NCBI GenBank assembly: GCA_965223845.1
Contig: CBDCXR010000004.1
Span: 832,001-896,000 of the forward strand
Source of the DNA: Planctomycetota bacterium
GTDB lineage: Bacteria; Planctomycetota; UBA8108; SXIK01
Direction of reading: 5' to 3'
Length of the DNA: 64,000 nt
Part shown: piece by piece, positions 1 through 64,000 of the stretch
How positions within the stretch are numbered: position 1 is the first letter of the stretch
Layout: every line of letters begins with the position of its first letter
Notes under the pieces: model-generated
Told to the model about the DNA's origin: nothing
Database searches by the model: none
The model's input: the letters and a program-made list of their open reading frames with translations, nothing else
Position numbers and translations under genes: made by a program

Positions 1-156
1 GAGGCTTTCAACATCGCGGACGCGATCTTCCTCCTCAACAACCTGTTCGGCGACGGCCCACCTCCGCTCGAGGGCGTGGGCGAGGACGGATTTGGCTGCG
101 GACCGGACCTGGAACCGGCGACCTCGATCGGTTGCGAGCTCTACGACAAGTGCTGA
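1..156 (+). CDS. 3' end of a secreted protein with a C-terminal planctomycete-type dockerin-like domain (partial, runs off the window)
   Basis: Frame 1 reads EAFNIADAIFLLNNLFGDGPPPLEGVGEDGFGCGPDLEPATSIGCELYDKC*. This matches the 'NIxDAIxLLxxLF..P.P...CG.D......C' tail of four other genes in the window. Not in the ORF track because it has no start. Confidence 0.8.
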   Translation, partial: EAFNIADAIFLLNNLFGDGPPPLEGVGEDGFGCGPDLEPATSIGCELYDKC

Positions 157-286
157 GACGATCGATCGTTCATTCGGCGTAGCGCGGGGGAAAGACGAGA
201 GACAACTCGCGATCGAGAGGTGATCGTGGGGCGAGGGCGATCCGCGATCGCTTTCCTTCCGTGGAGCCCCGCACGTTCTCTACCTG

Positions 287-610
287 ATGGGGCTCGGGAT
301 CCTTTCGAGTGTCATTCGACACGCGATCACGAGCGACCTCGACATGCTCGACTTTCGCGTACTCGCCGTGGCGGGAACGACTCTGGTCTATCTGGGAAAG
401 CAAATCAGCTACTTCGTCGCGTTTCCGCCCTACCTCTTCAATATCCTGGTGAACTCCACCGTCTGCATCGGAGTGACGACGGCCTCGACGTTTCTCCCGC
501 GCCCAGAGTACATGTTGATCGGAATTACGCTCGCCTTGGTCTTCTACTCGTACTCGAACTTCCGCTGGACTCTCCCGAAGAACGTGGAGGCGTACCTGAC
601 GGAAGAATAG
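287..610 (+). pseudogene. Small membrane protein, possibly a 5'-truncated remnant of an LtrA-like (low temperature requirement A) membrane protein
   Basis: 107 aa with about three hydrophobic segments and protein-like composition. The hydrophobic frame extends upstream (HVLYL-M) but meets a TGA at 221 with no good start. LtrA resemblance is from memory only. Confidence 0.35.
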
Positions 611-678
611 AGTCGATCGATCAGGGCAAGCCCCCGAATCTCCGCCACCCGTCGCCGCGCCGTTGCGAGCGACGACTC

Positions 679-1515
679 CTACGCGGAGTTCACGCGTTTG
701 CTTTTCGCCCAACTCATTCGCAGCAATCCAGGACGGATGGTCAAGACCGTGCCTAGCGCGATGGTCGCGGACCAACCCGCTACGAAATAGGCGTTGCTCA
801 TGCTGTGATCCGTCGCGCCGTACCAGCGCGGAGCGAGATTCATGAGCATGTGCGCCGTGATCGGTACATACAGGTTGCGCGACCACTGGTGCGCCAGCCA
901 AGCGAACCAAACGCCACCGGCGCCGGTCGTGAGCAACGCAGGCCACCCGTTCGCAATGCCGTCCGCGGTCCAGCGCACGTGTACGAGGCCGAAAAACACC
1001 GCGCTGACGATCGTCGCCGTCCAGAACTTGACGCCGACCAACTGCACCAACGCCAGCACGAGCACGCCCCGGAAAAACCACTCCTCGGCGATCGGCGCCG
1101 AGAAGCCGATACGGATCATCTTGGGTGGGAAGGACGCGGCGTCATCGAGCACGAGACCACGGACGATGCCGACGGCGATGATCGGGATGCAGATGACTCC
1201 TCCCACCGCGATCCCTTTCAGCGCGCCGTGGCGTAAGCCGAGGTCGCGGAGCAGGCCCTGCGATTCGCCCGGGCCGACGAAACGCATTATCCTCCACAGG
1301 CCCACGCCGAGGACGATCCACAGTATCTCCGTATCCGAGGCCCTCACCCAATCGGGTACGCCGAGTTCTGCCAGCCAGACGTGGAACGACTTGTACACGC
1401 CAAGTTCACCGCGGTAACGGACCACGGCGAGCAGCGCCATCGCGAGGAGCCAGACGACGAGGGCGCCGCTGCGGTTCTTCCTGGGTGCGTGCTCGGGGGT
1501 GTCGTCTTCAGTCAT
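679..1515 (-). CDS. CPBP (Abi/CAAX-type) intramembrane glutamic endopeptidase
   Basis: Multi-TM protein with motifs APIAEEWFFRG (EExxxR), FGLVH (FxxxH) and AHMLMN (HxxxN). Confidence 0.9.
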   Translation of the reverse strand: MTEDDTPEHAPRKNRSGALVVWLLAMALLAVVRYRGELGVYKSFHVWLAELGVPDWVRASDTEILWIVLGVGLWRIMRFVGPGESQGLLRDLGLRHGALKGIAVGGVICIPIIAVGIVRGLVLDDAASFPPKMIRIGFSAPIAEEWFFRGVLVLALVQLVGVKFWTATIVSAVFFGLVHVRWTADGIANGWPALLTTGAGGVWFAWLAHQWSRNLYVPITAHMLMNLAPRWYGATDHSMSNAYFVAGWSATIALGTVLTIRPGLLRMSWAKSKRVNSA

Positions 1516-1607
1516 GCCCGCAGCGCGAGGGTAGCGCGTTTAAGCTCGGATGCGATCGACCTGAGCGCGTACTTCGTGACGCGCGGCTCCCTCCGGAACC
1601 CGGTGAA

Positions 1608-1681
1608 TGGGCGTGCCCAGACTCGAACTGGGAACTTCCACCTTGTAAGGGTGGCACTCTAGCCGATTGAGTTACACGCCC
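1608..1681 (-). tRNA. trnV: tRNA-Val (anticodon TAC)
   Basis: Minus strand GGGCGTGTAACTCAATCGGCTAGAGTGCCACCCTTACAAGGTGGAAGTTCCCAGTTCGAGTCTGGGCACGCCCA. Acceptor stem GGGCGTG/CACGCCC, anticodon arm CCACC-CTTACAA-GGTGG, T-loop TTCGAGT. CCA not encoded. Confidence 0.97.
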
Positions 1682-1911
1682 ATCGATCGTCGATCTGGTG
1701 CCGCAAGGTAGCCCGAACGACGGAGAGGATCAACTCCTCGCGCCTTCGATCTCGTGTCCAGTCTTCCCGAGGTCCTCGGTACCCGGCCGACCGCGCCGGC
1801 TGTCGAATCCATCGCTTCCTTGCGGTAGAGTTTCCGGCGAGCGCGGAGCGATGTCGTGCGACCTCGCCTCGGCGCCGCGCTCCATCCGTCCTCCGAGAGT
1901 GCACTGAAACG

Positions 1912-2940
1912 ATGAGCGAACGTCGCAATCGCCAGTGGCGCGTGAAGAGCCTTCCCCACGGGAGAATACGTCCAGAGGATTTCGAGTTCGTCGAAGACGC
2001 CGTGCCTGAAATCAGGGACGGTGAGATGCTCCTTCGCAGTATCTACCTCTCCCTCGACCCCGCGAATCGAGGGTGGCTCTCCGGGCGCCGAACCTACGTC
2101 GCTCCCGTACAGGCCGGCGACGTGATGCGCGGTGCAACGGTCGGTGTCGTCGAAGACTCGCGGCTCGAGGGGTACTCCGCGGGTGACCTCGTTCTCTGCG
2201 CGATCGGGTGGCAGGACTATGCAGTGAGCGACGGGAAGGGCGTGACGAAGATCCCCTCGGGTCCGCTTCCGCTCACCGCGCATCTCGGTCTTCTCGGCCA
2301 CATCGGTCTCACGGCGTACTTCGGCCTTCTCGACGTCGGGAAGCCAAAGGCGGGTGAAACGCTGGTGGTCTCCACGGCCGCGGGAGCCGTCGGTTCGCTC
2401 GTCAGCCAGATCGGGAAGATCAAAGGCTGCCGTGTCGTCGGGATTGCGGGCGGCGAGGAGAAGTGCTCGTGGCTCACCGGGGAGCTCGGGCTCGACGCCG
2501 CGATCGATTACAAGAACGAGAATGTCGCCAAAGCTCTCCGTGCGGCGTGCCCGGACGGCATCGACATCTACTTCGACAACGTCGGCGGCGAGATCCTCGA
2601 AGCGGCGCTCTCGCTCATTCGCGAACGGGCGCGCGTCGTGATCTGCGGAATGATCTCGCAGTACAACGCGACCGAGCCCGTTCCCGGGCCGAAGAATCTC
2701 ATTCAACTCCTCGCTCAGCGGGCGCGCATGGAGGGATTCATCGTCCTCGATTATCTCTCTCGCGCTTCGGAGGCGGTCGGTGAGCTCGTCCGCTGGCACC
2801 TCGAAGGGAAGCTCAAGTATCGAGTCGACGTCATCGACGGGCTCGAGCAGGCGCCGGTCGCCATCAACCGTCTCTTCGACGGAACGAACCGGGGAAAGCT
2901 CGCGGTGAGGGTCTCGGAGGAGCCGAGTCCGTCCGCGTAA
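1912..2940 (+). CDS. NADP-dependent oxidoreductase (MDR superfamily, prostaglandin reductase/CurA-like)
   Basis: YLSLDP, LTAYFGL, AAGAVGS nucleotide-binding loop, GIDIYFDNVGG, CGMISQYN, GKLAV. Confidence 0.93.
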   Translation: MSERRNRQWRVKSLPHGRIRPEDFEFVEDAVPEIRDGEMLLRSIYLSLDPANRGWLSGRRTYVAPVQAGDVMRGATVGVVEDSRLEGYSAGDLVLCAIGWQDYAVSDGKGVTKIPSGPLPLTAHLGLLGHIGLTAYFGLLDVGKPKAGETLVVSTAAGAVGSLVSQIGKIKGCRVVGIAGGEEKCSWLTGELGLDAAIDYKNENVAKALRAACPDGIDIYFDNVGGEILEAALSLIRERARVVICGMISQYNATEPVPGPKNLIQLLAQRARMEGFIVLDYLSRASEAVGELVRWHLEGKLKYRVDVIDGLEQAPVAINRLFDGTNRGKLAVRVSEEPSPSA

Positions 2941-3073
2941 GATCGCCCGCGATGATCGGGTCGGCGATCTCGTCGAACGAGACTGGTCGGCGCTCTTCAC
3001 TTCGCGATACCATCGCCGCTCGCGAATCTCTCGATTCACTTCTTCTCCTTGCCCTCCCGAAAGCTCAAGCTCG

Positions 3074-6000
3074 ATGCATCGCTCACGCCGCCGGACCCTT
3101 CTCGCCGCCGTATCGACGTTCTGTTTGCTCCTCCCTCCCGTGAGTGCGTTCAGCTCTCCTACATTCGACGACACGGACGACAGCGAGCAGGCGCCGGTCC
3201 GCATTCTGCGAGTTTCCTCCGGCCGATCCTATACGCTCGACCGGGCGGTGCTCGGCCGGGTCGCGTACGTCGATCGTCGCTACCGCCTCACCGCCCTCCC
3301 CGAGCGGCTCGGCGGCAAGATCCTCGTCCGCACGTCGAATGAGGATGATCAGGTCGACGCAGCCGAGCACGTCGTTCTCGAGCTCGCGTCTCCCTCTGCC
3401 GTCTACGTTGCCTTCGACGAACGAGCGCGCGCGCGTGCGGACTGGCTCGCCGAGTGGGCGGATACCGGCTGGTGGGTCGGGACGGACGACACGAACTTCG
3501 TCGTCTACCAACGCGTGTTCCCGGCGGGGCGAGTTCAGCTCGGCGGAAACGCACGTGCGGGCACTGGCGCCGCGAGTCACTATCTGGTGTTTGTCGAGCC
3601 GGGAGGAGCTGCGGTCGAGGGGAAGACTCAGATGCGGCAACTCCTCGCGAACGAGCTTCCCGCCACCTCGCCTCGCGAGATTACGTCCCCGCTTCCGGCG
3701 TTGCCGCCCGGATTCTCCGCGTCGCTTTTCGCTACGGAGCCGCTCGTCCGCAATCCCGCTTCGCTTTGCTTCGACGCGCGCGGTCGTTTGTTCGTGAGCC
3801 ACGGACCGCAGTTTCGAAAACCGCGTCCGGATACGCCTGGCGACACGATCTCGATCCTCTTGGACGACGACGGCGACGGCGTCGCCGACCGCACGAAGAC
3901 GTTCGCCACCGGATTCAATTCCGTTCAGGGTATGGCCTGGAAGGGACGCGATCTCTGGGTCGCCAACGCGCCGGAGCTCACGATCGTTCGCGACCTCGAC
4001 GGCGACGACGAAGCCGACGAGTACGTGCTCGTCTACGCCGACCTCGGGAATCTCGAGCACGGTATTCACGGCCTCAACTGGGCTCCCGACGGCAGGCTCT
4101 ACATGTCGAAGGGAAACTCGAAGGGGAAGAACGAAGACGGTCGCCACGCACCGAAACCCTTTCGCGATCTTTGGGGCGCGGACGAGCCGGAGGGGATCCC
4201 CGAGTTTCCGGCGCCGCAGATCTTCAAGAAGGGCGAGTACCGAAAGGGCTACCACGACCCGAGTGATGACTGGGGGCGCGAAGGCGGAGTCCTCCGATGC
4301 GAAGACGGCGGTGCGAACCTCGAGATCATCTCGCGCGGCTTTCGCAATCCGTGGGACATCGCGTTCGACGACGGCTTCGACTGGATCGGCACCGACAACG
4401 ATCAAAACGACGGCGATCGCGTCTTCATGCCATTCTTTGGAGCCCACTTCGGGTGGGGACACCTCTGGAGCTACAACTGGACCGGCGAAGACCACGCGCC
4501 GACCGTTCCCATCAGCGCGCCCGTGTTTCACGGCTCGGGAACGGGAGTCGTGTTCTCGGCGTCGCCTCGGTTTCCGCTCGCATATCGCCACGTGTTTTTG
4601 ATCAACGACTGGGGGCGGAAAGTGACCTACGTCTTCCGGCCGTCCTGGCACGGATCCCTCATGACCGAGGAGTCGGGCGAGCTCGAAGAGTTCGCGCGCG
4701 AGCAGCCGGGAGGTCTCTATCGGCCTTCCGACATTGAGGTCGGTCCCGACGGAGCGCTCTACGTCGGCGGGTGGGGGAGCGGCTACGGCGTGGAGTGGAC
4801 GAAGCTGAACACCGAGATGCGAAACGAAGGAAGGATCTTCAAGATTCGCTACGACGGGATTCCGCTCGCGACTCGGGACGAATGGTGGACCGAGAAACGA
4901 GCGAAGCCGCTCGCCGAGTGGTCGACGGCCGAGCTGATCGAGGATCTGTCGCAAGAAGCACTCCCCGTGTGGCGAGTCGACGCGCAGGAAGAGCTCGTCC
5001 GCCGCGGTCCCGCCGGACGCGACGATCTCATCCGCGCGATCGAGGCGCGTGAGCTCACGAAAGCACAAGAAACTTGGGCCGTCTGGGCGCTCGCCCGGAT
5101 CGACCCGGAAGACGCAGCGATCGATTTCATCTTGGCGCGCTTCTACCTCGACGGCGGCGCGTCGATCAACCTGAAGGTTCAAGCCATCCGAACGCTCGGA
5201 TTCCGCGTGAGAGCACGGCTCCCGCGTGGCCGTCTGCCGACGTTGATCTCGAGCGCACTCCGACATGCCGACCCGCGCGTTCGCCACGCCGCCGTCGACG
5301 CGATTTGGCAGGCGCGACAGTCGTTTCTCGCAGATCGACTTCTTCAGGTCGCGGCGTCGGACCCTGACCGGCTGACGCGTTACTCCGCGTGGAATGCCGT
5401 TGCCGAGTTCATGGACGTCGCTAGCCGTAAGCGTCGCCTTCGCGATCCGAATCCTCGCGTCCGCCTCGCCATCCTGCTCGGACTTCTGGCGCGCGTGGAG
5501 CTCGAAGCGGACGAAGTCGCGGAGTTCGCGAATGGGGAGTCCGACCCGGACGTCCTCGAGTGGGCGCTCCGTTGGCTCGTCCAGACGAAACCGACGCACT
5601 GGCGCGGGAAGAAGCCCGCTCTCGGCGGCTTGGCATCATCGCGTGCGATCGTGGATCGAATCGAACGAACGAGCGAGTCGCGCGTGCGGAAACGTCTTCT
5701 CGAGCTCCTCGCGTCTCTCGGCGCCGGCGGCGACGAGTGGGAGCGAGTCACCTCACTCTACCGGGAGAGTTCAGGCGACCTCGAGAGCAGAACACTCCTT
5801 CTCCGCGCGCTCGCGGCTGATCGACGGAGCTTCTCGCTTCTCTGGGAAGCGCTCGGCACCGAGTCGACGCGGCTTCGTGAAGCAGCGGTCGACGGGTTCG
5901 TCCGGCACGGGCGCGTCGCGCGCGATTCGCTGCTCGAGCTCTTTGCCCGACCGGGGGCCTCGGCCCCGTTGCCGCCGGGCGCCGTGTCGGCCCTGGCTCG

Positions 6001-7639
6001 TCTTCACGGAGCGAACGAGCCGTGGACCGCCTCGGGAGCGATCGTCGAACGCCTTGCTTTGTTTTATCGAGAGAGCGACTCACCGATCGACCGCGCCAAC
6101 GTCGTCAGGATACTTGCCGACGCGAGCGCGAACTCGTGGCGAGTCGAAACTCGCGAACGAGAACAAGCACGCGCCGTCCTCTCGAGCGCCGCGGAAGACG
6201 CGGATCCGCGAGTCCAAGACGCCGCTCTCGTGCTCGCGGCGAAGCTCGGAACGAACGTCTCGATCACGCCCCGCGAAGCTTCCTCGGTCGCGAAGATCGT
6301 CGAGTTGACACCCGAGGCGGACGTCGCGCTCGGAGAGTCGATCTTCTTCGACGCGAACCGGGCGAACTGCGTCGGGTGCCACCGGATCGACGGACGCGGC
6401 GCAGCGTTCGCGCCAGATCTTTCCGACGTCGGGCTCCGGGCCGACCGCGAGACCCTCGCGCGCGCGATCGTCGAACCGAGCGCGGTGATCACCGAAGGCT
6501 TCCGTGCTTACGATGTCGTCACCGACGACGGGACCGCGTACTCGGGTCTCGTCCTCGAGGAGACGAGCTCGACTCTGCGTCTCGTTCTCTCGGACGGCCG
6601 GGACGTCGCGATCGAGAAGGAACGAATCGCCGAGCGGCAGACGACGGAGCGTTCGGCCATGCCGGACAATTTCGGCGTCCTTCTCGCCGACACCGAGCTC
6701 GCTGCACTCGTCGCCTATCTCGAAGAGCGAACGAACCGATCCGCGGGGCGCGAGCAGTCGTCGGTAGCACGGTCAGGGAACCTCGTCAGCTTCGAGCGCG
6801 TACGGGGAGCGCTCCGCATCTTCGTCGGCGGCGCGGAGCTCGCGACCTACGTGTACGAGGACCCAAAGGTCGCGCGACCGTTTCTCGCCAACGTCAAAGT
6901 CTCGGGCGGCGTCGCCGTAACGCGTCCGCATCCGCCGGTCGAAGGCGTCGACGCAAGCGATCATGCCGCGATGCACCCCGGCGTTTGGCTGGCCTTCGGC
7001 GATCTCGCCGGCGCGGACTTTTGGCGCAACCGCGGCCGTGTCGAGCACGTCCGGTTCACGAGCTCGCCGCGCGGCGGCCGAGGTCGAGGGTCGTTCGCGG
7101 TCGAGAACCGTTACGTAGCGAACGGCCGCGAGATTTGCCGGCAAACGTGCCGGTACACGATCGAAGGGCGGCCCGAGGGCGCGCTCATCCGCATCGAGAC
7201 GACGTTCCGAAGCGACACGGCAGAGTTCGATTTCGGCGAACAGGAAGAGATGGGGCTCGGCGTTCGCCTCGCGACCGGGCTCACGGTGAAGACCGGAGGG
7301 CGCATTCTCAACTCGAGCGGCCTCGTGAACGAGAGCAACGTCTGGGGGAAGCAGGCCGATTGGTGCGACTACAGCGGCGTCGTGGGTGCCCGGCGGATCG
7401 GCCTCACGCTCTTCGCGCATCCCGAGAATCCCCACCGACCGTGGTTCCACGCGCGCGACTACGGAGCTCTCGTCGCGAATCCGTTTGGTCGGCGAGCCGG
7501 AGCAAGGGAGCGAACTTCCGTGACGCAGGGGCAGCCGTATCGACTGCGGTTCGGCGTTCTCGTCTACGCGGCGAATGCGGCCGCCCCGATCGACTTCGCG
7601 AAGGTATTCGCGAATTACGTCTCAGGCTCGAAAGACTGA
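3074..7639 (+). CDS. Secreted PVC-type heme-binding CxxCH protein (beta-propeller dehydrogenase-like domain + HEAT repeats + cytochrome c) fused to a C-terminal DUF6807/'PmoA-family' domain
   Basis: Signal peptide; 'FATEPLVRNP..FDARGRL', DDDGDGVAD and GFRNPWD propeller motifs; HEAT-like repeats; CVGCH followed by APDLSDVG and distal SAMP; C-terminal 'RPFLANV...DH..MHPGVWLAFG...WFHARDYG' domain. Confidence 0.85.
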   Translation: MHRSRRRTLLAAVSTFCLLLPPVSAFSSPTFDDTDDSEQAPVRILRVSSGRSYTLDRAVLGRVAYVDRRYRLTALPERLGGKILVRTSNEDDQVDAAEHVVLELASPSAVYVAFDERARARADWLAEWADTGWWVGTDDTNFVVYQRVFPAGRVQLGGNARAGTGAASHYLVFVEPGGAAVEGKTQMRQLLANELPATSPREITSPLPALPPGFSASLFATEPLVRNPASLCFDARGRLFVSHGPQFRKPRPDTPGDTISILLDDDGDGVADRTKTFATGFNSVQGMAWKGRDLWVANAPELTIVRDLDGDDEADEYVLVYADLGNLEHGIHGLNWAPDGRLYMSKGNSKGKNEDGRHAPKPFRDLWGADEPEGIPEFPAPQIFKKGEYRKGYHDPSDDWGREGGVLRCEDGGANLEIISRGFRNPWDIAFDDGFDWIGTDNDQNDGDRVFMPFFGAHFGWGHLWSYNWTGEDHAPTVPISAPVFHGSGTGVVFSASPRFPLAYRHVFLINDWGRKVTYVFRPSWHGSLMTEESGELEEFAREQPGGLYRPSDIEVGPDGALYVGGWGSGYGVEWTKLNTEMRNEGRIFKIRYDGIPLATRDEWWTEKRAKPLAEWSTAELIEDLSQEALPVWRVDAQEELVRRGPAGRDDLIRAIEARELTKAQETWAVWALARIDPEDAAIDFILARFYLDGGASINLKVQAIRTLGFRVRARLPRGRLPTLISSALRHADPRVRHAAVDAIWQARQSFLADRLLQVAASDPDRLTRYSAWNAVAEFMDVASRKRRLRDPNPRVRLAILLGLLARVELEADEVAEFANGESDPDVLEWALRWLVQTKPTHWRGKKPALGGLASSRAIVDRIERTSESRVRKRLLELLASLGAGGDEWERVTSLYRESSGDLESRTLLLRALAADRRSFSLLWEALGTESTRLREAAVDGFVRHGRVARDSLLELFARPGASAPLPPGAVSALARLHGANEPWTASGAIVERLALFYRESDSPIDRANVVRILADASANSWRVETREREQARAVLSSAAEDADPRVQDAALVLAAKLGTNVSITPREASSVAKIVELTPEADVALGESIFFDANRANCVGCHRIDGRGAAFAPDLSDVGLRADRETLARAIVEPSAVITEGFRAYDVVTDDGTAYSGLVLEETSSTLRLVLSDGRDVAIEKERIAERQTTERSAMPDNFGVLLADTELAALVAYLEERTNRSAGREQSSVARSGNLVSFERVRGALRIFVGGAELATYVYEDPKVARPFLANVKVSGGVAVTRPHPPVEGVDASDHAAMHPGVWLAFGDLAGADFWRNRGRVEHVRFTSSPRGGRGRGSFAVENRYVANGREICRQTCRYTIEGRPEGALIRIETTFRSDTAEFDFGEQEEMGLGVRLATGLTVKTGGRILNSSGLVNESNVWGKQADWCDYSGVVGARRIGLTLFAHPENPHRPWFHARDYGALVANPFGRRAGARERTSVTQGQPYRLRFGVLVYAANAAAPIDFAKVFANYVSGSKD

Positions 7640-7662
7640 GGTTCCCGCCTGAACAGAGCCGG

Positions 7663-9078
7663 CTAACGCCTACGCCGTATCGCCGCGGCTTCAGCCGCTG
7701 CGTCGAATCTCGGGTTTCGTTTGGACGGCACGGGAGCACCTACCGCTTCGCGCCACGCCTTGAGTCGGCGGTGGAGCTCGTCGCGACGCTTCGGTTCCGC
7801 CTCGGCGAGGTTGTGTCGTTCGCGGACGTCCCGGCGGAGATCATAGAGCTCGAGCCCACCGTCCTCGAAGTACTCGTGGAGCTTGTAGTCCCCGAGTCGG
7901 ATCACGGAGCAGGGCCGCGTGCGGAAGAGCGGATCGCGCTGCTCGTCGATCACGCGGTAGCTCTCGAGGTACGCCGGGAAGTGCCAGAAGAGTGGGCGGT
8001 CGCCGAAGGTCACGAGCTCCTTCTTGAGAAGTGGGACGAGACTTCGACCGTCGAGCCGGCTCGAGTTTCTCTCGACGTTCGCGATCTCGAGGAGTGTCGG
8101 ATAGAGATCGACGCCGATCACTGGTTCATGGCACGTCGATCCGGGCGAGACGACCTCCGGCCAGTGAACGAAGAGCGGAACGCGGATCCCACCTTCGTAG
8201 TACGTCCCCTTGTACCCCCACAGCGGATCCATGTCCGTCGCCGGACCGTAGCCGCCGTTGTCCGAAAAGAAGATGGTGACGGTGTTCTTCACGAGGTTTT
8301 CGTCCGCGAGCGCGCGGACGATGCGTCCGACGCCGTCGTCGACCGCCTGGATCATCGTGGCCATCTCCGTGTGGCGGTGGAGCGTTCCCGGTTTTTTCTT
8401 CCGGTATTTTTCGAGGAGATCGTTCTTCGCCTGGATCGGAGTGTGAACGGCAAAGTGCGAGAGGTAGACGCACCAAGACTTCTCCTTGCTCGACCGGATG
8501 AACTCGATGGTTCGGTCGGTGAGGACGTCCGTCAGGTACGTCCCGTTGGGACCGAGATGACCACGGAATCCCGGCAGCTTCTGGTGGTCCACCGCAACGT
8601 CGAATCCTTGGGCTTTCGGGTCACCGCCCAGATGCCATTTGCCGAACATCCCCGTTCGGTAGCCCGCGTCTTGCAGCCGCTCCGCCCACGTGACGATGTC
8701 CGGCCGGAGATCCGTCGTCCCTGCGATGTGCTCGAGCCGCCGCCACTTCGCTTTTCCTCGTGGTCGCGTGCCGACGTTGAACACACGGTGCCGCGGAGTG
8801 TACTGACCGGAAAGGAGAGACGCCCGGGCCGGCGCGCAGTTGGCCGCACACGAGTAGGCGTCGGTGAAGACCATTCCGTTCTTTGCGAGGGCGTCGAGGT
8901 GCGGCGTCTCGTAGAAGTCGGAACCCATGTAGCTTGTGTCTTTCCAGCCGAAGTCGTCGAGGTAGATGAAGAGAACGTTCGGCGGGTCGGCCGCGACGGC
9001 TGAGCCCGTCGCGAGCGCTGCGGTGACGACGAGGACGACGATAAGCGGGCGCCGCATGAGCGAGTGACTCCGAATCAT
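7663..9078 (-). CDS. Sulfatase (formylglycine-dependent), secreted
   Basis: PNVLFIYLDDFG, CAPARASLLSG (CxPxR), GKWHLG, FSDNGG, KGTYYEGGIRVP; N-terminal signal peptide. Confidence 0.95.
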   Translation of the reverse strand: MIRSHSLMRRPLIVVLVVTAALATGSAVAADPPNVLFIYLDDFGWKDTSYMGSDFYETPHLDALAKNGMVFTDAYSCAANCAPARASLLSGQYTPRHRVFNVGTRPRGKAKWRRLEHIAGTTDLRPDIVTWAERLQDAGYRTGMFGKWHLGGDPKAQGFDVAVDHQKLPGFRGHLGPNGTYLTDVLTDRTIEFIRSSKEKSWCVYLSHFAVHTPIQAKNDLLEKYRKKKPGTLHRHTEMATMIQAVDDGVGRIVRALADENLVKNTVTIFFSDNGGYGPATDMDPLWGYKGTYYEGGIRVPLFVHWPEVVSPGSTCHEPVIGVDLYPTLLEIANVERNSSRLDGRSLVPLLKKELVTFGDRPLFWHFPAYLESYRVIDEQRDPLFRTRPCSVIRLGDYKLHEYFEDGGLELYDLRRDVRERHNLAEAEPKRRDELHRRLKAWREAVGAPVPSKRNPRFDAAAEAAAIRRRR

Positions 9079-9153
9079 GACTTGGATGTGCCTGCGCTGG
9101 ATGTATCGTCAGAGTACCGCACCGCAGTCGGATGGCACAGCACGGTTCGATGC

Positions 9154-10971
9154 TCAGCGGCGTCGAATGCGGTGGAGATCTTCGCGCGCCGACCGGAGGT
9201 GAGGGTCGTTCGGACGCGCGGCTTCCCAGCGATCGAGAACGGTCTCGGCGGCGGCGAAGTCTCCCGCTTCGGCGTGAAGTCGAGCGAGATCGCGGTACGC
9301 GTAGTTGTTGCGCGGCTCGGCTTCGATCGCACCCTCGAGGATGCGGCGAGCCGCCTCGGCGTCGCCCGATCTTCGGTGCAGCTCCGCGGCGAGGAGGCGG
9401 TCCTTGTAGAGCGGCGAGTGAGTCAGCGCATCGCGTAGCCACCGCAGACCGCCGGTCGTTCTACCGGTCGAGCAGAGTAGCTTCCCGAGCCGAACGCGAA
9501 GCTTCGATTTTTTCTCGGGACGGACGTTCGGCTCGTCGATCGCGGCGAGGTATTCGCGCTCGAGGAATTCTGTGTACGCCGCGGCGTCGGCGCTTCGACC
9601 CGGCGGAGGACGTTGGGCGACTCGAATCCAGTGACTCCGAAACTCGAGACCCGCGAGGGCACGTCGTTCGACCGGCATGTGGCAGTTCACGCAGCCCGAA
9701 TCCGCGCTGCGGGCGACATCTTCGTGCGCGGTCTCGACGTCCGTATGACAACGCTGACAACTCCGGTCAGGGTCGATCGAAGTTTCGCCGACGTTTCGGT
9801 GCGGATCGTGACAGTCGAGGCAGGAGATGGTCCGCTCCGGTGGGGACTTCCGGAAGCACGCGCTCAGCATCAAGCTCGCTCCGGCGTGACGCGCGAGTGT
9901 GGGGCGAGCCTCCATGACGCGCTCGGGTTCCATGTCCGCCGGACGGCGATGGCAGCCGGCGCAGAATCGCGTCGAGTCGGCCGGCGTGAGATGACCGGGA
10001 TTGAAGATTCCCCAATCGGCAGCGCCGCCCGCCACGGCGGCGAGGTGAACGCTCCCCGGGCCGTGACAGCGTTCGCATTCGACGCCGAATGCCGACGAAG
10101 CCGGGTCGAAACGATCACCGCTGACGGTGAGTACGGTCGAGTGGCACTCCAAACAGTCGCGAGAAAACTCCGGCGAGCGCGCGTAGCCGAGCGGGTGGGG
10201 GTCGCCGCCCGAGCCGGGCGTCATGATCCACTCCCCTCGCTCCGTGAGATGCGTGAGTCGCAGCTCGCGAATGCTGGGGCCCGGTTCGAAGCTCACGGGC
10301 GTGACGGCGCGAGTTCCCGATCCGAGAACGACCGCGACGTCTGCTCGTCGCGCGGGCGACGGGCCGGGCGTGGATTCGAACACGACTCGGTCGCCCTCGA
10401 GGAGGATCCTCGGCGGAGGGCCTTCGCTCTTCGGCCACCGGACCGGATCTGCGAGTTGCGCGCCGTTCGGTTCTACCGAGCGAAACCAGCCGTCACGATG
10501 CGAAGCGGAGAGGCGCCGAGCACTTTGTGCCATGTGATTGTGCGCGCTGAGTTCCACGTGCTCGGAGTGGCAGGCACGGCATGCTTCGGCGCCGACGTAC
10601 GTCGCGCCGCTTCGTGTCCGAGCGTCGTCCGCACCGAATCCGACGACGGGGGAGTTCGGAGGAACGGCATTCGAAACTCCCGCGGGAATCGCCGGAGGGC
10701 CTCCCCGATAGCACCCGGCGAGCGTCACCGCGATCAAGATGAGCCCGCCGGGCACGGCGAAGGACGCGGGTGAGTGCGGCTCGGTGCGCCGTCGAAGCGT
10801 CGCGAAGCCGATCTCGACCACGTAGGAGAATCTCGCGCGAGTCGGGAAGCGTCGATCGACCATCACACCGGCCATCCTCCCGCGACTGGCGCCGAACGCA
10901 ATCGAGAAACGATCCCGTCGCCGTCGAACGCCAAGACCGACCGCGCGGATTCGCGTAGAATCGAGATTCAC
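9154..10971 (-). CDS. Multiheme (7 CxxCH) c-type cytochrome lipoprotein with C-terminal TPRs; true start probably downstream of 10971
   Basis: CRACH, CLECH, CERCH(GPG), CAGCH, CLDCH(DPH), CQRCH, CVNCH(MP); lipobox LAGC; TPR-like C-terminus. Confidence 0.88.
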   Translation of the reverse strand: MNLDSTRIRAVGLGVRRRRDRFSIAFGASRGRMAGVMVDRRFPTRARFSYVVEIGFATLRRRTEPHSPASFAVPGGLILIAVTLAGCYRGGPPAIPAGVSNAVPPNSPVVGFGADDARTRSGATYVGAEACRACHSEHVELSAHNHMAQSARRLSASHRDGWFRSVEPNGAQLADPVRWPKSEGPPPRILLEGDRVVFESTPGPSPARRADVAVVLGSGTRAVTPVSFEPGPSIRELRLTHLTERGEWIMTPGSGGDPHPLGYARSPEFSRDCLECHSTVLTVSGDRFDPASSAFGVECERCHGPGSVHLAAVAGGAADWGIFNPGHLTPADSTRFCAGCHRRPADMEPERVMEARPTLARHAGASLMLSACFRKSPPERTISCLDCHDPHRNVGETSIDPDRSCQRCHTDVETAHEDVARSADSGCVNCHMPVERRALAGLEFRSHWIRVAQRPPPGRSADAAAYTEFLEREYLAAIDEPNVRPEKKSKLRVRLGKLLCSTGRTTGGLRWLRDALTHSPLYKDRLLAAELHRRSGDAEAARRILEGAIEAEPRNNYAYRDLARLHAEAGDFAAAETVLDRWEAARPNDPHLRSAREDLHRIRRR

Positions 10972-11032
10972 TGCGGCCAGGACCCGACGCCCCGACGGGC
11001 GGCGGATCCACTTCGAGGGTATAGAGAGCGCG

Positions 11033-13408
11033 ATGAAACGACCCGAGGAGAACGGTTCGATTCCGAACCCGTCCGATTCTCCTCGGGTGAGGGCGCGAAA
11101 TTTACCGCGCTGGAAGAAGATCGTCTTTTCCCTCGTCGTCGTCGGTTCGGTTCTGTTCCTGATGGAGGCCGCTCTGTGGATCGCCGGAGTGCGTCCGATC
11201 GCGTACGACGAAGATCCCTACGTCGGCTTCGCATCGTATCTGCCGCTCTTCGTCGAGGACGTCCGTGGTGGCGAGACGACGCTCTCGACGGCGCCGGGAA
11301 AGATCGCGCTCTTCAATCCGCAGGCCTTCACACGCGAGAAGCCTTCGGACACCTTCCGCATCTTCTGCGTCGGCGGGTCGACGACGTACGGACGACCCTA
11401 CACCGACGCGACGTCGTTCGCCGGTTGGCTGCGCCGAATGCTTCCGCTGGCCGACTCGTCGCGCAACTGGGAAGTGATCAACGCCGGTGGCATCAGCTAC
11501 GCGAGCTATCGCGTCGCGCGCCTGATGGATGAGCTCGTAGGCTACGATCCAGACCTGTTCATCGTCTACACCGGTCACAACGAGTTTCTCGAGAAGCGAA
11601 CGTACGCCGACCTCGGAGAGACGTCGGAGCTCTTCCTCGCGATCGCGGGGTTCTTTAGTCACACGCGAATCTACTCTCTCGCTCGTCGTGCGCTGCGCGG
11701 ACCACCGGAATCGCGGGCCGCGGTCGACTCGCGCCCGGTTCTTGCCGAGGAGGTGGACGCGATCCTCGATGAAACGGTCGGTCCGTCGACGTACACGCGG
11801 AACGACGCTCTTCGCGACGTAGTTCTCCAGCACTTTCGCTTCAATCTCGTTCGCATCGTCGAGCTCGCCCGATCGGCGGGCGCCAGCGTTCTGTTCGTCA
11901 CACCCGTTTCGAACCTCGAAGACTGTACGCCGTTCAAGAGCTCCTACTCGGACACTTTGCCAGAGGAGACGCGACTCGAGTGCGAGCGACTGATCTCTCG
12001 CGCCGCCGCGACCGGAGCACGGGACGCGATCGAGCTTCTCGATCGGGTCCTCGCGCTGGATCCCCGACACGCCGGCGCACAGTTTCGACGCGCGAGGGCC
12101 CTCGCCGAGCTCGGGCGGGAAGCAGACGCCGAATCCGGTTACCGCCGGGCACGCGACGAAGATGTCTGTTCTCTTCGGGCCCTTTCGAGCATCGTCGATT
12201 CCGTACGCTCCGTGGCGGCGGAGCGGGGCGTCGCGCTCGTCGACTTCGAAGCGATCGTCGCGCGAGACCCGGCGCTTCGCTTCGACCGGGAACTTTTCCT
12301 CGACCACGTACACTTGACCGTCGACGCGCACGGACGCCTAGCCGAGGAGATCGTGAGGGAGCTCGCGCGAGACGAGATCGTTCGACCGGAAGAGGGCTGG
12401 GAGGAGGCAGCGGTCGCCACTGTCGAGCGTGAGATCGAACAGAACATCGACAGAGCGGAGCACGCCGAAGCACTGAAGAACGTCGCCAAGGTCTTCGCGT
12501 GGGCCGGCAAGTTCGACGATGCGTCTCGCATCGCTCAACGCGCCGTCGGTCTCGACGCGGAAGATGCGGAGACCCACTTCGTGCTCGGAGTCACGGCGGA
12601 GAGAGCCGGCGCGCTCGATCGGGCGCAGTCGAGCTACGAGCGGGCCGTTGAGATCGATCCCGAGTACGCGGAGGCGCACAAGAATCTCGGCCGAGTCGCG
12701 GGAATCGCCGGGCGCTGGGGCGACGCCCGCGCCGCCTACGAGCGTGCGCTTTCCTTGCGCGCCGAGTACGTCGACGCGCTCGAAGGATTGGCTCATGCGC
12801 TCGACCGTCTCGGAGCCGGGGACGAGGCGCTGGCGAAGCTGCGTGAGGCGCTTCGAATCGATCCGGGACGGAGCGACGTGCACGCACGGCTCGGACTTCT
12901 CCTGCGAAAGCGAGGTGAGCTTCCAGCCGCGGAACATCATCTTCGTGAAGCGGCGCGCATCTCACCGGACGATGCCCGAGCGCACTCCAATCTCGCGATC
13001 GTGCTCGACGAGCGCGGCAACGCATCGAAAGCCCGCGAGCACTACCAGGCGGCGCTCCGCCTTCGGCCTGACTACGTCGTCGCCCTCGATAACTACGCCA
13101 ATCTATTCGCACGTGAAGGAAACTTGTCCGGGGCTATCGATCAGTTCGCCGCGGCATTGCGCTACGATCCGGAGCACGCGGGAATTCGGCAGAAGCTCGA
13201 CGTGATCGCGTCGCGGCTGCGACGGGTCCTCGCCGTGAAGCCGGCGGACGCGGAAGCGAGCTTCTATCTCGGCCTCGCCGAGCGTGCGCTCGGAGACGAT
13301 GCCGGCGGGCTCGAGCGGCTACGGCAGGCGGAGGAACTCGCGCGAGCGGCGGGTGACGCTCGACTCGCGAACGAGATCGCCGCGCGGGTGCGGAGTACGA
13401 CCCGGTGA
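11033..13408 (+). CDS. Membrane-anchored SGNH/GDSL-hydrolase-like protein with TPR array
   Basis: N-terminal TM; FCVGGSTTYG, EVINAGGISYAS, YTGHNEF and FLDHVH blocks; about 9 TPRs in the C-terminal half. Confidence 0.85.
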   Translation: MKRPEENGSIPNPSDSPRVRARNLPRWKKIVFSLVVVGSVLFLMEAALWIAGVRPIAYDEDPYVGFASYLPLFVEDVRGGETTLSTAPGKIALFNPQAFTREKPSDTFRIFCVGGSTTYGRPYTDATSFAGWLRRMLPLADSSRNWEVINAGGISYASYRVARLMDELVGYDPDLFIVYTGHNEFLEKRTYADLGETSELFLAIAGFFSHTRIYSLARRALRGPPESRAAVDSRPVLAEEVDAILDETVGPSTYTRNDALRDVVLQHFRFNLVRIVELARSAGASVLFVTPVSNLEDCTPFKSSYSDTLPEETRLECERLISRAAATGARDAIELLDRVLALDPRHAGAQFRRARALAELGREADAESGYRRARDEDVCSLRALSSIVDSVRSVAAERGVALVDFEAIVARDPALRFDRELFLDHVHLTVDAHGRLAEEIVRELARDEIVRPEEGWEEAAVATVEREIEQNIDRAEHAEALKNVAKVFAWAGKFDDASRIAQRAVGLDAEDAETHFVLGVTAERAGALDRAQSSYERAVEIDPEYAEAHKNLGRVAGIAGRWGDARAAYERALSLRAEYVDALEGLAHALDRLGAGDEALAKLREALRIDPGRSDVHARLGLLLRKRGELPAAEHHLREAARISPDDARAHSNLAIVLDERGNASKAREHYQAALRLRPDYVVALDNYANLFAREGNLSGAIDQFAAALRYDPEHAGIRQKLDVIASRLRRVLAVKPADAEASFYLGLAERALGDDAGGLERLRQAEELARAAGDARLANEIAARVRSTTR

Positions 13409-15120
13409 GATCGCCCGCCCTTCGCGCAGTTCTCTCCGTACGACGACCGGCTCTCGCCGTCGCGGCGGTGCTCTCGATCGTCGCGTGCGGCGACTCGGGT
13501 GCACGTCGCCCGGAGGTGTCGCCGAGCTTTGCCGCCGAGCTCGAACCCGCCGTTCGCCGGCAGTTCGAAGAGACGCTCGAGCGAGCGCAAACGCATCCGG
13601 ACGACGGCGACGCCCTCGGATCCATCGCGCAGTGGTTCGACGCCTACGGCTATCCGGAGCGAGCGGCGCTCTGGTATCGACGGGCACGGGAGATCGCTCC
13701 GGAGGATCCGAGGTGGCCCCGGCACCGCGCGCGGCTCGCGGCCGCCGCCGGCGATACCGCCGAAGCGATCGCTCATGCCCGCGCCGCGACGGAGCTCGAA
13801 TGGGATGCTTGGACGTCCCTCCTCCTCGTGCGACTCCTTCGCGAGACGAGAAACCTCATCGAAGCGGAGCGCGAAGCTAGGCGAATCCTCTCGGCTGCTC
13901 CCGATGACCCGGGTGCGCTCAGCGAGCTCGCCCGGATCGCGATCGAGAGGGGTGAACTCGACGCGGCGCAGGCCCTGGCCGAACGCGCGCGAGCGGCCGC
14001 ACCCGACGGCGCGGCGAGCCTCCACCTGCTCGTCGCGATCGCGACTCGCCGCGGCGACAAAGCTACGGCGCGTCGGTACTCAGCCGAGCTCGCAAAGCTC
14101 TCGAGTCGACCGGCGCCCGACCCGATCGAGCTCGCGCTGTCCGAGCTTCGGCTCGACACCGAGTCGCTGCTTCGCCGCGCCGCGGCTCGATTCAAAGCCG
14201 GTGAGTTCACCGCGGCCCTCGCGCTCTACGAGCGCTGCGAATCGAGTCGAGACGATCTCACGATGCTCGACTACAACATCGGCTTCTGCCTCCAGCGGCT
14301 CGGACGGACGAACGACGCGCGCGCTCGGTATCGACGGTTTTTGAGCCATCGCCCCGAGAGCGTCGACGGCTGGAACCATCTCGGACTCTGCGATCTCGAA
14401 ACGGGAGATCTCGCCGCGGCCGGGGCGGCGTTTGATCGCGCGCTGGCGCTCGATCCAAATCGTCCGAGCACGCTTCGGAATCGCGCCGGCGTAGCGATCC
14501 GTCAGCGCGATTTCGCTCGTGCGTCTGAATTGCTCTCGCGCGCGATGGCCCAGGGCGGAGGCACAGCAGACGAGCGTGTCGAACTCGCTGCGCTTCTCCA
14601 TGGTCAGGGGGATTTCGACCGAGCGCTCGCACAGCTCGCGGCGGCACTCGCTGCACATCCGGGCCACACCGCGGCGCGCGAGGCCGTCGCCCGGGGCGCG
14701 GGACGCGTCGACCTCGCGACGGACGATCGTGGACTAGCCGCGTTTCTCGCGCGGCGGGAGTTTCACGCCGCAGCGATTTCGCTACTCCGGCAGAGCGTCG
14801 AACGCGGGGAGTGGAAGAGCGCGGTGGCGCTCGCTTGGCTGCTCGCGACTTGTCCCGAAGTCTCTCTTCGTTCACCCCTCGAGGCGATTGCGATCGTCGA
14901 ACCGCTCTGCCGCGGCCCGGCCGCTTCCGATCCCGTCGCGCTCGACACGCTCGCGGCTGCGTACGGCGCCGCAAAGCGCTGGTCGGACGCCGTGGAAACC
15001 GCCGAGCGGGCGGTCGAGCTCGCTCGCTCACGCGCCGCGTCAGCGTCGTCCGCGGTCCGCGTGGAAGCGATGGAAGCCCGTCTGAGCATGTACCGTAAGC
15101 AGATCCGGGAGGCCGAGTGA
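13405..15120 (+). CDS. TPR-repeat lipoprotein
   Basis: GTG start overlapping the upstream TGA; lipobox IVAC; many TPRs; C-terminal 'ALAWLLATCP...LDTLAAAY' motif. Confidence 0.82.
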   Translation: MRSPALRAVLSVRRPALAVAAVLSIVACGDSGARRPEVSPSFAAELEPAVRRQFEETLERAQTHPDDGDALGSIAQWFDAYGYPERAALWYRRAREIAPEDPRWPRHRARLAAAAGDTAEAIAHARAATELEWDAWTSLLLVRLLRETRNLIEAEREARRILSAAPDDPGALSELARIAIERGELDAAQALAERARAAAPDGAASLHLLVAIATRRGDKATARRYSAELAKLSSRPAPDPIELALSELRLDTESLLRRAAARFKAGEFTAALALYERCESSRDDLTMLDYNIGFCLQRLGRTNDARARYRRFLSHRPESVDGWNHLGLCDLETGDLAAAGAAFDRALALDPNRPSTLRNRAGVAIRQRDFARASELLSRAMAQGGGTADERVELAALLHGQGDFDRALAQLAAALAAHPGHTAAREAVARGAGRVDLATDDRGLAAFLARREFHAAAISLLRQSVERGEWKSAVALAWLLATCPEVSLRSPLEAIAIVEPLCRGPAASDPVALDTLAAAYGAAKRWSDAVETAERAVELARSRAASASSAVRVEAMEARLSMYRKQIREAE

Positions 15121-15295
15121 CGGAACGGGGATGGCGAGGATCTTCAGCAAGGATTTGAGCTCGGTGGCAGAGCGATCCATTCGGTCGCGCTCCTCGCCGA
15201 GCTTCCGCGACGATTCCTCCGGATTCGCTCGTGGCTCGTTTCGCGTCGCGGATCGGGAAGCTTCGCGTTTCGACTTCGGACGCGTTTTCTCCGAA

Positions 15296-17086
15296 ATGCG
15301 CAGGCGAAACCCATCGCCCATTCACGGTTCTCGTCCGCGAGATCGATTCTTCGCGCGCGCGCGCGGGCCGTGGAGCGCGCTCGCTCGTACGCTCACGGTC
15401 GTCGCGACGACCATGAGCGTGCTCGCGTGCTCGGGTGAGCGGCCGAACGAGGTGCGATCGTCGACCCCGATGCCTTCGCCGCCTCGATTCGTCGACGGCA
15501 CAGCGTCCGCAGGAATCGAATTCGCGCACGAGAGCGGTGCGCGGGGTCGATACTTCCTCCCGGAGATCATCGGTTCGGGGTGTGCCGTGTTCGACTACGA
15601 CGGGGACGGTGATCTCGATCTCTTCTTCGTCCAGGGCTCGCTCATCGATGGAGCCGCAGGGGAAGAGAAGGCGGGGCCGACGCATCGATTGTTTCGAAGC
15701 GAGCTCGCCGGCGGAACATCGCTTCGCTTCATCGACGTGACGACGGACGCCGGAGTTGGCTTTCGCGACTGCGGAATGGGCTGCGCAGTGGGAGATGTCG
15801 ACGGCGACGGCCACCGAGATCTCTACATCACCGCCTTCGGGCCGAATCGACTCCTCCGAAATCGAGGGGACGGTAAGTTCGGCGACGTGACGGACGCAGC
15901 TGGTTTGGGAGACTCCGGGTTTTCGACCAGCGCGTCGTTTCTCGACTACGATCGGGACGGCGATCTCGATCTTTTCGTCGCTCGCTACGTCGACTACGCG
16001 CCCGCGGAAGACCGCGAATGCACTCGGCTCGGCGGGCGGCGCGACTACTGCGGGCCGCTCAGCTACGCACCGATTTCGGATCGACTCTTTCGCAATGAAG
16101 GCGACGGAACGTTTACGGATGTTTCGGTTGAGACGGGAATCGCAGGAGCCTCGGGGTACGGACTGGGTCTCGTCTCCCGCGACTTCGATGGCGACGGCTG
16201 GGTGGACGTGTTCGTTGCCAACGACGCGTCGCCAAATCACTTCTGGCGAAATCGCGGCGGCCGACGTTTCGAGAACGTCGCGCTAGAGCTCGGTGTCTCG
16301 GTCAACGGTGAGGGGCGAAACGAGGCCGGGATGGGCGTTGCGGCGGCGGATTTCGACCGCGACGGTCAGCTCGACCTCTTCTTGACTCACGAACGCGGAG
16401 AGTCGAATACTCTCTATGAGATGCGAGACGGCTACTACGTCGACGCGACGACGCAGCGCGCTCTGGGAGCCGTGAGTCGTCCCTTCGTGGGTTTTGGAAC
16501 CGTCCCCATCGACTTCGACCGAGACGGGTGGCTCGACATCTTCGTCGCGAACGGAGCGGTGAGAAAGCTCCCGAATCGATTGGACGCGGCGAATCCCTAC
16601 GTCCAGCCAGACCGACTCTACCGTCGCGGCGCCGAGCGATTCACCGAGGTGAGCGCGGAAGATTCCGGAGCGATCGCTGAGCTGCACGCAAGTCGTGGCG
16701 CCGCGACCGGCGATCTCGATCAAGACGGCGACGTCGATATCGTCGTCACCTCAAATCGAGGGCAGGCCCGAATCCTGCTAGACGATTCGAAGAGAGACTC
16801 GAATTGGGTCTCGCTAGAACTCGTTGGCCGGCCTTCGAATCGCGACGCGTACGGCGCGCGTGTGCGGATCGATCTCGCCAGTGGAGGCACCGTCCTGCGC
16901 TGGGCGGGAACGGACGGCAGCTACCTGAGCGCGAGCTCTCCCCGACTCGTCGTCGGGCTCGGAAAGGGCGTCGCCGAGAGGATCACCGTTGCCTGGCTGT
17001 CGGGAGCCGTCGAGACGTGGACCGCGATCCCGTCGCGATCTCGATTCGTCTTGCGCGAAGGGAGCGGGAGCCGTCCGCCCGAGTGA
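15296..17086 (+). CDS. CRTAC1 family protein (FG-GAP/VCBS propeller + ASPIC/UnbV domain), lipoprotein
   Basis: Repeated DxDxDGxxDL; EAGMGV; ASRGAATGDLDQDGDVD; NRDAYGARV and GSYLSASS ASPIC motifs; lipobox VLAC. Start chosen at ATG 15296 (ORF open from 15131). Confidence 0.9.
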   Translation: MRRRNPSPIHGSRPRDRFFARARGPWSALARTLTVVATTMSVLACSGERPNEVRSSTPMPSPPRFVDGTASAGIEFAHESGARGRYFLPEIIGSGCAVFDYDGDGDLDLFFVQGSLIDGAAGEEKAGPTHRLFRSELAGGTSLRFIDVTTDAGVGFRDCGMGCAVGDVDGDGHRDLYITAFGPNRLLRNRGDGKFGDVTDAAGLGDSGFSTSASFLDYDRDGDLDLFVARYVDYAPAEDRECTRLGGRRDYCGPLSYAPISDRLFRNEGDGTFTDVSVETGIAGASGYGLGLVSRDFDGDGWVDVFVANDASPNHFWRNRGGRRFENVALELGVSVNGEGRNEAGMGVAAADFDRDGQLDLFLTHERGESNTLYEMRDGYYVDATTQRALGAVSRPFVGFGTVPIDFDRDGWLDIFVANGAVRKLPNRLDAANPYVQPDRLYRRGAERFTEVSAEDSGAIAELHASRGAATGDLDQDGDVDIVVTSNRGQARILLDDSKRDSNWVSLELVGRPSNRDAYGARVRIDLASGGTVLRWAGTDGSYLSASSPRLVVGLGKGVAERITVAWLSGAVETWTAIPSRSRFVLREGSGSRPPE

Positions 17087-17242
17087 TCTGCGAGTGAGGC
17101 CCGGAGAACGATCTTCGCACTCAGCGCGTGTCGAGGCACAATCGAGACGATCGAAGACTCCGGTGAGCGCGACCGATCGCGCTGCGGGCGCGCTCGTCCG
17201 GGTCCTCGACCGACGATCTGCGGCTCGCACGAGAGAGATGTC

Positions 17243-20200
17243 ATGACGATGGCAACGACGGCTCGGGTTTTCGCGTGGACCGCAGCCGTCATCGTGCTCT
17301 CGCGGGTTGATTTGTCTCTCGCGAGCGATCTCGTCCCGAGTGGCGATATCGTCATCAGCGAAATCTCGTACAACCCGCCGCCCGAGCTGGGTCCCGACTC
17401 GGCGCTCGAGTTCGTCGAGATTCACAACCGGAGCGACGCGCCGGTCGATCTCTCGGGCTGGCGTCTCAAGGATGCCGACGATGCGCACGAGTATCGGATT
17501 CCCGGCGGCGTCGAGTTGCCGCCGGGTGGAGATCTCGTTATCGCGCGCGACCCCGCGAGTCTACGGGCGGTGTACGGCGATGACGTCGAGGCCGTCGGGC
17601 CGTTCGACTTTGGACTCGGGAACGGCGGCGATACCGTTCGTCTCTTCGACACCGCCGGACTGCTGGTAGATCGCGTCGAGTACGAAGACGACGGCGCGTG
17701 GCCGGTCGAGGCCGATGCGAACGGTGCCACCCTCGAGCGGATCTCGCTCTCGTCCGACCGCACCGATTTCGCAAATTTCGCGGCGAGCGACGACGACGGC
17801 TTGCCGGGGACGCCCGGGGCGGTGAATTCGCGCTCCGGCGAGATACCGTCCCGCCACGCCGTCGTGATTAGCGAGGTGCAGTATCATCCGGTCGTCCTGC
17901 CGGGTGCGAGTCCGCTGCTTCACTGCAGCGACGACGAGTTTATCGAGATCTACAACGGAGGTTCGACCGCGATCGACATTTCGGGTTGGCGCTTTGCGGA
18001 CGGAATTCGCTACGAGTTTCCCGCGGGGACGGAGATCGGTCCCGGCGAACACCTCGCACTCTTTCGCGACCGAGAGGCATTCGAGTCCAAGTACGGGAGC
18101 GACGTTCCCGCGCTCGGGCCGTACGCCGGTGCTCTCGACAACGGGGGAGAACGAGTCCTTCTCGTCGACGCGGAGAGCCGACCCGTCGACGTCATCGACT
18201 ACGACGACACGTTTCCGTGGCCCGTCAATCCGGATGGAATCCGCGGATCGATCGAGCTCGTCGACACGGACCGCGACAACGACCGCGGCGGCGCATGGCG
18301 CGCGAGCCGCGACCCCTTCGGCTCTCCCGGCCGCACGAACTCCGTTCGCCGCGAGTTTCTCGACACGGGATCCCACAGCGGACCGCAGGTCACGAAGATC
18401 CGTGCCGTCGCCGCGAGCGATCGCGACCGGCGAGAGCTCACGTCGCGGGATCGGGTGATCGTCGAGGCTCGGATTCTCGATCGGGACGGCGTCAGCGACG
18501 TCGCTCTCGAGTGGCAGGTGTGCTCGCCCGGCGACTACATACCGCGCACGGATGAGCGTTTTGACACCGAGTGGAATTCGATGCGTATGCGCTACGACGT
18601 CGACTCGACGGTGTTCACCGCCGTTCTGGAGCCGTTTCCGCACCGCACGCTCGTCCGGTATCGCATCCGAGCGACGGACGCGGGCGAATCTCCCGTCTCA
18701 ACGGACGCTCCAACGCGCGAGGATCCCGAGCCAAACCTCGCGTTCTTCGTTTACGACGGCGTTCCCGATTACATCGCGTCCGAGCGGAGCGCATTCGGGG
18801 ATCCCGGATACGTTCACACCGGGCTCGATCGAGTTCCGGTCTACCACGTGATCGGACGCGCAGCGGATATCGAGTCACTCCTCTACGAGAGATTCCCCCT
18901 CGATGACGTCTACCGCTGGCACGTCACCTTCGTCCACGAAGGGCGCGTGCACGACCATTGTCGTATCCGCCTGCGGACCGGGCACCGCTACAGTTGGCCC
19001 AAACGCGCGCTCAAGATTCGGTTCAACAAAGGCAATCTCTTTCGCGGCAGATTCAACGACGGTGAGCGTTATCCGAGTGCTCGGCGCACCTTGAACCTGA
19101 ACACGGCCCAGCACGACCCGGGAAAGCCGCGCGGCGAGTCCGGTGTGTTCGAGACGCTCGCCTGGAAGCTCTTTCGGGATGCTGGCGTCTTTGCGGCGAC
19201 GACGACCTTGATCCAGCTCCGGATCGTCCGTTCTCCAGACGAGCACGCGCAATTCGACGGAGACTTCTTCGGCGTCTATCTCGAGGTTCAGTCGCTCGAT
19301 GAGCAAGCTCTCAAGGAGCAGGGGCGTCCCGCCGGCGAGGCTGATCGACTGTACAAAATGGCGGGAGCTCCCGAAAAGAGGCATCCCGATTGCGATCTCT
19401 CGACGGACGACGTCGACGCATTTATGGCCGGCTACGAAACGAACCCCGGGAGAGAGTGGTACGACGAGCACCTCCATCTCGAGCGGTACTTCGCGTTTCG
19501 GAGCGTCGTGGAGCTCGCCGACAACCACGACATGGATTCGCTGAAAAACTTTTACTACTACTTCGACAGCGAATCGCGGCGCTGGGAGGTCGTTCCGTGG
19601 GACCTCGACAACACGTTCGGCGCGCAGGCGAGCGGAGACGAACCGCTCAGCAACCGCGTCCTCCCGCTCTACCCGGCAGAATCGCGAAACCATCTTCGCC
19701 ACGCGTGGCAGCTGCTCTACGACGAGCGGAGGATGTTCTCGATGATCGATGAACTCCGCGAGTTGATCGGTCCTCTCGCCGATGCCGACCAGGACCGCTG
19801 GGACACCGAACCGCGCGTCGCCTGTCCGACCTGGCCATCGCGTCCCGAGGGAAACTGTCTTCAGTATCGCTCGTTCGAAGTGCGAATGCGGGAACTCAAG
19901 CGGTGGATCCGCAGTCGGTCGAAGTTCGTCCGCGCTCTCTTCGTGGATCCTGCCGCGCCGCGTGCGCCGTCGAGCGCGCTCGCGTGGGAAGACGGGCCGC
20001 TGGCGCGCCCGATCGTCCTTCGCTCGAGCGAGTTCGACGATCCCGATCCCGGCGATCTCCATTCCGCGTCGCGCTGGCTCGTCATCGAGCGCGGCGGAGA
20101 TTGGGCTGAGCCCCTCTGGGAGTGGACGTCGACGGTCGATCTTTCGCGGACGAGTGTGCCCGACGAAGCTTTACCCGATGGCGGCGAGTTCCTCTTCCGC

Positions 20201-21619
20201 GTCGCTCACCGCGACACGAGCGGACGCTGGAGCCTCTACTCGGAACCCTCGGGTTTTTCCGCTGGGGTGCAGGCCGCAGCGCCGGGGCGACCTCGCTCTC
20301 TCCGCGCGGAGTCGGTCGGCGCCGGCCTCGCGGTCATCGCGTGGTCCGCCAGCGAAGGCGACGACCCGGGGGTTGGGTATCGTCTCTTTCGGGATAACGT
20401 CTCGGTGACGTCGAAGCTGCTCCGGACGACGCGGTACGCCGACTTCGAAGTAGTCCCCGGCTCGGCTCCGCGATATCACGTGACCGCTGTGAGCGAATCG
20501 GGCCTCGAGTCCGAGCCTTCTGAAGCACTCGTTCTTTCCGTCCCTCTCCACCGTGCGTTCGGCCCGTGGCGAGTGCCTCCGGACGGATTCGACTTCGTCT
20601 ACGACGCGCGTCCGGGCGAGGACGTCTACGATGCCGAGGGACGCGCGCACCTCGACGGTCACTGGGCGAGTGCGAGCGTCGACGCCTGGGACGGCAGTGC
20701 GCCGGGCGAGCCGTTCTCGGCTCCTGGAGGCGCCGGCGTCGTCGTTCTCGATCATGCCGGCGTCGACGGACAACCGGCGTCGGTGCTCACGATCGAAGAC
20801 CCGGGTCCGGCGTCGACGGTCTTCCCGACGCCGAGCAACGAGCGCATCTACCTGCTCCGGGATCTCGGGGCGGTGAATCCGTTCGTAGACGGGTTCACCG
20901 TCGTCGCGCGGTTTCGCGTCCATCCCGCGCCGGTCGATGTCGATCCCGAAGCGGTCGCATTCGACGACGCTGGTGGTCGTGGGCACGTGGGCATCGTCCA
21001 CCGCGGTCGCAGCACGCGAGCGAACCTTTCTCTGTGGCTCGACCGCGATCGACTGCGCATCGGGGAGCGTGGTGACGTGAGCGTGAGACCGTCGGAATTC
21101 GTCTGTGTGTGGCTCACCGCGCGCGAAGAAGGTGACGGTCACCGGGTGCAGGTATTCGTCGACGGACGCACCGTTCCCGCCTTCGATGAGCGAATCTCGC
21201 TTCCGACTCGAGGGACGGAGCGGGCGTTCGACGGCAACTATCTTCAGCTCGGGCTCGCGGGAAACTCGTCGGCGGGTGCGCTTCAAGTCGACGCGATTGG
21301 ATTCGCCGATGGGGTTCACTCGCCGATTCGTGCGCCCGACCAAGTCGATCCGTATCGGCGAGGCGATCTCGACGCCGACCGTGCTCTCGGACTCGACGAT
21401 GTGCTCTTGATCCTCGACTATCTCTTCTCGGCTCCCACCGTCCTTCCGTGTCCCGACGCCGCAGACGTCGACGATTCCGGTCGCATCGACCTCGTCGACG
21501 CTATGCATCTCGTTCACCATCTCTTTACGGGTGGGCCGGCTCCCGCCCCCCCGCGTTTCGAGTGTGGACTCGATCCCACTCCCGATCGCTTGAACGAGTG
21601 CGCAGCCGAGTGTCGCTGA
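17243..21619 (+). CDS. Secreted lamin-tail-domain/CotH kinase/FN3 protein with C-terminal dockerin-like domain
   Basis: Two LTDs (IVISEISYNP..EFVEIHN..DLSGWRL; VVISEVQYHP..EFIEIYN); CotH motifs KRALKIRFNKG, DNHDMD, KNFYYY, PWDLDNTFG; FN3-like segment; RRGDLDAD..DVDDSGRIDLVDA tail. Confidence 0.88.
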   Translation: MTMATTARVFAWTAAVIVLSRVDLSLASDLVPSGDIVISEISYNPPPELGPDSALEFVEIHNRSDAPVDLSGWRLKDADDAHEYRIPGGVELPPGGDLVIARDPASLRAVYGDDVEAVGPFDFGLGNGGDTVRLFDTAGLLVDRVEYEDDGAWPVEADANGATLERISLSSDRTDFANFAASDDDGLPGTPGAVNSRSGEIPSRHAVVISEVQYHPVVLPGASPLLHCSDDEFIEIYNGGSTAIDISGWRFADGIRYEFPAGTEIGPGEHLALFRDREAFESKYGSDVPALGPYAGALDNGGERVLLVDAESRPVDVIDYDDTFPWPVNPDGIRGSIELVDTDRDNDRGGAWRASRDPFGSPGRTNSVRREFLDTGSHSGPQVTKIRAVAASDRDRRELTSRDRVIVEARILDRDGVSDVALEWQVCSPGDYIPRTDERFDTEWNSMRMRYDVDSTVFTAVLEPFPHRTLVRYRIRATDAGESPVSTDAPTREDPEPNLAFFVYDGVPDYIASERSAFGDPGYVHTGLDRVPVYHVIGRAADIESLLYERFPLDDVYRWHVTFVHEGRVHDHCRIRLRTGHRYSWPKRALKIRFNKGNLFRGRFNDGERYPSARRTLNLNTAQHDPGKPRGESGVFETLAWKLFRDAGVFAATTTLIQLRIVRSPDEHAQFDGDFFGVYLEVQSLDEQALKEQGRPAGEADRLYKMAGAPEKRHPDCDLSTDDVDAFMAGYETNPGREWYDEHLHLERYFAFRSVVELADNHDMDSLKNFYYYFDSESRRWEVVPWDLDNTFGAQASGDEPLSNRVLPLYPAESRNHLRHAWQLLYDERRMFSMIDELRELIGPLADADQDRWDTEPRVACPTWPSRPEGNCLQYRSFEVRMRELKRWIRSRSKFVRALFVDPAAPRAPSSALAWEDGPLARPIVLRSSEFDDPDPGDLHSASRWLVIERGGDWAEPLWEWTSTVDLSRTSVPDEALPDGGEFLFRVAHRDTSGRWSLYSEPSGFSAGVQAAAPGRPRSLRAESVGAGLAVIAWSASEGDDPGVGYRLFRDNVSVTSKLLRTTRYADFEVVPGSAPRYHVTAVSESGLESEPSEALVLSVPLHRAFGPWRVPPDGFDFVYDARPGEDVYDAEGRAHLDGHWASASVDAWDGSAPGEPFSAPGGAGVVVLDHAGVDGQPASVLTIEDPGPASTVFPTPSNERIYLLRDLGAVNPFVDGFTVVARFRVHPAPVDVDPEAVAFDDAGGRGHVGIVHRGRSTRANLSLWLDRDRLRIGERGDVSVRPSEFVCVWLTAREEGDGHRVQVFVDGRTVPAFDERISLPTRGTERAFDGNYLQLGLAGNSSAGALQVDAIGFADGVHSPIRAPDQVDPYRRGDLDADRALGLDDVLLILDYLFSAPTVLPCPDAADVDDSGRIDLVDAMHLVHHLFTGGPAPAPPRFECGLDPTPDRLNECAAECR

Positions 21620-21920
21620 GTGGTCGGCGACTCGCGAACCATTCGGCGTAGCGGAATCTCGCGTGATTCCGTGCCACGGGAAGTTCGACGCATCGGGACT
21701 TTTCGTTTGGGGCGCTCTTCGGAGACGGTTAGTTTGGAGTTCGGAGAGAATCACCTGGCACGTAGACACGATGAGGGCGTTCTACAGGAGTGCTGCGGTA
21801 TTCACAGTGCACGCTTCGGCTCAAAGGAGGTGGAGCCGCGAATCCGTTGGGTCTGACGAGATGGACGATCGAGTCTCGTTTGCGAGGTGGGTGGGTTCAC
21901 CTCGCGGAGAAGGAGGGTCT

Positions 21921-24062
21921 ATGCTCAAGACGTATACGGGCGCAGTCACCGCATTGATGTTGTTCGGAGGGGCGGTCCCGATCGTGCATGCGGATGCACC
22001 ATCGGTCCTCTACTCGTTCAACGTACTCAGTATCGGGGGCGAATCGGACGAGAGCTTCGTCGGCAGATTCCCCGGAGACGATCTGCTTCCCTACACGGAG
22101 GATGACTACGACCTCCCCGAGGGCAGCAATGCGGGCGGGACTTGGGGCGTCGCCCATATGGACATCGACAGCGACGGCGTCATCGATGAGGACGATCCGA
22201 TTTTCGTGTCGGTGAGAAACAACGATGACGATTCGACGCTCTACTCTGCGCTCAGCCGACCCGAGTACGGCGTGATCTACGAGTCGGAAGACTGGGTCGA
22301 GTACTGGGAAGCACGCCAGCAGGGACCGAACGGTGCGTTCGACAACACGGACGATACCGACTTCGAAATCAACGACTGGAACGGCTGGACGGACGAGTCG
22401 AACGCGTACGTTTACAACAATCTCGGCGCGAATCAGCACGGCCTCGGGTTCTCGAAGTACCGCGTGGACTACCGCGGCACTGCGCAGGAAGGCGACCCGT
22501 ACCTCTTCGACGAGATCGAAGGGTTCAAAAAGACGTTCGGTTTCCGAAACACGGCGGACGATCCGGACACGCCCTTCAACGAGCGGGGAGATTGCCGTCG
22601 CTTCTACCGTCCTAGGGGAGAGATCCAATCCCGCGGTTACCTCATTCCGGTGGAGGATCTCGCGGAGCTCGAAGAGGGAAGTCTGCCGACGCTATTCGGC
22701 TGGGAGCAAGTCGATCTCGCGACCTACTTCCGCGACACCATCGCGCCGCTCCTCGAGCACGAAGACCTGTTCATATTCTCTGAGACGGGTCTGCCGATCG
22801 AAGAGCTGCTTCCACTCACGCATCTCTATCTTTTCCAGTCGTCGATCCCGATTACGATCGACAACGGCGAAGTGATTTGCGGCGAGACGAGCGAACCGCT
22901 CTGCATGGATGATCCGGATCCAGCCGCGTGTCAGGTGGCCCAGCACGCCGCGTACTGGGGACTCCCCGCGGAGGGTGCGACGTATCGCTCGTCCCATCTC
23001 ATGGGTTCCAACGCGGATCTGACCGAGCTCGTTTTCGGCGATGTCCATCCGTTCGTTACGCAAACGGAGGACGATTCGGAGCTCAATTTGTGGCTTCAGG
23101 ATCACTTCTGGCGTGACGATCCGACGCACTTCGGAAACTACGAGCTCATTCCGCCCGTCGCCCCGGAAGATCCCGAGCCCGCGTGGGAGATCGTACAAGA
23201 AGCGGCGTTCGCGAATTTCGACAACACGAACGACCAGGTTCTCGTCGCCCGTCAGCCGGGCTCCGTGATCGCCCCGCTTCCGAAGCCGCTCGGCCCGGCC
23301 GAGAGGCCGCTTTTGGTGGTCGCGGATCTGGCCGTCGACGTCGAGATGGGGGCGTCCGAAGGCGAGTTCCAACTGATCGCACGGTCCGGCGACTCGGTCG
23401 TCGCGTACGCGGACATCGGGCGCGACGCAACGCGCGTCCATCTGGGCGGAGCCTTCGATGCCGAATCGGGGACGGCCTCTACTCCGGCGACGAGCGGCGA
23501 TCCCGGGGCGGGGGCGGAAATCGGCGATTTCAACTTCACCGACGGCTTCGCGGAGTACACGCGGTTCGCGCTGATCGTAACGAACGAGGGCGCGAGCCTG
23601 CGTGAGATCCCGACCGGGGACTACGAGACCAATCGCTTTCTCGACATCGCCGCCGACGGCTCCGAGCTCGCGACGGTGAGCGCGGAGGAGGGAGTTCCGG
23701 TGGACGGCGTGGATTCTGTCGTCGTGAGCGGCACGGGTCGTACGGTCGTCAATACGCTCCTCGTCTTCGCGTCACCGGGGGTCGGTCCGTTCCTCCGCGG
23801 GGATTGCAATCAAGATTCCGAGGTGAACATCGCCGACGGAATCGCCCTTCTCAATCACCTGTTCGGAGATGCCCCGGATCCCGACTGTCGTGCAGCCTGT
23901 TCGGCGAACGGGTCGACACTCGTCGACATCAGCTCGGCGATCTACATCTTCAACTTTCTCTTCTCCGAAAACGGGATTCCGATCCCGCCCCCGGCGGAGC
24001 GTGCGGAGTACTCGCAGCGAGACAATGACGCGATCGTCGGGTGTGTCGACTACAGCCCCTAG
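21921..24062 (+). CDS. Acidic secreted hypothetical protein with C-terminal dockerin-like domain
   Basis: Strong RBS (GGAGAAGGAGG) before ATG 21921; signal peptide ending VHA; tail FLRGDCNQDSEVNIADGIALLNHLF...NGSTLVDISSAIYIFNFLF. Confidence 0.85.
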   Translation: MLKTYTGAVTALMLFGGAVPIVHADAPSVLYSFNVLSIGGESDESFVGRFPGDDLLPYTEDDYDLPEGSNAGGTWGVAHMDIDSDGVIDEDDPIFVSVRNNDDDSTLYSALSRPEYGVIYESEDWVEYWEARQQGPNGAFDNTDDTDFEINDWNGWTDESNAYVYNNLGANQHGLGFSKYRVDYRGTAQEGDPYLFDEIEGFKKTFGFRNTADDPDTPFNERGDCRRFYRPRGEIQSRGYLIPVEDLAELEEGSLPTLFGWEQVDLATYFRDTIAPLLEHEDLFIFSETGLPIEELLPLTHLYLFQSSIPITIDNGEVICGETSEPLCMDDPDPAACQVAQHAAYWGLPAEGATYRSSHLMGSNADLTELVFGDVHPFVTQTEDDSELNLWLQDHFWRDDPTHFGNYELIPPVAPEDPEPAWEIVQEAAFANFDNTNDQVLVARQPGSVIAPLPKPLGPAERPLLVVADLAVDVEMGASEGEFQLIARSGDSVVAYADIGRDATRVHLGGAFDAESGTASTPATSGDPGAGAEIGDFNFTDGFAEYTRFALIVTNEGASLREIPTGDYETNRFLDIAADGSELATVSAEEGVPVDGVDSVVVSGTGRTVVNTLLVFASPGVGPFLRGDCNQDSEVNIADGIALLNHLFGDAPDPDCRAACSANGSTLVDISSAIYIFNFLFSENGIPIPPPAERAEYSQRDNDAIVGCVDYSP

Positions 24063-24072
24063 TCGAACCTAG

Positions 24073-25776
24073 ATGCTCGGTCGGCCTGGGACGGAGCGGC
24101 GAAGGCGCCGCTCCGTCCCGGTTCGTCTATCGGTAGGAGTGCGTGTCTACCCCGTGACTCGTCGATCGGTCCTCCTACTCCTCGCCGCGCTCTCCCTTGC
24201 GTGTTGGGCCGTATCGCGGAGCGCGACAGGCAACGCACGCGCGTTGGAGGTGCAGGAGGCGAGTGCGAGCCCCGAACCTGAAGATCCGCGTCTTCCCGAT
24301 CCAGCCAAGTTCGACTCACCGCTCCGCGAAAAGGTCGACGAACTGGTTCGTGGCATCGAGGCGCATCCGACGCGCGCACAGGCATGGGGGGATTTCGCCA
24401 TGCTCTGTCACGCTCACGAGAGATACCGATACGCGCGCATTGCCTATCGCGAAGCAGAGCGACTCGATGCGACCGACTCGCTTTGGCCGCACCTCCTCGG
24501 GGTGGCGAGTCTTGCGGCTGGCGACGACGACGAAGCGGCGCGCGCATTCCGCGCGTCCGCCGAGCTCGAGCCGCACGATGTCGTCGCGCGGTGTCAGCTC
24601 GGTGCGATCTCCATGCGGCACGGCGAGCCCGAAGCGGCGCGGCGCTACTTTCTCGATGCCGTCAAGATCGATTCGCGAAACGTGATCGCCCGCGTGGGCC
24701 TGGGCGAGCTGGCGCTCGGCTCCGGCGCGCGCGACGTCGCAGCGAGGAGCGCTCGTCTCGTGCTCGAGGTTTCGCCGCGATCGGCCCCGGCTCACGCCCT
24801 CCTCGCTCGCGTGCTTTCGATGGAAGGCGAGACCGACGCGGCGTCCTTCCATCGGCGATGGGGTGAGTCGGGAGAAGTCGCGCGACAGATCGATCCTTAT
24901 GTCGAGCGAGTTTTCGCCAAAGGAATCGACCACGCAGCACTCGTTCGCCGCGCGGAACGCGCGGCTCGCCGCGGAGACTGGCCGACGGCGAAGATTCGAT
25001 TCGAACAGGCGAGGAAACTCCGACCGGATCGAATCGAGATCCTCTATCGACTTGGAATCAGTTGCCTTCGCGCGGAGGCGCGCGCAGCCGGGATCAAATG
25101 GCTCGAGCAAATCCGCCGAGCGCACGAGCGATACCATGAGGCGCGCCTCGAAATTGCGCGAGCATGTCTCGGGGCGGGAGAGCTTTCGCGGGCGAACGAC
25201 TCCATCGAGCGTGCGGAATCGGTCCGTCGTTCGCCGGCGTCCGTCGTCGCGCGCGCAGAATGGTTCGCCGCGTCGGGAATGAAGAGGCGGGCGATCTCGC
25301 TGCTCGAGGACGCGGCTGCGGACTATCCGAGAGAGGCCGTCGTCCAGCTCGAGCTGGGAAAGATGCTGCTTGAACGCGGTCGCGAGGAACAGGGTGGGGG
25401 GGAAAGCCAAGCGACGAGAACGCTCGAGAGAACTCGAGCGATCCGCGCGGCTCGCGCATTCGAGGCTGCGCTCCTTGTGGCTGTGGATCTGGAGGACGCC
25501 TACCTAGGCGCGGGGAGCGCGCGAATGCAGGTGTGGGAGCTTTCCGTCGACGCGGATGAACGCGCATCGCAACTCGCCGCGGCGATCGTACACTTCGAGC
25601 GCGGCGTTCGTTTGTACCCCGAAAAGAAGCGAGTCCACGTGGCTTATCTGCGCGCTCTTCACACGGCGGGTCGACTGGACGAGTTTAGGCAAGCGGTGGT
25701 GCGAGCTCGTGAGCGCTGGCCCGCCGATCCGCTCTTTCGGCGCCGCCGCGCGAACTCGGGGGCGGGCGGTCGCTAG
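24073..25776 (+). CDS. TPR-repeat protein, exported or membrane-anchored
   Basis: Hydrophobic N-terminal segment and multiple TPRs; N-terminal part resembles 13405..15120. Start uncertain. Confidence 0.8.
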   Translation: MLGRPGTERRRRRSVPVRLSVGVRVYPVTRRSVLLLLAALSLACWAVSRSATGNARALEVQEASASPEPEDPRLPDPAKFDSPLREKVDELVRGIEAHPTRAQAWGDFAMLCHAHERYRYARIAYREAERLDATDSLWPHLLGVASLAAGDDDEAARAFRASAELEPHDVVARCQLGAISMRHGEPEAARRYFLDAVKIDSRNVIARVGLGELALGSGARDVAARSARLVLEVSPRSAPAHALLARVLSMEGETDAASFHRRWGESGEVARQIDPYVERVFAKGIDHAALVRRAERAARRGDWPTAKIRFEQARKLRPDRIEILYRLGISCLRAEARAAGIKWLEQIRRAHERYHEARLEIARACLGAGELSRANDSIERAESVRRSPASVVARAEWFAASGMKRRAISLLEDAAADYPREAVVQLELGKMLLERGREEQGGGESQATRTLERTRAIRAARAFEAALLVAVDLEDAYLGAGSARMQVWELSVDADERASQLAAAIVHFERGVRLYPEKKRVHVAYLRALHTAGRLDEFRQAVVRARERWPADPLFRRRRANSGAGGR

Positions 25777-25894
25777 CGGATGTCGCGTCGAACTCGAAGC
25801 TGGGAGCCTCGCGCGAATTCCTAGAAGATAGATCTAAGCCGATGGTCGCCGTCTCCGCGACTTGGCCATCGTTCCAAACGGGGAGTAGACCCGC

Positions 25895-26983
25895 ATGCGA
25901 CTCCGATCGATCAGCGTTCTTCTCGTCTCTGCCGCGAGTTTCTGGAGCGGAGATGCGCTCCGGGCTAAAGACTACGTTTACGTCTCCGCCGCCGCCCAAG
26001 AACGGATTTCGGTCTACGAGCTCGAACCGAAATCGGGAGCGATGGCGCACCGCACGTTCCAGCGGACGGATGGCGAGCCCGGCGCCTTGTGCGTAGGGCC
26101 CGGACGGCGCTACCTCTTCGCGTCGATTCGCTCGAAGGGTCGGCTCGCTTCCTTCGCGGTGGACCCGATCCGCGGAGATCTACGTCCGGTGAGCGACATC
26201 GCCGCGGATGCCGATCCGGCGTACGTGACCACCGACGCCAAGGGGCGGTATCTGCTGTCGGCGTACTACCGAGCGGGAAAAGTCGCCGTCCACCCCATCG
26301 GTCCGGAAGGCGCGCTCGAGGAAAAGACCGCACGCTGGATCGACACCGCCGAGAAGGCCCACGCGGTAGTCCTCGATACCCCCAATCGTTTCGTGTTCGT
26401 GCCCCACACCGGCCCCAACCGGATCTACCGGTTTCGATTCGATGCGCGAACGGGTGCGCTCGAGGCGATGGATCCGCCCTTCGTTTCGACTCCGGAGCGT
26501 TCGGGGCCGCGCCAGGGCTGGATCCATCCCTCTGAACCGTTCGCGTTCTTCGCCAACGAGCAGGGAAGCAGCGTCACCTCCTACGCGTTCGATCGCGAAT
26601 CCGGACGGCTCACCGCGAAAGAGACGTTGTCCACGCTACCGCGAGGATTCTCGGAGCCGAACTCTTGCGCGCGACTCGTGGCCCATCCTACGGGGCGATT
26701 CATTTACGTCGCGAATCGAGGTCACGACAGCATCGCCGCGTTCGCCGTTCATCCGGAGAGCGGAGAGATGCGATTTCTCGGTGCGTTTCCGACGGAGAAG
26801 ACTCCGCGCGGATTCGATCTTGCGGGCGATGGGAGATTCCTGATCGCCGCCGGTCAGAGTTCCCACCGCCTAGCCGTCTATCGGATCCAAGCGACGGGCA
26901 AGCTGGAGCGAACGGGCACGGTCGCCGCGGGACTCAAGCCCTGGTGGGTCCTCGCGGTTCGATTTCCGAACGCGCAGCGTTGA
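25895..26983 (+). CDS. Lactonase family protein (6-phosphogluconolactonase Pgl-like 7-bladed propeller), secreted
   Basis: AHAVVLD, GPRQ, ANEQGSSVT, HPTGRFIYVANRGHDSIA, TEKTPRGF. Confidence 0.9.
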   Translation: MRLRSISVLLVSAASFWSGDALRAKDYVYVSAAAQERISVYELEPKSGAMAHRTFQRTDGEPGALCVGPGRRYLFASIRSKGRLASFAVDPIRGDLRPVSDIAADADPAYVTTDAKGRYLLSAYYRAGKVAVHPIGPEGALEEKTARWIDTAEKAHAVVLDTPNRFVFVPHTGPNRIYRFRFDARTGALEAMDPPFVSTPERSGPRQGWIHPSEPFAFFANEQGSSVTSYAFDRESGRLTAKETLSTLPRGFSEPNSCARLVAHPTGRFIYVANRGHDSIAAFAVHPESGEMRFLGAFPTEKTPRGFDLAGDGRFLIAAGQSSHRLAVYRIQATGKLERTGTVAAGLKPWWVLAVRFPNAQR

Positions 26984-27067
26984 CCCGAACGTTCAACCGT
27001 GACGGAAAAGGCAGTCGCTCGGAATACGCTAGGGCTCCAGCGGAGCCGTTCCGCTGCACCGAGCGGG

Positions 27068-27733
27068 TCAGAGCCGGAACGAAACTCCGAAGAGGATGTG
27101 GTGCGTGCCGAAGTCGGCTTCGACGCGGTCGTCGCTCGGAAAGATGATCGCGGCGTCGTCCTCGTACCGACTGTCGAAGTAGGTGTATCGGTATTCGACG
27201 AACAGCGCAAACTTCGGCTGAACGGGGATCGCGATCCCGAGACGCGCGTCGAGCCCAACGTCGAGATTGAGGTCGTCGATGCTGCTCTCCTCGCCGCTCG
27301 GCTCGATGGATTTGCCGTCGAAGAACGAGAGGAAAAAGCCGGGGCCGATCCCGACGTAGGGCTGCACCCGCCCGAGCGGGTACTGAGGCGACGCACCGAC
27401 GGGTACGGAAAACATCACGAGCGGCGTGAACGCGAGCACCGAGTTGTTTTCGACGAAATCGTCGCCGTTGATGTGAAACGCGGAAAGATCGCCCCCGATT
27501 CCGAGCCACGGAGTGAACCACGCCGTGCCGCGGAGACCCCAAGATAACGACGGGGAGTAGTCCTCGACGGCGGAGGTCCGCATGCTCGTGCTCGGATCGA
27601 CTCCCTTCAGACGGTCGGATTCGGTCACGGCGATGCCGAAGGCGAGATCGAGCGAGGTCTGAATCGGCCCCGCTTGGGCCCAGAGTGGGTCGAAAGCGAT
27701 CAGAACGACGGCCGGCACCACGAATCGTTTCAT
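27068..27733 (-). CDS. Outer-membrane beta-barrel protein (OmpA/OmpW-like, 8-stranded)
   Basis: Signal peptide, amphipathic strands (QPYVGIGPG, LFVEYRYTY) and C-terminal GVSFRL beta-signal. Confidence 0.82.
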   Translation of the reverse strand: MKRFVVPAVVLIAFDPLWAQAGPIQTSLDLAFGIAVTESDRLKGVDPSTSMRTSAVEDYSPSLSWGLRGTAWFTPWLGIGGDLSAFHINGDDFVENNSVLAFTPLVMFSVPVGASPQYPLGRVQPYVGIGPGFFLSFFDGKSIEPSGEESSIDDLNLDVGLDARLGIAIPVQPKFALFVEYRYTYFDSRYEDDAAIIFPSDDRVEADFGTHHILFGVSFRL

Positions 27734-27776
27734 CGTACGTTTCCCTCCGACGAACGCGACCTCGTCGCGAGCTCTC

Positions 27777-29222
27777 TCAATCGTTCGGTGACAGCACTGG
27801 TAGGGACTTTCTCCACGACAAAACTCGCTCCCGCAGCCGATCGGTCAGCGCCGGATGGTCTCCGGCTACATTCACTCGTTCCGCCGTGGACGCCGCGAAA
27901 TCGTAGAGCTCGACGCGTGAGCCGTCCGCGTTGACGAGAAGCTTCCAGCGGCCGTCGCGGATCGCGAGATTGGGACTCTGGTCGGCGTCTAGACCGGGTC
28001 TCAGGTACGTCGAGTCGCGTCCGTATTCCCAGAGAATCGGACGCCGTCGCGGTGCGGAGCGACCGAGAAACGCTGCGCTTCGGTCTTCCCCGTCGAACGC
28101 GACTCCGTCGGGCGGCGGGACCCCTGCGAGCCGGCAGAATGTGGGGAAGAGATCGATGGCCCCGATGATCGAGCTCTCGTCGACGCGTCCGGCGGGGATC
28201 CGTGCCGGCCAGCGGACGATCAGCGGCATCCGAATTCCGCCTTCGTAGAGACTCCACTTGCGCCCGCGAAAGCCGGCCGTGCTCCCGGGTGGATCGAGTC
28301 CCTCGCGGTAGTACTTCTTCCACGCGGTCGGTCCGTTGTCGCTCGTGAGAACGACCATCGTATCCGCGCCGATCCCGAGCTCGTCGATGCGCCTCACGAG
28401 CCGTCCGATCTCGCGGTCCATGTCAGCGAGGACTGCGTAGAGCTTTCGCTCGTAATGATTCGCGGAGTACCGTTCGAAGCGCGCCAGCGACTCGTCGGTC
28501 GGCCGATGGGCATCGTGAACGTCGTTCAGCCAGAGATGGAGATAAACGGGCTTAGCTCGGTTTTGTTCGATGAACTGAATCGCACGATCGACGTAGATTC
28601 CCGTCAAGCGATGCTTCGGCTCGTAGCGCACGTCTCCGCGTCCGATCTTTCGGTGCTCGGCGGCGAGCTTTTCCGAGAAGATGACGCGATCGCCGAGACC
28701 TTCGAAGCACACGAGCGATTCATCGAAGCCGTACGCTTGCGGAAGAGGGGCTTCGACGACGTCGCGGCCTCCGCCCATGTGCCACTTCCCGAAGTGTGCC
28801 GTCGCGTAGCCGGCCGCCTGGAACGATCGCGCGATCGCCGGAGCGGCCGGGTCGAGAAAATCGCGCATTCCACGCGCGCGATTCCGCTTCTTCGTCGCGA
28901 GGTAGGAGTGGATCAGGTGGCGCGCGGGGAATTGTCCGGTCGTGATCCCGACGCGAGACGGCGAGCAGATCGGGGACGCGACGTAGAACTGTGTGAAGCG
29001 GGTCCCTTCCGCAGCGAGTCGATCGATCGCTGGCGTTCGCACGACCCGGTTTCCCGTGCAGCTCAGATCGCCGTACCCCATGTCGTCGATGAGGATGACG
29101 ACGATATTCGGCTTTTCGCGCGCGGCGACAAGCCTCGGCGAAAGGGTCGAGACGGCGACGTACAAGAGGAGCGCGAGAGCGAAGCAACGGACGCGGCCGA
29201 CCACGCGGAAGGACGGAGTCAT
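27777..29222 (-). CDS. Sulfatase, secreted
   Basis: PNIVVILIDDMGYGD, CSPSRVGITTG, GKWHMG, SDNGP, KWSLYEGGIRMP. Confidence 0.95.
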   Translation of the reverse strand: MTPSFRVVGRVRCFALALLLYVAVSTLSPRLVAAREKPNIVVILIDDMGYGDLSCTGNRVVRTPAIDRLAAEGTRFTQFYVASPICSPSRVGITTGQFPARHLIHSYLATKKRNRARGMRDFLDPAAPAIARSFQAAGYATAHFGKWHMGGGRDVVEAPLPQAYGFDESLVCFEGLGDRVIFSEKLAAEHRKIGRGDVRYEPKHRLTGIYVDRAIQFIEQNRAKPVYLHLWLNDVHDAHRPTDESLARFERYSANHYERKLYAVLADMDREIGRLVRRIDELGIGADTMVVLTSDNGPTAWKKYYREGLDPPGSTAGFRGRKWSLYEGGIRMPLIVRWPARIPAGRVDESSIIGAIDLFPTFCRLAGVPPPDGVAFDGEDRSAAFLGRSAPRRRPILWEYGRDSTYLRPGLDADQSPNLAIRDGRWKLLVNADGSRVELYDFAASTAERVNVAGDHPALTDRLRERVLSWRKSLPVLSPND

Positions 29223-29252
29223 CGAGCTTTCCTCGGGAGAACTGAAGGTCGA

Positions 29253-29909
29253 CTATTCGGTGCCAAACATCCGGTCGCCGGCGTCGCCGAGACCGGGGAG
29301 GATGTAGCCGGCGGAGCTGAGCTTTCGGTCGAGCGCCGCGCAGAACACGCGGACTCCTGGATGGTCATTCGCCATGCGCCGAACACCTTCGGGGGCGGCG
29401 ATCACGGTCATGAAGCGGATTTCGCGAGCACCGCGTTCGACGAGCTCGCGGACCGCGGCGCTCGCGGATCCACCTGTAGCGAGCATGGGATCGACTACGA
29501 TGAAGACGCGTGACGACGGTTCCGGCGGCAGGTTGAGATAGTAGAGATTTGGGGCGAGCGTCGCCTCGTCGCGTTTGATACCGATCGACCCAACCGCCAT
29601 GTTCGGGATCAGACGGAGCATTCCTTCGACGAGGCCGAGTCCTGCCCGCAGGATCGGTACGACCGCGACGTTCTCCTCCCGCACGTGATCACCCGACGTC
29701 TCTTCGAGGGGCGTTTCGATCGCGCGGTCTTCCACGGGAAGATCGCGCGTCACCTCGTAGGCCATCAAGGTCGCGATGTCTCCCAGCAGAGACCGAAACT
29801 GCGGCGTCGGCGTCGAAGCGGCGCGAAGGAGAGAGACCTTGTGCCGGAGAAGCGGGTGATCGAGGAGAACGAGATTCGGCAACTCAGCCGGTGTCGTGTG
29901 AGTCATCAC
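29253..29909 (-). CDS. upp: Uracil phosphoribosyltransferase
   Basis: HPLLRHKVSLLR, VPILRAGLG, VDPMLATGGSA, YILPGLGDAGDRMFGT. Confidence 0.97.
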   Translation of the reverse strand: MMTHTTPAELPNLVLLDHPLLRHKVSLLRAASTPTPQFRSLLGDIATLMAYEVTRDLPVEDRAIETPLEETSGDHVREENVAVVPILRAGLGLVEGMLRLIPNMAVGSIGIKRDEATLAPNLYYLNLPPEPSSRVFIVVDPMLATGGSASAAVRELVERGAREIRFMTVIAAPEGVRRMANDHPGVRVFCAALDRKLSSAGYILPGLGDAGDRMFGTE

Positions 29910-29942
29910 GGAAAGCAGCGGACGTCCTTTCGAAGGAGCGAC

Positions 29943-31265
29943 TCATCGGAGTGGGAAATCGAACTTCACGCGTTTCGCGTCACGGACGACGACGACCTGG
30001 AGCCGATCTCCGCGTTTCCGAGTCTGCATCGCGTGGGCGAAGATTGCCGACTCCGTGACGAGATCGGAGCGTCCGTCGACTTCGACGAGAATGTCGCCCT
30101 TGCGGAGCCCGGCGTCCTTTGCGGTGCGGTGCTCGCCGTATTGTCCGACGTGCTCGACGCGGAGCGCGAGCTGCGACGGCTCGACCTTGGCCCGCGCGCG
30201 CTCTTCGCTCGACGCCGGCTTGAGAAGCATGCCGCCGAGGGCCATCCGCCTCAGATCCCAGCTCGTCGTTCGCCACGAGAGATCCCCCGAACGGCGCCAG
30301 CCGGGCGGAAGGTCGAGAGAGAGCTCGACGGCCCGCTCACCTCGGGTCACGACAGCGTCCAGACTAGCCGGCGACCCTGCGCAGTGGAGAACCCACTGGA
30401 CATCCGCTATCGAGATCAACGGCTGGCCGTCGAGGCGGCGGAGACGATCGCCGGGGCGAAAGCCCGCTCTCGCCGCCGGCGAGTCGGCGGTGACCGCGCT
30501 CACGCGCGCTTTCTCCTTGGGATCGAACGCGAGACCGACCACGTTCGGATGCGGCCACGGGAAGAGGATCTCATCCGGAATCTCCTGGGCGGATTCGCGG
30601 CGAAGTCGTCGCTCGGCGTTTCCGATCATGTGGCAGTGGATGCACTGGCGCGCGACGCCCTTCCCAAAGGTGAGCGTGGACGAGAACTTCTTGAGCGATG
30701 GATACGATTCCGGAGTGCGGTGGGGCGATGAGCGAGGGCGAGATTTCCCCGCGAGGTGCTCGCGATCGCGCGGGTAGCTCGCGTGGAGCTCGAGAGCTCC
30801 GGCGAGGGCCTGAGCGAAGCCGGCCAGCGAAATGTCCCGCGTCGCCTCTTTCTGACTCGAACGCGTTCCGTAACGACCGTAGATCGTACCGTCGGAGTTC
30901 AAGAAGAACGCGGCGAACGTGAGGTCGTAGTCGAACTCGAACCGCTCGAGATCGAGTCCGTTCCCCTGGATCACGCGGACGCGTACGAACTGGCGGAGCA
31001 ACTCGTCGATCGTCTTATCGTGACGAGCAACCTGCTCGTCGAAGCCTTGGCAGGCGTGTCACGGGATTCACCGAAAGACGAGGAGGAGCGGTTTTCCACT
31101 CGCCTTCGCTTCGCGAAAACCGGCGTCGACGTCGTTGTAGATCCAGCGACCGTCCGACTCGATTGCGGTCTTGTCGCGCTGGACGAGCGTGTCGCGATCT
31201 TGAGCGATCGCCGGCGCCGCGAACGCCGCGGCCGCCAAGACGATCCTCGTGAACTTCGATCTCAT
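29943..31265 (-). CDS. Secreted thioredoxin-fold (Trx7-like)/PDZ selenoprotein, 440 aa, two in-frame TGA (Sec66, Sec69)
   Basis: RBS AGAAGGAG + ATG 31265, signal peptide, WIYNDVDAGFREAKASGKPLLLVFR-TGA-IP-TGA-HACQGFDEQV, continuing in frame into ORF 29943..31001 (DYDLTF..YGRYG, CIHCH, two PDZ-like segments). TGAs at 31068-31070 and 31059-31061. Confidence 0.88.
31022..31040 (-). promoter_or_regulatory. Putative bacterial SECIS element
   Basis: GACGAGCA-GGT-TGCTCGTC: perfect 8-bp stem with a G-led loop, 26 nt after the second UGA and 35 nt after the first. The apex GCAGGUUGC resembles the E. coli fdhF SECIS apex GCAGGUCUGC. Confidence 0.72.
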
Positions 31266-31410
31266 GGGGAGTCTCCTTCTGGGATCAGGTTTCTCGGCCG
31301 ATACCCTTCCGTCGCATTCGGATTCGGGCATCGGGCGGGAATTCCCAGTGCCGATTGTCGCCGAAGCCCCGACGATCGCCAAGCGTCGACGAGACGCTGC
31401 ATGGGCCAGC

Positions 31411-32727
31411 TCACCTCGGGAAGGAGGCGAGCACGTCGCTGAACACTCCGCTCAGTTCGCGGGCATCGTCGAGCGAAAACACCATCGGTGGCTTGATCTT
31501 GATCACGTTGTGAAGTGGTCCGTCGACGCTGAGGAGGATGCCGCGCTCACGCATCGCCTCGACGATGGCGGCCGCCTCGCGATCGGCGGGTTCGAGAGTC
31601 GCACGATCGCGAACCAGCTCGATGCCGATGAAGAGTCCTCGTCCTCGGACGTCGCCGACGATCTCGTAGCGAGTGCCGAGCTCACGGAGGTCGTGGAGGA
31701 GAGCGGCGCCGACGCGATCCGCGTGCGCGCGCAGAGATTCTCCCTCGAGAACGTCGAGTACCGCGTTACCGGCCGCGCAGGATACGGGATTGCCACCGAA
31801 GGTGTTGAAGTACTCCATGCCGTTGTCGAACGCCGCGGAAATCTCCGAAGTCGTGACGACCGCCGCCAGCGGATGTCCGTTCCCGATCGGTTTCCCGAGG
31901 ACAACGAGATCAGGGACGACGCCCTGGAGCTCGAACGCCCACCAGTGCGCACCGCAGCGGCCGAATCCGACCTGGACCTCGTCCGCGATCGCGACTCCCC
32001 CGCGCGCGCGCACAGCTCTGTAGGCCGCGCGGAGATAGTCTTGGGGGAGCTCGATCTGTCCCGCGACGCCGAGCATCGATTCGCCGATGAACGCGGCGAG
32101 CGAACGACCGTTCAGCCGCGCCGCGTCATCGGCAAGGCCGACGTCGCGCGCGACGCCCTTCGCGTACTCGACGTCCGCTCGCTCGCCACGAAACTCGCCG
32201 CGGTAGCGGCACGGGAGTCGCGTGACGTGCGTGCTCGGCGGGGCTCCTCGTCCGCCAGGTCCGGCGAACTTGTAGTGGCTGACGTCGATCGCAGCCTGTG
32301 TGTTTCCGTGGTAAGCCGACTCGATGGCGACGACGTCGCTCCCGCCGGTGTACGTTCGAGCGATACGAAGTGCCAACTCCGTTGCTTCGCTCCCCGAGCA
32401 GGTCGGGTACACGACGCTCAATGGATCGGGCAGCAATTGCGCGAGCCGCTCGACGTAGGAAGAGAGCTGCGGATGGAGGTAGCGGGTGTTCGTGTTCAGA
32501 ACCGCCGCTTGTTCGCTGATCGCTCGAACGACGTGAGGGTGGCAGTGGCCGACGTGGCACACGTTGTTCACGCAGTCGAGGTAGCGCCGTCCCGTCTCGT
32601 CGAAGAGGTAGGCTCCTTCACCGCGGACGATCGTGAGCGGCGTGTCGTACGAGAGACTCAGTCCCCGGCCGAGGTGTTCGCGCCTCTGACGGAGGATCTG
32701 ACCGCTCTCACTCAGCTCTCGTGACAT
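31411..32727 (-). CDS. Class III PLP-dependent aminotransferase-fold enzyme (AGXT2L/phosphohydroxylysine phospho-lyase-like)
   Basis: [61 protein letters not shown] (PLP Lys), [15 protein letters not shown]. Start ATG 32727. Confidence 0.92.
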
Positions 32728-33742
32728 CGATTCGATTCCGAACGGTTTCCTCGACACGACGAAGATCTTCTTCCAGGAGCAACTCGAGGGCTCGGCTCGC
32801 CGGCCGCGCGCTGACCGACGCGTACGCATCGTGCGGGCGTCGGACGGCACGCCTCGCAGCGACGGTGAGGCTGATCGCAAGTCGGACCGCGGCGAGCCAA
32901 GGTACGAGTCCGGCCTCCTCCGCGGTCAACGGCCACGCGCGAGCGTAGCCCTCCGTCGCGAGTGCGATCGCCTCTCCCGGTCGCGGCGAGCCGAACGTGC
33001 CGTAGGCCGCGGCGACGCCCAGACCGCAGATCGTTTGCGTTCGAACTGCGTCGCCGAAGTCGATCAAGCCACGAATCTCCAGCTCCGGGCGATCCCCGCC
33101 GACGATCATATTGTGCTGGTTCCCGCCGTCGTTGTGGATGATGCTTCGCGGCAAACGCGCGAGACGAGGAACGATGTCCGTCTCGAAGTGTGCGAATACC
33201 GTCTCGACGGCGCGCCGAACGCTTTCGGAGTCGATGTCTCGGGTCCCTTGTCTCGCGGTGAGCGCCTGCGCGAGATCCCACTCGATCGCGCGGTCAGCCC
33301 GCTCGTCGCAGTAGTCGACGAGTGCGCGATCGACTTCGGCGACCGCGTGGCCGATGCTCCGAAGAAGATGCGGGCCGTAGCCGCCGCCGTCGCGATCGAC
33401 GGCATCGAGCAGCTCGCCTTCGACGAAGGAGAGCATCCACGCGATACGCTCGGCACCGGTCGCATCCTGAACGCAAAGGTAACGGTGCCCTCCCAGGGTG
33501 CGGATCGGTCGGGGGTGAGCGATGGCGATCCGCTTCGCCGCGAGGTGGTCGAGCATTCCGATTTGGAGTTCGACGAGCGCCCGAGTCGTGGCGGATGCGT
33601 CACGCATCACTTTGAGGACGTACCGCTCGCCGCGTGAGTCCGCGACGCGAAAGTTGAGGTCGTACTCGCCGTAGAGCGAAATCGCCTCGACGGGATCACC
33701 GAGCCAGTTTCGGCCGAGCTCGAGCGCCGCGTCATCCGTCAT
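32708..33742 (-). CDS. APH-family phosphotransferase (hydroxylysine kinase-like)
   Basis: GEYDLNF, YVLKV, WDL, IIHNDGGNQHN (Brenner-type HxD) and GLIDFGD; overlaps the downstream aminotransferase start. Confidence 0.88.
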   Translation of the reverse strand: MTDDAALELGRNWLGDPVEAISLYGEYDLNFRVADSRGERYVLKVMRDASATTRALVELQIGMLDHLAAKRIAIAHPRPIRTLGGHRYLCVQDATGAERIAWMLSFVEGELLDAVDRDGGGYGPHLLRSIGHAVAEVDRALVDYCDERADRAIEWDLAQALTARQGTRDIDSESVRRAVETVFAHFETDIVPRLARLPRSIIHNDGGNQHNMIVGGDRPELEIRGLIDFGDAVRTQTICGLGVAAAYGTFGSPRPGEAIALATEGYARAWPLTAEEAGLVPWLAAVRLAISLTVAARRAVRRPHDAYASVSARPASRALELLLEEDLRRVEETVRNRIDVTRAE

Positions 33743-33834
33743 GGGGCGACCGGAGGCACCGTTTGGGAGGGAAGCCCCTTGCTCGTTTCGCGGCGGCATC
33801 GGCGTGGGCCACCCGGTCGAGAACTCCGACGCGA

Positions 33835-34617
33835 TCAGGGGCGGACCGTCTCGAGCCACGTTTTCGCCATGAGCGCATGACCCGCCATCGAGGGATGAAC
33901 GCCGTCTCCGGCCCAATAGGCCGCCGGAGCATCGCGCGTTGCTTCATCGAACATCGTTTGGAACGGGACCCAAGTTGCACCGGCGGTTTCGGCGACCCGC
34001 TTGGCCGCTGCTCGCCGCTCATCGAATTCGGGAAACCACTTATCGGTCACCGCGCCACACCGAAGGACGAACGGCTCGCAGACGACGAGGCGAACGTTCG
34101 GGAGCGATTCTTTCGTCCGCCCGAGGAGAGCCGCGAAGCCGCTCTCGTAGTCGGCGACGGTGCCGGCGTACTTGCCGTTCAATTTGTGCCAGATGTCGTT
34201 CACGCCGATGAGGATGCTGAGGACATTCGGCTTCAAGTCGATCGTGTCTTTTAGCCAGCGCTTGTCGAGATCCGGAACGCGGTGGCCGGAGATCCCGCGA
34301 TTGTAGAGCTGGAGCCCGTCCTTCGGCCGGGTGGCGAGGAGCCATCCCGCGATGAACTGCGGGTAACCGCGGCCGAACGCACCGGCGTTGTTGGGACCCG
34401 CGTGACGCCGGTTGCGTCCCGCGTCGGTGATCGAGTCACCCTGAAAGAGGATGACGCTCTTCGCTTTGATCGAGCCGGCATCTTGGGCCGACACGGGAGT
34501 GGGAAACGCGCTCGATGCCGCCCAAAGCGAGCCGGCGGCGAGGGCAGAGGTCACGAGCTCGCGGCGGGAGATCGGTGCGGACGATTGGACGGGAAGGTCG
34601 TCGCTGGAGGTGGTCAT
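33835..34617 (-). CDS. Tat-exported SGNH/GDSL hydrolase
   Basis: SRRELV twin-arginine signal; FQGDSITD, NRGISG, IGVND, DGVHP. Confidence 0.93.
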   Translation of the reverse strand: MTTSSDDLPVQSSAPISRRELVTSALAAGSLWAASSAFPTPVSAQDAGSIKAKSVILFQGDSITDAGRNRRHAGPNNAGAFGRGYPQFIAGWLLATRPKDGLQLYNRGISGHRVPDLDKRWLKDTIDLKPNVLSILIGVNDIWHKLNGKYAGTVADYESGFAALLGRTKESLPNVRLVVCEPFVLRCGAVTDKWFPEFDERRAAAKRVAETAGATWVPFQTMFDEATRDAPAAYWAGDGVHPSMAGHALMAKTWLETVRP

Positions 34618-34728
34618 CTCGGCTGGCTCTCGGTTGGATCGCGGCGCGTGGTCGAGGCTCGCCCGCGCGAGTCGATCGCCGTGCCGCGGCGCCATCGTCG
34701 ACTCGAGTCGGGAGACGGGTCAAGGGAA

Positions 34729-35784
34729 TTAGAGAAGACCGCGGTCGCGGAGCGCCCGCTGGAGACGTGGCTCGACGAGAGCGCGGATCTCCGAGTTTGC
34801 GTATCCGACCCAGCTCACGGCCGAGACGAGATCGAGCGGGGCATCGAGCGTCTCGCCGTTCGGGTCGGCGACGATGACTCCGAGCTCCTCAGCGATGAGA
34901 TGCGTGCAGATGTCGTAGGGGTGGCAGGTGATTCCGAAGTCGAGTCCCTGCGCCCGGGCGAGCTCGCGGACGAGTGGACGAAGATCGGCGACGAACCGGT
35001 CCCGACCCGACATGAGCTCGAAGATCTGTCCGCCGGTCGAAAGGTACTGATCTTCGAAAGAAAAGCTCCGCCGCTCCGTTTCTCTTCCGCGCTGAGTGGC
35101 GTCGCCGCCGTCCGGGAGCGTGCCTCGACCGAGGACGGCTGCGGCGACGTCGTCATCGATCCCGGCGAGCTCGGCCCTCGCACCGGGAATGAACCGCGCG
35201 ATCGACGCGAAACCGTGATCGATTCCGCTCGCGCGCGAGGGCGCGAGCGTGAGCGGCGAACGAGCGCCGGTGAACCGATCCGTCCGTTCGGCCGTCGCAC
35301 CTCGTCCGCGGACGGCCCAGACCGAGTCGAAGAGGTGCTGCTTGACGAGCGGGATCTCCGTCTGGAGCGCGAACGCGAGATCGCGGAGAGAGGTCTCCGA
35401 GCCGCGATTCGGCGCGGCCGCGGTGAGCACCCACGCGCTCCGCTTTTGGTACATGAGACCGCGGGTGCCGTCGATCGGGTCGACGATGATCCGCCAGCGG
35501 GCTGCGCTCTCGTCAGATCCGCGCGGGAGCACGAGGCCACGCGGATCCAAGCCTTCAGCGACCAGCACCACGGGAATCGTGGGGGCGATCTCACGCTCGA
35601 CGTAGTCGACGAGCGCCGCCTCGCCGATCCGGTCGATGCGGTAGATCGTGTCGCCTTCGGTTTCCTCGGCGATCGCCGCGAGATCCTCGCTCGCCTGAGT
35701 CTCGCACGACTCGGTGATCCTCCGCGCGATCTCGAGCTGGAGCGAACGAAGCTTCGGGAGCAAGGTGTCGATGTCGCCTGCCAT
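34729..35784 (-). CDS. Inositol monophosphatase (FIG) family protein
   Basis: GDTIYRID, AEG, IIVDPIDGTRG, HPYDI. Start ATG 35784. Confidence 0.85.
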   Translation of the reverse strand: MAGDIDTLLPKLRSLQLEIARRITESCETQASEDLAAIAEETEGDTIYRIDRIGEAALVDYVEREIAPTIPVVLVAEGLDPRGLVLPRGSDESAARWRIIVDPIDGTRGLMYQKRSAWVLTAAAPNRGSETSLRDLAFALQTEIPLVKQHLFDSVWAVRGRGATAERTDRFTGARSPLTLAPSRASGIDHGFASIARFIPGARAELAGIDDDVAAAVLGRGTLPDGGDATQRGRETERRSFSFEDQYLSTGGQIFELMSGRDRFVADLRPLVRELARAQGLDFGITCHPYDICTHLIAEELGVIVADPNGETLDAPLDLVSAVSWVGYANSEIRALVEPRLQRALRDRGLL

Positions 35785-35950
35785 GCGCGACTCAGCTTGC
35801 CGAGCGCTCGACGGCACGTCAAGCGAAGGAGCCCGGACGGCTCGCGGCAGCGCGAGACATCCGGGCCGGGTCGCTTCGACGATGATTCGAACGGGGCCTG
35901 CCGGCGCGCGGTGACACGTTCTGGCGCTCCGGCAGGGCTCCGCGAGGACT

Positions 35951-36562
35951 TCAGAACCCCGTCGTTCCGCGAAAATCGAACAGGAAAGAAGTATTGAATC
36001 CTTCGGTCGCGTTGAGTCCGTCGCCGACGTAGATCTGCCGGTGCTGACCACTCGCGTTCGAGAGGATCCCCGTTCCGCCGGTGATCGTCCGCGAGAACCA
36101 GACATTGAAGTCCGCGAGTTCGATCCCTTCCGTCGTGATCGTGTTCTCGCCGGGTTGGTCGGGGTCGAACTCGAAGATCTGCGTCGTCGCGACCACCGCC
36201 CCGGTTGGTGCGTCGCCATCGAGGAGGTGCCAACCGCGGCAGATCCACTTTCCGATGACGCGATCGGGAAACTCCGGGCTGCCGTCGGGAAGAACGCCGC
36301 TCAGCTCGCCGTGCTCGGCGAACGTCCCCCCTGGGTAGAGGTATCCTTCGACGACGAACGGAGTGCCTTTGGCCGGGGCACCGTTGGCGTTCGTCGCACC
36401 TTCGAACGAGAAGCTCGTGCCGTCCATGGCACAGTCGAACTCGAGAACGTGAGGGCCGTTCGGGAGCGCGGCCGAGCTCGTCCGAGCGAACGAGAGGAGG
36501 GCGGCGACGGATAGCGCGAGAGTGGCGGCCACGAGCGTGGACTTGCGTCGAGCGAGGAACAT
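35951..36562 (-). CDS. Secreted protein with a dirigent/allene-oxide-cyclase-like beta-barrel
   Basis: RBS AAGGAG, signal peptide, beta-rich body with IGKWIC and RTITGGTG..SNASG (AITGGTG-like motif). Confidence 0.6.
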   Translation of the reverse strand: MFLARRKSTLVAATLALSVAALLSFARTSSAALPNGPHVLEFDCAMDGTSFSFEGATNANGAPAKGTPFVVEGYLYPGGTFAEHGELSGVLPDGSPEFPDRVIGKWICRGWHLLDGDAPTGAVVATTQIFEFDPDQPGENTITTEGIELADFNVWFSRTITGGTGILSNASGQHRQIYVGDGLNATEGFNTSFLFDFRGTTGF

Positions 36563-36764
36563 GGCAAAGTCTCCTTGTCGATAGGCGTCATAGATGGACT
36601 ACGGCAGCGTTGATCGCGGTTCCCCGACGGGCGCCGCACCGGGGGAGTGCGGAAGCTCGTTCGAACGAGCCCCGCACTTAGCGTCGCAACTGCTCTACGA
36701 CGGGTACTGCGGTCGCGGCGTCGTCGAGACAGAGAAAACCGCGATTGGAGAAAGAGGATTAGCG

Positions 36765-38342
36765 ATGCACGAGAACGGTCGAGCGGCCCGGTCGCTCAGT
36801 TGGGGCGTATTCTTCCTTCTCGTGGGATCCGTCGGCTGCTCGCAGCTCACCGGTGCGCGCCGACCGGACGGATCACCGAATCTCGTCCTCATCCTCTGCG
36901 ACGACCACCGCGCCGATGCGATGGGATTCGTCGGCCATCCATTTCTCGAAACGCCCCACATGGATCGGATGGCGCGGGATGGCGTTTACTTCAAAAACGC
37001 CTTTGTTACGACCTCGCTCTGCTCGCCGAGCCGAGCTTCGATTCTCACCGGGCTCTACGCGCACAATCACGGCGTCATCGACAACTATCATCCGGTGCGC
37101 GAGGATCTCGTTTTCTTTCCCGAGCTTCTTCAGTCTGCCGGTTACGAGACCGCCTTCATCGGAAAGTGGCACATGGGCGGCGATCACGATGACCCGCAGC
37201 GCGGATTCGATCACTGGCTCGCGTTCAAAGGACAGGGGACGTACTGGCCGGACGGGCGCGGAACGACGCGCGTCGTTCCTCAAACGCGGTACGACGGCTT
37301 CAATTTGAACGGTGAACGCGTCCCGCAGCGCGGATACATCACCGACGAGCTGACCGACTACGCACTCGAATGGCTCGACGGCCGATCGACCGAGAAACCG
37401 TTCTTTCTGTACGTATCCCACAAGGCTGTTCACTCGGACTTCGTCGCCGCGGATCGCCATCGCGGTCGTTACGCGAGCGAATCACTCGTGCTTCCGGATG
37501 AGTACCGAGCGGAGCCTCCACCGGAGGCGAATCGTCCGGCGTGGCTGCGCAACCAGAGGAACAGCCGCCACGGCGTCGACTTCGGCTACAACCTCGACGG
37601 ATTCGATGTCGAGGCCTACTACCGTCGCTACTGCGAATCCCTGCTCGCGGTCGACGACGGGCTCGGGCGTATCATCGATCGTCTCGCGGAGCGCGGCATG
37701 CTCGAGAACACGATCGTCGTCTACATGGGCGACAACGGGTTTCAATTCGGCGAGCACGGACTCATCGACAAGCGCGTCGCGTACGAGACTTCGATCCGCG
37801 TACCCCTCATCATGCTCGCTCCCGATCGTCTGAAGGCGGGCACGGTCGTCGACGAGGTTGTCGCCAACATCGACGTCGCGCCGACGCTGCTCGCGGCGGC
37901 GGGAATCCGGCCCGACGTGTCGATGGACGGGAGGAGCTTCTGGCCGATCGCCGCCACAGGTGCCCCGGAAGAGCCGTGGCGCGATGTCCTCCTCTACGAG
38001 TACTACTGGGAATGGAACTACCCGCAGACGCCGACGATCCACGCGGTGCGCGGCGAGCGATACAAATTCATTCGGTACCACGGAGTTTGGGATACCGACG
38101 AGTTGTACGACCTCGAGGAGGACCCTCTCGAGATACGAAATCTCATCCGGAGTCCCGAGCACGCGGCGATCGCCCGCCGAATGAAGACCCGCCTCTTCGA
38201 GGTCCTCGAGGAGTCGGGTGGACGCAGCATCCCACTCCTCCCAGATCGCGGGCGGCAGTTCTACTATCGCCATCCGGAGCGGACGCCTCAGGCGCAGTTC
38301 CCGCCGTTTTTCTACGATCGGCCGGCGCCGGTCACTCGTTGA
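36765..38342 (+). CDS. Sulfatase (N-acetylglucosamine-6-sulfatase-like), lipoprotein
   Basis: Lipobox SVGC; PNLVLILCDDHR, CSPSRASILTG, GKWHMG, HKAVH, GDNGF..GEHGLIDKR. Confidence 0.95.
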   Translation: MHENGRAARSLSWGVFFLLVGSVGCSQLTGARRPDGSPNLVLILCDDHRADAMGFVGHPFLETPHMDRMARDGVYFKNAFVTTSLCSPSRASILTGLYAHNHGVIDNYHPVREDLVFFPELLQSAGYETAFIGKWHMGGDHDDPQRGFDHWLAFKGQGTYWPDGRGTTRVVPQTRYDGFNLNGERVPQRGYITDELTDYALEWLDGRSTEKPFFLYVSHKAVHSDFVAADRHRGRYASESLVLPDEYRAEPPPEANRPAWLRNQRNSRHGVDFGYNLDGFDVEAYYRRYCESLLAVDDGLGRIIDRLAERGMLENTIVVYMGDNGFQFGEHGLIDKRVAYETSIRVPLIMLAPDRLKAGTVVDEVVANIDVAPTLLAAAGIRPDVSMDGRSFWPIAATGAPEEPWRDVLLYEYYWEWNYPQTPTIHAVRGERYKFIRYHGVWDTDELYDLEEDPLEIRNLIRSPEHAAIARRMKTRLFEVLEESGGRSIPLLPDRGRQFYYRHPERTPQAQFPPFFYDRPAPVTR

Positions 38343-39648
38343 CGGGCGCCGATTCGGCCTTTTTCGCCGTGGGGGGAGTCTGCCTTCGCTTCGGCTGCGC
38401 ACGCTCCCACTCCGCGCGGGAGACCGGCCGCGTGCGCTGGCGGAAGAGCCAGGTCCCTTTCTTATTTGCGGCGATGATGTCGGTGTGGCCGTCGCCATCG
38501 ACATCCCGCGCGACGACTTGGCGTCCGACGCCGGAATCGTCGTCGACGAGATGCGGCACGAACTCGAGGCCGTCGGGATTCCTCACGAGGCGGAAGTAGT
38601 AGACGACCGCCGGATCGCGCGCGCCGGGATCGGAGCCGTTGTGGGCCCAGTAGCACTTTCCCGTGACGATATCGCGAAGTCCGTCGCCGTCGACGTCCGC
38701 GAGGTCGACCGCGTGGAGCTGCGAGAACGCTAGGCCGTACGGATTCTCCTCGGGCCGCTCACCCATGATCCGGTGTTCGGTGAACACGATCTCGCCGTCC
38801 GCACCGCGCTTCTGCTCGTACCAGCTCAGGCCCCACGCGTGCGCGTGGACACTTGTGATCACATCCGCGTCTCCGTCGCCGTCGACGTCCTCGGTGTAGA
38901 TCTCAGCGCCGGCAGCACCGAACCGAGCGGGATGGTGTGTCCACTCGCGATCCGCTGCGCCCGCTTCGGGCTGCTCCCACCATCCCGTCGGCATCAAGAA
39001 GTCCTTGCGCCCGTCGCCGTTCACATCGCCGATGCCGAGCCCGTGGCTGAACCGATGCCAACGGCCCTTCGCGGACACCGCGGTCCACGTCCACTCCTTC
39101 TCCGGATTCTTCGGATCGGAGCTCGCGTAGCCGAGCCGACCTTCGAACGTGCAGATGAGCTCGGGGCGCCCGTCGCCGGTGAGATCCGCGAAGACCGGAG
39201 CTTCGTTGTCCACTTGGCGAAAGGCGAGCCGCTTCGGCCAGATCTTCCCTTCGGACGAATCGGAGGCACGAGGGTTTTCGTACCAGTGGGCCGGCGTACC
39301 GGGGAGTCCGACGACGAGAACGTCATCCCAACCGTCGCCGTTCACGTCGGCGACGAACGAGAAGAAATTGTTCGAGTAGCCGCGGTCGTTCGGGAACGAG
39401 CGGCCCTCGTAGATCGGGTAGCGCGCGGTGAACTGCGGGCCGGCGAACCAGTGAGGGCCGCAGACGATGTCGAGGCGGCCGTCGCGGTTGAAGTCGCCGA
39501 CGTTCGCACCCTCCGCGTAGTACTCCTCGGTGATTCGGACGCGCTCGAACTCGCGGACGGCGTAAGTCTCGTCCTCAGAGCGAGCGGGGCCCGAGAAGAG
39601 CGAAACAAGAAGCGTGAACGGGATGAAGAGTGTCGGTTTCTGATTCAT
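38332..39648 (-). CDS. Secreted FG-GAP/VCBS repeat beta-propeller protein
   Basis: Signal peptide; seven DxxGDG..D repeats (DFNRDGRLD, DVNGDGWDD, DLTGDGRPE, DVNGDGRKD, DVDGDGDAD, DVDGDGLRD, DVDGDGHTD). Confidence 0.9.
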   Translation of the reverse strand: MNQKPTLFIPFTLLVSLFSGPARSEDETYAVREFERVRITEEYYAEGANVGDFNRDGRLDIVCGPHWFAGPQFTARYPIYEGRSFPNDRGYSNNFFSFVADVNGDGWDDVLVVGLPGTPAHWYENPRASDSSEGKIWPKRLAFRQVDNEAPVFADLTGDGRPELICTFEGRLGYASSDPKNPEKEWTWTAVSAKGRWHRFSHGLGIGDVNGDGRKDFLMPTGWWEQPEAGAADREWTHHPARFGAAGAEIYTEDVDGDGDADVITSVHAHAWGLSWYEQKRGADGEIVFTEHRIMGERPEENPYGLAFSQLHAVDLADVDGDGLRDIVTGKCYWAHNGSDPGARDPAVVYYFRLVRNPDGLEFVPHLVDDDSGVGRQVVARDVDGDGHTDIIAANKKGTWLFRQRTRPVSRAEWERAQPKRRQTPPTAKKAESAPVNE

Positions 39649-39788
39649 GAAGCTTGGACTCTCGATGGGGGGAAGACTTCGTGAATCGAGACCCGCGGCT
39701 GCGCACGCGAGTTTCGGTGCGGAGAAAACCTGCGATCGAGGAGGACATCACGTCAGCCGAGAGAGCGTCCCGACCGATGGTTCGTGTC

Positions 39789-39827
39789 TTGACCCAGTTT
39801 TTACACGCCGCCGGTAAACGATTCATA
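39789..39827 (+). promoter_or_regulatory. Putative Pho-box-like 11-bp-periodic direct repeats
   Basis: TTGACC (39789), TTTACA (39800), degenerate CCGGTA (39811), TTCATA (39822), upstream of a phosphatase-associated gene. Confidence 0.35.
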
Positions 39828-39879
39828 GACGAGTGCTTTCTTGGGCGGAGCTCACAACAACTCAACGAGGAGGGAGCCG

Positions 39880-41838
39880 ATGCTCGTTCGCAGCTATTCG
39901 ATGCGTAGTATACTGGTGATCGCAAGTGTGATCTCGGCGTGGATTCCGGCGATGGCGGACCCGGACGGGACGCGCGGAGGCGACAAGTCGAGGCCGCGAC
40001 CTCCGACTCTCGATCTCGACCTCGTCGGTCGCTACGCCAGCGGAATTTTCGACCAGTCAGCGGCGGAGATCGCGGCTCACGACCCCGAGACGCAGCGGCT
40101 CTACATCTCGAATGACGCCGAAGTGCGAGTCGATATCCTCGATTTGGGGAACCCGGAGACTCTCTCCCTTCTCGCTTGGGTGGACCTTTCGCCCTACGGC
40201 GGCGCGCCTTCCCACGTGGCGTTTCACGACGGCCTCGGTGCGGTCGCGGTCTCGGCGGATCCCAAGACGGACCCGGGATTCGTTGTCTTCTTCGACGCCG
40301 ACGGTGTCGTCCTCGGCGACGTCAGTGTCGGCGCGAATCCGGACGCGGCCGTGTTCTCTCCCGACGGCACTAAGATCCTCGTCGCGAACGAAGGTGAGCC
40401 GAACGACGACTACACGGACGACCCCGAGGGGTCGATCAGCATCATCGACGTCACGCCGGGTGCGGGCGCGATCCATCAGGATCACGTCTCGACCGTGAGC
40501 TTCGCCGCGTACAACTCGCAGAAGAGCTCTCTCCGCGCGAAGGGAGTGCGCATCTTCGGCCCCACGGTGACGGACCTCGGTGACGGCAAGTTCGACGTCG
40601 AGCCGGGAGGTGCTTCGGTCGCGCAAGACCTCGAGCCCGAGCACCTCTCGTTCTCGAGCGATTCAGCCTTCGCGTACGTCACTCTGCAGGAGAACAACGC
40701 CGTCGGCGTGGTCGACGTCGAGGCCGCGGAGCTCGTCGCCATCCTTCCGCTCGGCTACAAGCAGCACTTTTTCCAGCCGAATTCCCTCGACGCAAGCGAC
40801 CGTGACGACGCGATCAACATCCGCACCTGGCCGACGCGCGGTATGTATCAGCCCGACTGGATCGCCACCTACGATGTCGACGGTGAGACGTATCTCGTCA
40901 CGGCGAACGAAGGGGATGCTCGCGACTACGACGGATTCAGCGAGGAAGAGCGCGGCGACGACCTCGAGTTCGCGGGGGTCCTCGCGAAGATCCCCGATCT
41001 CCAGGAAAACGAGAACCTCGGTCGTCTGCGCACGACGACGGAGCCCCCGCGCGGAAAGCGAGTCGATCGCGACGGCGACGCTACGTACCGGCAGTTCTAC
41101 TCTTACGGTGCCCGCTCGTTCTCGATCTGGTCGGCGGCGGGCGATCTCGTGTTCGACAGCGGCGATGAGTTCGAGCAGATCCTCGCCGACGAACTCGGTG
41201 ACGACTTCAACTCGAACAACGACGAGAGCCCGTCCGGCGACGCGAGAAGCGACGACAAAGGCCCCGAGCCGGAGGGGGTGATCGTCGCACCTCTCGGCGG
41301 TTCTCAGCTCGCATTCATCGGTCTCGAACGGGTCGGCGGAGTGATCGTCTACGACGTGTCCGACCCCGAAGCGCCGCAGTTCGTCGACTATTTTCACAAC
41401 CGAAACTTTTCCGTCGATTTCGATATCGGCGGCTGCGAGGACTGCGCGGAAGACTGCGGAGACGATTGCGCCGAGGCCTGCGAAGAGTGTCACACCGCGT
41501 GCGAGGAGTGCGCGAATTGTCCCGACGGCGAGGACTGTTCGGAGGCCTGCGCGATCTGCGAGAGCGAATCGTGCGCGACCTACGCGGATTGCGCAGATTG
41601 TACGCCCGAGTGCGCCGCCGTTGCGGACTGCGGGACGGCGTGCACGGACGAGTGCACGACGGAGAAATGTCCGCGCATCGACGACGAAGAGCGCGACCCG
41701 GGTGACCTCGGCCCCGAGGGACTGCTGTTCATCCCCGCGGAGGAGAGTCCCGAAGGGTACGGCTCCCTACTCGTCGTCACGAACGAAGTGAGTGGTTCGA
41801 CTACGGTTTACGAGATCGACGCACGGAAGCGTCGCTAA
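39880..41838 (+). CDS. Choice-of-anchor I family protein (alkaline-phosphatase-associated beta-propeller) with a Cys-rich insertion
   Basis: RBS GAGGAGGGAG; AAEIAAHD, VANEGEP..DPEGSISIID, QDLEPE, LQENNA, GMYQPD, TANEGDARD, YGARSFSIW, RSDDKGPEPEG, GLERVGG, GDLGPEG, NEVSGST. Confidence 0.9.
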   Translation: MLVRSYSMRSILVIASVISAWIPAMADPDGTRGGDKSRPRPPTLDLDLVGRYASGIFDQSAAEIAAHDPETQRLYISNDAEVRVDILDLGNPETLSLLAWVDLSPYGGAPSHVAFHDGLGAVAVSADPKTDPGFVVFFDADGVVLGDVSVGANPDAAVFSPDGTKILVANEGEPNDDYTDDPEGSISIIDVTPGAGAIHQDHVSTVSFAAYNSQKSSLRAKGVRIFGPTVTDLGDGKFDVEPGGASVAQDLEPEHLSFSSDSAFAYVTLQENNAVGVVDVEAAELVAILPLGYKQHFFQPNSLDASDRDDAINIRTWPTRGMYQPDWIATYDVDGETYLVTANEGDARDYDGFSEEERGDDLEFAGVLAKIPDLQENENLGRLRTTTEPPRGKRVDRDGDATYRQFYSYGARSFSIWSAAGDLVFDSGDEFEQILADELGDDFNSNNDESPSGDARSDDKGPEPEGVIVAPLGGSQLAFIGLERVGGVIVYDVSDPEAPQFVDYFHNRNFSVDFDIGGCEDCAEDCGDDCAEACEECHTACEECANCPDGEDCSEACAICESESCATYADCADCTPECAAVADCGTACTDECTTEKCPRIDDEERDPGDLGPEGLLFIPAEESPEGYGSLLVVTNEVSGSTTVYEIDARKRR

Positions 41839-41910
41839 GCGAGGAGCTCGAAATCGGCCGGCGCCGGAAGAGCCAAGTCCCGTCGCCGGTCGATTTCCAT
41901 CCGCTTCGCT

Positions 41911-44900
41911 CTACCGCACGCCGCACGGCTCGAACACCGCGCAGCTCAGTGAATCTTCCGTCGGATCCTCGCCGCACCGATCGAAGGGGGGCGGAATCGT
42001 CGCGACACCGCCTCCGAAGAGGTAACTGAGGAGCCACACGGCATCGCCGATGTTGATCCGTCCGTTGTCGTCCGCGTCTGCGGACTTGAAGCACGGCGGC
42101 TCGGTGCCGTGCGCGAAGAGGTAGACGAGGCCGTAGACGGCGTCGGAGAGATCCGTCCGGCCATCGCCATTCGAGTCACCGCGCCGGAACGTCGGTCCAG
42201 GCGGCACCTGGCACTCGTCGGGGACCGAATCACCATTCAGGTCGAGGCTCTCCGGTTTCGTCCGGTTCTCGATGAATGCGATTCCCGAGCGAGAGTCCGC
42301 CTGAAACGCGAGTGCAGCGTCCGCGAGTCCGTCGTTCTCGAAATCCGTCAGCCGGATATCTTGACCGCGCAGATCGGCGACGCGCGTAGCCGAACGAAGG
42401 GTGCCGTCGCCGTTTCCTCGGTGGAGAAGCACTCCCGCTTCGCCAGACGATAGAGCGTCGACATTCCCGTCGCCGTCGAAGTCGGCGAGCACCACGCTTT
42501 CGGGAAACGCGCTCGGGTAGCGGACGGGAGGCGCCATCTGGCCGTTCCCCTCGTTGAGGACGACGGTGAGATCGGACGACCGCTGATTGGCCGTGACGAC
42601 GTCGAGGAGACCGTTCTCGTCGACGTCCCCGATCGCTAGGCCCTGCACGCCGGATCCGACGGCGAAGTTGCGCACCGAAACGAACGAGCTCGACTCGTCG
42701 CCGAGGAAGATCGAGAGGTTGTCCGTGATTCCTTGCGAGTTCGCGCTCGCGATATCGTTTCGTCCATCTCCGTTGAAGTCGGCGATGGCCAATGCGATCG
42801 GCGTGGCCCCGGGGCGGAGAATGCGTCCCTCGGAGAAGACACCGTCGGTGTTGATCGCGAGCCGGATCGCCGACTGAATGATCAACGCGGCGTCGAGGTC
42901 GCCGTCCCCGTCGAGGTCGCCGAGCTCGATCCATTGCGCCGAATCATCGACCGGCGTCGCCTTTGCGTCTTCGAAGCGGCCGTTTCCCCGGCCACGTGCG
43001 ACGGCGAGGCCGGACTGCACCCCGAGGACGAGGTCGAGATGGCCGTCCCCGTCCACATCGCCGACGGCGTAGCGAAACACCCACTCGTTCAGGCCGATCG
43101 ACATCGCTACGGCGGGAGCGGCGTCACTCCGGCCCGTCCCGCGAAAGAAGTAGGCCGTAGCGGGATGGTCGGCGATCAGAATGAGGTCCTGGAATCCGTC
43201 CTCGTCGAAATCGCCGACGCGGAGCGGCTGCCAACCGCCCGATGGCGATTCGCGGAGAACGACTCCGCTCAGCCGCTCGCGACCGATCGGGCGCAGCATG
43301 CGTACCGACCCCGGATGCGGAAGCAGCTCGGGCGGAATTTCGTTCGGCGAAAACCCAAACCGATCGGGATTGAAGATCGCCGGCTGATCGCGATCGTAGA
43401 CGGACGCGATGACTTCGATCCCGTCCTCGCTGCCGAGAGAGCGGACATGGATCGAAGTGACCTCTCCCGAGCCGATCTCGTAGAAGCTCGGCGGCGAGAA
43501 GCGATGCTGACCGCGGTTGTAGACCACCCCGGTCGCAGCAACGAACTCTTCGGACGAAGGATCGCGGCTCCAGGTTCCTCCTACGACGATATCGAGGAGT
43601 CCGTCTTCGTTCGCATCCGCGAGGGTGACCTCTTCCGCGCCCATGCCGAGCGCGATGGTGGTGCGCTCGGTGGTGATCTTGTTGTCGACGTTCCAGAGGA
43701 CGAGAGCCGAGGGCCAGAAAGTCTCGGTCGAATAGCCGATGACGACGATGTCCAGGTCGCCGTCATCGTCGAGATCGCCGGTCGAAACTCGGCGCGGCCA
43801 GACCTCGGGCGTCGCGATGCGAACGGCCGTCCCGAACGGACCGGGGGTCGCGCCCGGACGGAGCTGCACTTCGGGATTCTCCTGAATCGCCGTGATGACG
43901 TCGAGCTTTCCATCTCCGTCGAAGTCGACCATGTCGAGGTCACGAAAGCTGAACTCGGCGTGTGGAATCGACACCGTGCGGAGGATGGACTCTCCGTCCG
44001 TGTAGAGAATCTCGATGTTCGAGGGGGGAGACTGCGATCCGAGAACGATCTCGGGGCGGCCGTCGCCATCGACATCGACCAGCTGTGACGCGCGGGTGAC
44101 GTCTTCGCGCTGCACGGACAGCGTTCGCTCGAATCGGCCGTTCCCGAGGCCACGAAGAATGTACAGATGCGCGAAACCGTTTTCGCAATAGCGCGTGCCG
44201 GTGATGACCGCGGCGTCGAGCTTGCCGTCACCGTCGAAGTCGCCAGCGTGGATGTGCTCGGCGTCGGAAAGGCTGTGGACGACTCCGCTCGCGACGAGGT
44301 TTCCCCCGGTGTTCTCCGCGAACAGAACACCTCCGGGATGCGAAGGACAACACGTGCCTCGGAGTGCGACCAACGCGTCGCTGTCACCGTCGCCGTCGAA
44401 GTCTCCGAACGCGATGTCGCTCGCCGCGGTCTCGGTCGAAAAACCGCGGGAGAACGAGAGCTCGAAGCGCGACGCGAGATCGATCGCGTCGTCGACGCCG
44501 TTTTCGTTGCAATCGGCGAGATCGTTCGCGGCGACGTCGCAGTCGTCGGGAATTCCATTCTGGTCGCGATCATTCTCGGCGAGCTCGCACGTATCGAGAA
44601 CGCCGTCCGCATTGCAGTCGGTTTCTCGACCCTCGTTGAGATCGCAGTCGTCGGGAATCCCATTGCCGTTACAGTCGAGCTCGCACGAATCGAGGACTCC
44701 ATTCGAATTGCAGTCCTCGCCGTCTGCGAGCTGGCATGCGTCGAGGCGACCGTCGCCGTCGCAGTCGTCGAATTCGAGCTCGCATTCGTCGGGGATTCCG
44801 TTCGCGTTGCAGTCCTTGCTCGCTCGCACGCGTTGCTGAAAGTCGACGCGCACCTGACTCGAATCCATGCCGAGACCCGCGAGATCCGGCACACCGTCGC

Positions 44901-46095
44901 CGTTGAAATCCGCCAGGCCGCCGAAGCTCGTTTGCACCGGAGTGCGTGCCTCGCTGACGCGTCCGAACTGACGCCCGCCGAGGTTTTCTGCCGTCCAGAC
45001 GACGCCATCGAGATAACAGATTCGGCCGGGGTTCGCGCCGCCGACCTCCGGAAGTCCGTCGCCGTTCATGTCGTGAACGAAAAGACTCGCCGCGTACGCG
45101 TCTTCGAGAGGAAACCGCGTTTCTTCCGTTTCGAACGTCCCGTTGCCGCGACCCCAGTGCACGGCTACGGACTGCCCGCGGGGATCGGGGGCGAGCAGAT
45201 CGAGCGCTCCGTCGCCGTCGACGTCGGCACCCACCAGGGCGAACACGTTTGCTCCGCGTAGCGTGATGCTGCCCTCGACATCGAAGATGCCTTCGCCGTT
45301 GTTCTTTCGGAGTATGGCGCGCTCGGACCGATCGGCGCCAGTCACTACGTCGACATCGCCGTCGCCGTCGAAATCACCGACCGCGGACGCGACTCCGGAA
45401 CTCCGCCCTTGAAGCGATCGAGTGTCGAGGAGGCTGAAGTCTCCTTCGCCGTCGCCCGCGAATGCCCACAAGGTCGTCGACCCTCGTAAGTGCCCGGTGA
45501 CGACGAGATCGAGGCCAGGCTGACCGTTCAATTCGGCGAAGTGGACCGTGAGCGGAGCCGCGCCGATGCCGGAAAGGAGGGTGCGAGCGCGCGTCAGTTC
45601 GGCGCCCGCATCCGAGCGGAGGACGGTGACGCCGGTGCCGAAGATCACGGTTGCCAGATCAGGGTCGCCGTCATTGTCGAAGTCGCCGGAGCTCGACGGC
45701 CCGGCGCGGCCGAAGGCGACCGGAGAAATCAATGCGCGGTGGTGCTCGGTGAACGATCCGTCACCTTTTCCCCGAAGGACGATCGCGCGCACGCCGGTCG
45801 CGTCGCTCGAGGTCGCGACGACGTCCGTCTTACCGTCGACATCGAGGTCGACGGCGTAGGCAGCGTGGAAGAACTGACTGCCTTGGGTGAACACCGACTC
45901 TGAGAACTCGGGCTCGTACGCCGCAAGATCGCAGCTGTCGGGGATTCCGTTGCCATTGCAATCCGGCAGCTGCTCGGCCGCGTCATCGACCCCGTTTTCG
46001 TTGCAGTCGGCCGCTTGGGCGTGGCCCGGAGCGAGGAGGAGAACGGCGGCGAAGGCGACGATCGGCGGAACGAGGGCTCGACGGGTCATTCTCAT
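41911..46095 (-). CDS. Large secreted FG-GAP repeat protein with DCNxNG repeats and C-terminal dockerin-like domain (paralog 1)
   Basis: Signal peptide MRMTRR..AQA; three FG-GAP propeller blocks; DCNxNGxxDxC repeats; tail FRRGDSNGDGRTDLSDA...DADDNGRINIGDA...CGEDPTEDSLSC. Confidence 0.9.
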   Translation of the reverse strand: MRMTRRALVPPIVAFAAVLLLAPGHAQAADCNENGVDDAAEQLPDCNGNGIPDSCDLAAYEPEFSESVFTQGSQFFHAAYAVDLDVDGKTDVVATSSDATGVRAIVLRGKGDGSFTEHHRALISPVAFGRAGPSSSGDFDNDGDPDLATVIFGTGVTVLRSDAGAELTRARTLLSGIGAAPLTVHFAELNGQPGLDLVVTGHLRGSTTLWAFAGDGEGDFSLLDTRSLQGRSSGVASAVGDFDGDGDVDVVTGADRSERAILRKNNGEGIFDVEGSITLRGANVFALVGADVDGDGALDLLAPDPRGQSVAVHWGRGNGTFETEETRFPLEDAYAASLFVHDMNGDGLPEVGGANPGRICYLDGVVWTAENLGGRQFGRVSEARTPVQTSFGGLADFNGDGVPDLAGLGMDSSQVRVDFQQRVRASKDCNANGIPDECELEFDDCDGDGRLDACQLADGEDCNSNGVLDSCELDCNGNGIPDDCDLNEGRETDCNADGVLDTCELAENDRDQNGIPDDCDVAANDLADCNENGVDDAIDLASRFELSFSRGFSTETAASDIAFGDFDGDGDSDALVALRGTCCPSHPGGVLFAENTGGNLVASGVVHSLSDAEHIHAGDFDGDGKLDAAVITGTRYCENGFAHLYILRGLGNGRFERTLSVQREDVTRASQLVDVDGDGRPEIVLGSQSPPSNIEILYTDGESILRTVSIPHAEFSFRDLDMVDFDGDGKLDVITAIQENPEVQLRPGATPGPFGTAVRIATPEVWPRRVSTGDLDDDGDLDIVVIGYSTETFWPSALVLWNVDNKITTERTTIALGMGAEEVTLADANEDGLLDIVVGGTWSRDPSSEEFVAATGVVYNRGQHRFSPPSFYEIGSGEVTSIHVRSLGSEDGIEVIASVYDRDQPAIFNPDRFGFSPNEIPPELLPHPGSVRMLRPIGRERLSGVVLRESPSGGWQPLRVGDFDEDGFQDLILIADHPATAYFFRGTGRSDAAPAVAMSIGLNEWVFRYAVGDVDGDGHLDLVLGVQSGLAVARGRGNGRFEDAKATPVDDSAQWIELGDLDGDGDLDAALIIQSAIRLAINTDGVFSEGRILRPGATPIALAIADFNGDGRNDIASANSQGITDNLSIFLGDESSSFVSVRNFAVGSGVQGLAIGDVDENGLLDVVTANQRSSDLTVVLNEGNGQMAPPVRYPSAFPESVVLADFDGDGNVDALSSGEAGVLLHRGNGDGTLRSATRVADLRGQDIRLTDFENDGLADAALAFQADSRSGIAFIENRTKPESLDLNGDSVPDECQVPPGPTFRRGDSNGDGRTDLSDAVYGLVYLFAHGTEPPCFKSADADDNGRINIGDAVWLLSYLFGGGVATIPPPFDRCGEDPTEDSLSCAVFEPCGVR
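44478..44814 (-). repeat. Seven tandem DCNxNGxxDxC(D/E) coding repeats
   Basis: DCNANGIPDEC / DCDGDGRLDAC / DCNSNGVLDSC / DCNGNGIPDDC / DCNADGVLDTC / DRDQNGIPDDC / DCNENGVDDA. Confidence 0.85.
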
Positions 46096-46503
46096 ACCTC
46101 TAGATGGTGCGGGAGGGGGCTCTACCCTGACAAGCAGAACTCGCGCGTCGAAATAACGGCAAAACTCCGTCCCACGCCGGCCGCGCTTCGGCGGCGGGAG
46201 GGCCACGAACCTCTGCCTACCTTCGAGGTCCCGGGCGGGCACGGGGGGATGGCACGGTGAGCCAGGAAGAGACCGCACGTCTCGGCTCGGCGCAGGATTC
46301 CGGCCTCGGCCAGGAACGGTTCCTCTCGGACGGCCCTCGCCGTCGCGAACCTTCGCCGATGGCTCTTGAATCGCCGCGAGTTCGCGTCGCCGCGCCGGCC
46401 GAGCTGCCTCCGCCCCCCGACTCCGAACCATGTCCCACGGCGGCGACGAACGAGGCGCGGTCGGCGGTCTTGGTCGCCGACTCTTTATCGCTTCCGGGTC
46501 GAT

Positions 46504-49500
46504 CTACCGCGCGCCGCACGGCGCGAACATCGCGCAATCGAGTCGGTCTTCGGTCGGATCCGACCCGCAATCGTTAAAGGGTGGGGGGATCTCCGCCACG
46601 CCGCCGCCGAAGAGGTAGCCGAGGAGCCAGGTCGCGTCGCCGATGTTGAGCCGACCGTTGTCGTCCGCGTCCGCCGCCTTCGTGCAGGGAGGGGGATCCC
46701 CTCGTGCGAACAGGTACACGAGACCGAAAACCGCGTCCGATAGGTCCGTCCGGCCGTCTGCGTTCGCGTCTCCGCGCAGAAACCGCGGCTCGGCGGGGGC
46801 TTGACACTCGTCGGGGATCCCGTCGTCGTTTCGGTCGAGGCTCGTGCTTCCGGTCCGATTCTCGACGAACGCGATCCCGACGCGCGTGTCGGCCCAGAAC
46901 GGAAGGATCGCGTCCGGCAATCCGTCGTTTTGGAAGTCGGTGATGATGAGATCCTGCCCATCGAGATCGGCGAGCCGTTTCGTCGGGAGAAAGCTGCCAT
47001 CGCCGAGCCCGAGATGGATCGCGAGACCGAACTCACCGTTCGAGAGAGCGTCGAGATCGCCGTCCCCGTCGAAGTCTGCCAGCGCCACTCGGTACGGGTA
47101 CGCCGCCGGGAGGAACATCGGGGGAGTCATAGCGCGGTCTCCGCGGTTGAAGATCACCGCGAGGTTGGACGAGCGGAAGTTGGCCGTAACGGCGTCGAGG
47201 AGACCATCGCCGTCGACGTCGCCCACCGCGAGCGATGAGGCTCCCGAACCGACCGCGAAGCTGCGTACCGATGCAAACGCGCCTTCTGCATCGCCGAAAA
47301 AGATCGATAGGTTGTCGGCGGCCCCTTGGGAATTCACGCTCACGATGTCGTTCCGGCCGTCCGCATCGAGGTCGTGGATCTCCACCCGCGCGGGAGTCGC
47401 TCCGGGTCGCAGGATTCGACCCGCCGAGAAAATGCCTTCGCCGTCGTTGATCGCGATGCGGAGTGCGGCAGCGACGGTCAAGACTGCGTCGATGTCGCCG
47501 TCGGCGTCGAGGTCGCCGAGCACAGCGGCCGTGCTCGCGTCGTCGATGCCGGTGGGCTGCGCCGGATCGAATCGACCGCCGGCGCGTCCGTGCGACACCA
47601 TCAGTCCCGATCGGGTCGCGAAGGCGAGGTCGAGCTGGCCGTCGGCGTTCACGTCACCGGTGTCGAATTGGGGAACGAAGAGCGCCAGTCCCGTCGGAGA
47701 AGAAAGCGGTGAGGCGAACTCGCTCCGACCCGTTCCGCGGAAGAAATGGATCTCTGCCGGCTGATCGGCGACGAGAACGAAATCCGCGATTCCGTCGCGG
47801 TCGAAGTCCCTCGATCGAATCGCCTGCCAGCCGTTCGCGGGGGACGCTCGGAGTACCAGTCCTCCGAGCTTTTCGCGGCCGACCGGACGAAGGACGCGAA
47901 CGGCACCTGGATGCGGGAGAAGATCCTCCGGCAACTCGGGATCGAAGCGCGAAGGATCGAACGCGCCCCAGTAATCCGGATCGTAGACCGCCGCGACCAT
48001 CGCGGACGAACCTGAACCGTCGAGGTCGATCGCTCGCACTGCGCTGACCGAACCTGCGCCCAGCTCGTACTGAGCCGCCGGAGCGAAGCGCCGGTGACCG
48101 CGGTTGTAGCTGATGGTCGCGGCCGCAACAAAATCCTCCGAGGAAGGATTGTGACTCCACGTCCCGGCGGTGATGACGTCGAGGAGACCGTCGCGATTGA
48201 GGTCGCCGAGGGAGAGTCGCTCGGCGCCGGACTCGTGAATGATCTCGGTCCTTCGGGCGGCAACTCTTCCGTCCTCGTTCCACAAGATGAAGATGCCCGT
48301 CGCGGAGTGGCGGTTCGTCGACCGACCGAGAACGACGAGGTCGACGTCACCATCGTCGTCGAGATCGCCCGCCGCGATGTCCCGAAGCCAATTCTCTGGA
48401 ACGGAGACGCGGACGACGGGCCCGAACGAGCCGTTCTCGGTTCCCGGGAGGATTTGAACCTCGGAGGCGGGGTTCATCGCCAGCATCAGATCCGGCCGAT
48501 CGTCCCCGGTGAAGTCCGCGATCGTAAACGCCCAGAGGTCGCCTTCGTACGGGATGGACTTCGACTCGAGAACTTCGTTCCCGTTCGTGAACAGAATCTC
48601 GACTGCGGTCGCGGAGCGATCAAAGCTGAGCACGATCTCAGGCGTTCCGTCGCCATCGATGTCGGTCAATTCTGAGTCGCGGATGGGTCGCTCACGCGGT
48701 GACGAGAGCGACGCCTCGAATCGTCCGTCTCCGAGACCGCGCACGATGTGAACTCCCCAGTTCTCGCTCTCGCATTCTGGGTCGCCGGAGACTACAACCG
48801 CGTCGAGTAGTCCGTCGCCGTTCAATTCGCCGACGTGAACTCTACTCGCTTTGTCGAGATGCTGAACGACTCCGCTCTCGACGAGCATCCCACGCGAGTT
48901 TTCGACGAAGATGAGACTTCCGTTCGCGCTCGGACAGCACGCCCCGTGAGACGCGACGAGGACGTCCGTGTCACCGTCGCCATCGAAGTCGCCGAAGCCG
49001 AGATCCGTCGCGGCCGTGCGGGTGAAAAATCCGCTCGTCGACGACATGCCGAATCGTCGCGCGAGATCGACGGCGTCGTCGACTCCGTTCCCGTTGCAGT
49101 CGGCGAGGTCGTCCGCCGCGAGGTCGCAGTCGTCGGGAATCCCATTCTGATTGCGGTCGTTCTCGGCCAGCTCACAAGAGTCGAGCACGCCGTCTGAATT
49201 GCAGTCGTTATCCGTCCCCGCGACGAGGTCGCAGTCGTCCGGAACGCCGTTTCCGTTGCAGTCGGGCTCGCAGCGATCGAGAATCCCGTTCGCGTTGCAA
49301 TCACCGTCGCCCTCGATCTCGCACTCGTCGAGAACACCGTTTCGGTCGCAGTCGTCGAACTCGAGTTCGCACTCGTCCGGGACGTCGTTCGCGTTGCAGT
49401 CGGAGCTCGCGGGCACGCGACGATGGAGGTCGACGCGAATTTCGCCGGTCTCGCCGTTCACCCCGACGACGTCGGGCAGACCGTCGCCGCTGAAGTCCCC

Positions 49501-50676
49501 GATGCCACCGAACAACGACTGGCCGGCGGTTCGTGCTTCGAAGACTCGACCGAGCTCGCGGTTCCCCGTGTTCTCGATCGTCCAAACGAAGCCGTCGAGG
49601 TAGCAGCTCCGTCCGGGATTGGCCCCGCCGATATCGAGCCGTCCGTCCGCGTTCATATCGTGGACGAAGAACGACGCGACGTACGATTCCGGGATCGCGA
49701 CCGGGTCTCCCGTAGCGTCAAAGGTTCCGTTGCCGCGGCCCCAGGCGACGGCGATCGCCCGTCCGCTCGAGTCGGTAGCGACGAGATCCTCGATTCCGTC
49801 CGCATCGAGATCGGCGCTGCGGAGCGCGCCGGTGTTCAGCCCCGGCAGGGCGAGGTTCGCTTGTTCGCTGAAGCCCCCGGCTCCGTCGTTCTTGACGAGT
49901 CGCGCGACTCCGGTCGTGCTGACGATGACGTCGACGTCTCCATCCTCGTCGAAGTCTCCGGTGATCGATCCGACCACGTTTCTCGTCCCGGGAAGAGGGT
50001 GAGTGCCGAGAACACTGAATTCCCCTTCACCGTCTCCGGAGAAGATCCAGATCGTCGCGCGGCCGGCCGCCATTCCGATCCCGATCAGATCGATGCCGGG
50101 CTCGCCGTCGACGCTGGCCGCGTGAGCCGCGACCGGCACTCCGCCGTCGGGGGGGCGCAGTGATTGGGCGAGCGCCAACTCGCCGTTTCCTTCATTCCGA
50201 ACCACCGCGATCTCCGACCCGATGATCGTGATCGCGAGGTCCGGGTCCGCATCCCCGTCGAAGTCCGCCGCGGTGGGCGTTCCGGCGCGGCCGAAGCCGA
50301 GCGTGGCGATGAGGGCGCGGTGGTGCTCCGTCAACGATCCGTCGCCGCGCCCGCGAAGAACTACCGTGCGGACGCCGGTCAGGTCCGTGGTCGTCGCGAC
50401 TACGTCGAGCTTCCCGTCTCCGTCGAGCTCGATCGCGAACGCCGACTGGAACGTCTGCCGGCCAGCCGTAAGCACCGATTCGGGAAACTCGGGTCGCGAA
50501 CTCGCGAGGTCGCAGTCGTCAGGAATGCCGTTTCCGTTGCAGTCGGGAAGGCCTTCGGTATCGTCGTCGACACCGTTCTCGTTGCAGTCGGCGGCGAGGG
50601 CGAGGCCGCCGAGAACGAGCGCGGCGGAGACGAGGCCGAAGACGCGTCGGTCGATGGGGCGGCGAGTCATTCTCAT
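46504..50676 (-). CDS. Large secreted FG-GAP repeat protein with DCNxNG repeats and C-terminal dockerin-like domain (paralog 2)
   Basis: Collinear with 41911..46095 from MRMTRR to FxPCGxR*; same architecture. Confidence 0.9.
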   Translation of the reverse strand: MRMTRRPIDRRVFGLVSAALVLGGLALAADCNENGVDDDTEGLPDCNGNGIPDDCDLASSRPEFPESVLTAGRQTFQSAFAIELDGDGKLDVVATTTDLTGVRTVVLRGRGDGSLTEHHRALIATLGFGRAGTPTAADFDGDADPDLAITIIGSEIAVVRNEGNGELALAQSLRPPDGGVPVAAHAASVDGEPGIDLIGIGMAAGRATIWIFSGDGEGEFSVLGTHPLPGTRNVVGSITGDFDEDGDVDVIVSTTGVARLVKNDGAGGFSEQANLALPGLNTGALRSADLDADGIEDLVATDSSGRAIAVAWGRGNGTFDATGDPVAIPESYVASFFVHDMNADGRLDIGGANPGRSCYLDGFVWTIENTGNRELGRVFEARTAGQSLFGGIGDFSGDGLPDVVGVNGETGEIRVDLHRRVPASSDCNANDVPDECELEFDDCDRNGVLDECEIEGDGDCNANGILDRCEPDCNGNGVPDDCDLVAGTDNDCNSDGVLDSCELAENDRNQNGIPDDCDLAADDLADCNGNGVDDAVDLARRFGMSSTSGFFTRTAATDLGFGDFDGDGDTDVLVASHGACCPSANGSLIFVENSRGMLVESGVVQHLDKASRVHVGELNGDGLLDAVVVSGDPECESENWGVHIVRGLGDGRFEASLSSPRERPIRDSELTDIDGDGTPEIVLSFDRSATAVEILFTNGNEVLESKSIPYEGDLWAFTIADFTGDDRPDLMLAMNPASEVQILPGTENGSFGPVVRVSVPENWLRDIAAGDLDDDGDVDLVVLGRSTNRHSATGIFILWNEDGRVAARRTEIIHESGAERLSLGDLNRDGLLDVITAGTWSHNPSSEDFVAAATISYNRGHRRFAPAAQYELGAGSVSAVRAIDLDGSGSSAMVAAVYDPDYWGAFDPSRFDPELPEDLLPHPGAVRVLRPVGREKLGGLVLRASPANGWQAIRSRDFDRDGIADFVLVADQPAEIHFFRGTGRSEFASPLSSPTGLALFVPQFDTGDVNADGQLDLAFATRSGLMVSHGRAGGRFDPAQPTGIDDASTAAVLGDLDADGDIDAVLTVAAALRIAINDGEGIFSAGRILRPGATPARVEIHDLDADGRNDIVSVNSQGAADNLSIFFGDAEGAFASVRSFAVGSGASSLAVGDVDGDGLLDAVTANFRSSNLAVIFNRGDRAMTPPMFLPAAYPYRVALADFDGDGDLDALSNGEFGLAIHLGLGDGSFLPTKRLADLDGQDLIITDFQNDGLPDAILPFWADTRVGIAFVENRTGSTSLDRNDDGIPDECQAPAEPRFLRGDANADGRTDLSDAVFGLVYLFARGDPPPCTKAADADDNGRLNIGDATWLLGYLFGGGVAEIPPPFNDCGSDPTEDRLDCAMFAPCGAR
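49065..49401 (-). repeat. Seven tandem DCNxNGxxDxC(D/E) coding repeats
   Basis: DCNANDVPDEC / DCDRNGVLDEC / DCNANGILDRC / DCNGNGVPDDC / DCNSDGVLDSC / DRNQNGIPDDC / DCNGNGVDDA. Confidence 0.85.
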
Positions 50677-50879
50677 TCCTCAGATGGTGCGGGAGAGCCC
50701 CTATTCCAACAAGCAGAACCCGAGGGAAGAACGAACGGCGGAATGTCGAGTTTCACGCCAAGATCGACCCATTCGCCGCGGCAGCGGTTCGCTCGTCCTC
50801 GTCGGCGATATCGCGGGTGTCGAGGCGAACGTTTTGCTACTCTGGGTTGATCTCGAACGAGGGCTTCACGGAGCGTTTT

Positions 50880-52103
50880 ATGGACGGTGACACAGACTTG
50901 AAACGACGACTGGCCGGCGGCCGCCGATTCGCGGTCGCGGCGCTCGCGATCGGTTGCGCCCTCGGCGGCGCTGCGCACCTGGCGGCAGCGCCCGCCGGGG
51001 ACAGCGACGCGATCGGTGGACCCGCGAGGGAGGGCGCGATGCGCATCTACATCGGGACGTATACCGGGGGCAAAAGCGAGGGCATCTACTCCGCTCGATT
51101 CGACCGCGGGACGGGTGAGCTCTCCGGTCTCGAGCTCGTCGCGAAGGCGAAGAACCCGTCATTCCTCGCGCTTCACCCCTCGAAGCCGTTCGTCTACGCA
51201 GTGAATGAACTCGGCTCGTTCGAAGGAGCGAAATCCGGCGCCGTCAGTGCGTTTGCGCGTCGACCCGATGGCCGACTCGAGTTTCTGAACCAGAAGGCGT
51301 CGAGCGGTGGCGCGCCGTGTCACATCGTGACGGACTCGGCCGGAACTCACGTCCTCGTCGCGAACTACACCGGCGGAAACGTCGCGGTGATCGGCATCGA
51401 GGGCGACGGTCGCCTCGGCGAGACGACGTCGGTGAAGAATCACAAGGGCTCGAGCAAGAATCCCGATCGGCAGGAAGGCCCACACGCCCACTCGATTCAC
51501 CTCGACGCCGCCGGTCGGTTCGCGTTCGCCGCAGACCTCGGTCTCGATCAAGTCCTCGTCTATCGTTTCGGTGGCGCCGACGGTTCGCTCGCACCGCACG
51601 ATCCGCCGTTCGCGCGCGTGATGCCGGGCGCGGGTCCGAGACACTTCGCGTTCCATCCGACGTCATCCTACGCCTACGTCATCAATGAGCTCGGCAACAC
51701 GGTGACGGCTTTTCGTTACAACGCGGAACTCGGCACCCTCGAGACAATCCACAGCATCTCGACGCTGCCGCGCGAGTTCAGCGGCACGAGCTACACCGCC
51801 GAAGTGCTCGTCCATCCCTCCGGCAAGTTTCTCTACGGATCGAATCGCGGCCATGACAGCATCGCCGTCTTCGCGATCGATTCGCCGACGGGACGTCTCA
51901 GCGCGCTCGAGCACGAGCCGACGGGCGGGAAGACGCCCCGCAATTTTGGCATCGATCCGGCCGGGAATTTCCTCCTCGCCGCGAATCAAGCGTCGGATTC
52001 GATCGTCGTCTTTCGCATCGACGCGGAGACCGGGAAGCTCGAGCCGACGGGTCACCGGCTCGATGTTCCGACTCCCGTCTGCGTGAAGTTTATCGCCGAG
52101 TGA
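50880..52103 (+). CDS. Lactonase family protein (6-phosphogluconolactonase-like), probably exported
   Basis: YIGTYT, NPSFLALHP, GAPCH, ANYTGG, RQEGPHAHS, DLGLD, GAGPRH, SNRGHDSI, GKTPRNF. Start ATG 50880 (signal-like) or 51039. Confidence 0.93.
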   Translation: MDGDTDLKRRLAGGRRFAVAALAIGCALGGAAHLAAAPAGDSDAIGGPAREGAMRIYIGTYTGGKSEGIYSARFDRGTGELSGLELVAKAKNPSFLALHPSKPFVYAVNELGSFEGAKSGAVSAFARRPDGRLEFLNQKASSGGAPCHIVTDSAGTHVLVANYTGGNVAVIGIEGDGRLGETTSVKNHKGSSKNPDRQEGPHAHSIHLDAAGRFAFAADLGLDQVLVYRFGGADGSLAPHDPPFARVMPGAGPRHFAFHPTSSYAYVINELGNTVTAFRYNAELGTLETIHSISTLPREFSGTSYTAEVLVHPSGKFLYGSNRGHDSIAVFAIDSPTGRLSALEHEPTGGKTPRNFGIDPAGNFLLAANQASDSIVVFRIDAETGKLEPTGHRLDVPTPVCVKFIAE

Positions 52104-52210
52104 CTCCGCCCGCAGGTGTCCCGAAGAAACGCGCCGCGCGGAACCTTCACCGCCGTCAATTCGTTTCTCGCGTAGAGAATAGTCGCACTCAGAAGAACGA
52201 AAGGACAAAC

Positions 52211-54442
52211 ATGGGCACCCGGTCTGCGTGGTCTCGCGTCGCGCGAAGTGCGCTACTGATCCCGGTTTTCGCCTTCCTCGGCGGTGAATCAGCGCTCGAG
52301 GCGTCGCCGCCGATCCGTGTTCTCGTCTGGGATGAGCAACAGCCACGGCAAAAGCGGGCGTACCCGAACTTCTTGGGGGCGGAGATCGCGGCTCAGCTCG
52401 CGAAGAGCGAAGAGTTCTCCGTCAAGACCGCACGACTCGACGACCCCGGCCACGGGATCTCCCCGGCGACTCTCCAGGAGGCGGACGTTCTCATCTGGTG
52501 GGGGCACGTGCGCCAGCACGAGATCTCCGCGGCGGAAGGGCGCGAGATCGTCGATCGCGTCGAGCGCGGCGAGCTCGCGTTGATCGTCCTCCATTCGGCC
52601 CACTGGAGCGTTCCGTTCATGGAGGCGATGGAGAGAATCGCCGCGCAGGACGCGCTGGACCGCCTCCCCGAGAGCGAGCGCGCGACGGCGACGCTGCGGT
52701 TTCTCGGCGAGCGGGTCCGGAAGAAGCTCGCGCCGCGACATCGTGGGACGCTGATGTCGCAGTATCGGCGCGGGGACGACGGGAAGCTCGAGATTCTCCT
52801 CGAACGTCCGACGTGCGTGTTTCCGCGTTGCTGCGATCCAGCCGAACCGTCTACGGTGCGGACGCTCCTGCCGGATCACCCGATCGCGGCGGGCGTTCCT
52901 CGTCGATTCGTCATTCCGCAGACCGAGATGTACGACGAGCCGTTCCACGTCCCCGCGCCGGACAAGGTGATTTTCGAGGAGAGCTGGGAGGACGGAGAGC
53001 ATTTTCGGAGCGGCGCGCTCTGGCGTCTCGGTCGCGGTCAGGTGTTCTATTTCCGCCCGGGGCACGAGACCTACCCGGTGTTTTTCGAGAAGCCCGTTCT
53101 CCGTATCGTCGAGAACGCCGCGCGCTGGCTCGGTGACGGGGTACGCGCAGCTCGAGCGGGTCCGCAGCCGTCGGCACTCGACCGCGTGCTCGTGTTTTCG
53201 AAAACTTCTTGGTATCGCCACCCGGAGATTCCGGCGGTGAACGAGTGGCTCGTCGAACTCGGGAAAGAGCACGACTTCGCGGTCGACGTGACCGAAGACG
53301 CCAATGCGATCACGGCGGAGAATCTGGCGCGGTATCAGTCGGTCGTGCTCAACAGCACGACGGACATCGGCAAGTCACTCGACGATGCGCAGAAAGCGGC
53401 GTTCATCGCGTGGTTCCGCTCCGGTGGGAGCATCGTCGGCCTCCACGCCGCCGCGGTGCACCACGGGACGTGGCCGTGGTTCGAGACCCTGCTCGGTACG
53501 GATTTCTCCGCGGATTCGAAACGCTCGCTGGCGCGTGTCTTTGTTTCTCCGGCCGGCGAAGTCCATCCCGCGACGGCCGGACTCGGGACCGTGGTCTGGC
53601 TCGAGGAGGAGTGGAACTCGTTTACGAAGAGTGTGCGCGGCCTCCCGGGAGTCTCCGTGCTCCTCTCGCTCGACGAGACGACGTACGATCCCGTTCGCCC
53701 TTACTTCAAAGCGCGCAATCAGAAGCCGATGGGGGATGACCATCCGATCGCGTGGATCCGGGAATTCGAGGGCGGTAGACTCTTCTACACGGGCATCGGG
53801 CACGATACCCGCATCCTCCGCAGCGAGTTTGGCACTCGACACGTCCTCGAAGCGCTGCGATGGGCGGCCGGTCCGGCGAATCAACGCGGGAGCGCAGGGA
53901 GAACGGCAGTGAACGAAGATTCGGGTGGTGGGAAGACGGAGCTCGCGACGTTCGGCGCGGGCTGCTTCTGGTGCATCGAGGCTGTACTTGAGCAACTGGA
54001 CGGCGTGGAGGACGTCGTCTCCGGTTACATGGGCGGTAAAGTCGCAAACCCGACCTACGAACAGATCTGCACCGGCCGCACCGGGCACGCCGAGGTCGTC
54101 CAGGTAAAGTTCTCACCGGAGAAGATCAGCTACGACGATCTCCTCACGATGTTTTGGAAGCTGCACGATCCCACGACTCTCAATCGGCAGGGAGCGGACG
54201 TCGGTACTCAGTACCGCTCGGCGATCTTCTATCACTCGGAGGAACAGCAGAAAGCCGCGCGAGCGTCGAAGGCGAAGGCGGCAAAGTACTTTTCCGACCC
54301 GATCGTCACGGAGATCACGGCTGCGAGTCCGTTCTACGCGGCGGAGAAGTACCACCAGGATTACTACCGCCTCAACAAGAACCAGCCCTATTGCCGCTTC
54401 GTCATCGTCCCTAAGCTCGACAAGCTGGGACTCGAAAGATAG
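52211..54442 (+). CDS. msrA: Secreted ThuA-like + ThuA-like + peptide-methionine (S)-S-oxide reductase MsrA fusion
   Basis: Signal peptide; ThuA domain 1 (VLIWWGH, LHSAH, EMYDEPF, YFRPGHE); ThuA domain 2 (VFSKTSWYRH, GLHAA, EEWN, HPIAW, FYTGIGH); MsrA (ATFGAGCFWC, GYMGG, TGHAEV, QGADVGTQYRS, AEKYHQDYY, YC). Confidence 0.88.
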   Translation: MGTRSAWSRVARSALLIPVFAFLGGESALEASPPIRVLVWDEQQPRQKRAYPNFLGAEIAAQLAKSEEFSVKTARLDDPGHGISPATLQEADVLIWWGHVRQHEISAAEGREIVDRVERGELALIVLHSAHWSVPFMEAMERIAAQDALDRLPESERATATLRFLGERVRKKLAPRHRGTLMSQYRRGDDGKLEILLERPTCVFPRCCDPAEPSTVRTLLPDHPIAAGVPRRFVIPQTEMYDEPFHVPAPDKVIFEESWEDGEHFRSGALWRLGRGQVFYFRPGHETYPVFFEKPVLRIVENAARWLGDGVRAARAGPQPSALDRVLVFSKTSWYRHPEIPAVNEWLVELGKEHDFAVDVTEDANAITAENLARYQSVVLNSTTDIGKSLDDAQKAAFIAWFRSGGSIVGLHAAAVHHGTWPWFETLLGTDFSADSKRSLARVFVSPAGEVHPATAGLGTVVWLEEEWNSFTKSVRGLPGVSVLLSLDETTYDPVRPYFKARNQKPMGDDHPIAWIREFEGGRLFYTGIGHDTRILRSEFGTRHVLEALRWAAGPANQRGSAGRTAVNEDSGGGKTELATFGAGCFWCIEAVLEQLDGVEDVVSGYMGGKVANPTYEQICTGRTGHAEVVQVKFSPEKISYDDLLTMFWKLHDPTTLNRQGADVGTQYRSAIFYHSEEQQKAARASKAKAAKYFSDPIVTEITAASPFYAAEKYHQDYYRLNKNQPYCRFVIVPKLDKLGLER

Positions 54443-54457
54443 CGGCGAGCCGACGAC

Positions 54458-55474
54458 TCAAACCGTCGCGAGTGCGGGTTCGACGAGGGTCTCCGACGTG
54501 CGGATGAAATCTTCCTCGCGTGCGAGGAAGGCGTCGACCATGCGCGGGTCGAAGTGAGTTCCGCGGCCCTCCTCGATGATCGCGCGTGCTACGTCGTGCG
54601 TGAACGCGTCTTTGTAAACTCTCTTGGACGTGAGAGCGTCGTAGACGTCAGCGATGGCGACGATGCGACCGGCGACCGGAATGGCATCGCCGGCGAGCCC
54701 CTCCGGATAGCCCTTCCCGTCGAAGTGCTCGTGGTGCGAAGCTGCGATGTCGCGTGCGACGCGGAGAAAGTCGGCGCCCGGATGCTCGCTCAAGGCGGCA
54801 TCGAGAGTCTGCGCGCCGTGCGTCGTGTGCGACTTCATGATCTCGAACTCTCGATCGGAGAGCCGGCCCGGTTTGAGGAGGACGAAGTCGGGAATCGCGA
54901 TCTTGCCGATGTCGTGAAGCGGACTCGCGAGATAGATGAGGCGACAGTACGCTTCCGTAACGACGTCTCTGAAGTCCGGGTGCGAGGACACTTCCTTCGA
55001 GAGGATGTACGAGTACTCCCGGACTCGCTCGAGATGGGTTCCGGTGTCGGTGTCTCGCGATTCGGCAAGTTTCGCCATCGCGAAGATCGTGAGGTCGCGA
55101 GTTTCGAGCGCGAGGATGCGTTCCCCGGTTCGGACGCGCAGGGAGAGTTCGGTCGGATCGAACGGTTTTCCGACGAAATCGTCCGCGCCGGCGGAGAGCC
55201 CCTCGACGACGTCCTCCGGTCGCTGATGGCTCGTGAGGAGGATCAGATAGATGTAGCCGGGGAACTGACCGGTACGCACTTGGCGGCAGAGCTCGATTCC
55301 GTTGAGCTCCGGCATCTCCCAGTCGGAGATGACGAGACGACAGCGTCCGGAGCGAAGGATTTCGAGCGCCGAGCGGCCGTTGTAGGCCTGCTCCGTTTCG
55401 TAGCCGGAGTGCTCGAGCGCGTTGCAGATCATGTCGACGGTCATTTCGTCGTCGTCGACAACTAGGATCCTCAT
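54458..55474 (-). CDS. REC-HD-GYP response regulator (RpfG-type c-di-GMP phosphodiesterase)
   Basis: [21 protein letters not shown] receiver; [34 protein letters not shown] 55474 overlaps the upstream TGA. Confidence 0.95.
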
Positions 55475-58398
55475 CGTTTTGCTCCGGTCGAATCGAGCTC
55501 GCCCGAAGGCTCCTCGAGTTGAGCAAAGGCGGTCGGCAAGTGGTCGACGCAGCGCTTGAACTCGGTCTGCACCTGGTCCAGAGCCGTCGCGGCTTCGTCG
55601 GCATTGTCGTTTCGGCTGTGATTCTCGAGCGATGCGGCGAAGTCGCGCAGGCACGGGGCCGAAATGCTCGCGGCGGCACCCTTGATCGAGTGGGCGTCTC
55701 GCGCGACGTTGTCGAAGTTGCCGTCGGCGACGTGTTGAGAGAGAGACTTCACGGATTCGGCGACCTTGACTTCGAACTTTTCGAGAACCTTGCGGCAGAA
55801 GGATCGATCCTTCATGCAGCGTTGAAACAGTTCGTGGAGCTCGATCGGGGGGGACGGCGGCGGCGTCGCGACGTCGCCGAATTCGTCGTCGGTTTCCGAA
55901 AACGTTTCGTCGACAACGAGAGAGGCTTCCTCTCTATCGGCTCTGCGGGAGGAAACCTCAACGAACTCGTCGTCGCGGAGATCGGGGTTCCGGCGGAGGA
56001 GGACGGATTCGACGACCTCGAGGAGGATCTCCTGATCGATCGGCTTGCTGACGTAGCGGTCCATTCCGGCGCTGAGGCAGAGCTCGCGATCTCCCCTGAT
56101 CGCGTTCGCCGTGAGAGCCACGATCGGGAGGCGTTCTCCGTCTTCTCGGTTGTCGGTCGGAACTTCGCCCCGAGCTTCGGCGGAGCGAATCGTGCGCGTC
56201 GCCTCGAATCCGTCCATTTCCGGCATCTGGCAATCCATGAACACCAGGTCGTACGGATTTGCGAGCACGGCTTGGACGGCTTCGATCCCGTTCGTGGCGA
56301 CGTCGCAGGTATAGCCAGAGTTGCGGAAGATCCCGCGAGCGACGAGTTGGTTCACCTCCTGGTCTTCGACGAGAAGGATTCGGAATCGACGTCGAGCCTC
56401 GCGGCGGGCGTTCGGAGCGTTTCGGCGGAAGCTGCCGAGTCGTCCGATCTTCGGCGGTGATTTCGCCAGTGTGGTGGCCCGGCGTAGAGCCTCGAACAGA
56501 TCTGACTCGCGGAGCGGCTTGCTCAGACGCGCGACGATCCCGAGGTCCCGAGCCGACTGCTTCGCCGCTTCATCGTCGACGGAAGTGAGAAGGATCACTC
56601 GCGTCGAGGCGGTTGCCGGGGTCTTGCGAATCTCCCGCGCCACCTCGAGGCCGTCCATTTCGGGCATCTGTCGGTCGAGGAGGGCGAGTCGGAATGGCTC
56701 GCCTCGGGACGCCGCGGCGCGCAAGTGTTCCAGTCCCTCGGCGCCGGACTCCACCGCGACCGGTTCCATCGACCAGGAGCGGAGCTGCGCCGACAGAATC
56801 TCGCGATTCGTTGCATTATCGTCCACGACGATCACCGGCAGGCCCTCGAGCTCGCCGTGCGGCTCCCCGGCCGCCTCCGTACCGTCGGCGGTCGCACTGT
56901 CGGTTCCACGCTCCAGCGAGAGATCGAACCAGAAGCGCGACCCTCGCCCTTCGACGCTTTCGACGCCGATCGAACCGCCCATCAGGGTGATGATTCGCTT
57001 CGAGATCGCCAGTCCGAGTCCAGTACCACCGTAGCGCCGGGTCATGGAAGCGTCGACTTGATGAAACGACTGGAACAGGGCGTCGACGCGTTGTTCGGGG
57101 ATTCCGATCCCCGTGTCGCTGACCTCGCAGTGTAGCTTGACTTCCTTCTCGTCGACGGATTCCGCGCGGACTTTGACGACGACCTCGCCCTCCTCCGTGA
57201 ACTTCACGGCGTTGTTCACGAGGTTGGCGAACACCTGCCGGATGCGGTCTCGATCGCCAATCAGAATCTTGGGGACCTCGGGCGCCACATAGCAAACGAG
57301 CTCAACGTTTCTCTCGGCAGTCTGCTTCGAAAACGACGCCGTGACATCTTCCACGAGGCAGCGAAAGGGGAACGGGATGGACTCGAACTCCATCTTGCCG
57401 GCTTCGATCTTCGAGAAGTCGAGGATGTCATTCAGAAGCTTCATGAGCGAGTCGGCCGACGACATCGCAATCTGCGCGTAGCGCTGTTGCTTCGGCGTGA
57501 GGGACGTCCGAAGGAGGAGCTGGACCATGCCGAGGACTCCGTTCATCGGCGTGCGGATCTCGTGGCTCATGCTGGCGAGAAACTCGCTCTTCGCGCGGTT
57601 GGCGGCCTCCGCGGCGTCCTTCGCCAACTCCAGCTCGCAAGTGCGATCCCCGATCTGTGACTGGAGTGTCGCGCTGAACTCGCGGAGCTCGCGATCGCGA
57701 TCCTGTACGGCTTGCCGCATGGTCTCGAACCCCGCCGCGAGGTTGCCCAGCTCATCGCTGCGTGAATCCTCGATCGGGTGGTCGAAGTCGTTGTGTGAAA
57801 TGCGGAGCGCAGCTTCGGAGAGCCGATCCAAGCGCCGAGTCCAGGAGCCGATGAGGAGGAGGATGATCGGGGCCACGACGAGCGTCGTGACGGTGAGCAT
57901 GAACACCGTGTGAATCGCGAAATCCCGCTGGGCCGCGTGCACGGGCTCTAGCGAGATGCCGGCGACGACTCGGCCGAGAGATTCACGCCTCGGCTTCGGG
58001 CCCGTCGAGAGGGTGGCGGGACCGCCGGTTTCGACGAGCGAGTTGCCGATGACGACTTCGTCGCGCGTGGTTTCCGGACTTCGTTCGAACCGGTCCCAGA
58101 GCGTAGGACTCTGCGTGGCTCGATTGACCAACTGGTCTTCCGAATCGTATACCGCGACGAAGAGTACATGCTCTTCGTCGGAGTAGCGCTCGAGGATCCG
58201 GTCGATCTCGTCGATGTCTCCGACCGAAAGCGGGAGCTCGCACATGCGCGCAACGCTGTTGGCGAGCGAGTCGACGAGTCGACCCTGGTGACTCTCGATG
58301 ACGCGATACGCCCGTCGAACGACGATCGTCGACATCAGCACGAGCGAAGCCGTGACGATGAGTAGCACCAGAAAAAGAGCTTTCTGTCGTAGGTTCAT
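55471..58398 (-). CDS. Membrane hybrid sensor histidine kinase (HAMP-HisKA-HATPase-REC-REC-HPt)
   Basis: Two TMs, HAMP (DELGNLA), [29 protein letters not shown], two receivers (DRQMP, DCQMP), HPt AHSIKGAA. Confidence 0.95.
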
Positions 58399-58405
58399 AG
58401 ACGAC

Positions 58406-59374
58406 TCAGCGGTTGCCGGTGACCCGGAATGCCGCCTCTTTGAGCACCTTCGGAGGGAGCTTGATCCTCAAGCGGTCCGCGACGATTTCATTGACGCCGT
58501 ACGCGAGCTTCGCCTGCCGGTGGGGGAGCTCTTTGGGCTCGGACGAAGACGGGTGCTCGGCGAGCGCCCTATGACAGAGATCGGCGAGAACCTCGCCCTG
58601 ACTGGCGGGGTCGACTCCGACTCCGATCAGCGCGCCGGCCTTGACCGAGGGGGCCGAGAATCCGAAGACCGGGATGCTGTTTCGTACGCTTTGAAGAAGA
58701 AGCGCGCGGAAGGAGGCGAGGGTGATGACGTCCTCGTCGTGCGCGGTCCAGATGATATCGGGCCGACGGCGGATCAGCGCCTGGATCGCCGGCGCGACGT
58801 TGTCATGAACGTCGATGTCCTCGGCGAGAAGCTTCCAGTTTTTCGGAAGCGCGTTCCGAAGCCGTTCGACGATCGATCGACTCGGTGCTGAGGATCGACG
58901 GTAAAGTACGCCGACGCGCTTTGTTGTCGGAAGCGCCGTCGCGATGAGCTCGACGCGAGCCTCGATGGCCGTATCGGTACTGACTCCGAAGGTCTTCGGC
59001 CGCTCGGTGAGTCCGCGACGCTCCGGAGCTGCGACGAGGCAGTAGCCGAGGCGAGCCTCGTCGTCGAGGCGGTCGCGCAGTGCGACCGCGGCGCCGGTGC
59101 CGATCGCGACGTGAAGGGTATTCTCTGCCGCTTTTCCCAGCTCTGCCTCCTCGCTCTCGAGTGCGTCGGCGAGGATGGTCCTCGATGAGTGGCCGTGCTC
59201 ATCCAATTTCGCGCGAAGTCGTTGGTGCGCGATCTTGTAGGGGAGCGCTCGACTCGTCTGGACGATCACTACATCCCCGGCGTGGACGGGTCTCGCGACG
59301 AGACACCACGCCGCGAGTACGGCAAACATCCAGAGCCGCGGTCGCGTCCGCGAAATCGCCACAACGCCCCCCAT
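58406..59374 (-). CDS. ABC-type substrate-binding-like periplasmic protein (no permease nearby)
   Basis: Signal peptide; [47 protein letters not shown] pattern of the ABC_sub_bind family. Confidence 0.8.
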
Positions 59375-61521
59375 TACAGGCGCAACCGAAATTGAACGAA
59401 GACGGTTCGGCCGGGCGTCTCGTGAGAGCTGAACGCTCCGATCTGCTGCACGGAAAGAGCGGTTTCGTCGAACAGGTCATGGACGCCCACCGTCAGATCA
59501 AGGCGATCGTCGGCGAGTCGTTTGGTTACGGCGAGATCGACGCGGTGGAAATCGGAAACGCTCGCCCCTGAGCTTCCACTGTCTCGGTTCGTACGCGAGG
59601 TGTACTTGTAGTGGGCCGACGCCGAGAACCCGTGGGGAAGCGCCCATTGAACGCCGAGTCCGACCTTGTTTTTAGCGGGACGGAATCCACGCACGCTCTG
59701 GTCGGTCGCGTCGGGCGAAAAGTTGTTGTGAGCGTACCACGCCGAGATGAAGAGATCGCGCAGGCGGTACTCGAGCTCGACTTCACCACCGAAGGCATCG
59801 CCGCCGTTGATATTGTCGAACACGGCGAGGACGCGACCGAGTCCCAGCGGATCGGGGAGGTCGGCGAAACCGATCAAATCTTCGTAGCGCTGGTAGTAGA
59901 GGTTGACCCGTGCGGTGAGATCCGGCGTCAGCGCCCCCGAGTAGCCGGTCTCGAGCGAGTAAACCTCTTCGTGATCGAGGTCGTCGGACTCGAAGAGCTG
60001 GACACCGAAGGAGCCGGGCGGAAGCGGAGGACTCGGCAGCGGGAGGCGTTGGATTCTAGCCTCGCGCACTCCGAAGAGCGGCGCTCGAAACGCCTTCGCC
60101 GCCCCGATCCGCAACCGGTGGTTCTGCTCGTCGTCGACGGCGTAGAGAACCGAGACGCGGCCGGACCAATCGACCTTTGTTCCCGAGTACCAATCGGCTC
60201 TGAGCTGCGTCTCGAGAGCGAGGTCATCGTCGTCGGTCAGCTGCCAGCGGTGGATGCCGAAGATCCCGGCCCAAAACTCGTTTTCGGTACCGCGGTCGAG
60301 AAAGTCCTGGGGCTGTTCGAGGCCGTGCTCGATGTGGACCCAACGTGCGTTTCCGCCGACGGTGAGATGATGCGGGGAGAGTTCGAGATCGACCTGTGCC
60401 TCGAGATCGTTCTCGTACTCCTCGAATCCCCAGATCGACGGCCGGGAGACATCGGCGAAGTTGCCGAACCACTGAACGTAGCCCGTCCAATCGTCGGCCT
60501 CGCGCGTCATGCGAGCGTGTAGCCGAGCGACATCGATTCGCTCGTCGTCACGGGGATCGCCCAGCATCGGGAAGCCGGCGATTTCGAAGTCACCGCGTTC
60601 GACGTGAGCGAACGCCGCGCCGAAATCGAGCGTGTCGCGATCGTTCACCTCGTAGAGGAGCTTCGAGCTGAGACGCCAGTCTTCGCTGAAGTCACGAGAC
60701 GAAAAGTCGTCGTGCGAGATCGCTTCGTCGGACGATTCTCGCGATTCGTATCCTGCCGACACGGACCACGCCCAACGGCCGTTCACTCCCGCCCAGCGCG
60801 AATTCGTGAGAATGTCGCCGAACTCGGTCACGCGGGTGAGTGTGCTCAGGCCGGTCGTTTCACGTGGCGCCTTCGTGATGATGTTGATGACGCCGTTCAG
60901 TGCGTTCGGACCCCACGCCGCGCCGCCCGGCCCGCGGACGATTTCGATTTGGGCGATGTCGTCGGGAAAAATCGGAAGGCGGAAGAAGTCGACGCCACCG
61001 TACGTCGCAGAGGTCGCGTTACGGCCGTCGATGAGGACGAGAGTCCGATCGGAGAACTGGTGGTGGAGGCCGCGGACGCCGAGCGCGACGTTATTGCGAT
61101 CGGTCGCGAGGACGTCGACTCCCGGGGTGAACTGAAGGATTTCCGGAACGGTCGAGAGGCCGGATTCCCGGATCGTCGACGCGTCGACGATCCCGATGGC
61201 GAGCGAGGACTCGGCGCGCCGCTGCTCCTTTCGAGAGGCGCTGACGACGACCGGGATGGGCTCGAAGAGGAGGAGCTCCTCGCTCCCGAACGAGGTATCG
61301 AGGGCGTCGTTGCCGAGGGGAGAGGCATCGCTCGTCTCGGCCTTTCCGGCCAGAAGATCGGAGCCGTCGGCGTCGTTGACGAGAAGCGCGAGCGATCGCT
61401 CCTGCGCGCAGATGACGCCAGTAGCGAAAACCAGATGCGCCAGAAGCAACGTACAGCGAAGCGGAGAGCGCTCGCCTCCGCGAACGGTGGTGCGGGACGG
61501 ATGGGCCATGGCGGAGAACAC
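59374..61521 (-). CDS. TonB-dependent receptor
   Basis: VVVSASRKEQ, plug motifs VRG..LVLIDGR and IEIVRGPGGAAWGPNALNGVINIITK, barrel strands, C-terminal DLFDE..PGRTVFVQFRLRL. Confidence 0.93.
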   Translation of the reverse strand: MFSAMAHPSRTTVRGGERSPLRCTLLLAHLVFATGVICAQERSLALLVNDADGSDLLAGKAETSDASPLGNDALDTSFGSEELLLFEPIPVVVSASRKEQRRAESSLAIGIVDASTIRESGLSTVPEILQFTPGVDVLATDRNNVALGVRGLHHQFSDRTLVLIDGRNATSATYGGVDFFRLPIFPDDIAQIEIVRGPGGAAWGPNALNGVINIITKAPRETTGLSTLTRVTEFGDILTNSRWAGVNGRWAWSVSAGYESRESSDEAISHDDFSSRDFSEDWRLSSKLLYEVNDRDTLDFGAAFAHVERGDFEIAGFPMLGDPRDDERIDVARLHARMTREADDWTGYVQWFGNFADVSRPSIWGFEEYENDLEAQVDLELSPHHLTVGGNARWVHIEHGLEQPQDFLDRGTENEFWAGIFGIHRWQLTDDDDLALETQLRADWYSGTKVDWSGRVSVLYAVDDEQNHRLRIGAAKAFRAPLFGVREARIQRLPLPSPPLPPGSFGVQLFESDDLDHEEVYSLETGYSGALTPDLTARVNLYYQRYEDLIGFADLPDPLGLGRVLAVFDNINGGDAFGGEVELEYRLRDLFISAWYAHNNFSPDATDQSVRGFRPAKNKVGLGVQWALPHGFSASAHYKYTSRTNRDSGSSGASVSDFHRVDLAVTKRLADDRLDLTVGVHDLFDETALSVQQIGAFSSHETPGRTVFVQFRLRL

Positions 61522-61586
61522 TGGGGGGAGAGGATCGGCCTCGTCCGCGAGCGGACGGAGGGCACGAGAAGTGAAACCGGACGCGG

Positions 61587-62003
61587 TCAGGCCGAGGCGC
61601 TCTCGGTCTCGTTCACGTCGTTTCTGGTTCGCTTGCCCCAGAATTCTTCGATCTTCGCGAGCAGCTCGTCGTGGTTGAACGGCTTCGTAACGTAGTCGTC
61701 CGCGCCCGCCTCGAGACCGGCCTTCCGCTCCTCGGCCATAGCCTTCCCCGAGACGAATATGATCGTCGTGTCGGCGTGCTCCGGTTGCGCGCGGAGCTGA
61801 CGACAGACTTCGAAACCGTCGAGGTGCGGCATCATCACGTCGAGAAGAATCACGTCCGGCTTGATTTGCGGAACCTGCTCGAGTGCCTCCTGCCCGGACG
61901 CGGCCGTCCAGATCTCGAACTCTTCGAGGAGCTCTTCGAGGATCATGCGATTGCGCGGTTCGTCGTCGACGATGAGGATGCGCGGTGAATCTTGGGACAC
62001 CAT
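61587..62003 (-). CDS. Single-domain response regulator
   Basis: ILIVDD, LLDVMMP, GADDYVTKPF. Confidence 0.93.
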   Translation of the reverse strand: MVSQDSPRILIVDDEPRNRMILEELLEEFEIWTAASGQEALEQVPQIKPDVILLDVMMPHLDGFEVCRQLRAQPEHADTTIIFVSGKAMAEERKAGLEAGADDYVTKPFNHDELLAKIEEFWGKRTRNDVNETESASA

Positions 62004-62006
62004 GGT

Positions 62007-63875
62007 TCAGTCAGTCTCCACTGTGCTCGTGGACTCCTGCGCTTCGACGGAAGCTGCGACCGTTTCGTTGGTCGGCGTCACTTTGGCCGCGGCTCGGGGT
62101 TGCATGCGCGGAATCGAGAACGTAAAGATCGCTCCACCACCCGGACGGTTGGCCGCGCGAATCCAACCGTGGTGCGCGTCCACGATCTCCTTACAGATCG
62201 ACAATCCGAGGCCGGTTCCCCCAGCCCCGGAATCGGTCTTCTGGCTTTGGGCGAACGGATCGAAGATCGTCTCGATCTCTTCCTCGGGGATTCCGAATCC
62301 CTCGTCGGAAACCGAGAGCTCGATACTCGGCCGTACTTCGTCGTCGACGTCGATGCTTCCTTCCGAAAAGGACATCGTGATCGTTCGCTCGGGATCGGTG
62401 AACTTGACCGCGTTCGAAAGAAGGTTCCGTGCGACTTGTGCGATGCGGAACGAGTCGAAATCGGCTTCGGTACTGAACGCCGCCGGAAGCACGGCGGTGC
62501 GCAGGTTCTTTTTTCGGATCAAGGGGTCGAGCTCGGAGAGCACCGATTGAAGGACCGTTTGGAGGTTTCCGGCCCTCATCGTGTAGGTCATCTTTCCGGC
62601 CTGTGCCTTCGAGAGATCGAGAAGGTTGTTGAGGAGCTGCATCAGGTTCTCACCGCTGGATCGAATCTCACGGAAGTACCCGAGCAGTCGGTCCTTCGAG
62701 GCTTTCTCGATCTTTTTCACACCGAACTCTGCGAAGCTCAGAACCGCGTGCATCGGCGTTCGCAGCTCGTGCGACATATTTGCGAGGAAGCGAGACTTCG
62801 CCCGCGCGGCCGCCTGCGCCTCCTCCATGCTTTCGCGAAGCTCGCGGGTTCGCCGGGCCACTTTCTCTTCGATAATTCGATTGGTCGCCTCGAGCTCTTC
62901 GTTCTTCCGGCGCACTTCGTCGCGCGACTTCTTGAGGAGAAGGACCATATTGCTGAGCTGCGAATTGGTCTCCTCGAGGTCGGTGATATCGTCGAACGTC
63001 GTCAGCGTGCCGCGCGACCGCCCTGACTCGTCGGGGATCGGGGAGCTGTTGACGACGTATCTACGGGTCGGACCGTCCTTGTGCCGCAGCGACAACTGAG
63101 CACCGCGCATGGTACGCCCGGACTCGAAGGCTTCGTCCCACGGGTACTTCGTCGCCCCGGGGGTTGCGTGAACCCAAGGAAGCGTCGCGAGGGATTGTCC
63201 GATGAGTGAGTTCGGAGATTGGCCGAGTTGCTCAGCGATCGCCGAGTTCGCGAGCACGATCAAGCCGCGCTCGTCCATGAGCACGACCCCTTCGACTAGG
63301 GTGTCGAGTGCGTAGCGCACACGCCCGGGAACGACCGAGGACGGATCGAGTTGCCGCAGAGTCTTGCGGATGAACTGAAAATAACAGAAGAAACCGACGA
63401 GTCCGACGAAGCCCATGGTGCGAATGATCGGACGGCTGAGCAGTCCTTGAAGCCCCTCAGGAAAGAGCGCCGAGAACTGCACCTCAACAGCGCCCCAGCG
63501 ATTGGGGCCCTTGAAGATCGGAACTTGCGCGTGAGTCGAGGTCGATCGCTCGGTGTCGTCGTTCGTCCATACCTCCTCGTGGGCGCCGGCCTTGGCGAGG
63601 ATGGTTCCGTCTGCGGTGCGCATCGCCGCCGAGAGCACGTCTTCATTCCGGCGGACGAGCGTCTGCATCGTTCGCTGGATCGCTTCGGTGTCTCCGCGCG
63701 AGATCGCCGACGAGAACTGGACCGCGAGCGATTCGCACAGCTTCTTCCTCGCGTCGAGTAGGACGTTCGCGGGATTCGGAATCACTCCGACGACGTCACC
63801 GACGACGATGATGCTCGCCGTGAGGAGCGCGAGTCCGAGGCTCAGGCGGAACGCGGGCGTGAGAAAGAAACGCAT
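62007..63875 (-). CDS. Membrane PAS-domain sensor histidine kinase
   Basis: Two TMs around a periplasmic domain, PAS (LDTLVEGVVLMD..LAN), coiled coil, MSHELRTP, NAVKFT, DEGFG, GGTGLGL. Confidence 0.93.
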   Translation of the reverse strand: MRFFLTPAFRLSLGLALLTASIIVVGDVVGVIPNPANVLLDARKKLCESLAVQFSSAISRGDTEAIQRTMQTLVRRNEDVLSAAMRTADGTILAKAGAHEEVWTNDDTERSTSTHAQVPIFKGPNRWGAVEVQFSALFPEGLQGLLSRPIIRTMGFVGLVGFFCYFQFIRKTLRQLDPSSVVPGRVRYALDTLVEGVVLMDERGLIVLANSAIAEQLGQSPNSLIGQSLATLPWVHATPGATKYPWDEAFESGRTMRGAQLSLRHKDGPTRRYVVNSSPIPDESGRSRGTLTTFDDITDLEETNSQLSNMVLLLKKSRDEVRRKNEELEATNRIIEEKVARRTRELRESMEEAQAAARAKSRFLANMSHELRTPMHAVLSFAEFGVKKIEKASKDRLLGYFREIRSSGENLMQLLNNLLDLSKAQAGKMTYTMRAGNLQTVLQSVLSELDPLIRKKNLRTAVLPAAFSTEADFDSFRIAQVARNLLSNAVKFTDPERTITMSFSEGSIDVDDEVRPSIELSVSDEGFGIPEEEIETIFDPFAQSQKTDSGAGGTGLGLSICKEIVDAHHGWIRAANRPGGGAIFTFSIPRMQPRAAAKVTPTNETVAASVEAQESTSTVETD

Positions 63876-64000
63876 GGAGGGGGATTCGGTAGTCGGGGGG
63901 GACTGATCGCCCGTTTCGCTCCACCGGAGCGACCGATTCTCGGGTCGATCCCGGCGCAGAAATCGAGAGTCCGCGGGAGCGGACGAACGGGAGGGTCTCT

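Follow-up and report, generated by a model that had tools for sequence, protein, structure and literature searches.

The usual picture of selenocysteine (Sec) insertion in bacteria is that of one UGA codon served by one SECIS element. In eukaryotes, selenoprotein L, reportedly described by Shchedrina et al. in 2007, is a UxxU protein of the thioredoxin fold with a diselenide bond; it is said to use a SECIS in the 3'-UTR and to have no PDZ domains and no CxHCH motif. In the accessible text of published reviews, the bacterial Trx7/PDZ family contains one Sec in a CxxU motif. The same accessible text gives other bacterial UxxU selenoproteins, namely a Prx-like thiol:disulfide oxidoreductase (UxxC/UxxU), the metal-binding protein NF041115 (UxxU) and an FmdB-family regulatory protein (UxxU). 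These likewise have a CxxC-type motif with two Sec separated by three positions and encoded by UGAs 9 nt apart, but their folds or families are unrelated to Trx7/PDZ. The bSECIS model, as set out in the legend of Fig. [quoted passage not shown]

A Trx7/PDZ selenoprotein gene was found on the minus strand at 29943..31265 of the window, which is the whole stretch of planctomycete DNA analysed (64,000 nucleotides). With TGA translated as U, 31265..29943 was one continuous frame of 440 codons, from an ATG at 31265..31263 to a terminal TGA at 29945..29943. A Shine-Dalgarno-like AAGGAG was read from the sequence 7 nt upstream of the ATG (31273..31278, minus strand). The first in-frame TGA (codon 66, 31068..31070) and the second (codon 69, 31059..31061) occupied the N-terminal and C-terminal positions of a CxxC-type motif, respectively, and the active-site context was ...GKPLLLVFR-U-I-P-U-H-A-C-Q-G-F-D.... 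The codon of Cys72, which completes UxxUxxC, was located at 31050..31052. Under genetic code table 11, the frame was broken into ORFs 31068..31382 and 29943..31001, the second starting with TTG, and the entry for this DNA in the public protein collection was a 352-aa fragment only. The original prediction had joined these two minus-strand ORFs into one frame broken by TGA at Cys positions, with a ribosome-binding site upstream of the first TGA and only a TTG start for the downstream ORF, and had expected standard gene callers to fragment the gene; sequence and translation agreed with it. The region 30900..31300 was also compared with four per-run assemblies from two samples of one study, which were contigs rather than raw reads, and 0 letters differed. 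These four contig assemblies may be the source of the genome itself.

The full read-through protein scored 410.7 bits against NCBIfam model NF041199 (cut-off 300), covering model positions 2–389 of 390, and the gene scored 394.3 bits in a six-frame search of the genome. Its architecture was that of the family: a Thioredoxin_7 domain, with the CxxC-type motif after the first Trx strand, followed by two PDZ domains. The Trx7/PDZ (seleno)protein family named in the original prediction is NF041199. The position of the C-terminal Sec was the same as in the published family, and an mRNA hairpin (hairpin 2, below) was shared with CxxU genes. The locus differed from NF041199 as published in that the N-terminal Cys was also replaced by Sec (UxxU) and an extra mRNA hairpin (hairpin 1) preceded the shared SECIS. 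Since the reviews, in their accessible text, give the family as one-Sec CxxU, the di-Sec form and the extra hairpin are new relative to that text, and the family itself is known.

The N-terminus contained a probable Sec-type signal peptide, MRSKFTRIVLAAAAFAAPAIA (31203..31265, minus strand), recognized by inspection, with cleavage expected after AIA. It lacks both a twin-arginine motif and a lipobox Cys. A signal peptide upstream of the first TGA had been part of the original prediction. The Thioredoxin_7 domain covered residues 41–123 (30897..31145; Pfam PF13899, E 2.5e-13). PDZ domain 1 covered residues 250–314 (30324..30518; Pfam PF13180/PF17820), and PDZ domain 2 covered about residues 378–436 (29958..30134), where NCBIfam HtrA/DegQ/DegS PDZ models matched residues 378–436 and tandem-PDZ folds were also matched. 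All three domains were encoded on the minus strand. The AF2 model (pLDDT 91.2, pTM 0.88) had a helix at residues 2–14, in the signal-peptide region, and the active-site loop was the part of the modelled Trx domain with the lowest confidence (10-residue block means 82 and 74). Whole-protein Foldseek returned only PDZ-tandem matches, and the N-domain was then folded and searched alone. It matched AGR3, 3f9u, DsbH and DsbD-gamma with Z scores of 10.1, 10.0, 8.6 and 8.0, respectively. Across the Thioredoxin_7-type fold matches, Z was 8.0–10.1 and rmsd 2.4–2.9 over 106–122 residues. DsbD gamma (1vrs_D), DsbH (2ju5), the C-terminal domain of an exported cytochrome c biogenesis-related protein (3f9u) and AGR2/AGR3/ERp18 (3ph9, 1sen) have this same fold and are also located outside the cytoplasm, but they carry Cys and not Sec and have neither the CxHCH linker nor the PDZ tandem. 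PDZ1–PDZ2 of DegP/DegQ/HtrA and RseP aligned with the C-terminal half of the protein (E 1.9e-14 for the DegP PDZ match). No trypsin-like protease domain was found, only the PDZ region being matched, and the TIGR02037 score was 44.2 bits vs a cut-off of 416.2. The name 'serine protease Do', given to homologs by one source, therefore finds no support.

To describe the motif across the family, homologs were collected by alignment-based extraction, in which 174 of 177 loci were kept, representing 171 distinct genes; L072, L073 and L074 were left out as partial or very distant matches. The two motif positions were UxxU in 89 genes, CxxU in 51 and CxxC in 31, and UxxC was found in 0. Every TGA counted in the 174 loci fell on one of two alignment columns. 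Opposite U66 and U69, all 171 distinct homologs had C or U, as the original prediction had expected, and never Trp or Gly. This pattern excludes nonsense mutations and sequencing errors, the former having already been judged unlikely in the original prediction. Its third Cys was present and common, being kept in 158 of the 171 genes, but it is not universal. The family was found in 133 of the 401 Planctomycetota genomes searched, about a third, and also in Verrucomicrobiota. Among the 150 matches listed in the phylum sample, 73 had two TGA, 44 had one and 33 had none, so that the di-Sec form, thought rare in the original prediction, is the commonest state of the family in the sampled genomes. 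Full-length family entries in the public collection were Cys forms only.

The genome encoded selA, selB and selD, with scores of 453, 320 and 308 bits, respectively, as well as tRNA-Sec (anticodon tca), so the search for selA, selB, selC and selD proposed with the original prediction returned the complete set. Another selenoprotein candidate in the genome was a GPx with 1 TGA. From the in-frame UGAs aligned with Cys of homologs and the presence of this machinery, we infer that Sec is inserted at both codons by SelA/SelB/SelC/SelD. At the level of sequence, the locus was confirmed as a real gene, predicted to encode an exported redox protein in which both active-site Cys are replaced by UGA-encoded Sec.

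SECIS-like hairpins, which had been listed among the checks, were found downstream of the TGAs. Hairpin 2, GACGAGC(A)-GGU-(U)GCUCGUC, at 31022..31040 on the minus strand (+30..+48 from the first UGA), is a canonical bSECIS-type stem-loop common to UxxU and CxxU genes. At least 6 of its 7 pairs were formed in 75 of 89 UU genes and 33 of 51 CU genes, compared with 0 of 31 CC genes. Across 48 Sec forms, 85.4% of cells were paired vs 24–43% with the partner slid, and 33 cells had changes on both sides vs 7.9 in shuffles, a value reached by 0 of 500 shuffles. One pair appeared as GC, AU, UA, CG and GU. The loop, A-GGU-U, agrees with the published bSECIS pattern. No Rfam family matched 30850..31150 at E 10.

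Hairpin 1, GCCU-GCCA-AGGC, was located at 31044..31055 on the minus strand, beginning 13 nt past the first UGA, and is characteristic of UxxU genes. The Cys72 codon lies within it, across the boundary of stem and loop, from the final 5'-arm pair to the second base of the loop. In the stretch that precedes the shared SECIS (+12..+29 from the first UGA), a hairpin with an MFE of -3 or lower was present in 83 of 89 UU, 15 of 51 CU and 9 of 31 CC genes; six UU genes thus had no hairpin 1, and some stem occurred there in the 15 CU and 9 CC genes. Measured against shuffled versions of itself, the hairpin ranked above 95% of them in 67 of 89 UU, 4 of 51 CU and 1 of 31 CC genes. The UU/non-UU state changed at least 25 times on a FastTree tree of 171 rows. 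In 15 phylogenetically independent pairs from that tree, hairpin 1 differed the same way as the state in 7.8, the opposite way in 1.2 and showed no difference in 6.0, with a median p of 0.039 and a range over pairings up to 0.45; with the shuffle criterion p was 0.0215. On a first, smaller tree, 7 pairs gave a median p of 0.125, which was not significant. The association between hairpin 1 and UxxU therefore survives phylogenetically independent pairs at a median p of about 0.04. The presence of hairpin 1 follows that of the first UGA, and it is probably needed for decoding that codon.

The reading that we favour, with a probability of about 0.85, is an exported Trx7/PDZ protein in which Sec66 and Sec69 would be inserted by means of two adjacent hairpins in the coding sequence, and which would act as a periplasmic selenol/diselenide oxidoreductase. 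The 440-residue product would consist of the signal peptide, the Trx7 domain, the CxHCH linker and the two PDZ domains. Decoding of UGA66 and UGA69 by the Sec machinery would be steered by the two neighbouring mRNA hairpins. Hairpin 2 would be the ordinary SECIS of the family, also found in one-Sec CxxU genes and lost in CxxC genes, and hairpin 1 an additional element required for the first UGA. The tandem DegP/DegQ-type PDZ domains would serve to bind peptides or proteins as substrates; given its resemblance to DsbD-gamma and DsbH in fold, the protein may be a reductase or isomerase. Sec66 and Sec69 may form a diselenide; selenoprotein L, which is like this protein in having UxxU in a thioredoxin-like fold, is reportedly a precedent for a diselenide redox centre.

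One alternative is a broken or prematurely terminated gene, with the TGAs acting as stops, so that a 65-residue peptide, perhaps with a separate 352-residue protein started from TTG, would be made, or the locus would be a pseudogene. Table 11 indeed gives exactly two ORFs, automatic annotation has only the 352-aa piece, and TGA is the commonest ordinary stop of this genome: over 1 Mb, 416 of the 664 long open frames end in it. We consider this explanation very improbable, as it must be set against the two TGA columns shared by 89 distinct genes, the single TGA in 51 others and Cys elsewhere, as well as the conserved covarying hairpins after the TGAs and the full Sec machinery. The downstream piece, moreover, would have no signal peptide and only half of the Trx fold. 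The same stop usage bears against a general or local reassignment by which UGA would be read as Trp, Gly or Cys: the gene itself and 4 of the 5 neighbouring genes checked also end in TGA. Reassignment of UGA to Trp is known in some bacteria, including some Verrucomicrobiota, according to the accessible part of PMC13462651. Here, however, Cys and never Trp or Gly stands opposite both UGA columns, and tRNA-Sec and selA/B/D are encoded, so that we regard reassignment as less probable still than a broken gene.

More weight attaches to the possibility that a single SECIS serves both codons, hairpin 2 recruiting SelB for UGA66 and then for UGA69, with hairpin 1 not binding SelB and being a spacer, a pause site that would slow the ribosome and act against RF2 at the first UGA, or a by-product of the local sequence. 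The distance to hairpin 2 is 35 nt for UGA1 and 26 nt for UGA2; since both values are inside the 16–37 nt rule, decoding does not strictly call for another SECIS. In this gene the bSECIS constraints held for hairpin 2 with respect to both UGAs and for hairpin 1 with respect to UGA1. Over the UU genes, they held for UGA1 in 86 of 89 with hairpin 2 and in just 50 of 89 with hairpin 1; these constraints are loose, as CxxC genes also passed them, 11 of 31 in the window of hairpin 2 and 3 of 31 in that of hairpin 1. The loops of hairpin 1, mostly GCAA, GCA or GCGA around the Cys72 codon, also do not follow the G[G|U] pattern of hairpin 2. On the other hand, hairpin 1 tracks the first UGA over the state changes described above, which argues that it is not a mere by-product of local sequence. 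Its apical loop starts 16 nt past UGA1 in 25 of 32 genes, which is the shortest spacing that the published rule allows, and its stem is retained through 49 distinct 5' arms among UU genes, the encoded residues being free to vary. Taken together, a single SECIS for both codons is credible but rather less probable than its negation. For hairpin 1 itself, the most likely role, by somewhat better than even odds, is that of a second minimal SECIS; a role in assisting hairpin 2, through spacing or pausing, has a smaller, though real, chance. We propose only tentatively the more complete scheme, in which each UGA would have its own SECIS-type hairpin, the two in tandem within 50 nt, and the first would have been toggled in step with the change between Cys and Sec at residue 66, on at least about 25 occasions. 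In this scheme the protein would provide the periplasm with a diselenide centre, possibly wired to haem c on CxxCH.

That last element touches on a different function for the protein. Between the Trx7 and PDZ domains, the linker contained C208-I-H210-C211-H212 (30630..30644, minus strand), a nearly invariant CxHCH motif that includes the haem-c attachment motif CxxCH and was present in 170 of 171 genes. U-x-x-U(-x-x-C), perhaps together with CxHCH, could form a metal or metalloid site (e.g. Cu, Hg, Zn or Ni), or a haem c on CxxCH could exchange electrons with the selenols, in which case the protein would serve in metal handling or electron transfer rather than as a simple disulfide oxidoreductase. 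Sec-route export, judged from the N-terminus by inspection, would fit periplasmic haem attachment, and in other clades a PSCyt1/PSCyt2 cytochrome-type protein adjoins the gene at 13 loci. However, linker residues 165–250 matched no Pfam family, cytochrome or metal-binding, at E 10 (fold searches barely covered the linker), Cys72 is absent from 13 of 171 genes, and the N-domain fold is of the thiol-disulfide oxidoreductase type. We therefore consider a metal or haem function unlikely, and retain the periplasmic selenol/diselenide oxidoreductase as the preferred reading.

Because callers fragment the gene and the di-Sec form is widespread, the selenoproteomes of Planctomycetota and Verrucomicrobiota are likely to be under-counted. 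The family also provides dozens of natural gene pairs that differ in the second UGA and one small hairpin, which makes it possible to ask with reporters whether one SECIS serves two codons or each codon has its own. If each UGA does have its own SECIS, these genes would constitute a natural experimental series on the way in which Sec codons so close together are dealt with by SelB and the ribosome. The redox potential of an exported UxxU centre would be very low. A centre of such low potential is unusual in the oxidising periplasm and bears on the reason why Sec replaces Cys.

The neighbours of the gene in the window were a uracil phosphoribosyltransferase, a sulfatase, a class-III aminotransferase, an APH-family kinase and a GDSL lipase. 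None of them recurred beside homologs, except sulfatases at 4 other loci. Planctomycete genomes are very rich in sulfatases, and for this reason these were rejected as meaningful neighbours. An all-against-all comparison of flanking ORFs gave clade-specific neighbours only, with no conserved neighbourhood pointing to a substrate or redox partner. The same genome carried two paralogs, one of which was likewise UxxU.

Translated with TGA as selenocysteine (Sec, U), positions 31265 to 29943 of the minus strand form one frame of 440 sense codons that ends in a terminal TGA. The only interruptions are the in-frame TGAs at codons 66 (31070..31068, minus strand) and 69 (31061..31059, minus strand), in the context ...GKPLLLVFR-U-I-P-U-H-A-C-Q-G-F-D.... 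The sequence AAGGAG lies 7 nt 5' of the ATG, and the protein opens with MRSKFTRIVLAAAAFAAPAIA-QD, by inspection a probable signal peptide of the Sec type. Table 11 calling cuts the gene into two ORFs, the second beginning with TTG, and for this DNA a large public protein collection has only the product of that second ORF, a 352-residue fragment (P0003). The original prediction had described two ORFs in the same frame, the second with a TTG start, and had expected gene callers to fragment the gene; both points were borne out. From 30900 to 31300, there were 0 differing letters compared with the separate contig assemblies of four public runs (two samples, one study). These lend weak independent support, being contigs rather than raw reads and perhaps the genome's own source. 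The neighbours, at 27777..29222 and 31411..33916 on the minus strand, encode a sulfatase, a uracil phosphoribosyltransferase, a class-III aminotransferase, an APH-family kinase and a GDSL lipase, with the aminotransferase ORF overlapping that of the kinase. None of these neighbours was kept beside the homologs in the neighbourhood comparison of homologous loci.

A check of the source genome (7.93 Mb in 4 contigs; completeness 91.7%) for selA, selB, selC and selD found selA, selB and selD at 453, 320 (cut-off 242) and 308 bits, respectively, and a tRNA-Sec with anticodon tca. The Sec machinery of this genome is full. A glutathione peroxidase match with one in-frame TGA (G000:C4:6272189-6272506) is a candidate for a second selenoprotein in the same genome. 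TGA is not generally reassigned: over the initial 1 Mb of the main contig, 416 of 664 long open frames terminate in it, as do the gene under study and four of five neighbours that were checked.

The read-through protein contains Thioredoxin_7 at residues 41-123 and two PDZ domains (Pfam). It scored 410.7 bits against NCBIfam NF041199, "Trx7/PDZ domain-containing (seleno)protein", whose curated cut-off is 300; the family named in the original prediction exists. Three family members are present in the source genome: the window gene and two paralogs on contig C4 (G000:C4:324650-325825 and C4:5875545-5876708), one of them a CxxC form (422.7 bits) and one a UxxU form (398.3 bits). Matches above the cut-off were found in 21 of 61 relatives' genomes, and among the best 32 matches listed, two TGAs were present in 23, one in 3 and none in 6. 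Of 401 Planctomycetota genomes sampled evenly across the phylum, 133 gave a match with an E-value of 1e-60 or lower; a hand count of the 150 matches listed (there were 26 further) gave 73, 44 and 33 with two, one and no TGA, respectively. Named records of the family come from Planctomycetota and Verrucomicrobiota. The full-length relatives in the public collection are Cys forms, namely six individual sequences and the 59 database rows of alignment A1, in which Cys is invariant at both positions.

In all, 177 loci were compared, with the motif placed by alignment to the window protein. After removal of three loci that were partial or very distant, 171 of the remaining 174 were distinct over the 66 nt 3' of the motif's first codon. 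These comprised 89 UxxU, 51 CxxU, 31 CxxC and no UxxC genes, and residues other than C or U were found at columns 66 and 69 in none of them, as had been predicted. This pattern excludes two independent nonsense mutations, which had already been judged very unlikely, and likewise sequencing errors. Exchange between Cys and Sec among homologs is the standard mark of a selenoprotein, and here it occurs at two positions. The observation of the original prediction is confirmed: the gene is genuine and belongs to a known selenoprotein family. The interpretation offered there is supported too, except that the di-Sec form was called rare, which does not agree with the share of UxxU genes among the distinct loci or of two-TGA matches among those listed from the phylum. 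Sec at the first position was seen solely alongside Sec at the second, and the lack of UxxC among the 171 loci suggests an ordered evolutionary path CxxC - CxxU - UxxU, in either direction. On one contig, a UxxU homolog (L052/L065) has a run of N right after its second hairpin, and what seems to be another copy of its motif lies 44 codons on; masked sequence or a scaffolding gap, combined with duplication of this region, is the probable cause.

Two mRNA stem-loops lie within the coding sequence 3' of both UGAs; positions are numbered with the initial base of the first UGA as 0. Hairpin 2, GACGAGC(A)-GGU-(U)GCUCGUC, is located at 31040..31022 on the minus strand (+30..+48) and has seven pairs in fixed register. 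Six or more of these pairs were formed in 75 of 89 UxxU, 33 of 51 CxxU and 0 of 31 CxxC genes. With 48 Sec forms aligned without gaps, pairing was seen in 85.4% of cells, compared with 24-43% when the 3' partner was slid. Double-sided changes occurred in 33 cells compared with 7.9 in shuffles (0 of 500 shuffles as high), and one pair occurs as GC, AU, UA, CG and GU. The distance to hairpin 2 is 35 nt for the first UGA and 26 nt for the second. Both values fall inside the 16-37 nt spacing of the bacterial SECIS (bSECIS) model in the Fig. 2 legend of PMC13188914, so by itself hairpin 2 is formally in range of both UGAs. Its loop, A-GGU-U, agrees with the bSECIS pattern given there. The constraints published in that source (PMC13188914) are loose, because 11 of 31 Cys forms satisfy them in the hairpin-2 window. 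We read hairpin 2 as the SECIS of the family.

Hairpin 1, GCCU-GCCA-AGGC, is located around the codon of residue 72 at 31055..31044 on the minus strand (region +12..+29). Its minimum free energy did not exceed -3 kcal/mol in 83 of 89 UxxU, 15 of 51 CxxU and 9 of 31 CxxC genes, and its stability surpassed that of 95% of its shuffled versions in 67 of 89, 4 of 51 and 1 of 31, respectively. Among UxxU genes, there were 49 different 5' arms, with the encoded residues free to vary, and the register moves by one base from lineage to lineage. The UxxU state changed at least 25 times on the tree of 171 proteins. In 15 phylogenetically independent pairs, hairpin 1 changed in step with UxxU in 7.8, against it in 1.2 and showed no difference in 6.0 (sign test, median p 0.039, or 0.0215 by the shuffle criterion, and up to 0.45 over pairings); on a smaller tree built first, p was 0.125. 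Only 50 of 89 UxxU genes have a hairpin 1 that fits the published constraints with respect to the first UGA. Our reading is that hairpin 1 would be an added element, necessary for the first UGA, and would act as a second minimal SECIS or else as a helper. Three CxxC genes (L025, L053 and L039), in a CxxC clade adjoining the window's clade, keep a hairpin-1-like stem (-8.4, -4.4 and -3.1 kcal/mol, respectively) without hairpin 2, which may be a leftover of Sec-to-Cys reversion.

A 2022 review has the entry "PDZ domain-containing protein, pfam13899, CxxU" (PMC9312934). In the accessible text of the 2008 GOS paper, UxxU is given for a Prx-like family only (PMC2398784), and the main text of the BSepDB paper does not mention PDZ, Trx7 or UxxU (PMC13326102). 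UxxU motifs as such are known from other bacterial families. A search of article texts, mostly from open-access journals, turned up neither the UxxU form of the Trx7/PDZ family nor paired hairpins for two bacterial UGAs. UxxU together with the second hairpin is a family variant without description in the accessible literature, and it is of interest mainly because the decoding of two UGA codons spaced by 9 nt can be put to the test.

The AlphaFold2 model of the window protein, from an alignment of 60 sequences, was confident, with a pLDDT of 91.2 and a pTM of 0.88, and the N-domain folded by itself had a thioredoxin-like fold with a pLDDT of 90.4. Among the nearest solved structures to the N-domain were AGR3, the C-terminal domain of an exported cytochrome c biogenesis-related protein (3f9u), DsbH and DsbD-gamma, with Z scores of 10.1, 10.0, 8.6 and 8.0, respectively. 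DegQ, DegP and RseP have a PDZ tandem similar to the C-terminal half of the protein. One source names several relatives "serine protease Do", which is unsupported, as neither the window protein nor its family has a protease domain. What is established about function is the fold, together with the motifs and a likely export signal. We infer that the protein is a periplasmic selenol/diselenide oxidoreductase, in which the PDZ tandem would hold peptide or protein substrates, as it does in DegP and DegQ.

The third Cys of the predicted UxxUxxC, Cys72 (31050..31052, minus strand), is found in the window's gene and overall in 158 of 171 genes, including every CxxC gene. It is missing from the other 13, all of them Sec forms (9 UxxU and 4 CxxU) with A, S, G, N or F instead. 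The linker between Trx7 and PDZ contains C208-x-H210-C211-H212 (30630..30644, minus strand) in 170 of 171 genes. This CxHCH includes the haem-c attachment motif CxxCH; the linker had no Pfam family match and is scarcely covered by the fold searches. The motif could carry haem, bind metal or form a second redox pair. Among the homologous loci compared, no conserved gene neighbourhood backs any particular partner. A PSCyt1/PSCyt2 'planctomycete cytochrome C' protein, absent beside the window's gene, adjoins a family gene in 13 loci (among L061, L070 and L075-L093, in other clades).
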